Source of the DNA: an uncultured Candidatus Saccharibacteria bacterium
GTDB lineage: Bacteria; Patescibacteriota; Minisyncoccia; UBA6257
DNA: 38,814 bases
Reading direction: 5' to 3'
Assembly: GCA_964428155.1 (NCBI GenBank)
Contig: CAYRXA010000020.1
Location: forward strand, 1 to 38,814
Positions 1-38,814 of this stretch are shown one piece after another (the stretch's first letter is position 1; every line of letters starts with the position of its first letter). Both the position numbers and the translations under genes were made by a program. The notes under the pieces were generated by a model. It was not told where the DNA came from, made no database searches, and saw only the letters and a list, made by a program, of their open reading frames with translations.

Positions 1-1
1 C

Positions 2-112
2 ACAGGCCTTGAATACATTGAAATTGAAGCTCTTCACCTTCCTTGGTGGCAGGAAATCATTCCTGTTTTACCTGATAATTTACAAGGGTTCTTGAGAGGA
101 CTGATTAATTAA
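2..112 (+). CDS. 3' end of an upstream gene, partial, function unknown (...TGLEYIEIEALHLPWWQEIIPVLPDNLQGFLRGLIN*)
   Basis: Open frame from the window edge to TAA at 110-112, followed by a terminator-like hairpin. Confidence 0.55.
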   Translation, partial: TGLEYIEIEALHLPWWQEIIPVLPDNLQGFLRGLIN

Positions 113-117
113 AAGAC

Positions 118-145
118 TTGACAAATTATTTCCATTTGCTATACT
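118..145 (+). promoter_or_regulatory. sigma70-type promoter
   Basis: TTGACA (118-123), 16-nt spacer, TGcTATACT extended -10 (TATACT 140-145). Confidence 0.5.
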
Positions 146-149
146 AAGG

Positions 150-190
150 ATGCTGTCATTTTTGGCTTGCCAAAAGTGGCAGCATTTTTT
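150..190 (+). terminator. Intrinsic terminator hairpin
   Basis: 16-bp stem ATGCTGTCATTTTTGG / CCAAAAGTGGCAGCAT with two G-U pairs, CTTG loop, then T-run. Confidence 0.75.
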
Positions 191-217
191 ATTACAATAT
201 TTTATATTTTATTATTC

Positions 218-246
218 TTGACAAAATAATTATAAAGATTTATAAT
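218..246 (+). promoter_or_regulatory. Perfect consensus sigma70 promoter for the small peptide gene
   Basis: TTGACA (218-223), 17 nt, TATAAT (241-246). Confidence 0.8.
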
Positions 247-304
247 AACGGTAATTAAAACATGTAGTTTGAAAATTTACAAACCAGAAAGGAGGCAAAA
301 AAAA

Positions 305-409
305 ATGAGTAAATTTAGCAAGGGCGCCCCTAAACCTAGTGATGGAAAGGGAGGAAAACCAGGTCATGGAGCACCAAAGAGCCCACGTAGCGGCAAAAAG
401 GGCCAGTAA
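305..409 (+). CDS. 34-aa Gly/Lys/Pro-rich cationic peptide MSKFSKGAPKPSDGKGGKPGHGAPKSPRSGKKGQ (absent from the ORF track)
   Basis: AAGGAGG RBS at 289-295, ATG 305, TAA 407-409; own consensus promoter and terminator; visibly GC-richer than its flanks. Confidence 0.8.
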   Translation: MSKFSKGAPKPSDGKGGKPGHGAPKSPRSGKKGQ

Positions 410-414
410 ATCAA

Positions 415-445
415 AAAAGGGCTTGGTATCTATCCATGCCCTTTT
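415..445 (+). terminator. Intrinsic terminator after the peptide gene
   Basis: AAAAGGGC-tTGG-tatctat-CCAt-GCCCTTTT. Confidence 0.7.
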
Positions 446-501
446 ATATTCCTAGTCATTTTGATATAATATGAGAGTTATAAAATTAATAATTATACAT
501 T

Positions 502-1629
502 GTGAAAGATATTGAATATTATATTTTTATAAAAACTGGATCTGTTTTTGAAACACCAAAGATTAAAGGTATTTCTCATTTTTTAGAGCATATTGTTTTT
601 AATTATTCATTAGAAAAGTTAGGTCTAAATAATTTTTTAGAGGAAAACAATGTTGATATTGAAATAGAAACTCAAGAATATTCAACTATAATTACAGCTT
701 GGCCTTTGGATAAAATTTTATTAAAGAAATTAAGAAAAAAATTAAAATATTTAATATTAAATCCTGAGATTTCAATTGAGGCTCTAGAACAAGAAAAAAA
801 AATAATTAAAGAGGAAATCGCTTACAGAAAAACTCTTCCTGATATATTAGCGCAAGAGTCTTTCTTTTCTTTTGTTTTTAAAAATACTGCCTTAGAAAAA
901 CCTGTTATAGGGAATAAGCAATTTTTGAAAAAAATTAATTTAGCGATGCTTAAAAAATGGCATGAGAGATATTATAGAGAAAACAATTTTGTTGAAATAA
1001 TTTTTGATAGAAAATCAAAAAAAATTCGGTTTTTTCCTAACAAATTATCTCCTCGTATTTCTCCTATTATTTCTCCTGTACAAAGAAAAGAATTTCAAAA
1101 AGTGTCGAAAAAAATAATTAATAAAGGTTTGGCGTCTCACATAGTAACTTTAGGATGGCTGTTAAAAAATCCTAGCAAAAAAGAAAGAACTATTCTGGAT
1201 GTTTTTAGAAGGGTTCTTGGGTCAATGAATCAGTCTTTTATTTCTAGTATTTTGATCCAAAAAGAACATCTTATTTATAAAGGTGAAGCATTTTTGGAAC
1301 ATTACAAGGGATTAAGCTTTTTAGGGCTTCAATTTTTTACTACTCAGCCCAATAACTGTTTAAAAAAAATAGAACAATATAATACAAAGTTGCTCAATGG
1401 TAAAATAGATAAAAATATTTTTTCCATTGCTCAAAAATTAGAGATTGAATATTTTCAAGAACCTCAGGATTTTATGCCTTATATTTTAGGAAAAGAATTT
1501 ATGTCAACCGATGATTTTCTTTTACCCGAAGAAAGAATAAAAATATTAAAAAGTATATCCTATAATAATTTTTATCAATGTATAAAGAAATTATTTTCTA
1601 AGGGTCAATTTTTAACAATAGTAAAATAA
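502..1629 (+). CDS. M16 (insulinase/pitrilysin) family zinc peptidase, divergent
   Basis: KTGS..E...GISHFLEH (HxxEH inverted zincin motif), downstream EKKIIKEE, PVIG and WHERYY segments; GTG start; TGaTATAAT extended -10 at 462-470. Confidence 0.85.
   Translation: MKDIEYYIFIKTGSVFETPKIKGISHFLEHIVFNYSLEKLGLNNFLEENNVDIEIETQEYSTIITAWPLDKILLKKLRKKLKYLILNPEISIEALEQEKKIIKEEIAYRKTLPDILAQESFFSFVFKNTALEKPVIGNKQFLKKINLAMLKKWHERYYRENNFVEIIFDRKSKKIRFFPNKLSPRISPIISPVQRKEFQKVSKKIINKGLASHIVTLGWLLKNPSKKERTILDVFRRVLGSMNQSFISSILIQKEHLIYKGEAFLEHYKGLSFLGLQFFTTQPNNCLKKIEQYNTKLLNGKIDKNIFSIAQKLEIEYFQEPQDFMPYILGKEFMSTDDFLLPEERIKILKSISYNNFYQCIKKLFSKGQFLTIVK
1045..1080 (+). repeat. 12-nt period tandem repeat encoding SPRI-SPII-SPV in the peptidase linker
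   Basis: TCTCCT at 1048, 1060 and 1072. Confidence 0.6.
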
Positions 1630-1652
1630 TTTTTTAATATTTTTATTATATT

Positions 1653-1703
1653 AAAGACGCTGCTTCTCAATGATTTTATTTTAATAAATAGCGGCATCTT
1701 TTT
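1653..1703 (+). terminator. Imperfect terminator-like inverted repeat after the M16 gene
   Basis: AAAGACGCTGCT ... AGCGGCATCTTT plus T-run, 25-nt AT-rich loop. Confidence 0.45.
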
Positions 1704-1804
1704 AATTTAACGACATCAGAGATTTTTAAATTGATTATTATTTTGTTTTATATTTATATTTTTTTCTGGTATGATATAGTTATTAAAAATAAGATTTTAA
1801 AATT

Positions 1805-2467
1805 ATGCTTAATCTAAGAGAGGTTAAGAAAAATCCTCAAGTTCTAGAATTTATTCAACAATCAGATGACGCTTTAGCTGCTTCTGGTTATACTGAACAT
1901 AGTCTTTCTCATGCTGATTTTGTTGCTGAACGAGCAAGGTTTATTGCAAAAGAAATCGGGCTTTCAGAACGAGAACAAGAATTGTCGTCTATTGCCGGGT
2001 TTTGTCATGATATGGGCAATTTTTTAAGCAGAAGCCATCATCATTATCTTGGGGCTTTGTTATTCCATCAAATTTTTCAACAAGATTTTTCTCCAAAAGA
2101 ATTAGCTATAATTACTCAGGCTATTTCTAGCCACGATAAAGATGAGATGAAATTTTCAGCCCCAATTTCTGCCATTGTTGTTTTGGCTGATAAAACAGAT
2201 GTTCGTCGTTCCAGAGTTGTTAATAAAAAGAAACATAGAATTATGGAAGATATTCATGATCGAGTTAATTATGCAACTACAATTTCTAATATTAGGATTG
2301 ATAAAAAAAAGAAATTAATTACTTCAGTTTTAAAAATTGATTCTAATTTTGTGCCGGTTATGGAGTATTTTGAAATTTTTACTGATAGAATGATTTATTG
2401 TAGGAAAGCAGCTGAATTCTTAGGGTATAAGTTTGGATTGATAATTAATAATTTTAAGTTACTTTAA
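1805..2467 (+). CDS. HD-domain metal-dependent phosphohydrolase
   Basis: TEHSLSH...CHDMG...HD...LADK motif pattern. Confidence 0.85.
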   Translation: MLNLREVKKNPQVLEFIQQSDDALAASGYTEHSLSHADFVAERARFIAKEIGLSEREQELSSIAGFCHDMGNFLSRSHHHYLGALLFHQIFQQDFSPKELAIITQAISSHDKDEMKFSAPISAIVVLADKTDVRRSRVVNKKKHRIMEDIHDRVNYATTISNIRIDKKKKLITSVLKIDSNFVPVMEYFEIFTDRMIYCRKAAEFLGYKFGLIINNFKLL

Positions 2468-2472
2468 TTTAG

Positions 2473-3189
2473 ATGAGTAATCTTTTTATTGTTGCTACTC
2501 CAATTGGAAACTTGGAAGATATTTCTTTGCGGGCGATTAGAATTTTAAAAGAAGTTGATTTAATCCTGTGTGAAGATACAAGAGTAACAAGAAAATTATT
2601 ATCTCGTTATAATATTGAAACACCTGTTCTTAGCTATCACCAGCACTCATCAATTAAAAAAATGGAACAGATTAAATCATTAATTGAGGAAGGAAAGAAT
2701 TTGGCTTTAGTTTCTGATTCTGGAACTCCAGGAATTTCTGATCCTGGCAATAAATTGATAAGTTTTTTAATTAATGAAGGCAGTTCTTTAACAAATTTAG
2801 AAGATATTGATCTTAAAATTATTCCAATACCTGGTTGTTCAGCTTTATTATCCGCAGCTTGTATTTCTGGTTTTCCTATAGATAAATTTACTTTTTTAGG
2901 TTTTCCTCCTAATAAAAATAAAAGAAATCGATTTTTTAAAGAGCTAACTTATCAATTACAAACTTTTCAACATCCGGTTATTTTTTATGAATCTTCTCAT
3001 CGAATTCTTAAAACCTTGGAAGAAATTTATAATAAAGACCCTGATTCAAATTATAAAATGGTAGTTTGCCGAGAATTAACTAAGAAATTTGAGACAACTT
3101 ATAGAGGAACGATAAAAGAAGTGATTGAAAAAATAAAACATGATAAAATAAAAGGGGAATTTACGATAATAATTTATCAAAATAAATAA
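2473..3189 (+). CDS. rsmI: 16S rRNA (cytidine1402-2'-O)-methyltransferase
   Basis: VATPIGNLEDIS, CEDTR, SDSGTPGISDPG, RELTKKFE motifs. Confidence 0.95.
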   Translation: MSNLFIVATPIGNLEDISLRAIRILKEVDLILCEDTRVTRKLLSRYNIETPVLSYHQHSSIKKMEQIKSLIEEGKNLALVSDSGTPGISDPGNKLISFLINEGSSLTNLEDIDLKIIPIPGCSALLSAACISGFPIDKFTFLGFPPNKNKRNRFFKELTYQLQTFQHPVIFYESSHRILKTLEEIYNKDPDSNYKMVVCRELTKKFETTYRGTIKEVIEKIKHDKIKGEFTIIIYQNK

Positions 3190-3194
3190 TATTT

Positions 3195-4088
3195 ATGGAA
3201 AAATTAATCATTGGAGATGATTTAGGGAGAGCATTAAGTCAAGAGCTTAATTTGCCATTTGTTTCTGTTGAAGACAGAGTTTTTGCTGATGGCGAAATAC
3301 AGCCTCGCTTAGAAAAGGAAGAAAAAGCTCAAGAAGTTATTTTAATTATTCAAAAAAAACAAAAAGAAGATATAAATGCTTATTTAATAAAATATTTTTT
3401 ATTATTAAGAAAGATAAAAGAATTTGCTGAAAAAACAATTGCTATTATGCCTTATTTGCCATATGCTCGTCAGGATTCTATTTTTCGAGAAGGAGAGCCT
3501 CTTTCTTCTCTTTATGTGGCAGAATTAATAGAAGAAAATGCAGATATATTTATTACTTGTAATATGCATGAACATAGAAAGAAAATTGGAGATTTGTTTA
3601 AAATTCCAGCTTATAATATTTTTGTTTTTGAAGATATGGCAGAAAAATTTAAAGATTTTTTGCCTTCAGATTCAGTAGTCATTGGCCCTGATGAAGAAGC
3701 CAAGGCATTTGTTGATAATTTTTGTAAAAATTTTCTAGCAGCTAAGATAGTTATTAAAAAAACTAGAGATTTTAAAACAGGGAAAATAAATTTTATTTAT
3801 CCAGAGGAAATGGCAGAAAGATTAAAAGAAAAAGATGTTATTATTGTTGATGATATCATTTCTACTGGCAATACTATTTTAGAAACAGCACAGGCAATAA
3901 AAACATTTCAACCAAAAACAATTAGCTTCGCTTTTGTTCATTCTATTTTTGGTGATAAAGCAATAGATCAATTAGCTGTTGTTAATCCTAAAAAAATAGT
4001 GTTTACTAATACTCTAGAAAATTCTTATTATACAGTTGATATTGTTAAGTCTTTGGCAAGAAATCTTTTAGAAAAGAAAATTATTTAA
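3195..4088 (+). CDS. prs: Ribose-phosphate pyrophosphokinase family protein (AMP phosphorylase-associated type)
   Basis: FADGE, PYLPYARQD, GPD, and VDDIISTGNT PRPP-binding loop. Confidence 0.8.
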   Translation: MEKLIIGDDLGRALSQELNLPFVSVEDRVFADGEIQPRLEKEEKAQEVILIIQKKQKEDINAYLIKYFLLLRKIKEFAEKTIAIMPYLPYARQDSIFREGEPLSSLYVAELIEENADIFITCNMHEHRKKIGDLFKIPAYNIFVFEDMAEKFKDFLPSDSVVIGPDEEAKAFVDNFCKNFLAAKIVIKKTRDFKTGKINFIYPEEMAERLKEKDVIIVDDIISTGNTILETAQAIKTFQPKTISFAFVHSIFGDKAIDQLAVVNPKKIVFTNTLENSYYTVDIVKSLARNLLEKKII

Positions 4089-4113
4089 TAATAAAAAAAT
4101 TAAAAAGACTAGA

Positions 4114-5643
4114 ATGAAAAAAAAGAAGAATAATTTAAAAAAGAACAATTCTTTTTTACTTAAAGTAAAATATTTAGATATTAAAACAGGTTATCCTTGG
4201 ATTGCTATAATTCATGAGCAAGATGGAGAAAATTTTGGTGTTAGACCAGGCGATCAATTAGAATTGAAATGGAAAAATAAAAAGACAGAAATAGCAATTG
4301 ATACAACAAAAAGTTTAGTTAAGAAAGGAGAAATAGGGCTTTTTCGAGATATTACTAATAGATACAAAATTAAAAAAGGAGAGTTGTTAGAATTAAGGCT
4401 TTCAGGGCATGCTCCTTCTTTGAAAACGATTCATAAAAAACTTGATGAAAAGAAAATTACATATGATGAAATTTCTTCTTTAGTTTCTGATATTGCTCGA
4501 TACAGAATCAGTGATTTAGAATTGGCTTTTTTTATTGCTTCAGCGTTTGATAAAAAGAACTTTTCAAAAGAAGAGATTTATTATTTAACAAAAGCAATTA
4601 GTGAAACAGGAGAAATGATAAAATTTGGTGATATTGTGGCAGATAAACATTCAATCGGGGGTATTCCTGGAAATCGTATTACCCCAATAATAATTTCTAT
4701 TGTTGCTAGTTGTGGAGTAATAATTCCTAAAACCTCTTCTCGAGCAATTACTTCAGCAGCAGGAACAGCTGATACTATGGAAGTTTTGGCCCCAGTTGGT
4801 TTTACTTCAAAAGAAATAAAGAAGATTGTTAAGAAAACAAATGGTTGTTTAATTTGGGGAGGAGCTCTAAGATTGGCTCCAGCAGATGATAGGTTTATTG
4901 AAATTACACGTCGTTTAGGAAGAGAGCCTTATTCAAAAATGGTAGTTAGTATTATGTCAAAACAAGTAGCAACAGGAATTAATCGTTTAGTAATTGATAT
5001 GCCTGTTGGTCCAACAGCAAAAATTCATGATCCCAAAGAAATCCGTTTTGTAAAAAATCTTTTTCTTTATTTATCTAAAAGATTTAAAATGAAAACAAAA
5101 ATTATTGTTTCTAAAACAATGGGTCCTATTGGTCGTGGTATTGGTCCTTGCTTAGAGGCAAGAGATGTAATGAGGGTTTTGCAACAAAAAGAAAAAAGGC
5201 CAAAGGATTTAGAAAAAAAAGCAATTTTACTTTCAGGTCATTTATTAGAATTGGCAGGTAAAGTTAAAAAAGGAAATGGTCAAAAAATGGCATTAGAATC
5301 TTTGGAGTCAGGAAAAGCATTAAAAAAAATGCGCGAAATAATAAAAGCCCAAGGAGGAAATTCTAATATTGATTCTGAAGAGATTAATTTAGGCAAAGTT
5401 TCTTGGGAATTAAAATCTTCAAAAGAAGGTTTAATAAAATCAATAGATAACAAAAATTTGAATAAAATTTGCAGATTATTGGGGTCTCCTTCAACTAAGC
5501 AAGCAGGTGTTTATTTAGATAAAACTATTGGAGAAAAAGTGAAGAGAAAAGAAGCTCTTTGTACTTTTTATACCAATAGTAACCAAAGATTAGTTTTAGC
5601 AAAGCATGCTTTACAAAAATTAGGACTATATACAATTAATTAG
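4114..5643 (+). CDS. AMP/nucleoside-monophosphate phosphorylase (archaeal-type thymidine phosphorylase family)
   Basis: DKHSIGGIPGN, PKTSSRAITSAAGTADTMEV, GIGPxLEA motifs; extra ~90-aa N-terminal domain; ~510 aa. Confidence 0.9.
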   Translation: MKKKKNNLKKNNSFLLKVKYLDIKTGYPWIAIIHEQDGENFGVRPGDQLELKWKNKKTEIAIDTTKSLVKKGEIGLFRDITNRYKIKKGELLELRLSGHAPSLKTIHKKLDEKKITYDEISSLVSDIARYRISDLELAFFIASAFDKKNFSKEEIYYLTKAISETGEMIKFGDIVADKHSIGGIPGNRITPIIISIVASCGVIIPKTSSRAITSAAGTADTMEVLAPVGFTSKEIKKIVKKTNGCLIWGGALRLAPADDRFIEITRRLGREPYSKMVVSIMSKQVATGINRLVIDMPVGPTAKIHDPKEIRFVKNLFLYLSKRFKMKTKIIVSKTMGPIGRGIGPCLEARDVMRVLQQKEKRPKDLEKKAILLSGHLLELAGKVKKGNGQKMALESLESGKALKKMREIIKAQGGNSNIDSEEINLGKVSWELKSSKEGLIKSIDNKNLNKICRLLGSPSTKQAGVYLDKTIGEKVKRKEALCTFYTNSNQRLVLAKHALQKLGLYTIN

Positions 5644-5711
5644 AATTGTAAAATTAATAATGGTATAATAATTAAAAGCCGTGGGTCAATAATTTAAAAT
5701 AATAAAAATAT

Positions 5712-6080
5712 ATGATTTGGATAATTTATCTTTTTATTGCTTTATGGACGATTATCGGTATTTTAGCTTTATTTGTACCAAAGACAGCCAAAGGTTTTAT
5801 GTTAAAGGTTTCTCATAGTGGTCCTTTTTGGCTTTGGGGAATAATAGCATTAGTAATAGGTTATTTGTTTTGGCAATCTACAGCATTAGTAAGTAAGGGT
5901 TTAGTCATGCAGATTTTAGCTGTTATTGCTATCATCAAGGGGTTAACCTTTTTGTTTGTACCAAAAGGTACAGTTAACAGAATATTAAATTATTGGATGA
6001 ATATTTCTGATATTGCTTTTAGGGTTTTTGGCTTAGTGTTATTGATTTTTGTTTATTATCTTTTTCAGATTCTAGTTTAA
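5712..6080 (+). CDS. Small four-helix membrane protein (possibly DUF2065-like)
   Basis: Four hydrophobic segments with internal repeat G..LFVPK; TGgTATAAT at 5661-5669. Confidence 0.65.
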   Translation: MIWIIYLFIALWTIIGILALFVPKTAKGFMLKVSHSGPFWLWGIIALVIGYLFWQSTALVSKGLVMQILAVIAIIKGLTFLFVPKGTVNRILNYWMNISDIAFRVFGLVLLIFVYYLFQILV

Positions 6081-6109
6081 GATTAGATAAGATTAATTCT
6101 AACTAAAGG

Positions 6110-6138
6110 AACAGCAGGCATTAATACCTGCTGTTTTT
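6110..6138 (+). terminator. Intrinsic terminator
   Basis: AACAGCAGG-8 nt-CCTGCTGTT followed by TTT. Confidence 0.75.
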
Positions 6139-6189
6139 ATTATTCTAAAAAAATGTTATACTAATAAATCTTAAATTGTTTTATTTTTT

Positions 6190-6810
6190 ATGTTTTCACA
6201 AGTACCATTAATTTTTCAACTTATAATTTTATTATTTTCTGTTATTATCCATGAAGTCTTTCATGGATTGGCTGCTTTGCATCTTGGTGATGATACAGCA
6301 GAAAAGATGGGGCGTTTAACTTTAAATCCAATAAAACATTTAGACCCAATTGGCTCAGTTCTTTTGCCGCTAATGTTAGTAATTATAAATACTGGTTTTA
6401 TTTTTGGCTGGGCAAAGCCAGTGCCTTATAATCCTTTAAAACTTAAAGACCCACGACGAGACACTGCTTTGTTAGCCTTTTCTGGTCCTTTGGCTAATTT
6501 CTCTCTAGCTTTATTTTTTGGCTTGATCACAAGAGTTATATTAATAACCTCGTCTTTTATCTCTCTATTGCCTTATTTGATGTTTATAGTTTGGATTAAT
6601 TTAATTTTAGGGATTTTTAATTTAATGCCAATTCCTCCTTTAGATGGATCAAAAATCTTGTTTTATTTTTTTCCTTCCCGCGAACTTGAAATGATTCTTT
6701 CTCAATATGGTATTATTATTCTTCTCTTTTTTATAATGTTTGCTGGCAGTATTATTTTGCCTTTAGTAATGATTTTTTTCTCCTTATTTACAGGAATTCC
6801 TTTAAATTAA
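6190..6810 (+). CDS. Site-2 protease family (M50) intramembrane metalloprotease
   Basis: HEVFH, GRLTLNP, GWAKPVP, GP..N, NLMPIPPLDG motifs. Confidence 0.93.
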   Translation: MFSQVPLIFQLIILLFSVIIHEVFHGLAALHLGDDTAEKMGRLTLNPIKHLDPIGSVLLPLMLVIINTGFIFGWAKPVPYNPLKLKDPRRDTALLAFSGPLANFSLALFFGLITRVILITSSFISLLPYLMFIVWINLILGIFNLMPIPPLDGSKILFYFFPSRELEMILSQYGIIILLFFIMFAGSIILPLVMIFFSLFTGIPLN

Positions 6811-6824
6811 AAACTCTATTGGGG

Positions 6825-6853
6825 TTGACGTAAACCCTCTTATTTGCTAAACT
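6825..6853 (+). promoter_or_regulatory. Promoter of the str/S10 operon
   Basis: TTGACG, 17 nt, TAAACT with TG extension. Confidence 0.6.
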
Positions 6854-6912
6854 TAGCGCAGTTATCTTTTTTATTATTTTAAATTAACGCTCTTTATCAT
6901 TTTATTTATGTT

Positions 6913-7323
6913 ATGCCGACTTTAAATCAACTAATTAAAAACAAGAGGAAGCCTATAACAAAAAAGAGCAAATCAGTTGCTCTGTCTTTTTCTTTTAATG
7001 TAATTAAGAATCGACCGACTCATCATGGCTCTCCTTTAAAAAAAGGTGTTTGCTTGAAAGTCTTTACTACTCCTCCTAAAAAACCAAACTCAGCTTTGAG
7101 AAAAGTTGCTCGAGTTAAATTAAGTAATGGAATGGAAGTTACTGCTTATATCCCTGGAGAAGGGCATAATTTACAAGAACATTCAATTGTTTTAGTTAGA
7201 GGAGGCAGGGTAAAAGATTTACCAGGAGTTCGTTATCATGTAGTTCGTGGTAAATATGATTCTCTTGGAGTTGAAGGAAGAAAACAGCAAAGAAGTAAGT
7301 ATGGTACTAAAAAAGGAAAATAA
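6913..7323 (+). CDS. rpsL: 30S ribosomal protein uS12
   Basis: [26 protein letters not shown]. Confidence 0.99.
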
Positions 7324-7331
7324 TATTTACC

Positions 7332-7799
7332 ATGAGAAGAAAACATAGAAAAGAAAAAAAATATGAGCCAGATTTAATTTATAAAAGCGCTTTAGCAACA
7401 CGCTTTGTTCACTATTTAATGAGAGATGGAAAAAAATCTACAGCTCAAAGAGTTTTTTATAAAGCAATGGAGGCTATTAAAAAAGAAATAAAACAAGAAC
7501 CGCTAGATGTTTTTAATTTAGCTATTAAAAATGTGTCTCCAGAATTAGAGGTTAAGAGCAAAAGGATTGGAGGGGCAAATTATCAAGTTCCTCAAGCAGT
7601 TCCTGAATATCGTAAAATTACTTTAGCTTGTCGTTGGTTAATAGGTGTAACTCGAGCTAAAAAAGGAAAATCAATGGCAGAAAGGTTGGCTGAAGAATTA
7701 ATTTTGGCTTCTAAAAACGAAGGAGCAGCAATTAAAAAGAAATTGGATACTCATCGAATAGCAGAGTCCAATCGGGCCTTTGCTCGTTTTAGTTTTTAA
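7332..7799 (+). CDS. rpsG: 30S ribosomal protein uS7
   Basis: GKKSTA, RIGGANYQVP, AESNRAFA. Confidence 0.99.
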   Translation: MRRKHRKEKKYEPDLIYKSALATRFVHYLMRDGKKSTAQRVFYKAMEAIKKEIKQEPLDVFNLAIKNVSPELEVKSKRIGGANYQVPQAVPEYRKITLACRWLIGVTRAKKGKSMAERLAEELILASKNEGAAIKKKLDTHRIAESNRAFARFSF

Positions 7800-7808
7800 A
7801 TTAATATT

Positions 7809-9935
7809 ATGGCAAAAATATATCCTAAGGAAAAAATAAGGGACATTGGTTTTATTGCTCACATTGATGCTGGTAAAACAACAACAACTGAGCGGGTTTT
7901 ATTTTATACTGGTATTACACATAAAATTGGTATTATTGATGAAGGGACAACAACTATGGATTGGATGGTTCAAGAAAGAGAAAGAGGGGTAACAATCACT
8001 TCAGCAGCAACGACTTGTTTTTGGGCGCCAACTTATCGGGAAAAAGATGAAAATTATGAACATCGAATTAATATTATTGATACCCCAGGGCATATTGATT
8101 TTACAGCTGAAGTTCAGAGATCTTTAAGAGTTCTTGATGGAGCAGTTGTTATTTTTGATGGAGTAGCTGGGGTAGAGTCGCAGTCTGAAACAGTTTGGCG
8201 GCAAGCAGATAAATATAAAGTACCACGAATGTGTTTTATTAATAAGATGGATCGAATGGGGGTTGATTATGAAAAAGCATTTAAGTCTATTAAAGAAAGA
8301 TTAACTCCTCATGCTCAAGCTATTAATATTCCTATTGGAGCTGAAGGAAATTTTGAAGGTGTAATTGATTTGATTTTAATGAAGGCAGTTTATTTTGAAG
8401 GAGAGCAAGGAGAAATTATTACTTTAAAAGAAATTCCATCAGATTTAATTGAAAAAGCTGAAGAATATAGAAAAGCTTTTATTGAAAAAATAGTAGAGCA
8501 AGATGAGGCAACTTTAACTGAGTATCTTGAAGAAGGGAAAGAACCTTCAGTAGATAAGGTTAGAGAAATATTAAGAAAGGCAACAATTTCTGGTAAAATT
8601 ATTCCAGTTTTTTGCGGGAGTTCTTTTAGGAACAAAGGCATTCAGCCTCTTCTTGATGCTATTATTGAATATTTGCCTTCCCCACAAGACTTACCTCCAA
8701 TTGAAGGGATTCACCCTAAAACTGAAGAAAAAGTTGTTCGTCATTCTAGTGATGATGAACCTTTTTCAGCATTAGTTTTTAAAGTAGCAAATGATCCTTA
8801 TGTAGGGTCTTTGAGTTTCTTTAGGGTTTATTCAGGAGTTTTTAAAAAAGGTAATTATCTTTTAAATGCTAGTAAATCAGAACAAGAAAGAATAGGTAGG
8901 TTACTGCAGATGCATTCTAATCGACGAGAAGAATTAGAAGAAGTTAGGGCAGGAGATATTGCAGCGACAGTTGGTTTAAAAAACACAGGAACAGGAGATA
9001 CTCTATGTGATCCTGATAATCCAGTTATTTTAGAGCAAATTGAATTTCCAGAGCCGGTTATTTCAATCAAGGTAGAGCCTCAAACAAAAATTGATCAAGA
9101 GAAAATGTCATTAGTTTTAAAAAAATTATCAGAAGAGGATCCTACCTTTAAAGCAAAAAGTGATCAAGAAACATCAGAAACGGTTATTTCAGGGATGGGA
9201 GAATTTCATTTAGAAATTCTAGTAGACAGAATGAAAAGAGAATTTAATCTTAATGTAAAGACAGGTCGTCCCCAAGTAGCCTATAAAGAGACTATTCAAA
9301 AAACAGTAGAAAGTGAAGGAAAATATATTAGACAATCAGGAGGGCGAGGACAATATGGTCATGTTTTATTGAGATTAGAGCCTTTAGAAAGAGGAAAAGG
9401 ATTTGAATTTGTAGATGTTATAAAAGGAGGAGCTATTCCTAAAGAATTTATTCCGGCAGTAGAAAAAGGAGTTAAAGAAGCTTTGGAAAGAGGTATTATA
9501 GCTGGGTATCCAGTTTCTGATGTAAAAGTAACTCTTTATGATGGATCTTTTCATGATGTAGATTCTTCTGATTTTGCTTTTAAGATAGCTGGTTCAATGG
9601 CTTTTCAAGACGGAGCTAAAAAAGCTGATCCAGTTCTTTTAGAACCAATAATGAAATTAGAGGTAGTTATTCCAGAAAAATATTTAGGAGATATTACAGG
9701 AGATTTGAGTTCTAAAAGAGGAAGCATCGAAAGTATGTTTGATCGTGGAATGACAAAAGTTATTGAGGCAAAAGTTCCTTTGGCAGAAATGTTTGGTTTT
9801 GCTACAAAGATACGTTCTTTAACTGAAGGTCGAGGAGTTTTTACAATGGAATTTGATCATTATAAAGAAGTTCCTTTCAATATTGCCCAGGAAATTATGG
9901 GAAAGGCAGAATCAAAATCAGAAAAAGAAGCCTAA
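7809..9935 (+). CDS. fusA: Elongation factor G
   Basis: [36 protein letters not shown]. Confidence 0.99.
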
Positions 9936-9938
9936 GGG

Positions 9939-9967
9939 TTGACAATAAATCGGTTATACCTTAATAT
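9939..9967 (+). promoter_or_regulatory. Internal promoter for tuf
   Basis: TTGACA, 17 nt, TAATAT in the fusA-tuf spacer. Confidence 0.6.
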
Positions 9968-10046
9968 TGTAGGTACACAAACAATTCGCTTAATAACCGA
10001 GTTAGAAAGCGAAAAAATAAATAATAAAAAATAAATAATAAAAAAT

Positions 10047-11246
10047 ATGGCAGAAAAAGAAAAATTTGTTCGCAGTAAAATACATATGAATGTGGGAACG
10101 ATTGGTCATATTGATCATGGGAAAACCACTTTAACAGCTGCAATTTTACATGCCCTTCATTTAAAAGGAGGAACAGGGAAAGATTCAAATGTAGATGAAA
10201 TTGATAATGCCCCAGAAGAAAAAGCTCGAGGAATTACTATCAATGTTCATCATTCTGAATATGAGACTGAAACAAGGCATTATGCTCATATTGATTGTCC
10301 TGGACATACTGATTATATCAAAAACATGATTACAGGATCTGCTCAGATGGACGGTGCTATTTTAGTAGTTTCTGCTCCTGATGGACCAATGCCACAGACT
10401 TTTGAACATATTCTTTTAGCTCGTCAGGTAGGAGTTCCAGCAATGGCGGTTTTCTTGAACAAAGTTGATATGGTTGAAGATAAAGAATTGTTAGATTTAG
10501 TGGAAACTGAAATTAGAGAATTATTAACTAAACATGAATATGACGGAAAGAATGCTCCAATAATAAGAGGCTCTGCTTTAAAAGCCCTTGAAGCTAAATC
10601 TGCTGATGATCCAGAAGTTAAGCCTATTTTTGATTTATTAGAAGCGGTTGATTCTTATTTCCCAGAACCTAAAAGAGATATTGATAAGCCATTTTTAATG
10701 CCAGTTGAAGATATCTTTTCTATTGAAGGAAGAGGAACAGTTTCTACTGGAAGAGTAGAAAGAGGAGTTATTAAATTGAATGATGAAATAGAAATTATCG
10801 GCTATCAACCTACAGTTAAGACTATTGTTACTGGTTTAGAGATGTTTAATAAGTCTCTTGATGAGAGTCAGGCAGGAGATAATGTAGGTATTTTATTAAG
10901 AGGTTTAAAGAAAGAAGAAATTAGAAGAGGTCAAGTGTTAGCTAAGCCAGGCTCAATTACTCCACATACAGAATTTGAAGCAGAAGTATATATTTTAGCT
11001 AAAGAAGAAGGAGGTAGACATACCCCATTCTTTACTGGATATAAGCCACAATTCTTTATTAGAACAGCTGATGTAACTGGTGAAGTTACTCTTCCTGAAG
11101 GAGTAGAAATGGTAATGCCAGGAGATAATGTTAAATTTACAGTTAAATTGATTGTTCCAGTAGCTTTAGACGAAAGCTCTAGATTTGCTATTAGAGAAGG
11201 AGGAAGAACTGTCGGTGCAGGAGTCGTAACAAAAATCCTTAAATAA
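10047..11246 (+). CDS. tuf: Elongation factor Tu
   Basis: [34 protein letters not shown]. Confidence 0.99.
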
Positions 11247-11257
11247 TATTATTTACT

Positions 11258-11587
11258 GTGGTGTCAACTTCTAAAACAGAGATCCAACAGAAGATTAGAA
11301 TAAAAATAAAGGGTTATGATTATCGAATTCTTGATAATTCTTGTAAGCAGATCATTGAAACAGTGATGAGATATGGAAGTGAAATATTAGGACCGATTCC
11401 TTTACCAACAGAGATTCATCGCTATACGGTAAATAAAGCCACTTTTATTAAAAAAGATGCTCGAGAGCAATTCGAGATCAGGATTCATAAAAGGCTTATT
11501 GAAATTCCAAATTCTAATCAGAAAACCATAGAAGCTCTTACAAATTTAGATTTACCAGCAGGAATAGATATAGAGATAAAGATGTAA
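11258..11587 (+). CDS. rpsJ: 30S ribosomal protein uS10
   Basis: KIRIKIKGYD, GPIPLPT, REQFEIRIHKRLI. Confidence 0.98.
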   Translation: MVSTSKTEIQQKIRIKIKGYDYRILDNSCKQIIETVMRYGSEILGPIPLPTEIHRYTVNKATFIKKDAREQFEIRIHKRLIEIPNSNQKTIEALTNLDLPAGIDIEIKM

Positions 11588-11649
11588 GCCCGGAGTATCT
11601 AGTCTACAGAGTAGCTTAAAAGGAAACTGGGCTAGGGCCCAGTTTTTCT
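11587..11649 (+). promoter_or_regulatory. Terminator/antiterminator-like structured spacer between rpsJ and rplC
   Basis: GAAACTGGGC-TAGG-GCCCAGTTTTT hairpin; AGCCCGG (11587-11593) can pair alternatively with CTGGGCT (11627-11633). Confidence 0.55.
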
Positions 11650-11685
11650 ATGAAGAATCAAGGATTTAAATTTATTCTTATTGAT

Positions 11686-12270
11686 ATGAAAATAATCTTA
11701 GCTAAAAAATTAGAGATGTCCCAAGTGTTTAATGAAGAAGGGAAAGTAGTTCCGGTTACCATTTTAGAGGCCGGGCCGGTTAAGATTACTCAGATAAAAT
11801 CACAAGACAAAGATAAATATCAAGCTATTCAAATGGGTTTTGGTCAAAAAAAAGATGGTTTTCGTTGGCTTAAAGAGTTTGTCTTAGATAATAATAACAA
11901 AGAGGAAAAGAAAGAAATAGATTTTAAAGTAGGTGATGAAATTAAAGTAGATATTTTTAAAGAAGGAGATAAAGTTATTGTTTCAGGAGAAAGTAAAGGC
12001 AAGGGTTTTCAAGGAGTTGTTAAAAGGCATGGTTTTAAAGGAAGTTCAGCGACTCATGGAACAAAAGACCAGCTAAGAGCTTCAGGATCAATTGGCCATA
12101 CTGGAATTCAACGAGTTGAAAAAGGAAAGAGAATGGCAGGAAGAATGGGGCAGGATCAGATAACACTTAAAAAAATTACAGTAATAAAAGTTGTTCCTGA
12201 GAAAAATCTTCTTTATTTAAAAGGAGCTATCCCAGGTAGAAGGAATACTCTATTAAAAATTATAGGTTAA
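11686..12270 (+). CDS. rplC: 50S ribosomal protein uL3 (likely start 11686; ORF opens at 11650)
   Basis: KKLEMSQVF, VPVTIL, SKGKGFQGVVKRHGF, RMAGRMG. Confidence 0.97.
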   Translation: MKIILAKKLEMSQVFNEEGKVVPVTILEAGPVKITQIKSQDKDKYQAIQMGFGQKKDGFRWLKEFVLDNNNKEEKKEIDFKVGDEIKVDIFKEGDKVIVSGESKGKGFQGVVKRHGFKGSSATHGTKDQLRASGSIGHTGIQRVEKGKRMAGRMGQDQITLKKITVIKVVPEKNLLYLKGAIPGRRNTLLKIIG

Positions 12271-12271
12271 A

Positions 12272-12904
12272 ATGAAAGCACCAGTTTATAATTCAAAAGG
12301 AGAGTTAAAAGAAGAGATTGAATTATCTTCGGAAATTTTTGGTAAAAAGTTAAATAATAATCTTGTTTATCAAGTTTATAAAAATTTACTTAGTAATCAA
12401 AGGCAGCCTTTAGCTTTCAGTAAAGATAGATCAGAAGTTAAGGGTGGAGGAAGAAAGCCTTGGGTACAAAAAGGAACTGGTAGGGCCCGGCATGGATCAA
12501 TTCGTTCTCCTCTTTGGAAAGGAGGGGGAGCAACTTTTGGTCCAAGAGAAAAAGAACAAAATATAAAAAAGAAAATAAATAAAAAAGTTAGACAAGAAGC
12601 AATTCGAATGGTATTGTCTCAGAAATTAAAAGATGGAGAAGTTAAAATTATTGAAGAAATAAAGTTAGAAAAACCAAAAACTAGTACGCTAGATAAAATT
12701 TTTAAAAACATTTTTGATAAGAAAGAAAAGTTTCCTAGTATTTTATTGGTAACTGATTCAAAGGAAAGAAATTTTTCCAGGAGCGTTAAAAATATCTCTT
12801 ATATAAAAGTCATTAATGCTGAAAATATTAATTTAATTGACCTTTTGAATAATAAATATTTATTATTACCAAAAAGTATACTTTTAACTTTAGAAAAAAA
12901 ATAG
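12272..12904 (+). CDS. rplD: 50S ribosomal protein uL4
   Basis: GGGRKPWVQKGTGRARHGSIRSP. Confidence 0.98.
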   Translation: MKAPVYNSKGELKEEIELSSEIFGKKLNNNLVYQVYKNLLSNQRQPLAFSKDRSEVKGGGRKPWVQKGTGRARHGSIRSPLWKGGGATFGPREKEQNIKKKINKKVRQEAIRMVLSQKLKDGEVKIIEEIKLEKPKTSTLDKIFKNIFDKKEKFPSILLVTDSKERNFSRSVKNISYIKVINAENINLIDLLNNKYLLLPKSILLTLEKK

Positions 12905-12908
12905 ACCA

Positions 12909-13328
12909 ATGAGTGTTTTAGATATTTTTAAAAAAAAGGAAAAAAAGCAAGTTTCTGAGAAGAAAAAAGAGAAGAAAACAACACCTTCTCCATCAACTGA
13001 GAAAACTAAGAAGGCTGTTATTTCCCCAGCTTCTTCAAAAGATGTTTTGCAAAAACATAGTTTTTTAGCAAGGCCTTATTTTAGTGAAAAATTTACTTTT
13101 TTAAGAGAAAAGGAAAATAAGTATATTTTTGAAGTTTATCCTAGAGCTACAAAAAATGAAATTAAAAAACTTTTAGAAAGTATTTATAATGTAAAGATAT
13201 TAAAAATAAATGTTTTGAGCGCTTCTAAGAAAACAAAAAGATGGAGAAATAAAAAAAGCGTCCTTAAAGGGAATAAAAAAATGATAATTACCTTAAAACA
13301 AGGACAAAATATAGATTTAGGAATATGA
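12909..13328 (+). CDS. rplW: 50S ribosomal protein uL23 with ~50-aa Lys-rich N-terminal extension
   Basis: PYFSEK, YIFEV, ATKNEIK, KKMIITL core; operon position. Confidence 0.93.
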   Translation: MSVLDIFKKKEKKQVSEKKKEKKTTPSPSTEKTKKAVISPASSKDVLQKHSFLARPYFSEKFTFLREKENKYIFEVYPRATKNEIKKLLESIYNVKILKINVLSASKKTKRWRNKKSVLKGNKKMIITLKQGQNIDLGI

Positions 13329-14158
13329 TAAAAAAGTATAAACCAACAACACCGGCGAGACGTCATTATTCAGTGAGTGATTATTCGGTTTTGACAACTG
13401 ACGAGCCTTTTAAAAAATTAACTGCTTTTAAGAAAAGAAAGGTGGGTAGATCTAAAGGAAGAATAACAGTTCGTCATAAAGGAGGAGGCCATAAGAGACT
13501 CTATCGTAGTATTTTCTTTGGTGAGGAAAAAAAGGGAATTCCTGGCTTAATTAAAACTATCGAATATGATCCTAATCGTTCTTGTTTTATTTCTTTAGTT
13601 TCTTATGAAGATGGAGAATGGGGATATATTTTAGCTCCACAAGGATTAAAAGTTGGAGATAAAATTATTTGTGACGAAAAAACTACTTTAAAGAAAGGAA
13701 ATAGGATGATGCTTAAAAATATTCCTGTTGGTAATTTTGTTCATAATATTGAAGTGAAATCAGATGCTGGAGGTAAATTAGTAAAATCAGCTGGATCTTC
13801 TGCTTCAGTTGTTGCTCAAGATGGGAAATATACTCATTTAAAAATGCCTTCTTCAGAAATAAGAAAAGTGATAGATCATTATTATGCTTCAGTAGGACAA
13901 CTTTCGAATGTAGAGCATAAAATGATTAGTATTGGAAAAGCTGGCCGCTCTCGTCATTTAGGGAAAAGGCCAACAGTTAGAGGAACAGCGATGAATGCTG
14001 TTGATCATCCTTATGGAGGAGGAGAAGGAAGAACAAAGAGGGGGACTAGAAGACCGAAGAGTATTTATGGTAAAGTAACTGGTGGTAAGAAGACAAGAAA
14101 AAAGAAAAGATATTCTAATAAATTTATAGTTTCAAGACGAAAGAAAAAACGTAAATAA
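13325..14158 (+). CDS. rplB: 50S ribosomal protein uL2
   Basis: IEYDPNRS, RPTVRGTAMNAVDHPYGGGEG. Confidence 0.99.
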   Translation: MIKKYKPTTPARRHYSVSDYSVLTTDEPFKKLTAFKKRKVGRSKGRITVRHKGGGHKRLYRSIFFGEEKKGIPGLIKTIEYDPNRSCFISLVSYEDGEWGYILAPQGLKVGDKIICDEKTTLKKGNRMMLKNIPVGNFVHNIEVKSDAGGKLVKSAGSSASVVAQDGKYTHLKMPSSEIRKVIDHYYASVGQLSNVEHKMISIGKAGRSRHLGKRPTVRGTAMNAVDHPYGGGEGRTKRGTRRPKSIYGKVTGGKKTRKKKRYSNKFIVSRRKKKRK

Positions 14159-14211
14159 TAAAAAATTTAATTTTAAATTAATTTGTAATAAAATTTTAAT
14201 AAACGCTAAGT

Positions 14212-14547
14212 ATGTCACGTTCACTTAAAAAAGGTCCTTATATTCATCCTAAATTATTGAAAAAAATTTCTCGGATGAAAGCAGGAGATAAAACTCCTAT
14301 TAAAACCTGGTCGAGGGATTCAATGATTACTCCTGAGATGGTTGGTTATGTTTTTATGGTTCATAATGGAAAGACTTTTATTGAAGTTGAAGCAAGAGAA
14401 GAAATGGTAGGGCATCGTTTAGGGGAATTTGCTCCTACGCGTAAGTTTGTTAGGCATGGAGGTAAAATGCAGCGAGATTTAGAAACAAAAACAAAGGTAG
14501 TAAGTGGAGAACCAGCAGCTGCTAAAGCTAAAACAGGAAATAAATAA
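14212..14547 (+). CDS. rpsS: 30S ribosomal protein uS19
   Basis: [25 protein letters not shown]. Confidence 0.99.
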
Positions 14548-14554
14548 TTAAAAG

Positions 14555-15097
14555 ATGAAATTGAACATGGAAGTAAAAGCTTCTTTAAAATATTTAAGAA
14601 CTAGCCCTAGAAAGGTTCGTTTAGTGACTGATCTTATAAAAGGGTTACCAGTGCAAAATGCAGAGGCTCAATTAAATCATCTCCCTAAGAAAAGTAGCCT
14701 CCCAGTTTTAAAATTATTAAAATCAGCAGTAGCTAATGCAGAAAATAATTTTCAATTAGATAAAAGTAACCTTTATATTAAAATTGCTAGAGTTGATGAG
14801 GGGCCTGCTTTAAAAAGATGGCGAGCACGAGCTCGAGGATCAGCTTATACTATTAAAAAAAGAACTTCACATATTTTTATTATTCTAGACGAAATAAAGA
14901 AAAAATCTTTATTAAAAACAGAAAAGACAGAAAAAGCAATTAAAAGTCAAAAGAAAGGAAAAGAAACAGAGAAAAAGGAGTTTAAGTCATTAAAAACAAA
15001 AACACCTCGCTTTAAAAAAGCAGAAATAGAACATGAGAAAAAAGCACCAAGTGGAGTTGTTTCAAAGAAAAAAGTCTTTCGTCGTAAAACAATTTAA
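14555..15097 (+). CDS. rplV: 50S ribosomal protein uL22 with long Lys-rich C-terminal tail (start may be 14567)
   Basis: SPRKVRLV, SAVANAENN, VDEGP, RARG, KRTSHI. Confidence 0.97.
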   Translation: MKLNMEVKASLKYLRTSPRKVRLVTDLIKGLPVQNAEAQLNHLPKKSSLPVLKLLKSAVANAENNFQLDKSNLYIKIARVDEGPALKRWRARARGSAYTIKKRTSHIFIILDEIKKKSLLKTEKTEKAIKSQKKGKETEKKEFKSLKTKTPRFKKAEIEHEKKAPSGVVSKKKVFRRKTI

Positions 15098-15120
15098 CAA
15101 AGAAGATTAATACTTAATTC

Positions 15121-15780
15121 ATGGGTAAAAAAATTAATCCAAAATCTTATAGATTAGGCTTAAACAAGAGATGGGAATCTCGATGGTTTAATTTAAAAGA
15201 AGCACCAAAATTATTAGAAGAGGACTATAAAATTCGTCAATTTGTTAATGAAAAGGCGAAAGCTTCTCGAATAGAAAGCATTGATATAGAAAGAAAAACA
15301 AAAGATATTAAAATTATTATTCAAACTGCTAGGCCAGGTGTTTTAATTGGTCGTCAAGGTCAAGGCATAGATGCTCTTCAAAAAGGATTGAAGAAAATTT
15401 TAAAAACTGATTTGAATATTAATATTTCTGTAGAAGAAGTAAAGAACCCAGAAATTTCTGCTCAAATAGTAGCTCAAGGAATTGCTGAAGACATAGAAAA
15501 AAGAATTTCTTATAGAAGAGTTTTAAAGCAATATCTCAATAAAATAGAGCAACATAAAAAAGTTTTAGGTGTTAAAATTATGGCTTCAGGAAGGCTAGAT
15601 GGAATTGAGATAGCTAGAGACGAGTGGTTAAAAAAAGGAAAGTTGCCTTTATCAACTTTAAGAGCAGATATTGATTATGGTAATGCTGAAGCTCGTTGTG
15701 CTTATGGTACAGTAGGAATAAAAGTGTGGATTTATAAAGGAGAAAAATTTAATAATCTTGACGATAATAATAGAAATTAA
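15121..15780 (+). CDS. rpsC: 30S ribosomal protein uS3
   Basis: [35 protein letters not shown]. Confidence 0.99.
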
Positions 15781-15788
15781 TATTTATT

Positions 15789-16199
15789 ATGTTATTACCG
15801 AAAAAAGTTAAACATAGAAAGATGCATAAAGGACGAAATAGATTTCGTCAATTAGATACTCGAGGAGTCCATCTTTCTTTTGGTATTTTTGGTTTAAAAG
15901 CTCTTGAAGAAGTTTGGCTTTCTTCGCAGCAAATAGAATCAGCAAGAAGAGCAATTGCTAGATCTTTGCAGAAAGAAGGAAAGGTATGGATGAGAGTTTT
16001 TCCTGACAAGCCAATAACTAAAAAACCGCCAGAAGTTACAATGGGAGGAGGAAAAGGGTCTGTTGAATATTATGTTTGTCCAGTTAGGCCAGGAAAAATT
16101 CTTTTTGAAATTGATGGAGTCTCTTTTGAAAAAGCTAAAGAAGCTTTTCGTTTAGCTAATTCCAAATTACCAATAAAAACTTCTGTTATTAAAAAATAA
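15789..16199 (+). CDS. rplP: 50S ribosomal protein uL16
   Basis: [26 protein letters not shown]. Confidence 0.99.
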
Positions 16200-16217
16200 G
16201 TTATTTAAATCTTTAAG

Positions 16218-16418
16218 ATGGTTAAAACAAAAGAATTAAAATTAAAATCAGATGAAGAATTGAATCAATTACTTTCTGATTCTCAGAGAAAGTTAAGAGA
16301 GCTAAGATTTAATTTAGCTAGCGGCAAGGTTAAAAATGTTCGCGCTATTCGTGTTTTAAAAAAAGATATTGCTCGAATTTTAACTATTTTAAATGAAAAA
16401 TCTCAAAATATTGTTTAG
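16218..16418 (+). CDS. rpmC: 50S ribosomal protein uL29
   Basis: LRF...IR..KKDIARILT. Confidence 0.96.
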   Translation: MVKTKELKLKSDEELNQLLSDSQRKLRELRFNLASGKVKNVRAIRVLKKDIARILTILNEKSQNIV

Positions 16419-16435
16419 TTATTTATTAATAAAAT

Positions 16436-16771
16436 ATGGAAAAATCAACAACTCAAAAAATTAAATCAGTAGAAAAAGGAAAAAAAAGAACTCTGAAAGG
16501 AGAAATTATTTCTGATAAAATGGAAAAAACAGTTGTCGTAAAGGTTTCTAGAATTAAATTGCATCCAAAATATAGAAAATATTATAAAATTTCTCAGAAT
16601 TTCAAAGCTCATGACGAAAAGAATCAATATCACATAGGAGATAATGTTATTATAGAAGAGATAAAGCCAATGTCTAAAGATAAAAGATGGAGAGTGGTTT
16701 CTTCTGTTTTGTCTAATCCAAATGAAAAAGAGAAAATAGAAAATGAAGAAGATAAAAAAAATAATAAATAA
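16436..16771 (+). CDS. rpsQ: 30S ribosomal protein uS17
   Basis: SDKMEKTVVV, HPKYRK, AHDE, PMSKDKRW. Confidence 0.97.
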   Translation: MEKSTTQKIKSVEKGKKRTLKGEIISDKMEKTVVVKVSRIKLHPKYRKYYKISQNFKAHDEKNQYHIGDNVIIEEIKPMSKDKRWRVVSSVLSNPNEKEKIENEEDKKNNK

Positions 16772-16794
16772 CAAATTTAGTAATTTATATTGAT

Positions 16795-17163
16795 ATGATT
16801 CAGCCACAGACAATCTTAAAAGTAATTGATAACAGCGGAGCAAAAGTAATTCGTTGTTTTAAAGTTTTGGGTGGTAGTAGAAAAAAATATGCTCAGATAG
16901 GTGACATAATTGTTGCTTCTGTTCAGATAGCAGAACCCCGCAAAGAGATAAAAAAGAAAGCAGTAATTAAGGCAATAATTGTTCGTCAAAAAAAAGCTTT
17001 TCGAAGAAAAGATGGGAGCTATATCCGCTTTGATGAAAATGCAGCAATTCTTATTAATGATAAAAAAGAGCCGATAGGTAATCGTATTTTTGGTCCAATC
17101 CCTCGCGAAATAAAAGAAAAGGGTTATCTTAAAATAGCTGCTTTGTCTCCAGAATTAGTGTAA
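16795..17163 (+). CDS. rplN: 50S ribosomal protein uL14
   Basis: DNSGAK, RFDENAA, RIFGP. Confidence 0.99.
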   Translation: MIQPQTILKVIDNSGAKVIRCFKVLGGSRKKYAQIGDIIVASVQIAEPRKEIKKKAVIKAIIVRQKKAFRRKDGSYIRFDENAAILINDKKEPIGNRIFGPIPREIKEKGYLKIAALSPELV

Positions 17164-17187
17164 ATTTAATCCATTATTTTATTAAGT

Positions 17188-17496
17188 ATGAATATTAAAA
17201 AAGGTGATACAGTTCAAATTAAAAAAGGAAAAGATAAAAATAAAACAGGTAAAGTAATAAAAGTTTTACCCTCAGAAAATAAAGTAGTGGTTGAGTCCTT
17301 GAATTTAGTAAAAAAAATTCAGAAGGCTAAAAAACAAGGAGAAAAGGGAGAAATTGTTGCTGTTCCTAGACCAATTGCCAGGGCAAATGTTATGTTGATC
17401 TGCCCTCATTGTAAAAAGCCAACGAGAATTGGATATCAAGAAGACAATAGAATAAAAGCTAGAATTTGCAAAAAATGCAATGCTAAAATATCATAA
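17188..17496 (+). CDS. rplX: 50S ribosomal protein uL24 (zinc-ribbon form)
   Basis: KKGDTV..GKDK.K.G KOW motif; CPHC and CKKC. Confidence 0.97.
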   Translation: MNIKKGDTVQIKKGKDKNKTGKVIKVLPSENKVVVESLNLVKKIQKAKKQGEKGEIVAVPRPIARANVMLICPHCKKPTRIGYQEDNRIKARICKKCNAKIS

Positions 17497-17501
17497 AATT
17501 T

Positions 17502-18065
17502 ATGAAACTTCATTACAAAGAACAATTTAAGAAAATAGTTATTCCTGGAATGAAAAAAGAATTTAAGATTGATAATGATCTTGGCGTACCTAGAATTACG
17601 AAAGTGGTAGTGAATGTTGGTGTTGGTCGATTAATGACTACTTCTAAAGATAATAAAGAATTAATTAAAAAGATTTCTGAAATAGTAGGAATAATTACTG
17701 GCCAAAAACCATCTACGTGTCCAGCAAAAAAATCAATTGCTAGTTTTAAATTAAGAGAAGGCATGCCCATTGGTTTAAAAACAACTTTAAGAGGACAAAG
17801 AATGGAAGATTTTATTTTTAGATTTGTAAATTTAGCTTTACCAAGAATTAGAGATTTCTGGGGAATTCCTCTGAAAAATATTGACGAACAGGGAAATTTA
17901 AATTATGGTGTAAAAGAGTATAGTATTTTCCCAGAAACAGAAAGAATTCAAAATGCCCCAATTTTTGGTTTAGAGATAACTTTTGTTACTAATGCAAAAA
18001 CAAAAGATCAAGCAATAAAATTATATCAATTATTAGAATTTCCTTTATGGCAAAAAAATCAGTAA
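17502..18065 (+). CDS. rplE: 50S ribosomal protein uL5
   Basis: [34 protein letters not shown]. Confidence 0.98.
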
Positions 18066-18232
18066 TAGCAAGATCTCAAAAAAAGCCGAAATATTCTTCA
18101 CGAATAGTGAGGCGCTGTTGGCGTTGTGGTAGGAAAAGAGGCTATATAAGAGATTATGGTATTTGTCGAATTTGTTTCAGAGAAATGGCTTCAAAGGGAG
18201 AAATTCCTGGTGTTAAAAAAGCTAGTTGGTAA
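18047..18232 (+). CDS. rpsN: 30S ribosomal protein uS14, zinc-binding type Z
   Basis: 61 aa; CWRC...CRICFRE, GVKKASW. Confidence 0.98.
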
Positions 18233-18263
18233 ATTTAATTAATAAATAATAATAAGTAACAAG

Positions 18264-18680
18264 ATGACTGATCCAATAGCAGATATGTTAACAAGGATTC
18301 GTAATTCACAAGCAGTTAAAAAAAGAACTGTTGTTATTCCTTATTCTAAAATAAAGTTAGAAATATTAAATGTTTTGTTAAAAAACGATTTTATTAAAAG
18401 TGTTGAAAAAGTAAAAAGAAAAAGTAAAAGTTCCCAAACCGGAACTGGAAAAAAATTTATTGAAATAGAAATTAAATATGATAAGAAAAATCAACCAATA
18501 ATTTCTGAAATAAAAAGAGTTTCAAAGCCTTCAAGGCGTGTCTATGTTCAGGCAAAGGATATCTGGCCTTTTAAAAGAAGATTGGGCTTAAGAGTTCTTT
18601 CTACGCCTAAGGGGATTATTTCTGACATGGAAGCAAAGAAATTAAAAGTTGGCGGAGAAGTATTATTAGAATTGTGGTAA
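18264..18680 (+). CDS. rpsH: 30S ribosomal protein uS8
   Basis: MTDPIADMLTRIRN, STPKG, GGEVL. Confidence 0.99.
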   Translation: MTDPIADMLTRIRNSQAVKKRTVVIPYSKIKLEILNVLLKNDFIKSVEKVKRKSKSSQTGTGKKFIEIEIKYDKKNQPIISEIKRVSKPSRRVYVQAKDIWPFKRRLGLRVLSTPKGIISDMEAKKLKVGGEVLLELW

Positions 18681-18698
18681 AATTTATTTATTATTAGT

Positions 18699-19259
18699 AT
18701 GTCAAGAATAGGAAAAAAACCAATTAATATTCCATCTTCAGTAGAAGTGAGTTTGGAAGAAAATAAGTTAAAAGCAAAAGGCCCAAAAGGAGAAGATTTT
18801 TTTGTTTTCTCTGGTGGTTTTAATGCCGAATTATTCAACATTGATTTAAAAGATAATTTATTGTTTGTTACTCCAAAAAGCAATGAAAAAGATATTTCTG
18901 TTAAATGGGGAACTTTAAGATCTAGAATAAATAATTTAATAGAAGGAGTAGAAAAAGGCTTTTCAAAGCAATTAGAAATTGTTGGAGTTGGTTATCAAGC
19001 AAGTGTTGATGGGAGAAATTTGAACTTAAAATTAGGATACAATCATCCTATCGTTCTTCCAATTACTGAAGGATTAGAAATTAAAGTAGAAAAAAATATT
19101 ATAACTGTTTCTGGTATGTCTAAGGAAAAAGTTGGTCAATTTGCTGCTTTAATTAAATCTAAAAGACCAGTAGAGCCTTATAAAGGGAAAGGAGTTCATT
19201 ATGTTGGTGAAAGGATTCTAAGGAAAGCAGGTAAAAAGGTGACTGGTGGCTCAGAATAA
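18699..19259 (+). CDS. rplF: 50S ribosomal protein uL6
   Basis: MSRIGKKPI, GVGY, EPYKGKG. Confidence 0.99.
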   Translation: MSRIGKKPINIPSSVEVSLEENKLKAKGPKGEDFFVFSGGFNAELFNIDLKDNLLFVTPKSNEKDISVKWGTLRSRINNLIEGVEKGFSKQLEIVGVGYQASVDGRNLNLKLGYNHPIVLPITEGLEIKVEKNIITVSGMSKEKVGQFAALIKSKRPVEPYKGKGVHYVGERILRKAGKKVTGGSE

Positions 19260-19277
19260 GAATAATTCAATAATTTA

Positions 19278-19634
19278 ATGGATAAAAATATTAATAAAAA
19301 ACAAAGAGAAAATAGGCATAGAAAGGTAAGAGCAAAGATTTTTGGCACTCAAGATAGGCCTCGATTTTGTGTTTTTAAATCTAATAAACATATTTATGCC
19401 CAAATTATTAATGATGAAAAAGGAGCAACACTTGCTTCTGCTTCTGATTCAGAAATTAAAGATTCGGAAAAGATTAAAAAATTAGAATTAGCTCAAAAAG
19501 TTGGTGAATTACTGGCTCAAAAAGCAAAAGACAAAAAAATCACACAAGTAGTTTTTGATAGGGGCGGTTTTATTTACCAAGGAAGAATTCAATCTTTAGC
19601 TGATGAAGCAAGAAAAGGAGGTTTAGTGTTTTAA
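19278..19634 (+). CDS. rplR: 50S ribosomal protein uL18
   Basis: SNKHIYAQ, VFDRGG, ARKGGL. Confidence 0.98.
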   Translation: MDKNINKKQRENRHRKVRAKIFGTQDRPRFCVFKSNKHIYAQIINDEKGATLASASDSEIKDSEKIKKLELAQKVGELLAQKAKDKKITQVVFDRGGFIYQGRIQSLADEARKGGLVF

Positions 19635-19651
19635 ATTTTTATAAATAATCT

Positions 19652-20146
19652 ATGGCTTTTAATAAAAAACCACAATTTAACAAAACAGAATTTGAAGAAG
19701 TTGTTTTAGATATTGCCCGAGTAACTAGAGTTGTTGCTGGTGGAAAACGATTAAGTTTTCGAGCAACAGTAGTTATAGGTAAAAAAGACAAGAATCAAGT
19801 AGGCGTTGGTGTTGATAAAGGAAAAGATGTGGCTCAGGCAATACAAAAAGCAAGTAATAAAGCTAAAAAGAACTTAATTACAGTTCCTGTTGTTAATGAT
19901 ACAATTCCGCATGAAATTAAAGAAAAATACAAGGCTGCTAAAATTATTTTAAAACCAGCTCAAAAAGGAAAAGGAATTATTGCTGGTGGAGCAGTAAGAA
20001 CAGTTTTAAAATTAGCAAATGTTCCTAATGCTATAGCAAAAATTTTAGGCAATACTAGTAATGCAATTAATAATGCTCGGGTAACAATTTTAGCCCTTTC
20101 TAAATTAAAAGTTTCTCCTAAGAAAGGCGAGTCAAAAGAAAAATAA
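19652..20146 (+). CDS. rpsE: 30S ribosomal protein uS5
   Basis: RVTRVVAGGKR, GIIAGGAVR. Confidence 0.98.
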   Translation: MAFNKKPQFNKTEFEEVVLDIARVTRVVAGGKRLSFRATVVIGKKDKNQVGVGVDKGKDVAQAIQKASNKAKKNLITVPVVNDTIPHEIKEKYKAAKIILKPAQKGKGIIAGGAVRTVLKLANVPNAIAKILGNTSNAINNARVTILALSKLKVSPKKGESKEK

Positions 20147-20147
20147 T

Positions 20148-20600
20148 ATGCAAATTCATCAATTAATAAAACCAAAAAACAAATCTTCTGAAAGAGAAAA
20201 AAGAAGGATTGGCCGTGGAGGTAAAAGAGGGACTTATTCAGGAAAAGGAATGAAAGGTCAGAAATCTCGAGCTGGAGCTAAAATAAAACCTCAAATAAGA
20301 GAGGTTGTATTAAAGTTTCCTAAAAAAAGAGGTGTTTATTTTAATCCTTTAAAAAAACCTTCAACGATAGTAAAATTAGAACACATTGTTAGTTCTTTTC
20401 CAGAAGGTGGAATTATTGATCCAAAGAAATTAAAAAAAGCAAATTTAATAAAAACTGCAAAAAGTGATCATCGTTCTATTAAAATATTAGGAGCAATCAC
20501 TTTATCAAAAAGTTATACTATTAAGAATTGCTTGGCTTCTCAAAGAGTTAAAGAGGCAATAGAAAAAGCAGGGGGAAAAATAGAATTAAAGAATAAATAA
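20148..20600 (+). CDS. rplO: 50S ribosomal protein uL15
   Basis: RIGRGG, SGKGMKGQKSRAG, IEKAGG. Confidence 0.97.
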   Translation: MQIHQLIKPKNKSSEREKRRIGRGGKRGTYSGKGMKGQKSRAGAKIKPQIREVVLKFPKKRGVYFNPLKKPSTIVKLEHIVSSFPEGGIIDPKKLKKANLIKTAKSDHRSIKILGAITLSKSYTIKNCLASQRVKEAIEKAGGKIELKNK

Positions 20601-20604
20601 AATT

Positions 20605-21876
20605 ATGCTTAAAAATCTCTTATCTTTATTGCGAACTCCTGATTTAAGAAAAAAAGTATTTATTATTTTTCTTCTTTTAGTTGTTTTTAGAATAATGGCA
20701 ACAATTCCTTTGCCAAACGTAGATCAAAATCAATTGCAATTATTCTTAACTTCGAATCAGATATTTGGGCTTTTTAATGTTTTTACTGGTGGTGCTTTTA
20801 AAAATATTTCTATTGCTTTATTAGGAATTGGTCCTTTTATTACCGCTTCTATTATAATGCAATTATTGACAATGGTTTTCCCTTCTTTAAAAGAGCTTTT
20901 AAACGAAGGAACAGAAAAAGAAAGATCAAAATTTATGCAGTATTCACGGTTGTTAACAGTTCCTTTGGCAGCTTTGCAAGGATATGGCTTTTTAAATTTA
21001 TTAAGTCGGCAGGGAGTAATTGTTATTGCTAGTCCTTTAGATTTATTAAGAGATTTAGTTATTGTAGTCACAGCTTCAGTACTTTTGATGTGGCTTGGAG
21101 AATTAATTACTGAGCAAAAATTAGGTAATGGAATCTCTTTGATAATTTTTGCTGGAATTGTTATAGATTTTCCTCGAGAAATTCTTCAGACAATAATAAC
21201 TGTTGATCCTACTAGAGTTCCTAATATGATAGCCTTTTTTGCCTTGGCGCTTTTGACGATTGTGGGAGTTGTTTTTATCTCAAGGGGAGAGAGAAGGATT
21301 CCAGTAAGTTATGCTAAACAAGTAAGGGGAACAAAAATTTATGGTGGAGCTTCTACATATTTGCCTTTAAAAATTAATCAAGCAGGAGTAATTCCTATCA
21401 TTTTTGCTCTTTCTATTTTAATGTTTCCACAAATGATAAGCCAGTTTTTAGTTGGATCTCAAAATCAGTGGTTATTAAAAATTGCTTTATTCTTTCAAGG
21501 ATTTAATCAAGACTCTTTGGTTTATTTACTTTTCTATTTTGGTCTTGTTTTTCTTTTTACTTTTTTCTATACCACGGTTACTTTTAATCCTGAAACAATT
21601 GCTGAAAATTTACAAAAAAGAGGAGGTTTTATACCTGGATATCGACCAGGGCAAACAACTTCAAAGCATTTAGTAAATACGAGTAATAAGGTAACTCTTT
21701 TTGGCGCTATCTTTTTGGGGATTATTGCTATCCTTCCTATAATTATGCAACAAGTTACAGGGATAACTACTTTTGCTATAGGGGGAACTTCTCTTTTAAT
21801 TATGGTAACTGTGGCAATTGAAACTATGGATACAATCGAAGCTCAATTAATAATGCGAGAATATGAAATCTCTTAA
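20605..21876 (+). CDS. secY: Preprotein translocase subunit SecY
   Basis: GIGPFITASIIMQLL, GNGISLIIF, AGVIPIIFA, FIPGYRPG, GGTSLLI. Confidence 0.99.
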   Translation: MLKNLLSLLRTPDLRKKVFIIFLLLVVFRIMATIPLPNVDQNQLQLFLTSNQIFGLFNVFTGGAFKNISIALLGIGPFITASIIMQLLTMVFPSLKELLNEGTEKERSKFMQYSRLLTVPLAALQGYGFLNLLSRQGVIVIASPLDLLRDLVIVVTASVLLMWLGELITEQKLGNGISLIIFAGIVIDFPREILQTIITVDPTRVPNMIAFFALALLTIVGVVFISRGERRIPVSYAKQVRGTKIYGGASTYLPLKINQAGVIPIIFALSILMFPQMISQFLVGSQNQWLLKIALFFQGFNQDSLVYLLFYFGLVFLFTFFYTTVTFNPETIAENLQKRGGFIPGYRPGQTTSKHLVNTSNKVTLFGAIFLGIIAILPIIMQQVTGITTFAIGGTSLLIMVTVAIETMDTIEAQLIMREYEIS

Positions 21877-22516
21877 TATTATTCTATTAGGGCGATCAGG
21901 TTCAGGGAAAGGGACGCAGGCAGAATTATTATTAAAAAAATTTTCTTTAGTAAACATAGATACAGGTGATATTTTGCGAAGTTTAGCAAAAAGAAAAGAT
22001 GATTTTGGTAAAAATATTTTAAAAGATATATCAAAAGGAAACTTAGTTCCTCTTTGGCTGGTTATTTATTGTTGGTTAAATAAATTTCTTAAAATTTCTT
22101 CTGAGAAGGGGATAATTATGGAAGGAAGTCCTCGTTTATTAGATGAAGCAAAAATATTAGAAGAAGTTCTTTCTTGGTTTGGCCGTAAAAAATTAATAGT
22201 TATTTATTTAAAAACTTCAGAAAAAGAAGTTAGTGAAAGATTATTAAATAGAAGAATTTGTCCTAAGTGTCATTTAGAATATTCTTTAAAATTAGATCCT
22301 GGTATTAAAAAGTGTTCTCGTTGCGGAGCAAAGTTAATTCGGAGACATGATGATTATCCAAAAGCAATAAAAAACAGAATGCTATTTTTTAAGAAAAATA
22401 TTATTCCAGTTATTAATTATTTCCGAAAGAAAAAAATGTTAATTGAAGTTGAAGGAGAGGGATCGGTAGAAGAAATTCATCAAAATATTTTAAAGAAATT
22501 AAAAAAGAGAAATTAA
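21863..22516 (+). CDS. adk: Adenylate kinase with zinc-binding LID
   Basis: GRSGSGKGTQA P-loop, EGSPR, CPKC/CSRC, RHDD; lies between secY and map. Confidence 0.9.
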   Translation: MKSLNIILLGRSGSGKGTQAELLLKKFSLVNIDTGDILRSLAKRKDDFGKNILKDISKGNLVPLWLVIYCWLNKFLKISSEKGIIMEGSPRLLDEAKILEEVLSWFGRKKLIVIYLKTSEKEVSERLLNRRICPKCHLEYSLKLDPGIKKCSRCGAKLIRRHDDYPKAIKNRMLFFKKNIIPVINYFRKKKMLIEVEGEGSVEEIHQNILKKLKKRN

Positions 22517-22517
22517 A

Positions 22518-23270
22518 ATGAAAAGTGCTCAAGAAATTAAAATTTTACGTGAGGGAGGTCAAAAATTATCTTTAACTTTAAAAAAAGTAGCAAAGTTAGT
22601 AAAACCAGGTGTTAACGCAGAAGATCTAGATAAATTATCCTTTAAGCTTATTAATCAAGAGGGGGGCAAGCCTTCATTTTTAAATTATCAACCTGATTTT
22701 GCTGATAAGCCTTTTCCAAAAAGCATGTGCGTTTCTATTAATGAAACAGTAGTTCATGGAGTTCCTTCCGAAACGATGATCTTAAAAGAGGGTGATATAG
22801 TCTCTTTAGATTTGGGCATGGAATATAAAGGCCTTTTTACTGATATGGCAATAACAATGGGGGTAGGAAAAATAAACCCTCAACTTGAAAAATTAATAAA
22901 GGTAACCAGAGAATCTTTAGAGAGAGCGATTAAAGCTTCAAAAGTAAATAATACAATAGGAGATATTGGCTATGCTATTCAAGATTATGTTGAAAAAAAT
23001 GGGTTAGCAGTGGTTACTAGCTTAGTTGGTCATGGAGTTGGTTATGCACCTCATGAAGAGCCAGCTGTTTTAAATTTTGGTACTCCAGGGCAAGGATTAA
23101 AATTAGAGCCAGGTTTAGTAATAGCAATTGAGCCAATGGTTACTTTTGAAAATGGAGCAGTAAAAGAAAAAAAAGATGGTAGTTTTGTGACAATTAATGG
23201 TCAAGTAGCATGTCATTTTGAACACACAATAGCAATTACTGAAAAAGGGCCGATTGTGATTACAAGATAA
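22518..23270 (+). CDS. map: Methionine aminopeptidase type I
   Basis: SINETVVHGVP, GHGVG, AIEPM, HFEHT. Confidence 0.97.
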   Translation: MKSAQEIKILREGGQKLSLTLKKVAKLVKPGVNAEDLDKLSFKLINQEGGKPSFLNYQPDFADKPFPKSMCVSINETVVHGVPSETMILKEGDIVSLDLGMEYKGLFTDMAITMGVGKINPQLEKLIKVTRESLERAIKASKVNNTIGDIGYAIQDYVEKNGLAVVTSLVGHGVGYAPHEEPAVLNFGTPGQGLKLEPGLVIAIEPMVTFENGAVKEKKDGSFVTINGQVACHFEHTIAITEKGPIVITR

Positions 23271-23283
23271 AAGGATATTGTAA

Positions 23284-23335
23284 TTGACTTTTTGTAATAA
23301 ATATGGTAATATATAAATGTCTTTTTAAGACATTT
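23284..23335 (+). promoter_or_regulatory. Promoter with adjacent inverted repeat
   Basis: TTGACT, 17 nt, TAATAT with TG extension; AAATGTCTT-TTT-AAGACATTT at 23315-23335. Confidence 0.55.
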
Positions 23336-23382
23336 TTTAAGTTCTTTTAAAATTTTAAAATATTAAAAAAGAGGTGAAAGAA

Positions 23383-23553
23383 ATGGAGAGAAAAGAAAAA
23401 ACATATAAAGATATTGTGTTTGAAAAAGTTAATTCTAGAAAATTAACTTTAGAAAGAGCGATAAAACTATGGCGAGAAATAAGAGTTCATAGTGAGTGTA
23501 ATGCAAATAATGAAATGATTTTGTTGAGCTTATCAGTTGAAGATTTAAATTAA
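23383..23553 (+). CDS. 56-aa hypothetical protein (absent from the ORF track)
   Basis: GAGGTG RBS at 23371-23376; MERKEKTYKDIVFEKVNSRKLTLERAIKLWREIRVHSECNANNEMILLSLSVEDLN*. Confidence 0.6.
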   Translation: MERKEKTYKDIVFEKVNSRKLTLERAIKLWREIRVHSECNANNEMILLSLSVEDLN

Positions 23554-23583
23554 AGATTTAGATTTTAGAAAAGGAGGATTTAA

Positions 23584-23859
23584 ATGAAAACTATATTTCA
23601 AAAAATGTGCACGATTGCAGTTATCCTGTATTTATTTTTCCCTTTTTTAGCTCAAACTTGGAAAGAAATAGTCTTTTTTTACAAAGAAATAATGAATAAT
23701 CTGTCTGCTATAATAGCGGGAAATATTTTTTACAGTATTGCTTTAGGTGTTTTTGCAATTGTTTTGATTTTGTGGATTCTTCATGATGATGATAGCAGTC
23801 AAGAACAAGAAGAGGAAAAAAAGGAAAAAGAGAATATAGCAACACAGCAAGAGCAATAG
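23584..23859 (+). CDS. 91-aa hypothetical membrane protein with acidic/Gln-rich tail
   Basis: AAGGAGG RBS; two hydrophobic segments followed by DDDSSQEQEEEKK. Confidence 0.7.
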   Translation: MKTIFQKMCTIAVILYLFFPFLAQTWKEIVFFYKEIMNNLSAIIAGNIFYSIALGVFAIVLILWILHDDDSSQEQEEEKKEKENIATQQEQ

Positions 23860-23876
23860 GCATTGAAAGAATGCTT

Positions 23877-23905
23877 AGCCCTGACTTTAATAGTTGGGGC
23901 TTTTT
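23877..23905 (+). terminator. Intrinsic terminator
   Basis: AGCCCTGACT-TTAAT-AGTTGGGGCT-TTTT. Confidence 0.7.
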
Positions 23906-23936
23906 ATTTTCTTAAATTTTGGTATAATATTTAATA

Positions 23937-24395
23937 ATGAATGAGCTTTGGACCATTATTATAGCTGCCTCTCCAATAGTTGAGTTAAGGGGAGCGATTC
24001 CTGTAGCCATGGGAATTTTTTATTTTTCTTGGCTAAAAGCTTTAATTTTAAGTTTAATTGGTAATCTTTTGCCAATAATTCCTATTATTTGGTTTTTAGG
24101 AAAATTATCTGATTATTTAAGTAAAAAATTTGTATTTTTTAATAATTTTTTTAATTGGTTATTTGAAAGAACAAGGAAAAGAACTGCTAATAGCCTTAAT
24201 CGTTGGGGTAAATGGGCTTTAATTTTTTTTGTTGCTATTCCTTTACCTTTCACTGGGGTTTGGACAGCCTCTGTAGCAGCTTTTCTATTTGGGATTAAAT
24301 ATCGTCAAGCTTTTTGGTTTATTAGTTTAGGAGCAGTTTTAGCTGGGATTTTGGTTACTATTTTGACTTATTTTGGTATTATTATATTATCTTAA
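23937..24395 (+). CDS. COG2426-like small multidrug-export family membrane protein
   Basis: PIVELRGAIP and FVAIPLPFTGVWT motifs. Confidence 0.85.
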   Translation: MNELWTIIIAASPIVELRGAIPVAMGIFYFSWLKALILSLIGNLLPIIPIIWFLGKLSDYLSKKFVFFNNFFNWLFERTRKRTANSLNRWGKWALIFFVAIPLPFTGVWTASVAAFLFGIKYRQAFWFISLGAVLAGILVTILTYFGIIILS

Positions 24396-24411
24396 ATAAC
24401 TTATGTAGATT

Positions 24412-25179
24412 ATGGAAAAACTTATTATTTTTAATTTCAAAATGGCACCATCTTCTTTAGCAGAAGCTAAAAATGTTTTTCAAATTTTTAATAAATTTTC
24501 ATCAAAAATTAAAAAACACAAATTAGTAACAGTGCCACCATATATATTCTTAGCAGAGGCAAAAGAGGTTTTAGGAAAAAAATGTTTTTTAGGGGCTCAA
24601 AATGTATTTTGGTTTGATCGTTATTCTGTTACTGGAGAAATTTCACCAAAAATGTTGAAATTATTAAAATCTCAATATGTTATTATTGGTCATTCTGAAC
24701 GTCGAGAATATTTACAGGAAACAGAAGCAATGATTAATCTAAAAATAAAGACTTGCTTAAAAGATGGCTTGAAGCCAATTCTTTGTATTGGAGAAAAAGA
24801 AAGAAAAGGCAAAGATTCTTCATCTTCTTTTTCAGTTAAAAAAATTCTTTTTGAACAATTAAACCATGCTTTTCAAGGAGCGCAAATAAAGAAATCTTCA
24901 GATTTAGTTATTGCTTATGAACCAATTTGGGCTATTGGTAGTGGAAAATCTCAAGATTTAGTAGAAGTTGAAAAAACAATTTCTCTTATTCGTTTTTGGT
25001 TGGCCCGTCGTTTTTCAGAAAAATTAGCAAAAAATTTACCAATTATCTATGGAGGCTCAGTTAATGCTCAGAATATTCTTTCTTTTCTTAAGCTAAAAGA
25101 GGGCGCTGGGGTTTTGGTCGGTGGCGCCAGTACTAATAAAAATGAATTAATAAAAATTTTAAAACAATTAATAAAATAA
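24412..25179 (+). CDS. tpiA: Triosephosphate isomerase
   Basis: NFKM, GHSERR, AYEPIWAIG, YGGSV, LVGGAS. Confidence 0.97.
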   Translation: MEKLIIFNFKMAPSSLAEAKNVFQIFNKFSSKIKKHKLVTVPPYIFLAEAKEVLGKKCFLGAQNVFWFDRYSVTGEISPKMLKLLKSQYVIIGHSERREYLQETEAMINLKIKTCLKDGLKPILCIGEKERKGKDSSSSFSVKKILFEQLNHAFQGAQIKKSSDLVIAYEPIWAIGSGKSQDLVEVEKTISLIRFWLARRFSEKLAKNLPIIYGGSVNAQNILSFLKLKEGAGVLVGGASTNKNELIKILKQLIK

Positions 25180-25185
25180 AAAACA

Positions 25186-25986
25186 ATGGATCAAAATAAA
25201 CAAAAACAATTAGCCACCGTTTTGACATTTTTTTTGATTATTCTTAGCATTAGTGTTTTGAGCTGGGGTTATTATAATTATAGACAAGCACAAAACATTA
25301 TTAATCCAGAAAGAGTTATTTCTTTTTCTGCTGAAGGCAAGGTTGTAGCAAAGCCAGATATTGCCAAGATTGTTATTAGCGTTATTACTCAGGGAGAAAA
25401 AGCAGAAACAGTACAGACAGAAAATAATGAAAAAATGGAAGAAGCGATTACTTTTATTAAGGAGCAAGGAATAGATGAAGATGATATTAAGACAGTTCGT
25501 TATTCTTTAAATCCTCAGTATGACTATAATTGGTGTCATGAGGGAGCAGCAGAAGCTACTTACTATCGTTCTTGTCCTCCAAAAATCATAGGTTATCAAT
25601 TAGACCAAGGAGTAGAAGTAAAAATGAGAGATTTTGAAAAAATAAATATCATTATTGGTGGATTATCAGATAAAGGAATTAATAAAATCTCTACTGTTAG
25701 TTTTGAAATTGATGATCCAGAAGCATATAGAAATGAAGCTCGTATTCAAGCTTTAAATAAAATAGAAGAAAGAGCTCTTTTGTTAAGTCAAAAAACCTCT
25801 ATTCGCTTAGGAAGGATTGTTGCTATTTCAGAAGGACAGTCTATTTATCCTATATATCGAGAAGCTTTAGATATGGAAAAAGCAATGACTGGATCTTCTG
25901 AAGAGAATATAGTGCCTTCAGCTCCAATAGAGTCTGGTACAGAAGAAGTGAGCATTACCTTAAGTGTTACTTATGAGTTAAGGTAA
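25186..25986 (+). CDS. SIMPL (DUF541) domain protein with N-terminal membrane anchor
   Basis: AEGKVVAKPDIA, DIKT..YSLNPQY, LGRIVAISE, C-terminal VSITLSVTYEL. Confidence 0.85.
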   Translation: MDQNKQKQLATVLTFFLIILSISVLSWGYYNYRQAQNIINPERVISFSAEGKVVAKPDIAKIVISVITQGEKAETVQTENNEKMEEAITFIKEQGIDEDDIKTVRYSLNPQYDYNWCHEGAAEATYYRSCPPKIIGYQLDQGVEVKMRDFEKINIIIGGLSDKGINKISTVSFEIDDPEAYRNEARIQALNKIEERALLLSQKTSIRLGRIVAISEGQSIYPIYREALDMEKAMTGSSEENIVPSAPIESGTEEVSITLSVTYELR

Positions 25987-26004
25987 AATAAATGATTTCT
26001 TTTT

Positions 26005-27189
26005 ATGTCTTTAAGACCTTTTGATTCTTTAGATGTTTTTCAAAAAAGAGTTTTATTAAGAGTGGATTTTAATGTTCCTCTTGAGCAAAATAAGATTTTG
26101 GATGATTTTCGAATTCAACAAACTTTGCCAACAATTAAATTGTTAAAAGAGAAAAAAGCAAAGAAAATTATATTGGTTTCTCATTTAGGTCGCCCTTTAA
26201 AACAAGATAAAAAATTTAGCCTTAAGCCAGTATTTGATTGTTTAGAAGGGCTAATTGATGAAAAGATATATTTTTTAAAGACACCTATTGGTAAAGAACT
26301 TTCAGAAAAAATAATGAAATTGCCTGATAATTCAATAATTCTTTTAGAAAATATTCGTTTTTATCAAGAAGAAAAAGAAAATGATAAAAATTTTGCTAAA
26401 GAGTTAGCAAAAATAGCTGATTGTTTTATTAATGAAGCATTTTCTGTTTCTCATCGTGAGGTATCTTCTTTGTGTGCAATTACAGAATTTTTACCTAGTT
26501 ATTCAGGGAAATTATTAGAAAAAGAAATAGCTAATTTAGATAAAATTCTAAAAAATCCAGAAAAACCGTTAGTAATAGTTTTAGGTGGGGCAAAAACTAA
26601 AGATAAATTACCGTTAATAAAAGAATTTTTAGAAAAGGCAGACTATATTTTATTAGGAGGAGTAATCGCTAATACTGTTTTAAAAGCTAATGATTTTTCT
26701 ATTGGTCAGTCGTTTTTTGAGAAAGAAGTTATTGGTGAAGCTAAAGAAATAGGTTCTAAAAAAGCTGAAGTAGTTTTGCCTGGAGATTTTGTGGTTTTAA
26801 ATAAAGAAAATAAGACGCAAATAAAGGAACTAGGTTTAGTTGACGATAAAGATAGTATTTTTGATATTGGTCCAATGACTATTAATAGTTTTTCTAAGAT
26901 TGTTTCTGAAGCAAAGACAGTGTTTTTTAATGGCCCAATGGGTAAGTTTGAAGATACAAGATTTAGCAAAGGGACTAGTGAAGTATTGAAAGCTATTTTA
27001 GGGAACAATAAGGCGTTTTCTGTAATTGGTGGAGGAGAAACAATCGCTAGCTTTAAGAAGTTGAATTCTAAATTTAAAATCCTAGATTCTGTGTTTTTAT
27101 CTACTGGTGGCGGAGCCATACTAGAATATCTTGCTGGCAAACCATTGCCTGGTTTAAAAGCTTTAAAAAATTTAAACAAAACATTATAA
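26005..27189 (+). CDS. pgk: Phosphoglycerate kinase
   Basis: RVDFNVP, SHLGRP, LLENIRF, NGPMG, STGGGA.LEYL. Confidence 0.98.
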   Translation: MSLRPFDSLDVFQKRVLLRVDFNVPLEQNKILDDFRIQQTLPTIKLLKEKKAKKIILVSHLGRPLKQDKKFSLKPVFDCLEGLIDEKIYFLKTPIGKELSEKIMKLPDNSIILLENIRFYQEEKENDKNFAKELAKIADCFINEAFSVSHREVSSLCAITEFLPSYSGKLLEKEIANLDKILKNPEKPLVIVLGGAKTKDKLPLIKEFLEKADYILLGGVIANTVLKANDFSIGQSFFEKEVIGEAKEIGSKKAEVVLPGDFVVLNKENKTQIKELGLVDDKDSIFDIGPMTINSFSKIVSEAKTVFFNGPMGKFEDTRFSKGTSEVLKAILGNNKAFSVIGGGETIASFKKLNSKFKILDSVFLSTGGGAILEYLAGKPLPGLKALKNLNKTL

Positions 27190-28016
27190 TGATTGTTTTT
27201 TATCATAGAAATTGTCCTGATGGATTTGCTTCTGCTTGGACTGCTTGGAAAAAATTTAAAGATAAGGCTAAATATTTTTCTTTAAATTATCAGGCTCCTT
27301 TTGAGTATACTTTTCGAAGAGAAAAAATTTATTTTTTTGATGTGATTCCAGAAAGAAAAGTTTTAGAAGATTTAATTAAAAAAGATAATGAAATTACAAT
27401 AATAGATCATCATCTTAGCGCAAAAAGGATTTTAGATCTCAATGAGCTTGAAAATGTAGAAATAATTCTTGATATGAAACGCGCCGCTTCAGTTTTAGTC
27501 TGGCAATATTTTTTTCCAAAAAAAGAAATACCTAAATTGTTGCTTTATGTAGAAGATATGGATTTATGGAAATTTAAACAATCTTATACACGAGAAATTT
27601 TAGCAACTATTAATTTAACAGATTTTGATTTTAAAAAATGGGATAAATTAACAAAAGAAATTGAAGATAAAAAAACAAGAAAAAAACATATTGAAGCTGG
27701 GAAAAAGATTATTGAATATCAAAATAAATTAATAGAGGAAATGGTTCAAGAAGCCAAGGAAGTAAAGATAGGGAAGTATAAAGCTTTGGCAGTTAATTCA
27801 TCAATTTTAATTTCTGAGATAGGAGCAGCTTTGATAAAAAAAATGCCCCCCTTGGCCATTATTTGGTTTAAAACAGGAAAAGAAAAAAGGGTTTCTTTGC
27901 GATCTAATGGTAAGGTTGATGTTTCTAAGATTGCAGAAAAATATGGTGGTGGTGGCCATAAAAAAGCAGCTGGCTTTGGTCTAGCTGAAAAAGAACCTTT
28001 TCCTTGGAAAGAATAA
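27189..28016 (+). CDS. DHH/DHHA1 family phosphoesterase
   Basis: YH..CPDG, IDHH, D.DLW, VSLRS, GGGGHKKAAG. Confidence 0.9.
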   Translation: MIVFYHRNCPDGFASAWTAWKKFKDKAKYFSLNYQAPFEYTFRREKIYFFDVIPERKVLEDLIKKDNEITIIDHHLSAKRILDLNELENVEIILDMKRAASVLVWQYFFPKKEIPKLLLYVEDMDLWKFKQSYTREILATINLTDFDFKKWDKLTKEIEDKKTRKKHIEAGKKIIEYQNKLIEEMVQEAKEVKIGKYKALAVNSSILISEIGAALIKKMPPLAIIWFKTGKEKRVSLRSNGKVDVSKIAEKYGGGGHKKAAGFGLAEKEPFPWKE

Positions 28017-28026
28017 TATATTTATT

Positions 28027-28449
28027 ATGAAAACAAAATTAGAAATTTATGCAGATGGAGGAGCTAGGAATAACCCAGGACCAGCAGGAATTGGAGTTGT
28101 TGTTGGCAATAAAGAATATGCAGAATATATAGGTGAGGCTACTAATAATGTTGCTGAATATAAAGCAATTATTTTTGCTCTTAAAAAAGCAAGGCATCTT
28201 TTAGGAAAGTCAAAATTAAAAAATACTGAAATTGTTGTTAATTCAGACTCTGAATTAGTTGTTAATCAGTTAAATGGAAAATTTAAGATTTTGGAAAAAG
28301 AATTACAACCTCTTTTTTTAGAGATTTGGAATTTAAAATTTGATTTTCCGTATTTAAAATTTAATCATATACCAAGAGAAAAAAATACAAAGGCAGATTA
28401 TTTAGTTAATCAAGCTATTGATAAGCAGCAAAATACATTGAATTTATAA
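28027..28449 (+). CDS. rnhA: Ribonuclease HI family protein
   Basis: DGGARNNPG, TNNVAEY, SDSELV, HIPREKNTKAD (DEDD catalytic residues). Confidence 0.9.
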   Translation: MKTKLEIYADGGARNNPGPAGIGVVVGNKEYAEYIGEATNNVAEYKAIIFALKKARHLLGKSKLKNTEIVVNSDSELVVNQLNGKFKILEKELQPLFLEIWNLKFDFPYLKFNHIPREKNTKADYLVNQAIDKQQNTLNL

Positions 28450-28479
28450 AAAACCATCCCCTTTAGGGGGATGATTTTT
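28449..28479. terminator. Bidirectional terminator between convergent rnhA and rnpB
   Basis: A-run, CATCCCC-TTTA-GGGGGATG, T-run. Confidence 0.7.
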
Positions 28480-28486
28480 ATGTAGT

Positions 28487-28876
28487 AATTGAACCTATAA
28501 GCCGAATTCTGTATCCTTTTCATTAGATGAAAAGAACGGCAGTCATTTATCTAGCTTTGGCATTACTGCCAAAGTCAAGCGGTTACTCCAAATACTCAAA
28601 TTATTGAGTATTTGGCACGAACCTTGCACCCAGCAAGGATTTAGCCGTTTCACTCCTAAAATTACTTTTAGGACTCATCCTTTCTAAGAAAGGATGTCTT
28701 AACCTTTTCAGGTTTTGACGTCTCTGTTCGCACCTCTATCTTCTCTATTGTTAGAGAAGACGACAGCTGTTAGCTGCTACCTTTTATCAATTAAGCCAGG
28801 AGGCTAAATTGATGGAGTTCGGACTTTCCTCTAAATATTCAAATAATTGAATATTTAGCAACTGCCCAGTCCAATT
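28487..28876 (-). ncRNA. rnpB: RNase P RNA
   Basis: Minus strand has GAGGAAAGTCCG, AGTGAAACGG, CTAGATAAATG and ACAGAATTCGGCTTAT; P1 formed by AATTGGAC / GTTCAATT. Confidence 0.95.
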
Positions 28877-28882
28877 GATATT

Positions 28883-28911
28883 ATTATAACCCTTTTTTTT
28901 GATTAATTCAA
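28883..28911 (-). promoter_or_regulatory. rnpB promoter
   Basis: TTGAAT, 17 nt, TATAAT on the minus strand, ending just upstream of the P1 5' end. Confidence 0.65.
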
Positions 28912-30671
28912 GGATTTGTAGTAAAATAAAAAACATGACAAAGGGGATGAATAAGAAATTTTTACTATCGATTATTTTTTTAGGAACATTAGTTTTATTA
29001 TTAGTAGGTTTATTTTTTTTTATAACTTCTAGAACACTTAAATTACAAAAAGCGAATGAACAAATTATTAATTTAATAAGAGAAGATAATTTTCAAGAAG
29101 CTGCTATCTTGATTGATGAGATAAAATCAACAGAAAAAGATAAAGATTTTTTTAAAAAGTTTTCTTTTTTTCCGTTAATCAAAAAAGAAATTGAGTTAAG
29201 CCAGCGTCTATCATCTGTTAAAAAAAAATTAGAAGAAATTAATAATGGAACTTTTCTTTTAGCAATGATTCAGCAACAAGAAAATCCATTATTTATTTTA
29301 AATAATTTTAAAGATGATTTAAATTATCTTGAAAAATATAATCTTGATTGGGTAGAAACAAAAAAATATCAATTAGAAAATTGGCTTTCTTTTTTAGGTC
29401 AAGAGAAAGAAACAAATTATCTAGTTTTATTTCAAAATCCTGATATTCCAAGACCTAGCGGAGGATTTATAGGTGCTTATGCTATTTTGTCATTTAATCA
29501 AGGAAAGATTAGTTTTTCAGGAAATAATATTTTTACTTTAGAAGAAGTTTTTTTAAAAAAGATTATTCCTCCAATTCAATTTCAAGATGTTAGTGATCGA
29601 TGGTTTTTCCGTGATCTTAATTGGTTTTTTGATTTTCCACTTACTGGTCAAAAAATTTTTTCTTTCTATGAGCAAACAGGAAAAAAGCCTGATTTAGATG
29701 GGGTTATTCTTGTTAATCCTAGTGTTATCGAACTTATACTTGAAACAATAGGTTTAATAGAGATAAATGATTATGATTTAGCTATTAATGAGACTAATTT
29801 TCTATCTTTTTATAAAAAACAAATTCAAGAAGCAGCAAAGCCAGCTCCTTTGCGTGAAGAAAAAGAGCTTTTATCATTATTTTTTGAAGAATTCCAAAGA
29901 AAATTAAAGAAATCTTCAGTTGATAAATTAGCTTTAATACCCCAAATTTTAAAAGAGAAATTTGAAGAAAAAGAAGCTCAAATTTACATAATTGATGATA
30001 ATTTAGAGTATTTTTTTAATTCTTTTGATTGGACAGGAAAAATTAAAGAAAGTAGAAATGATTATTTAAGTGTTAATTTTAGTTTTATTAATGAAGGATT
30101 TGTAGAAGATTTGCGAGAGAAAGAAGTTAAATTAAAAACAGAGTTTACTTCTAATGGCGAGGTAATAAATTATTTAACTATTAATGCTCCAAATTTTTCT
30201 TCAAACCAAAGATTAATAGAAAATTATATAAAAATTTATCTTCCCAAAGGAACAATTATTAAAGAAGCATTAGGGAGTTATCTTAAAAGAAGTTATAATG
30301 TTGATCAACTTGAAGATATTTATAATAAATTAGATTATCATAAAGATGAAGATTTGCTTTTAATAGAAAGAAGCACAATTAAGGATGAAAAAAATGGAAT
30401 AGAAATTTATGAAGAAGGAGGCAAAACTGTTGTTGGCTTTTGGTCTCAGCTATCAATAAGGCCGTTTAATTTGATTTATAAATTACCTGACAATTGGAAG
30501 GAATTTTCTAGCTGGGAAACAGTAGTTCAAAAACAAAGTGGTCAGGAAATTAAATTCTCTTTTGAATTAATAGTTCCTGAAGAAGTTTCTATGGTTCCTT
30601 CTCTTTTTCCTTTTGATCAATTTATTCCTTTAGACAAGGATTTAATTCTTGATTTTAAAAGAGAAGATTAA
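28899..30671 (+). CDS. DUF4012-like membrane-anchored protein (true start probably 28935 or 28947)
   Basis: N-terminal TM; YLVLFQNPDIPRPSGGFIG, RD.NWFFDFP, DGVI, QKQSG motifs. Confidence 0.75.
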   Translation: MINSRICSKIKNMTKGMNKKFLLSIIFLGTLVLLLVGLFFFITSRTLKLQKANEQIINLIREDNFQEAAILIDEIKSTEKDKDFFKKFSFFPLIKKEIELSQRLSSVKKKLEEINNGTFLLAMIQQQENPLFILNNFKDDLNYLEKYNLDWVETKKYQLENWLSFLGQEKETNYLVLFQNPDIPRPSGGFIGAYAILSFNQGKISFSGNNIFTLEEVFLKKIIPPIQFQDVSDRWFFRDLNWFFDFPLTGQKIFSFYEQTGKKPDLDGVILVNPSVIELILETIGLIEINDYDLAINETNFLSFYKKQIQEAAKPAPLREEKELLSLFFEEFQRKLKKSSVDKLALIPQILKEKFEEKEAQIYIIDDNLEYFFNSFDWTGKIKESRNDYLSVNFSFINEGFVEDLREKEVKLKTEFTSNGEVINYLTINAPNFSSNQRLIENYIKIYLPKGTIIKEALGSYLKRSYNVDQLEDIYNKLDYHKDEDLLLIERSTIKDEKNGIEIYEEGGKTVVGFWSQLSIRPFNLIYKLPDNWKEFSSWETVVQKQSGQEIKFSFELIVPEEVSMVPSLFPFDQFIPLDKDLILDFKRED

Positions 30672-30688
30672 GATTATAAATATAAAAG

Positions 30689-32287
30689 ATGATTGTTCGT
30701 TTTCAAAAAATATTAAATCATAAATCAGAAACGATTTTTGGAGCTGCAATGCTAACAAGTGGTTTAACTTTACTTGGTAGCTTTTTAGGTCTTTTAAGAA
30801 ATGCTTTTTTAGCTAGTCGTTTTGGAGCCTCGAGTTATTTAGATGTTTATTATGCTTCTTTTAGACTGCCAGATTTAATTTATAATATTTTTATTATGGG
30901 AGCTATTTCTGCTGCTTTTATTCCTATTTTTAGTGAGTATTGGGCAAAGGACAAAGAAGAGGCTTGGCAATTTTCTAATGCAATTATTTTAGTAATAGGA
31001 GGTTTTATTGGGATTTTAGCTTTGATTATGGCTATATTTGCTAGACCTTTTTTGTCTCGTCTTCTAGTTGGTTTTAGTGCTGAACAATTAGAGCTAGCTA
31101 TTCTTTTAACAAGGATTATGATGATTCAGCCTATTTTAATGGGAGTTTCTTCTGTTGTTGGTAGCATTTTAAAAGTTTTCAAATTATTTTTATCTTGTGC
31201 TTTAGCTCCTTTGCTTTATAATATTGGGATTATTATTGGAATTATTTTTTTTGTTCCTGTGATGGGACTAAAGGGATTAGCTTGGGGAGTGGTGTTAGGG
31301 GCTAGTCTTCATTTAGCTATTCAGCTGCCAGCTCTTATTGCTACTGGTTATAAGTTTAGAGTTGCATTTTCTGTTTTAAAGAAAAGAATAGAAGGTCTTA
31401 AAAATGTAGTTTTAATTATGATTCCCCGTTCTTTAGGTATTATTGCTAATCAAGTTTTCCTTTTAGGAATAACTGTTATTGCAACGATGTTAAAAGAGGG
31501 AAGCTTGGCAGTGTTTAATTTTGCCAATGATATTCAGAATTTACCCCAAACAGTTTTCGCTTTATCTTTTGCTGTTGCTGCTTTTCCAACATTATCAAGA
31601 TTTAGTGCAGAAAAGAAGAAGAATGATTTTACAAAAACTTCATTAGATACTCTTTCACAAATATTTTTCTTTTTAATTCCAATTGCGATTTGGTTTGTTA
31701 TTTTTAGTGAGCCAATCGTGAGGCTTTTATTAGGTTATGGAAAGTTTGATTGGTCATCTACAGTAAAAACAATTCAAGTTTTTTCTATTTTATCTTTTGG
31801 AATGATTTTCCAAGGAGCAAATGCTTTTTTATTAAGAATTTTCTTTGCGAAGAAAGATGCTCTTAAGCCTTTTGTTGCTAGTGTTATTGCTTATTCTTTG
31901 GGTTTTGTTTTTTGTTATAAATTAGGGTTAGCTATTGGTGTTCAAGGATTAGCTTTAGCAGTAATGTTGACTTATTTGTTTTATTTTTTTATTTTAATCT
32001 TTTTATTAAAATCAGAATTTTCTCCTTTTCTTTTAAGACAATTTCATGTTTCTTTGATAAAAATTATTAGCGTTTCTTTAGTTAGCGGTTTAATTGCTTA
32101 TTTATCTTTTAATTTTTTTCAAGGATATTTTCCTACCGAGAAAGTTTTAAATCTATTTTTAAGTGCTGCTATTTCTTTTATTATTTCTTTAGCTTCTTTT
32201 GTAGCTATGTGCTTAAGGCTTAGAATAAAAGAAATTTATGATTTAAAAAGTATTTTTCTTCATAAAATATATAAAGTTCATGAATAA
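30689..32287 (+). CDS. murJ: Lipid II flippase MurJ (MviN)
   Basis: LGLLR, ASFRLPD, GAISAAFIPIF, multiple TM helices. Confidence 0.93.
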   Translation: MIVRFQKILNHKSETIFGAAMLTSGLTLLGSFLGLLRNAFLASRFGASSYLDVYYASFRLPDLIYNIFIMGAISAAFIPIFSEYWAKDKEEAWQFSNAIILVIGGFIGILALIMAIFARPFLSRLLVGFSAEQLELAILLTRIMMIQPILMGVSSVVGSILKVFKLFLSCALAPLLYNIGIIIGIIFFVPVMGLKGLAWGVVLGASLHLAIQLPALIATGYKFRVAFSVLKKRIEGLKNVVLIMIPRSLGIIANQVFLLGITVIATMLKEGSLAVFNFANDIQNLPQTVFALSFAVAAFPTLSRFSAEKKKNDFTKTSLDTLSQIFFFLIPIAIWFVIFSEPIVRLLLGYGKFDWSSTVKTIQVFSILSFGMIFQGANAFLLRIFFAKKDALKPFVASVIAYSLGFVFCYKLGLAIGVQGLALAVMLTYLFYFFILIFLLKSEFSPFLLRQFHVSLIKIISVSLVSGLIAYLSFNFFQGYFPTEKVLNLFLSAAISFIISLASFVAMCLRLRIKEIYDLKSIFLHKIYKVHE

Positions 32288-34094
32288 GAATATTCGTAAT
32301 TTTGTTATTATTGCCCACATTGATCATGGTAAATCTACTTTAGCAGATAGATTTTTAGAATTGACAAAAACTGTGTCAGAGAATAAATTAGTTCCTCAAT
32401 ATTTAGATGGGATGAATCTAGAAAAAGAACATGGAATCACTATTAAGATGCATCCTGTTCAAATGCATTATGATGAATGTGTGTTGAATTTAATTGATAC
32501 CCCAGGTCACGTTGATTTTACTTATGAAGTTTCTCGGGCTTTAGCAGCAGTAGAGGGAGCTGTTCTTTTAGTAGACGGGACTCAGGGTATTCAAGCGCAG
32601 ACTCTTTCAAATCTTGTTTTAGCTCAAAAACAAGGATTGAAAATTATTGGCGCTATTAATAAAATAGATGTGGAAATTCATGATTTAGATAAAAAAAGAA
32701 AAGAGTTAGCTGATTTATTAAAAACAAATGAGGAAGAAATTGTTCTTTTGTCAGCTAAAACAGGAAAGAATGTAGAGGTTTTACTCAAAAAAATTATTAA
32801 AGAAATTCCTGGTCCTGAAATTAAACAAGAAGATCCTTTTCGAGCTTTAGTTTTTGATTCTCATTATGATGATTACAAAGGAATAATTGCTTATGTAAGA
32901 GTTGTTGAAGGAGAGATTAAAAAAGGAGAAAAAATTCGTTTTGTTGTTAGTCAAGCAAAAGGAGATGTTTTGGATTTAGGATATTTTGCTCCTCAACTAC
33001 AATCAAAAGAAAGTCTAAAATCAGGAGAAATCGGGTGGATAGCGACAGGGTTAAAAGATTTAAATTTAGTAAGAGTTGGAGATACAGTAGCTAGCCATGA
33101 TGTTAATCAGAAAAAAATTGAATCTTTGCCTGGGTATGAAGAGCCTAAGCCAATGGTGTTCGCAGGTTTTTATCTAGCAAAAGGGAGAACAGGATTAACT
33201 TCAGGAAAAGGAGGACAGGATTTTGAGAATTTTCGTCATTCTTTATCCCAATTGAAATTAAATGATTCTGCGTTATATTTTACACCAGAGAGTTCTGAGG
33301 CCTTAGGTCGAGGATATCGTTTAGGTTTTTTGGGAATGCTCCATTTACAAATTACTCAAGAAAGGTTAAGAGAAGAATATGGGCTTGATTTGATTATTAC
33401 TCATCCAACTGTTCCATATAAAGTTTTATTAAAGAATAATAAGATCAAAATTGTTACTAATCCCAGTGATTGGCCTAATTTAGATGAAATTATTGGCTAT
33501 GAAGAGCCTTGGGTAAAAATGGAGATTATTACCATACCTCAGTATTTATCTGCTATAATGAAACTGATAAATGATTCTCGAGGAACAGGTATTAATACGC
33601 TTACTTTTGCAGAAAGATTAATTATTGAATGTGAAATTCCTTTAGAAGAAACAGTAAAAGATTTTTACGATAATTTAAAATCAATTTCTTCAGGTTATGC
33701 TTCTTTAAGTTATGAAATATTAGGATACAAAAAAACAGAATTGGAAAAATTAGAAGTAATTTTGGCAGGGAAAAAATTTGAAAGTCTTTCACGGATAATT
33801 TTTAGAGACAAGACAGAAAAAGAAGCTAGGAGTTTAGCTTTAAAATTAAAAAAAATTCTTCCTCGTCAGAATTATTCAGTGCCAATTCAAGTTCAAGCAA
33901 TGGGAAGAATTATTGCCCGAGAGACTTTGCCAGCTTTAAAAAAAGATGTTACTGGTAGTCTTTATGGTGGAGATAGAACAAGAAAAATGAAGCTTTGGAA
34001 AAAACAAGCAAAAGGAAAGAAAAAACTGTTAGCCCAATCTGATTTACAAATTCCAGCAGAAGTTTTCTTTAAAATATTCCCTTCTTCACATTAA
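32280..34094 (+). CDS. lepA: Translation factor EF4/LepA
   Basis: IAHIDHGKSTLADR, GFLGMLH, YGGDRTRKMKL. Confidence 0.97.
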   Translation: MNKNIRNFVIIAHIDHGKSTLADRFLELTKTVSENKLVPQYLDGMNLEKEHGITIKMHPVQMHYDECVLNLIDTPGHVDFTYEVSRALAAVEGAVLLVDGTQGIQAQTLSNLVLAQKQGLKIIGAINKIDVEIHDLDKKRKELADLLKTNEEEIVLLSAKTGKNVEVLLKKIIKEIPGPEIKQEDPFRALVFDSHYDDYKGIIAYVRVVEGEIKKGEKIRFVVSQAKGDVLDLGYFAPQLQSKESLKSGEIGWIATGLKDLNLVRVGDTVASHDVNQKKIESLPGYEEPKPMVFAGFYLAKGRTGLTSGKGGQDFENFRHSLSQLKLNDSALYFTPESSEALGRGYRLGFLGMLHLQITQERLREEYGLDLIITHPTVPYKVLLKNNKIKIVTNPSDWPNLDEIIGYEEPWVKMEIITIPQYLSAIMKLINDSRGTGINTLTFAERLIIECEIPLEETVKDFYDNLKSISSGYASLSYEILGYKKTELEKLEVILAGKKFESLSRIIFRDKTEKEARSLALKLKKILPRQNYSVPIQVQAMGRIIARETLPALKKDVTGSLYGGDRTRKMKLWKKQAKGKKKLLAQSDLQIPAEVFFKIFPSSH

Positions 34095-34100
34095 ACTATT

Positions 34101-34502
34101 ATGAAAAAGTTTTTATTAATTTCAATAAGTATTATTCTGGTCTTTTTTCTTTCTCAAAGAATTAAAGAAGATTGGCAACGGTATCAATTACTAACAGAAG
34201 AAGTTAGTGGTTTAGAATTAAGAAAAGAGAATTTAGAAAGAGAACAAGAAAGATTAGAGCAATTATTAGAGCAAGGTGATCAAGAAGAGCTTTTGGAAAA
34301 AGAAGTGCGATCAATGATGGGCTTTAAAAAAGAAGGAGAAGAAGTTGTTCTAATTGTTCCCTCAGGCATTAAGAATGGATTGTTGGTTAATGAAAATACA
34401 GAATTATCAGCAACATTGGTTTCGCAAGATAATTTTCTTTCTGCTTTTTCTCAGTTTTGGTATAATTTATTGGAAAAATTGAAATTAAGTATTGAAAAAT
34501 AA
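34101..34502 (+). CDS. Septum formation initiator (FtsB/DivIC) family protein
   Basis: N-terminal TM, coiled coil, EKEVRSMMGFKKEGE motif. Confidence 0.75.
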   Translation: MKKFLLISISIILVFFLSQRIKEDWQRYQLLTEEVSGLELRKENLEREQERLEQLLEQGDQEELLEKEVRSMMGFKKEGEEVVLIVPSGIKNGLLVNENTELSATLVSQDNFLSAFSQFWYNLLEKLKLSIEK

Positions 34503-34508
34503 TGCTTT

Positions 34509-34579
34509 GCGGGATTCGTATAATGGTAGTATGTAACCTTCCCAAGGTTGAGGCGCGAGTTCGATTCTCGTATCCCGCT
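34509..34579 (+). tRNA. tRNA-Gly (CCC), CCA not encoded
   Basis: GCGGGAT/ATCCCGC acceptor stem, TAACC-TTCCCAA-GGTTG anticodon arm, GTTCGATT T-loop. Confidence 0.95.
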
Positions 34580-35679
34580 CAAATAATCTTTCCACCACCT
34601 AAGCATTTATTCTTTTGATAAAAAACAGCGAACTGCCCAGAGCAAGGAGCAAGTACAGGTTTTGAAAAGATTAATTTTAATTTTCTTTTTTCAGGAATTA
34701 GTTTGGCCAAGACAGGTTTTTGTCGATAGCGAATCTGGGCATTAACTTTTGTAGACTTTTTTATTTTTTGTTCAGAGATAAAATGATAAGGATAAATTAA
34801 GATTTCTTTTTTAAAGAGATCTTTTTTATTTTTACTTACTAATAAAACATTGTTTTTTTTATCAAAACCAGTAACAAAATAAGGCCCACCAGAAAGTTTA
34901 ATTCCTTTTCGTTGGCCAATAGTGAAGAAATGTAATCCTTGATGTTTAGATAAAATATTGCCTTGGATATCTTTTATTAGACCTTGTTTTTTTCCAATTT
35001 TTTCTTCAAGAAAAGGACAAAGAGATTGTCCAGCAATAAAACAGAAATCTCTGCTTTCTTTTTGTTGGGCAAAAAATTTTAGATTTTCTTTTTTTGCTAT
35101 TTTATATATTTGTTGTTTTGTATATTTTCCAAGAGGGAAAATAATATGTTTAAGCCATTTTTGAGGTAAAAAACATAAATTATATGTTTGATCTTTGTTT
35201 TTATCTTTGGCTTTTAATAATTCGTATTGTTTTGTTTTTGAATTAAATTTTATTTGTGCATAATGGCCAGTGGCAATATGTTCAATTTTATGTTTTTTTG
35301 CCCAATTAATTAATTGTTTAAATTTAAAATTAGGATTACAGATAACACAAGGATTAGGGGTTCTTGAGTTTTTCCATTCATTAATAGAATATTTAATAAC
35401 TTGTTTTTCAAAATCTTTTTCAGCATCTATAATATGATGAGGAACATTTATTTTTTTACAAATATTAGCAGCTATTTTTAAAGATTGTTCAGAGCTATGA
35501 ATGTTTTCTTTTAAAGGATTTGCTTTATTTTGCCAGACAGGTAATTTTAAAGAAACACCAATAGGTTGCCAGCCTTGTTGTTTAAGCAATATTAAAGCAA
35601 TAGAGGAATCAATTCCTCCAGACATCCCAACAACAATTTTTTTCTTTTTATTCAATCCAATCAGCATATTTCTTTTCAA
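34579..35679 (-). CDS. mnmA: tRNA 2-thiouridine(34) synthase, CxxC type
   Basis: MSGGIDS, TPNPCVICN, ATGHY, KDQTY, ESRDFCF, FTIGQRKG, GQFAVFY. Confidence 0.96.
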   Translation of the reverse strand: MKRNMLIGLNKKKKIVVGMSGGIDSSIALILLKQQGWQPIGVSLKLPVWQNKANPLKENIHSSEQSLKIAANICKKINVPHHIIDAEKDFEKQVIKYSINEWKNSRTPNPCVICNPNFKFKQLINWAKKHKIEHIATGHYAQIKFNSKTKQYELLKAKDKNKDQTYNLCFLPQKWLKHIIFPLGKYTKQQIYKIAKKENLKFFAQQKESRDFCFIAGQSLCPFLEEKIGKKQGLIKDIQGNILSKHQGLHFFTIGQRKGIKLSGGPYFVTGFDKKNNVLLVSKNKKDLFKKEILIYPYHFISEQKIKKSTKVNAQIRYRQKPVLAKLIPEKRKLKLIFSKPVLAPCSGQFAVFYQKNKCLGGGKII

Positions 35680-37261
35680 TCATTTTTTTCTCATTTTCAA
35701 TCCTTTGATGTCTTTTTTGAAGTTCTTTAGGAATGGGTTTTTTATTCTTTGAAAGATAATCATAGATAGCTTCTTGAAGAGCATCAATTGCTAAAACAGA
35801 ACAGTGGATTTTAACTGGTGGTAGTTCTTCGAGTGTGTCTACAATATTGTCTTTATTTAATTTTATTGCTTCAGTGACAGTTTTCCCTTTAGCAATATCA
35901 GTAATAATACTACTGGTAGCAATAGCTGCGACACAGCCAAATGTTTCAAATTTAATATCTTTGATTATTTCCTCTCCTTTTTTATTTTTATTAATTTTTA
36001 TATATAATTGCATTACATCTCCGCAATTATGGAGGCAAAACGCATCTGACGTAAAAGAATGTGAATTTTTAACTTCAAGATTATAAACTTTTTCAGCGTG
36101 ATTTTTCGTCCAAATTTTTTTTATAGGTATATGAAAATAATCGTTATTAAACCATGCGCTTTCTGAGGGATAAGATTGTGGCCGGTATTTTATATTAAGA
36201 ATTGCACATAATTTAATTAAGGAGTCTCTTTGTCCAACATGTATTCTATAAGTTTTTTTATGCTTAATGCCCTTAATTTCTTTTGCTTTTTCTGTGTAAA
36301 TAGATGGAGCAATCTTTTGTCGTAAAAGCAATGTTTTTATTTGCTGAGCTAGATTAAATGAAATTGTGCTATACCCTGATCTAGGGCCTTCTCTATTAAG
36401 ATTAATATAGCCATCTCCTTTCCATAGTGCGGATATTAAAGGCTTTTGTTTTAAAGGAGGAAGATCCATTATGGAGCTTGGAATAGTTTTATTTTTTGCT
36501 CCATTGTCAAATAGTCTTTTAAAACATCTTGCTAATCTTGCGCTATATAGACTCACAACAACCGTATTTCTTTTTGGTATTTTTCTTATTATTACATCTA
36601 AATTAAATAATTCTTTGCATATTTTTTTAATATCTTCAACAATTTCGTTTTCTTTTATATTTAATGTAAAAGTGATAAAAGTACTACATGGTTTATCTTG
36701 GATATTTCCTTCGGATAAAAAGTAGCCAAATAGTCTTAACGATTTAGAATTAATTGGAATTTTGCTTGGGATTTTTTTGCTTTTAAAATCCCATTTAGAT
36801 TTAGGCTCTTGGATTCTTATATATTTTAAATTCTTTTTTGTTTTTAATACTGGATAAAGGATTAAATCTCCTTTTTTTAATTGTTCTGCATGATACCAAG
36901 CGCGGGTTAATTCTTTTCTATTCTTTGTCCTTAAAAATTTATTATCTTTTGGAATTTTGATTGCTAAAATAAGATGATCTGGTGTCAAACTAATTGATCC
37001 TAATTGGTTTTTGATAGTCAATATTTTCCCAGTATAGTTTCTTTTTACGGTTCTAGTGGGGACATAATATTGTCCATTATGAGACAATACAGCATCTTTT
37101 TTAGAGATATTTTTTATTTTTTTAAGACCATTAATTGTATGAACGTTTTGAGTCCCTAATAAACAAATAATATTACCGACTTTTCCTTCTCCATCGGCAT
37201 TAGGTATTTTTCCAAAATTATGAGGATTTTTAAAATGTTTAAGAACTTTTTTATTATACAT
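35648..37261 (-). CDS. iscU: Fe-S scaffold IscU/NifU precursor containing an intein (157 aa after splicing)
   Basis: HFKNPHNFG..GNII|CGD, FETFGCVAAIATSS, LPPVKIHCS; all three ligand Cys present after splicing. Confidence 0.93.
   Translation of the reverse strand: MYNKKVLKHFKNPHNFGKIPNADGEGKVGNIICLLGTQNVHTINGLKKIKNISKKDAVLSHNGQYYVPTRTVKRNYTGKILTIKNQLGSISLTPDHLILAIKIPKDNKFLRTKNRKELTRAWYHAEQLKKGDLILYPVLKTKKNLKYIRIQEPKSKWDFKSKKIPSKIPINSKSLRLFGYFLSEGNIQDKPCSTFITFTLNIKENEIVEDIKKICKELFNLDVIIRKIPKRNTVVVSLYSARLARCFKRLFDNGAKNKTIPSSIMDLPPLKQKPLISALWKGDGYINLNREGPRSGYSTISFNLAQQIKTLLLRQKIAPSIYTEKAKEIKGIKHKKTYRIHVGQRDSLIKLCAILNIKYRPQSYPSESAWFNNDYFHIPIKKIWTKNHAEKVYNLEVKNSHSFTSDAFCLHNCGDVMQLYIKINKNKKGEEIIKDIKFETFGCVAAIATSSIITDIAKGKTVTEAIKLNKDNIVDTLEELPPVKIHCSVLAIDALQEAIYDYLSKNKKPIPKELQKRHQRIENEKKMIEKKYADWIE
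36026..37165 (-). mobile_element. 380-aa intein with LAGLIDADG homing endonuclease
   Basis: Cys1 (CLLGTQ), block B TPDH, endonuclease motifs LFGYFLSEG and ISALWKGDG, block F VYNLEV, terminal HN followed by extein Cys. Confidence 0.95.
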
Positions 37262-37267
37262 AAAAAA

Positions 37268-38434
37268 TTATAATTTAAAGGGCGAAATTTCTCTCAGGTT
37301 TTTTATTACTTTAGGCAAGACATTTAAGATATAATTAATATCTTTTTTTGTTGTCCATCTTCCCAAAGTTAATCTTAAAGAGCCATGAGCGTATTCTGGC
37401 CGCAAACCACAGCTTAAAAGAACATGACTTGGTTTTAGGCTTTCAGAAGAGCAAGCTGATCCAGTTGAAGCAGCAATACCGTATTCATCAAGACTAGCAA
37501 TAATTGATTCGCCTTCAATAAAAGAAAACCAAAAATTAGCATTATTAGGTAATCGTTTTTTAGGATGACCGTTAAGATAAGATTGAGGAATTTTTCTTAA
37601 AACGCCTTTAATTAATTGATCTCTTAATTGCGTTAGTTTTTTGGTTTCAGTTTTCATTTGTTTTTGGCAAATTTCTATTGCTTTGCCAAAACCAACAATA
37701 GCAGGAATGTTAACAGTAGAAGCTCTTAAACCAAATTCATGAGCTCCACCATGAAGCAGGGGATTTATTTTTGTTCCTTTTTTAATATATAATAAAGCAG
37801 CTCCTTTAGGCCCATAGATTTTATGAGAAGAAGCAGTTAATAAATCAACTTTCATTTTTTGGACATTAATTGGCATTTTACCAAAAGTTTGAACTGCATC
37901 AGTATGAAAATATACACCTTTTTTCTGGCAAATATTTCCTATTTTTTCAATAGATTGAATAGTTCCAATTTCATTATTACCATGAATAATAGAGACTAGG
38001 ATGGTATTTTTTTTAATATTTTTTTCTATTTCTTTAGGATTGATTAATCCATATTTGTCTGGCTTGATTTGAGTTATCTTAAAACCTTGTTTTTCAAGCC
38101 AAAGAGCACTTTTTAGAACACAATCATGTTCAATAGAGGAAATAATAAGATGTTTCCCTTTTTTTTGATTAGCAAAAGCAATCCCTTTTAGGGCAAAATT
38201 ATTGCTTTCTGTTGCTGAGCTGGTGAAGATTATTTCTTCTTTAGATTTTGCTTTTATTGCTTGACTTGCTTTTAAACGTGTTTCTTCCAAGGCTTTTTTT
38301 GATTCTTGTCCTAAATTATAAAGAGAAATAGAATTACCGAATTTTTTATTAAGATAAGGAAACATTGTCCTTAAAACCCGAGGGTCAATAGGAGTAGTGG
38401 CTGCATAATCTAAATACACTTGTTTTATCCTCAT
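37268..38434 (-). CDS. iscS: Cysteine desulfurase IscS/NifS
   Basis: YLDYAATTP, ATESNN, HTDAVQ, SSHKIYGPKG (PLP Lys), STGSACSS. Confidence 0.96.
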   Translation of the reverse strand: MRIKQVYLDYAATTPIDPRVLRTMFPYLNKKFGNSISLYNLGQESKKALEETRLKASQAIKAKSKEEIIFTSSATESNNFALKGIAFANQKKGKHLIISSIEHDCVLKSALWLEKQGFKITQIKPDKYGLINPKEIEKNIKKNTILVSIIHGNNEIGTIQSIEKIGNICQKKGVYFHTDAVQTFGKMPINVQKMKVDLLTASSHKIYGPKGAALLYIKKGTKINPLLHGGAHEFGLRASTVNIPAIVGFGKAIEICQKQMKTETKKLTQLRDQLIKGVLRKIPQSYLNGHPKKRLPNNANFWFSFIEGESIIASLDEYGIAASTGSACSSESLKPSHVLLSCGLRPEYAHGSLRLTLGRWTTKKDINYILNVLPKVIKNLREISPFKL

Positions 38435-38473
38435 AATATCTTAAAATCTGTTATAATCTATATTAATTCACTC

Positions 38474-38502
38474 ATTTTAGCACAGAGAAAATTGATTTAC
38501 AA
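38474..38502 (-). promoter_or_regulatory. Promoter of iscS-iscU-mnmA
   Basis: TTGTAA, 17 nt, TAAAAT with TG extension on the minus strand. Confidence 0.55.
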
Positions 38503-38544
38503 TTTATTTTATTTCTGGTATTTTATTGAAGAAATAAAGAATTA

Positions 38545-38616
38545 GCCCATGTAGCTCAATGGTAGAGCAACTGTTTCGTAAACAGTAGGTTGTCGGTTCA
38601 AATCCGACCTTGGGCT
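38545..38616 (+). tRNA. tRNA-Thr (CGT), CCA not encoded
   Basis: GCCCATG/CTTGGGC acceptor (one U-U mismatch), TAGCTCAATGGTAGAGC D-arm, ACTGT-TTCGTAA-ACAGT anticodon arm, GGTTCAAATCC. Confidence 0.94.
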
Positions 38617-38697
38617 CTTGACTTAATAAAAGTTTTCTATATAATTGTTCCTTGGAGTAATGGCAGGAATGGTAAAAAAAAAGGAGGTGCAAATTCT

Positions 38698-38814
38698 ATG
38701 GTAGCTAGAAAAGTAAACTATAGATTTCAAAGAAACACCCCTTCTACATATGGTCATGAAATCGGTGGAGCCAAAAATGTAGTAGAAAGTACTTTCAATA
38801 GTAAAAATAAAAAC
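38698..38814 (+). CDS. 5' part of a hypothetical protein (MVARKVNYRFQRNTPSTYGHEIGG...), runs off the window
   Basis: AAGGAGGTG RBS at 38681-38689; TTGACT-16-TATAAT promoter at 38618-38645; frame open to the edge. Confidence 0.6.
   Translation, partial: MVARKVNYRFQRNTPSTYGHEIGGAKNVVESTFNSKNKN

Follow-up and report, generated by a model that had tools for sequence, protein, structure and literature searches.

An intein that interrupts the gene for an iron-sulfur (Fe-S) cluster scaffold directly in front of a cluster-binding cysteine raises the question of what this element is to its host: a switch through which redox or metal conditions govern Fe-S assembly, or a selfish element lodged at a site that suits it. 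Such a gene is encoded on the minus strand of the window, i.e. the whole stretch of 38,814 nucleotides from an uncultured Candidatus Saccharibacteria bacterium that was analysed here.

The interrupted scaffold gene and its operon

The precursor matches three Pfam families, NifU_N, LAGLIDADG_3 and Intein_splicing. The first of these matches (PF01592; E 9.5e-39, 132.9 bits) is split over residues 1 to ~34 and 411 to 508. The parts of the gene and its two neighbours are located as follows.

35648..37261, minus: precursor reading frame, 537 amino acids plus stop, an intein-interrupted NifU/IscU-type Fe-S scaffold (frame open over 537 codons, Pfam, NCBIfam)
37166..37261, minus: N-extein of 32 amino acids, MYNKK...VGNII (NifU_N profile positions 1-34 and alignment)
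35651..36025, minus: C-extein of 125 amino acids with the other two ligand cysteines, FGC and HCS (Pfam, structure alignment)
36023..36025, minus: codon of the +1 cysteine, which is both the nucleophile of splicing and the first cluster ligand, that of CGD (sequence, alignment)
37268..38434, minus: cysteine desulfurase of the NifS/IscS type, the next gene upstream in the operon (Pfam; TIGR03402, 526 bits)
34579..35679, minus: tRNA 2-thiouridine synthase MnmA, the next gene downstream, whose frame as listed overlaps the 3' end of the scaffold gene (Pfam, NCBIfam)

All three ligand-cysteine motifs (CGD, FGC and HCS) are thus present in the window scaffold, its partner desulfurase adjoins it, and the operon order is nifS-nifU-mnmA. 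The +1 cysteine corresponds to a cluster ligand, Cys37 in IscU of E. coli and Cys33 in IscU of Archaeoglobus, and alignment to 4eb5 puts it in the equivalent vgnpvCGD motif. Among the NCBIfam equivalogs the precursor scores 145.2 with TIGR03419 (NifU_clost; cut-off 187.9) and 120.3 with TIGR01999 (iscU; cut-off 192.4), a shortfall that is expected because the intein splits the profile match. An assignment to the SufU type was rejected, as the SUF_scaf_2 score of 48.8 lies far under the NifU/IscU scores and the HCS motif with its histidine is present.

In the host genome (484 kb, 95% complete) the interrupted scaffold is the sole NifU_N gene found and no SufBD was found, while three radical-SAM matches represent Fe-S client genes. 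An archaeal origin of the window was considered and rejected on the basis of the bacterial S12-S7-EF-G-EF-Tu gene order and the presence of SecY, MurJ, LepA and MnmA. At least half of the region's sampled words are contained in 20 DNA sequencing runs, and no RNA run is among the listed holders.

Anatomy of the intein

The original prediction of a 380-amino-acid intein in IscU, inserted at the first cluster cysteine, is borne out by the Pfam and NCBIfam matches and by alignment with 22 intein-free alleles, all of which run gapless across the junction and place the insertion cleanly and in frame immediately ahead of the conserved CGD. The splice junctions read ...VGNII/CLLGTQ... and ...AFCLHN/CGDVMQLY. 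The predicted intein boundary needs a small correction, since a start at 36023 would include the codon of the +1 cysteine (36023-36025), whereas the intein proper begins at 36026. The prominent features of the element are the following.

36026..37165, minus: intein of 380 amino acids (P0122), from Cys1 to His379-Asn380, precursor residues 33-412 (Pfam, homologue alignment, fold model)
36974..36985, minus: splicing block B, T61-P-D-H64 (T and H in 121/121 homologues)
36704..36733, minus: LAGLIDADG motif 1, LFGYFLSEGN, intein residues 145-154 (E152 in 120/121)
36407..36439, minus: LAGLIDADG motif 2, LISALWKGDGY, intein residues 243-253 (D251 in 119/121)
36026..36088, minus: splicing blocks F and G, VYNLEVKNSHSFTSDAFCLHN (H379 and N380 in 121/121; invariant Asn362 in block F)

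Residues C1, T61, H64, H379, N380 and the +1 C-G-D are each found in 121/121 same-site homologues, and position 377, four residues before +1, is a cysteine in 104 of them. Both LAGLIDADG motifs are retained, as had been claimed, with the acidic residues E152 and D251 in place. Mean conservation over the 121 homologues, taken as the share of the most common residue averaged over columns, reaches 0.74 in the endonuclease part and 0.64 in the splicing part, compared with 0.69 and 0.73 for the exteins. Many inteins carry a catalytic Asp in block F where the window family has Asn (Asn362), and the kinetics of splicing may therefore be atypical.

The profile matches to LAGLIDADG_3 (E 2.7e-11, 44 bits against a cut-off of 22.5) and Intein_splicing (E 1.7e-9, 38.1 bits against 35.8) are accompanied by one to TIGR01443 (intein_Cterm; 24.9 bits against 15.6) in NCBIfam. 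An AlphaFold2 model of the intein (pLDDT 91.6) has the TliVMA intein as its top Foldseek match (E 8e-25, TMq 0.73), and the endonuclease fold is also matched by I-DmoI, I-SceI and I-Tsp061I. TliVMA/PhoVMA, PI-SceI, PI-PfuI and PI-PkoII share the architecture of the window intein, a HINT domain with an inserted double-LAGLIDADG endonuclease (E 8e-25 to 3e-16, TMq 0.55-0.74), although the identity amounts to only 12-20% and the hosts of the solved archaeal-type inteins are V-ATPase and DNA polymerase instead of IscU/NifU. A single-sequence PDB search with the intein gave no match at E 0.01; a profile built from 16 inteins and run against solved structures reached 2cw7 (PI-PkoII) at 2.7e-16. The strong family E-values, the more than 120 homologues with the same intein-in-scaffold architecture and the confident fold model together exclude a chance resemblance. 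It is confirmed that a complete class-1 intein with canonical splicing residues and a double-LAGLIDADG endonuclease interrupts the IscU scaffold.

Intein-free relatives and the case for homing

At the same insertion site, IscU inteins occur in more than 160 protein clusters from metagenomes that are labelled CPR, DPANN, Asgard and other; the taxa of such bins were assigned by those who submitted them, in some cases clearly unreliably. One homologue bears the label of an oxidoreductase subunit. A second family of NifU inteins is inserted before the second ligand cysteine. The view of IscU as an unusual host thus holds for the literature searched, in which no description of an IscU/NifU intein was found for either insertion site, but not for the sequence databases. 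One copy of the window gene that is 99% identical and several that are 85% identical are present in other samples, and a derivative without the endonuclease domain (P0297, compared with P0298) represents a natural mini-intein. Retention across the host clade, which a useful regulator would lead one to expect, was not seen: the intein is sporadic, being carried by 8 of the 401 genomes of the window's class. An intein-only query found matches in 21 of 401 genomes of the phylum, with NifU-sized frames only in G000 and G089. The locus in G740 was rejected as a broken intein gene, because its apparent stop and frame change coincide with a run of unread bases (X) and indicate an assembly gap, not a pseudogene.

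An allele without the intein is present in the same genus (G720), within the same nifS-nifU-mnmA operon. Its identity to the window exteins (25/32 residues for the N-extein and 101/124 for the C-extein) matches that of the flanking genes (80.5% for NifS, 73.8% for MnmA). The exteins differ with pN 0.116 and pS 0.754, which points to purifying selection on the host gene; the synonymous sites are saturated, so that the claim extends to a dN far below dS and no further. At the DNA level the exteins differ at 22 of 96 nucleotides before the junction, 21 of 96 after it and 71 of 279 further on. This even divergence gives no sign of a co-conversion tract either way. The IscU/NifU structures of Archaeoglobus fulgidus (4eb5) and Methanothrix (7c8m) match this intein-free allele with E 2.6e-41 and 2.1e-38, and its vgnpvCGD, fGC and mHCS motifs align with both. 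The window gene resembles these archaeal scaffolds in its pairing with a NifS/IscS desulfurase and differs from them by the intein, by a charged C-terminal tail of 30 amino acids and by an operon with mnmA. In two further relatives, G507 of the same genus and G652 of the same family (both ~100% complete), NifU_N was not found and NifS is absent or weakly matched; the NifS-NifU module is therefore dispensable in the family.

One homologue, P0004, is considerably closer to the window in its intein (342/380 residues, 90.0%) than in its extein (93/125, 74.4%; Fisher p 3.9e-5), a discordance that rests on this one homologue and on 125 extein columns. In the extein tree the sister of the window is an intein-free allele (support 96/82). 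A comparison of intein and extein trees had been proposed as a check: rows labelled Bacteria and Archaea interleave in the intein tree and in the extein tree alike, whole-gene transfer is consequently not separable from homing by this means, and with 8 of 13 and 19 of 35 inner branches open, respectively, the resolution is too poor for a formal congruence test. The base composition of the intein is host-like (GC 0.284 against 0.281 for the host, GC3 0.187 against 0.158) and thus argues against a recent arrival in the lineage; an element that has long resided there could just as well confer some benefit on the host.

The conjecture that the element may still be mobile fits with an endonuclease that is conserved like the exteins, with the intein-free allele of the same genus and with the one discordant homologue. 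The patchy distribution, the intein-free allele, the discordance and the mini-intein accord with a selfish element whose homing cycle is active. Our preferred explanation, which we hold to be probably correct, is that a canonical class-1 LAGLIDADG intein resides as a selfish mobile element before the first ligand cysteine of the sole NifU/IscU scaffold, at a site here called IscU-a. We infer that the intein splices, that its nuclease is active and that it has no regulatory role. Translation of the nifS-nifU-mnmA operon would yield the 537-amino-acid precursor, in which Cys1 would undergo an N-S acyl shift assisted by Thr61 and His64 of block B. The +1 cysteine could then attack the thioester (trans-thioesterification), and cyclisation of Asn380 with the assistance of His379 would release the intein. 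A final S-N shift would leave a scaffold of 157 amino acids with its ...VGNII-CGDVM... motif intact. The freed endonuclease presumably cuts intein-less alleles at GGNAAY......TGYGGNGAY, a candidate target read from the DNA that intein-free alleles conserve on either side of the junction, and repair of the cut allele would copy the intein in. Such a site is likely to be favoured, as the cysteine serves both splicing and the function of the host protein: the target DNA could then not drift, and imprecise loss would not be tolerated.

Alternative explanations and known systems

The suggestion made in the original prediction, that splicing could act as a redox or metal switch, is chemically feasible. 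Oxidants, nitrosative stress or Zn/Fe would trap Cys1 and Cys+1, possibly also Cys377, and the host would keep the intein because the scaffold matures only under suitable conditions. These three cysteines lie together at the splice site beside His64 and His379, and the invariant pair C1 and C+1 is able in principle to form a disulfide or to bind a metal, a trait of stress-sensing inteins such as those of mycobacterial SufB and DnaB, which describes a capacity only. With a sole NifU_N gene, no SufBD found in the 95% complete genome and Fe-S clients present, splicing would gate the whole supply of scaffold. A sensitivity of Cys1/Cys+1 inteins to oxidants or zinc in vitro is expected chemistry, and by itself would not demonstrate a regulatory role. 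The SufB intein was reportedly found responsive to oxidative and nitrosative stress by Topilina et al. in 2015. The SufB intein of M. tuberculosis (PMC8891592), like that of the window, is full-length, starts with Cys1, ends in His-Asn ahead of Cys+1, contains an endonuclease domain and is located in a core protein of the only Fe-S assembly system of its host. The two differ in the host protein (SufB versus the U-type scaffold IscU/NifU), in the +1 cysteine, which in the window is itself a cluster ligand, and in the sporadic occurrence of the window intein among close relatives. Nor are their sequences close, as NCBIfam and PDB searches with the window intein returned no SufB entry.

The doubling of the +1 nucleophile as a functional cysteine is no peculiarity of IscU, it is the rule in this clade of inteins. 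The closest relatives outside NifU (26-38% identity) come from uncultivated anaerobes, where they interrupt redox and metal proteins, namely 2-oxoacid:ferredoxin oxidoreductase beta, a thioredoxin-reductase-like protein, ferredoxin, radical SAM/Tes, the DnaG zinc finger and UDP-glucose dehydrogenase; the best NCBIfam intein match of the window is the Tes intein (2e-23). The nearest kin of the window intein thus have redox and metabolic enzymes as hosts, not the replication proteins that the original prediction names among the hosts of most inteins. Each of the redox/metal-protein inteins stands directly before a functional cysteine (WCPG/CGD, CAT/CD, CxxCxx/C, HCFG/CG, GGS/C), and the oxidoreductase-beta site even shares the C-extein start CGD with the IscU site; neither the host proteins nor the N-extein contexts are those of the window. 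The NifU inteins form a high-scoring group of their own, with E 3.6e-145 to 3e-54 for confirmed NifU hosts and about 1e-62 to 1e-54 for the best non-NifU hosts. The intact, conserved endonuclease, the horizontal transfer and the endonuclease-deleted derivative are typical of a homing cycle and not of a domesticated intein. Together with the sporadic distribution, the intein-free allele in the same genus and the two close relatives without detected NifU, this makes an adaptive switch unlikely; the distribution in particular argues against such a role.

A resident, immobile intein would splice constitutively, its endonuclease inactive or without targets, and would persist because precise deletion is rare. 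The fully host-matched base composition, the failure to find a second intein in the host genome and the derivative elsewhere that shows the domain to be losable are in line with this model, which we nevertheless regard as improbable: neither catalytic acidic residue has been lost here, 119-120 of the 121 homologues retain them, the endonuclease part is at least as well conserved as the splicing part, and P0004 shares far more of the intein than of the exteins. In a further model, which we rate as distinctly unlikely, the maturation of the sole Fe-S scaffold is gated by the very chemistry with which the scaffold deals. Cys1, Cys377, the +1 Cys, His64 and His379 of the precursor would capture iron, zinc or a persulfide supplied by the adjoining NifS, and the redox, sulfur or iron state of the cell would thereby set splicing and the supply of scaffold. 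Gating of this kind might extend to the second NifU site, before the second ligand cysteine, and to related inteins before cluster or redox cysteines (ferredoxins, oxidoreductase beta subunits, thioredoxin-reductase-like proteins). That the gene is decaying, its intein no longer able to splice, the scaffold dead and the NifS-NifU module on the way to being lost as in G507 and G652, whose gene content shows that the family can dispense with it, is very improbable in view of the open frame, the intact splicing residues that match the family consensus, the mostly synonymous differences to the same-genus allele, a conservation of the exteins on par with the flanking NifS and MnmA, and the closely similar copies in other samples.

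The intein at this position extends the range of intein hosts to the U-type scaffold IscU/NifU, in which there are two insertion sites, each immediately ahead of a cysteine that binds the cluster. The endonuclease is a candidate meganuclease whose target may be a conserved coding sequence. For annotation there is a risk that intein-bearing genes are misnamed through their intein. The host of 157 amino acids, the adjoining desulfurase, natural intein-free and endonuclease-deleted alleles and more than 100 variants make the locus a compact test system for conditional splicing of Cys1/Cys+1 inteins at metal sites. Intein hosts among uncultivated anaerobes, CPR and DPANN included, tend to be redox and metal proteins, in contrast to the replication and repair proteins known as hosts from cultivated organisms.

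Boundaries, setting and anatomy of the intein

The intein-bearing scaffold is encoded within a three-gene nifS-nifU-mnmA block that is flanked by two tRNA genes:

34509-34580, plus strand: tRNA-Gly(CCC), one flank of the block
34579-35679, minus strand: MnmA, adjoining the scaffold ORF
35648-37261, minus strand: 537-aa intein-bearing scaffold ORF, between the NifS and MnmA genes
36026-37165, minus strand: intein within this ORF
37268-38434, minus strand: NifS/IscS-type cysteine desulfurase, adjoining the scaffold ORF
38545-38617, plus strand: tRNA-Thr(CGU), other flank of the block

NifU_N (E 9.5e-39) is matched by Pfam in two pieces of the 537-aa protein, residues 1-~34 and 411-508, with LAGLIDADG_3 and Intein_splicing matches between them, and both pieces were recovered in one open frame by a whole-genome search. 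The splice junctions read VGNII|CLLGTQ and AFCLHN|CGDVMQ and thus define the intein as precursor residues 33-412 (380 aa). In an alignment with 22 intein-free alleles of other genomes, the intein stands out as a clean insertion that keeps the reading frame and immediately precedes the invariant CGD motif. The Pfam matches, the junctions and this alignment confirm in every detail the original prediction of a 380-aa intein splitting IscU at its first-ligand cysteine; the start proposed there, 36023, takes in the codon of the +1 Cys besides the intein. The NCBIfam NifU/IscU models stay below their cut-offs on the precursor (145 vs 188 bits), as expected because the intein splits the match.

The scaffold ORF and the mnmA ORF, the latter listed with a putative TTG start, share 32 nt at the scaffold's 3' end (35648-35679). 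The adjacency of nifU and mnmA has a parallel in P0275, a homologue of 562 aa in which an intein-free NifU scaffold is fused to MnmA. Positions 1-34500, with a GC content of 29.8%, are core bacterial chromosome (S12-S7-EF-G-EF-Tu, SecY-Adk-Map, TIM, PGK, MurJ and LepA) and also encode a DivIC-like protein and, beside PRPP synthetase, a 509-aa nucleoside-phosphorylase-like protein.

Conservation was determined in an alignment of 121 proteins with an intein at the same site. All 121 have Cys1, the block B residues Thr61 and His64, His379, Asn380 and the +1 Cys-Gly-Asp, and the acidic residues that close LAGLIDADG helix 1 (Glu152, 120/121) and helix 2 (Asp251, 119/121) bear out the earlier statement that both motifs are kept. 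A third cysteine, C377, four residues ahead of the +1 position, is found in 104 homologues. Mean conservation, for which the share of the most common residue in each column was averaged over a region, is 0.74 in the endonuclease part, compared to 0.64 in the N-terminal splicing part, 0.69 in the N-extein and 0.73 in the C-extein; since the endonuclease part is conserved at least as well as the other regions, the alignment speaks for selection acting on the nuclease. Block F (36026-36088) reads VYNLEV with an invariant Asn362, at a position where many inteins have a catalytic Asp. The role of this Asp is described in PMC8891592.

An AlphaFold2 model built from 16 inteins (mean pLDDT 91.6) gave the TliVMA intein as top Foldseek match (E 8e-25, TMq 0.73), with PI-SceI, PhoVMA, PI-PfuI and PI-PkoII among the other best matches and free-standing LAGLIDADG enzymes, I-DmoI for example, ranking next. 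A sequence profile reached the solved structure PI-PkoII at 2.7e-16; no match to solved structures was found with the single intein sequence.

Occurrence and choice of the insertion site

The best 120 matches to the precursor in a collection of 5.8 billion proteins all combine NifU_N with LAGLIDADG_3, and all have the intein at the junction seen here (site A). Among 120 longer homologues listed in a second search with an intein-free allele as query, 87 have a site-A intein (41 of them already found in the first search), 28 have an intein at a second site and five are intein-free. Site A is occupied in 16 of 38 loci of one-genome-per-species collections. Relatives of the intein in a 50%-identity library number 4959 at E <= 0.001 and 109 at E <= 1e-30, and the best-scoring full-length relatives scanned are NifU hosts. 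Submitters' own labels, some of them plainly unreliable (one "Saccharibacteria" bin is a genome of the window's class), assign site-A inteins to Nealsonbacteria, Paceibacterota, several bacterial bins, Elusimicrobia and Caldiserica as well as to Woesearchaeota, Pacearchaeota, Diapherotrites and two Asgard archaea. The homologue P0047 is named '2-oxoglutarate ferredoxin oxidoreductase subunit beta' by one source and matches NifU_N and LAGLIDADG_3 in Pfam; it was probably misnamed through the likeness of its intein to those of that oxidoreductase. Elsewhere in the window's genome, a 253-aa frame on contig C34 with a weak LAGLIDADG_3 match (8120-8323; 21.5 bits, below cut-off) may encode a free-standing homing endonuclease.

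The second NifU site, FETFG|C...HN|C(V/A/G)AAIATSS, lies directly before the second cluster-ligand cysteine. Its inteins (356-366 aa, among homologues P0272-P0350) likewise read VYN in block F, and the window is without a copy; that of P0281 shares 28% identity with the window intein. The nearest inteins outside NifU (26-38% identity) reside in 2-oxoacid:ferredoxin oxidoreductase beta, thioredoxin-reductase-like flavoproteins, ferredoxins, radical-SAM proteins, methyltransferases, UDP-glucose dehydrogenases, glycosyltransferases, ribosomal protein S19 and a Hel308-type helicase, and the best NCBIfam intein match is the Tes radical-SAM intein. Junctions read from P0138, P0144, P0149, P0155, P0208 and others place the +1 Cys at WCPG|CGD (oxidoreductase beta), CAT|CD (thioredoxin-reductase-like), CxxCxx|C (ferredoxin), HCFG|CG (DnaG zinc finger) and GGS|C (UDP-glucose dehydrogenase), cysteines which we take to be cluster-ligand, redox-active, zinc-ligand or catalytic. 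Given these relatives and the second NifU site, double use of the +1 nucleophile as a functional cysteine is, to judge by the junctions, a habit of this clade. It agrees with the classical picture of homing elements settling in sequence that their host is unable to change.

Probable mobility and transfer

Some match was found in 236 of 401 sampled genomes of the window's class, mostly to intein-free NifU genes, and the same-site intein in eight (G000, the window's own, G584, G740, G751, G617, G673, G763 and G703). Five of these eight encode a longer NifU, extended by a further C-terminal domain, whose homologous intein sits at that same junction (MVGSPAC...HN|CGDMM), so that the intein has entered two divergent host forms at an identical position. 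The frames of this longer form (loci L045-L049, in G751, G617, G673, G763 and G703) measure 623-690 aa and have an N-terminal extension; their C-terminal domain of ~110 aa ends ...RFYKEKYYG.

In the same-genus relative G720 the nifS-nifU-mnmA operon is also present, and its nifU allele lacks the intein. Identity of its exteins to those of the window (25/32 for the N-extein, 101/124 for the C-extein) is in line with that of the flanking NifS (80.5%) and MnmA (73.8%), and an extein tree places an intein-free allele as sister of the window (support 96/82). The intein tree is poorly resolved and interleaves Archaea- and Bacteria-labelled rows. The strongest single datum that points to mobility is the homologue P0004, whose intein is 90.0% identical to that of the window (342/380) with exteins of only 74.4% (93/125; Fisher p 3.9e-5). 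Two further homologues, P0005 (intein 66.6%, exteins 71.2%) and P0007 (66.1% and 75.2%), show the opposite direction or no difference. P0297 differs from P0298 by a clean loss of the endonuclease domain (inteins of 163 vs 380 aa), with 97-98% identity on both flanks; by its sequence, P0297 carries a natural mini-intein at site A.

Taken together, this evidence fits a homing cycle in which invasion would be followed by residence and nuclease loss, with empty sites in relatives. The composition of the intein is that of its host (GC 0.284 vs 0.281, GC3 0.187 vs 0.158), which speaks against a very recent arrival in this lineage. No distinct tract near the junction was seen in the extein DNA of the window compared with G720. 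The element is a real and complete intein of the homing type and is probably active, and the earlier suggestion that it may still be mobile agrees with the P0004 discordance, the empty same-genus site and the conserved endonuclease part.

Fe-S supply and a possible splicing switch

The G720 allele finds IscU from Archaeoglobus fulgidus at E 2.6e-41 (4eb5) and from Methanothrix at E 2.1e-38 (7c8m), and in both cases its three cysteine motifs are aligned. The intein-bearing scaffold is the sole NifU_N gene found in the 484-kb, 95%-complete genome, and the SufBD core was not found there by a search whose control matched 14 of 14 reference genomes; the spliced product is thus needed by the cell, if it makes Fe-S clusters by way of a scaffold. 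Three radical-SAM genes are likely Fe-S clients.

An adaptive redox or metal switch, by which splicing would control IscU maturation, is chemically possible, as the splice site brings together three cysteines and two histidines, and the switch would act on the only scaffold found. The closest analogue, the SufB intein of M. tuberculosis, is reportedly stress-sensitive. According to PMC8891592, it likewise sits in its host's sole Fe-S system. However, the distribution of the intein speaks against an adaptive role and makes such a switch unlikely: the intein is sporadic within the class, the site is empty in G720, and in two close relatives of ~100% completeness, G507 (same genus) and G652 (same family), no NifU_N was found and NifS is absent or weakly matched. 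The whole NifS-NifU module seems, from these genomes, dispensable in the family. A decaying host gene is very unlikely, given the mainly synonymous extein differences between the window and G720 (pN 0.116, pS 0.754, the latter saturated).

No intein in IscU or NifU was described in the open full-text papers searched, as judged from listings and abstracts; Novikova et al. 2015 mention neither 'NifU' nor 'IscU' in their main text, though their supplements may list hosts. The view of IscU as an unusual host therefore holds for the literature searched, yet not for public sequence collections, in which the site is well populated. An IscU/NifU intein is unsurprising in principle, and it provides a clean, naturally occurring setting in which conditional splicing at a metal site could be tested.
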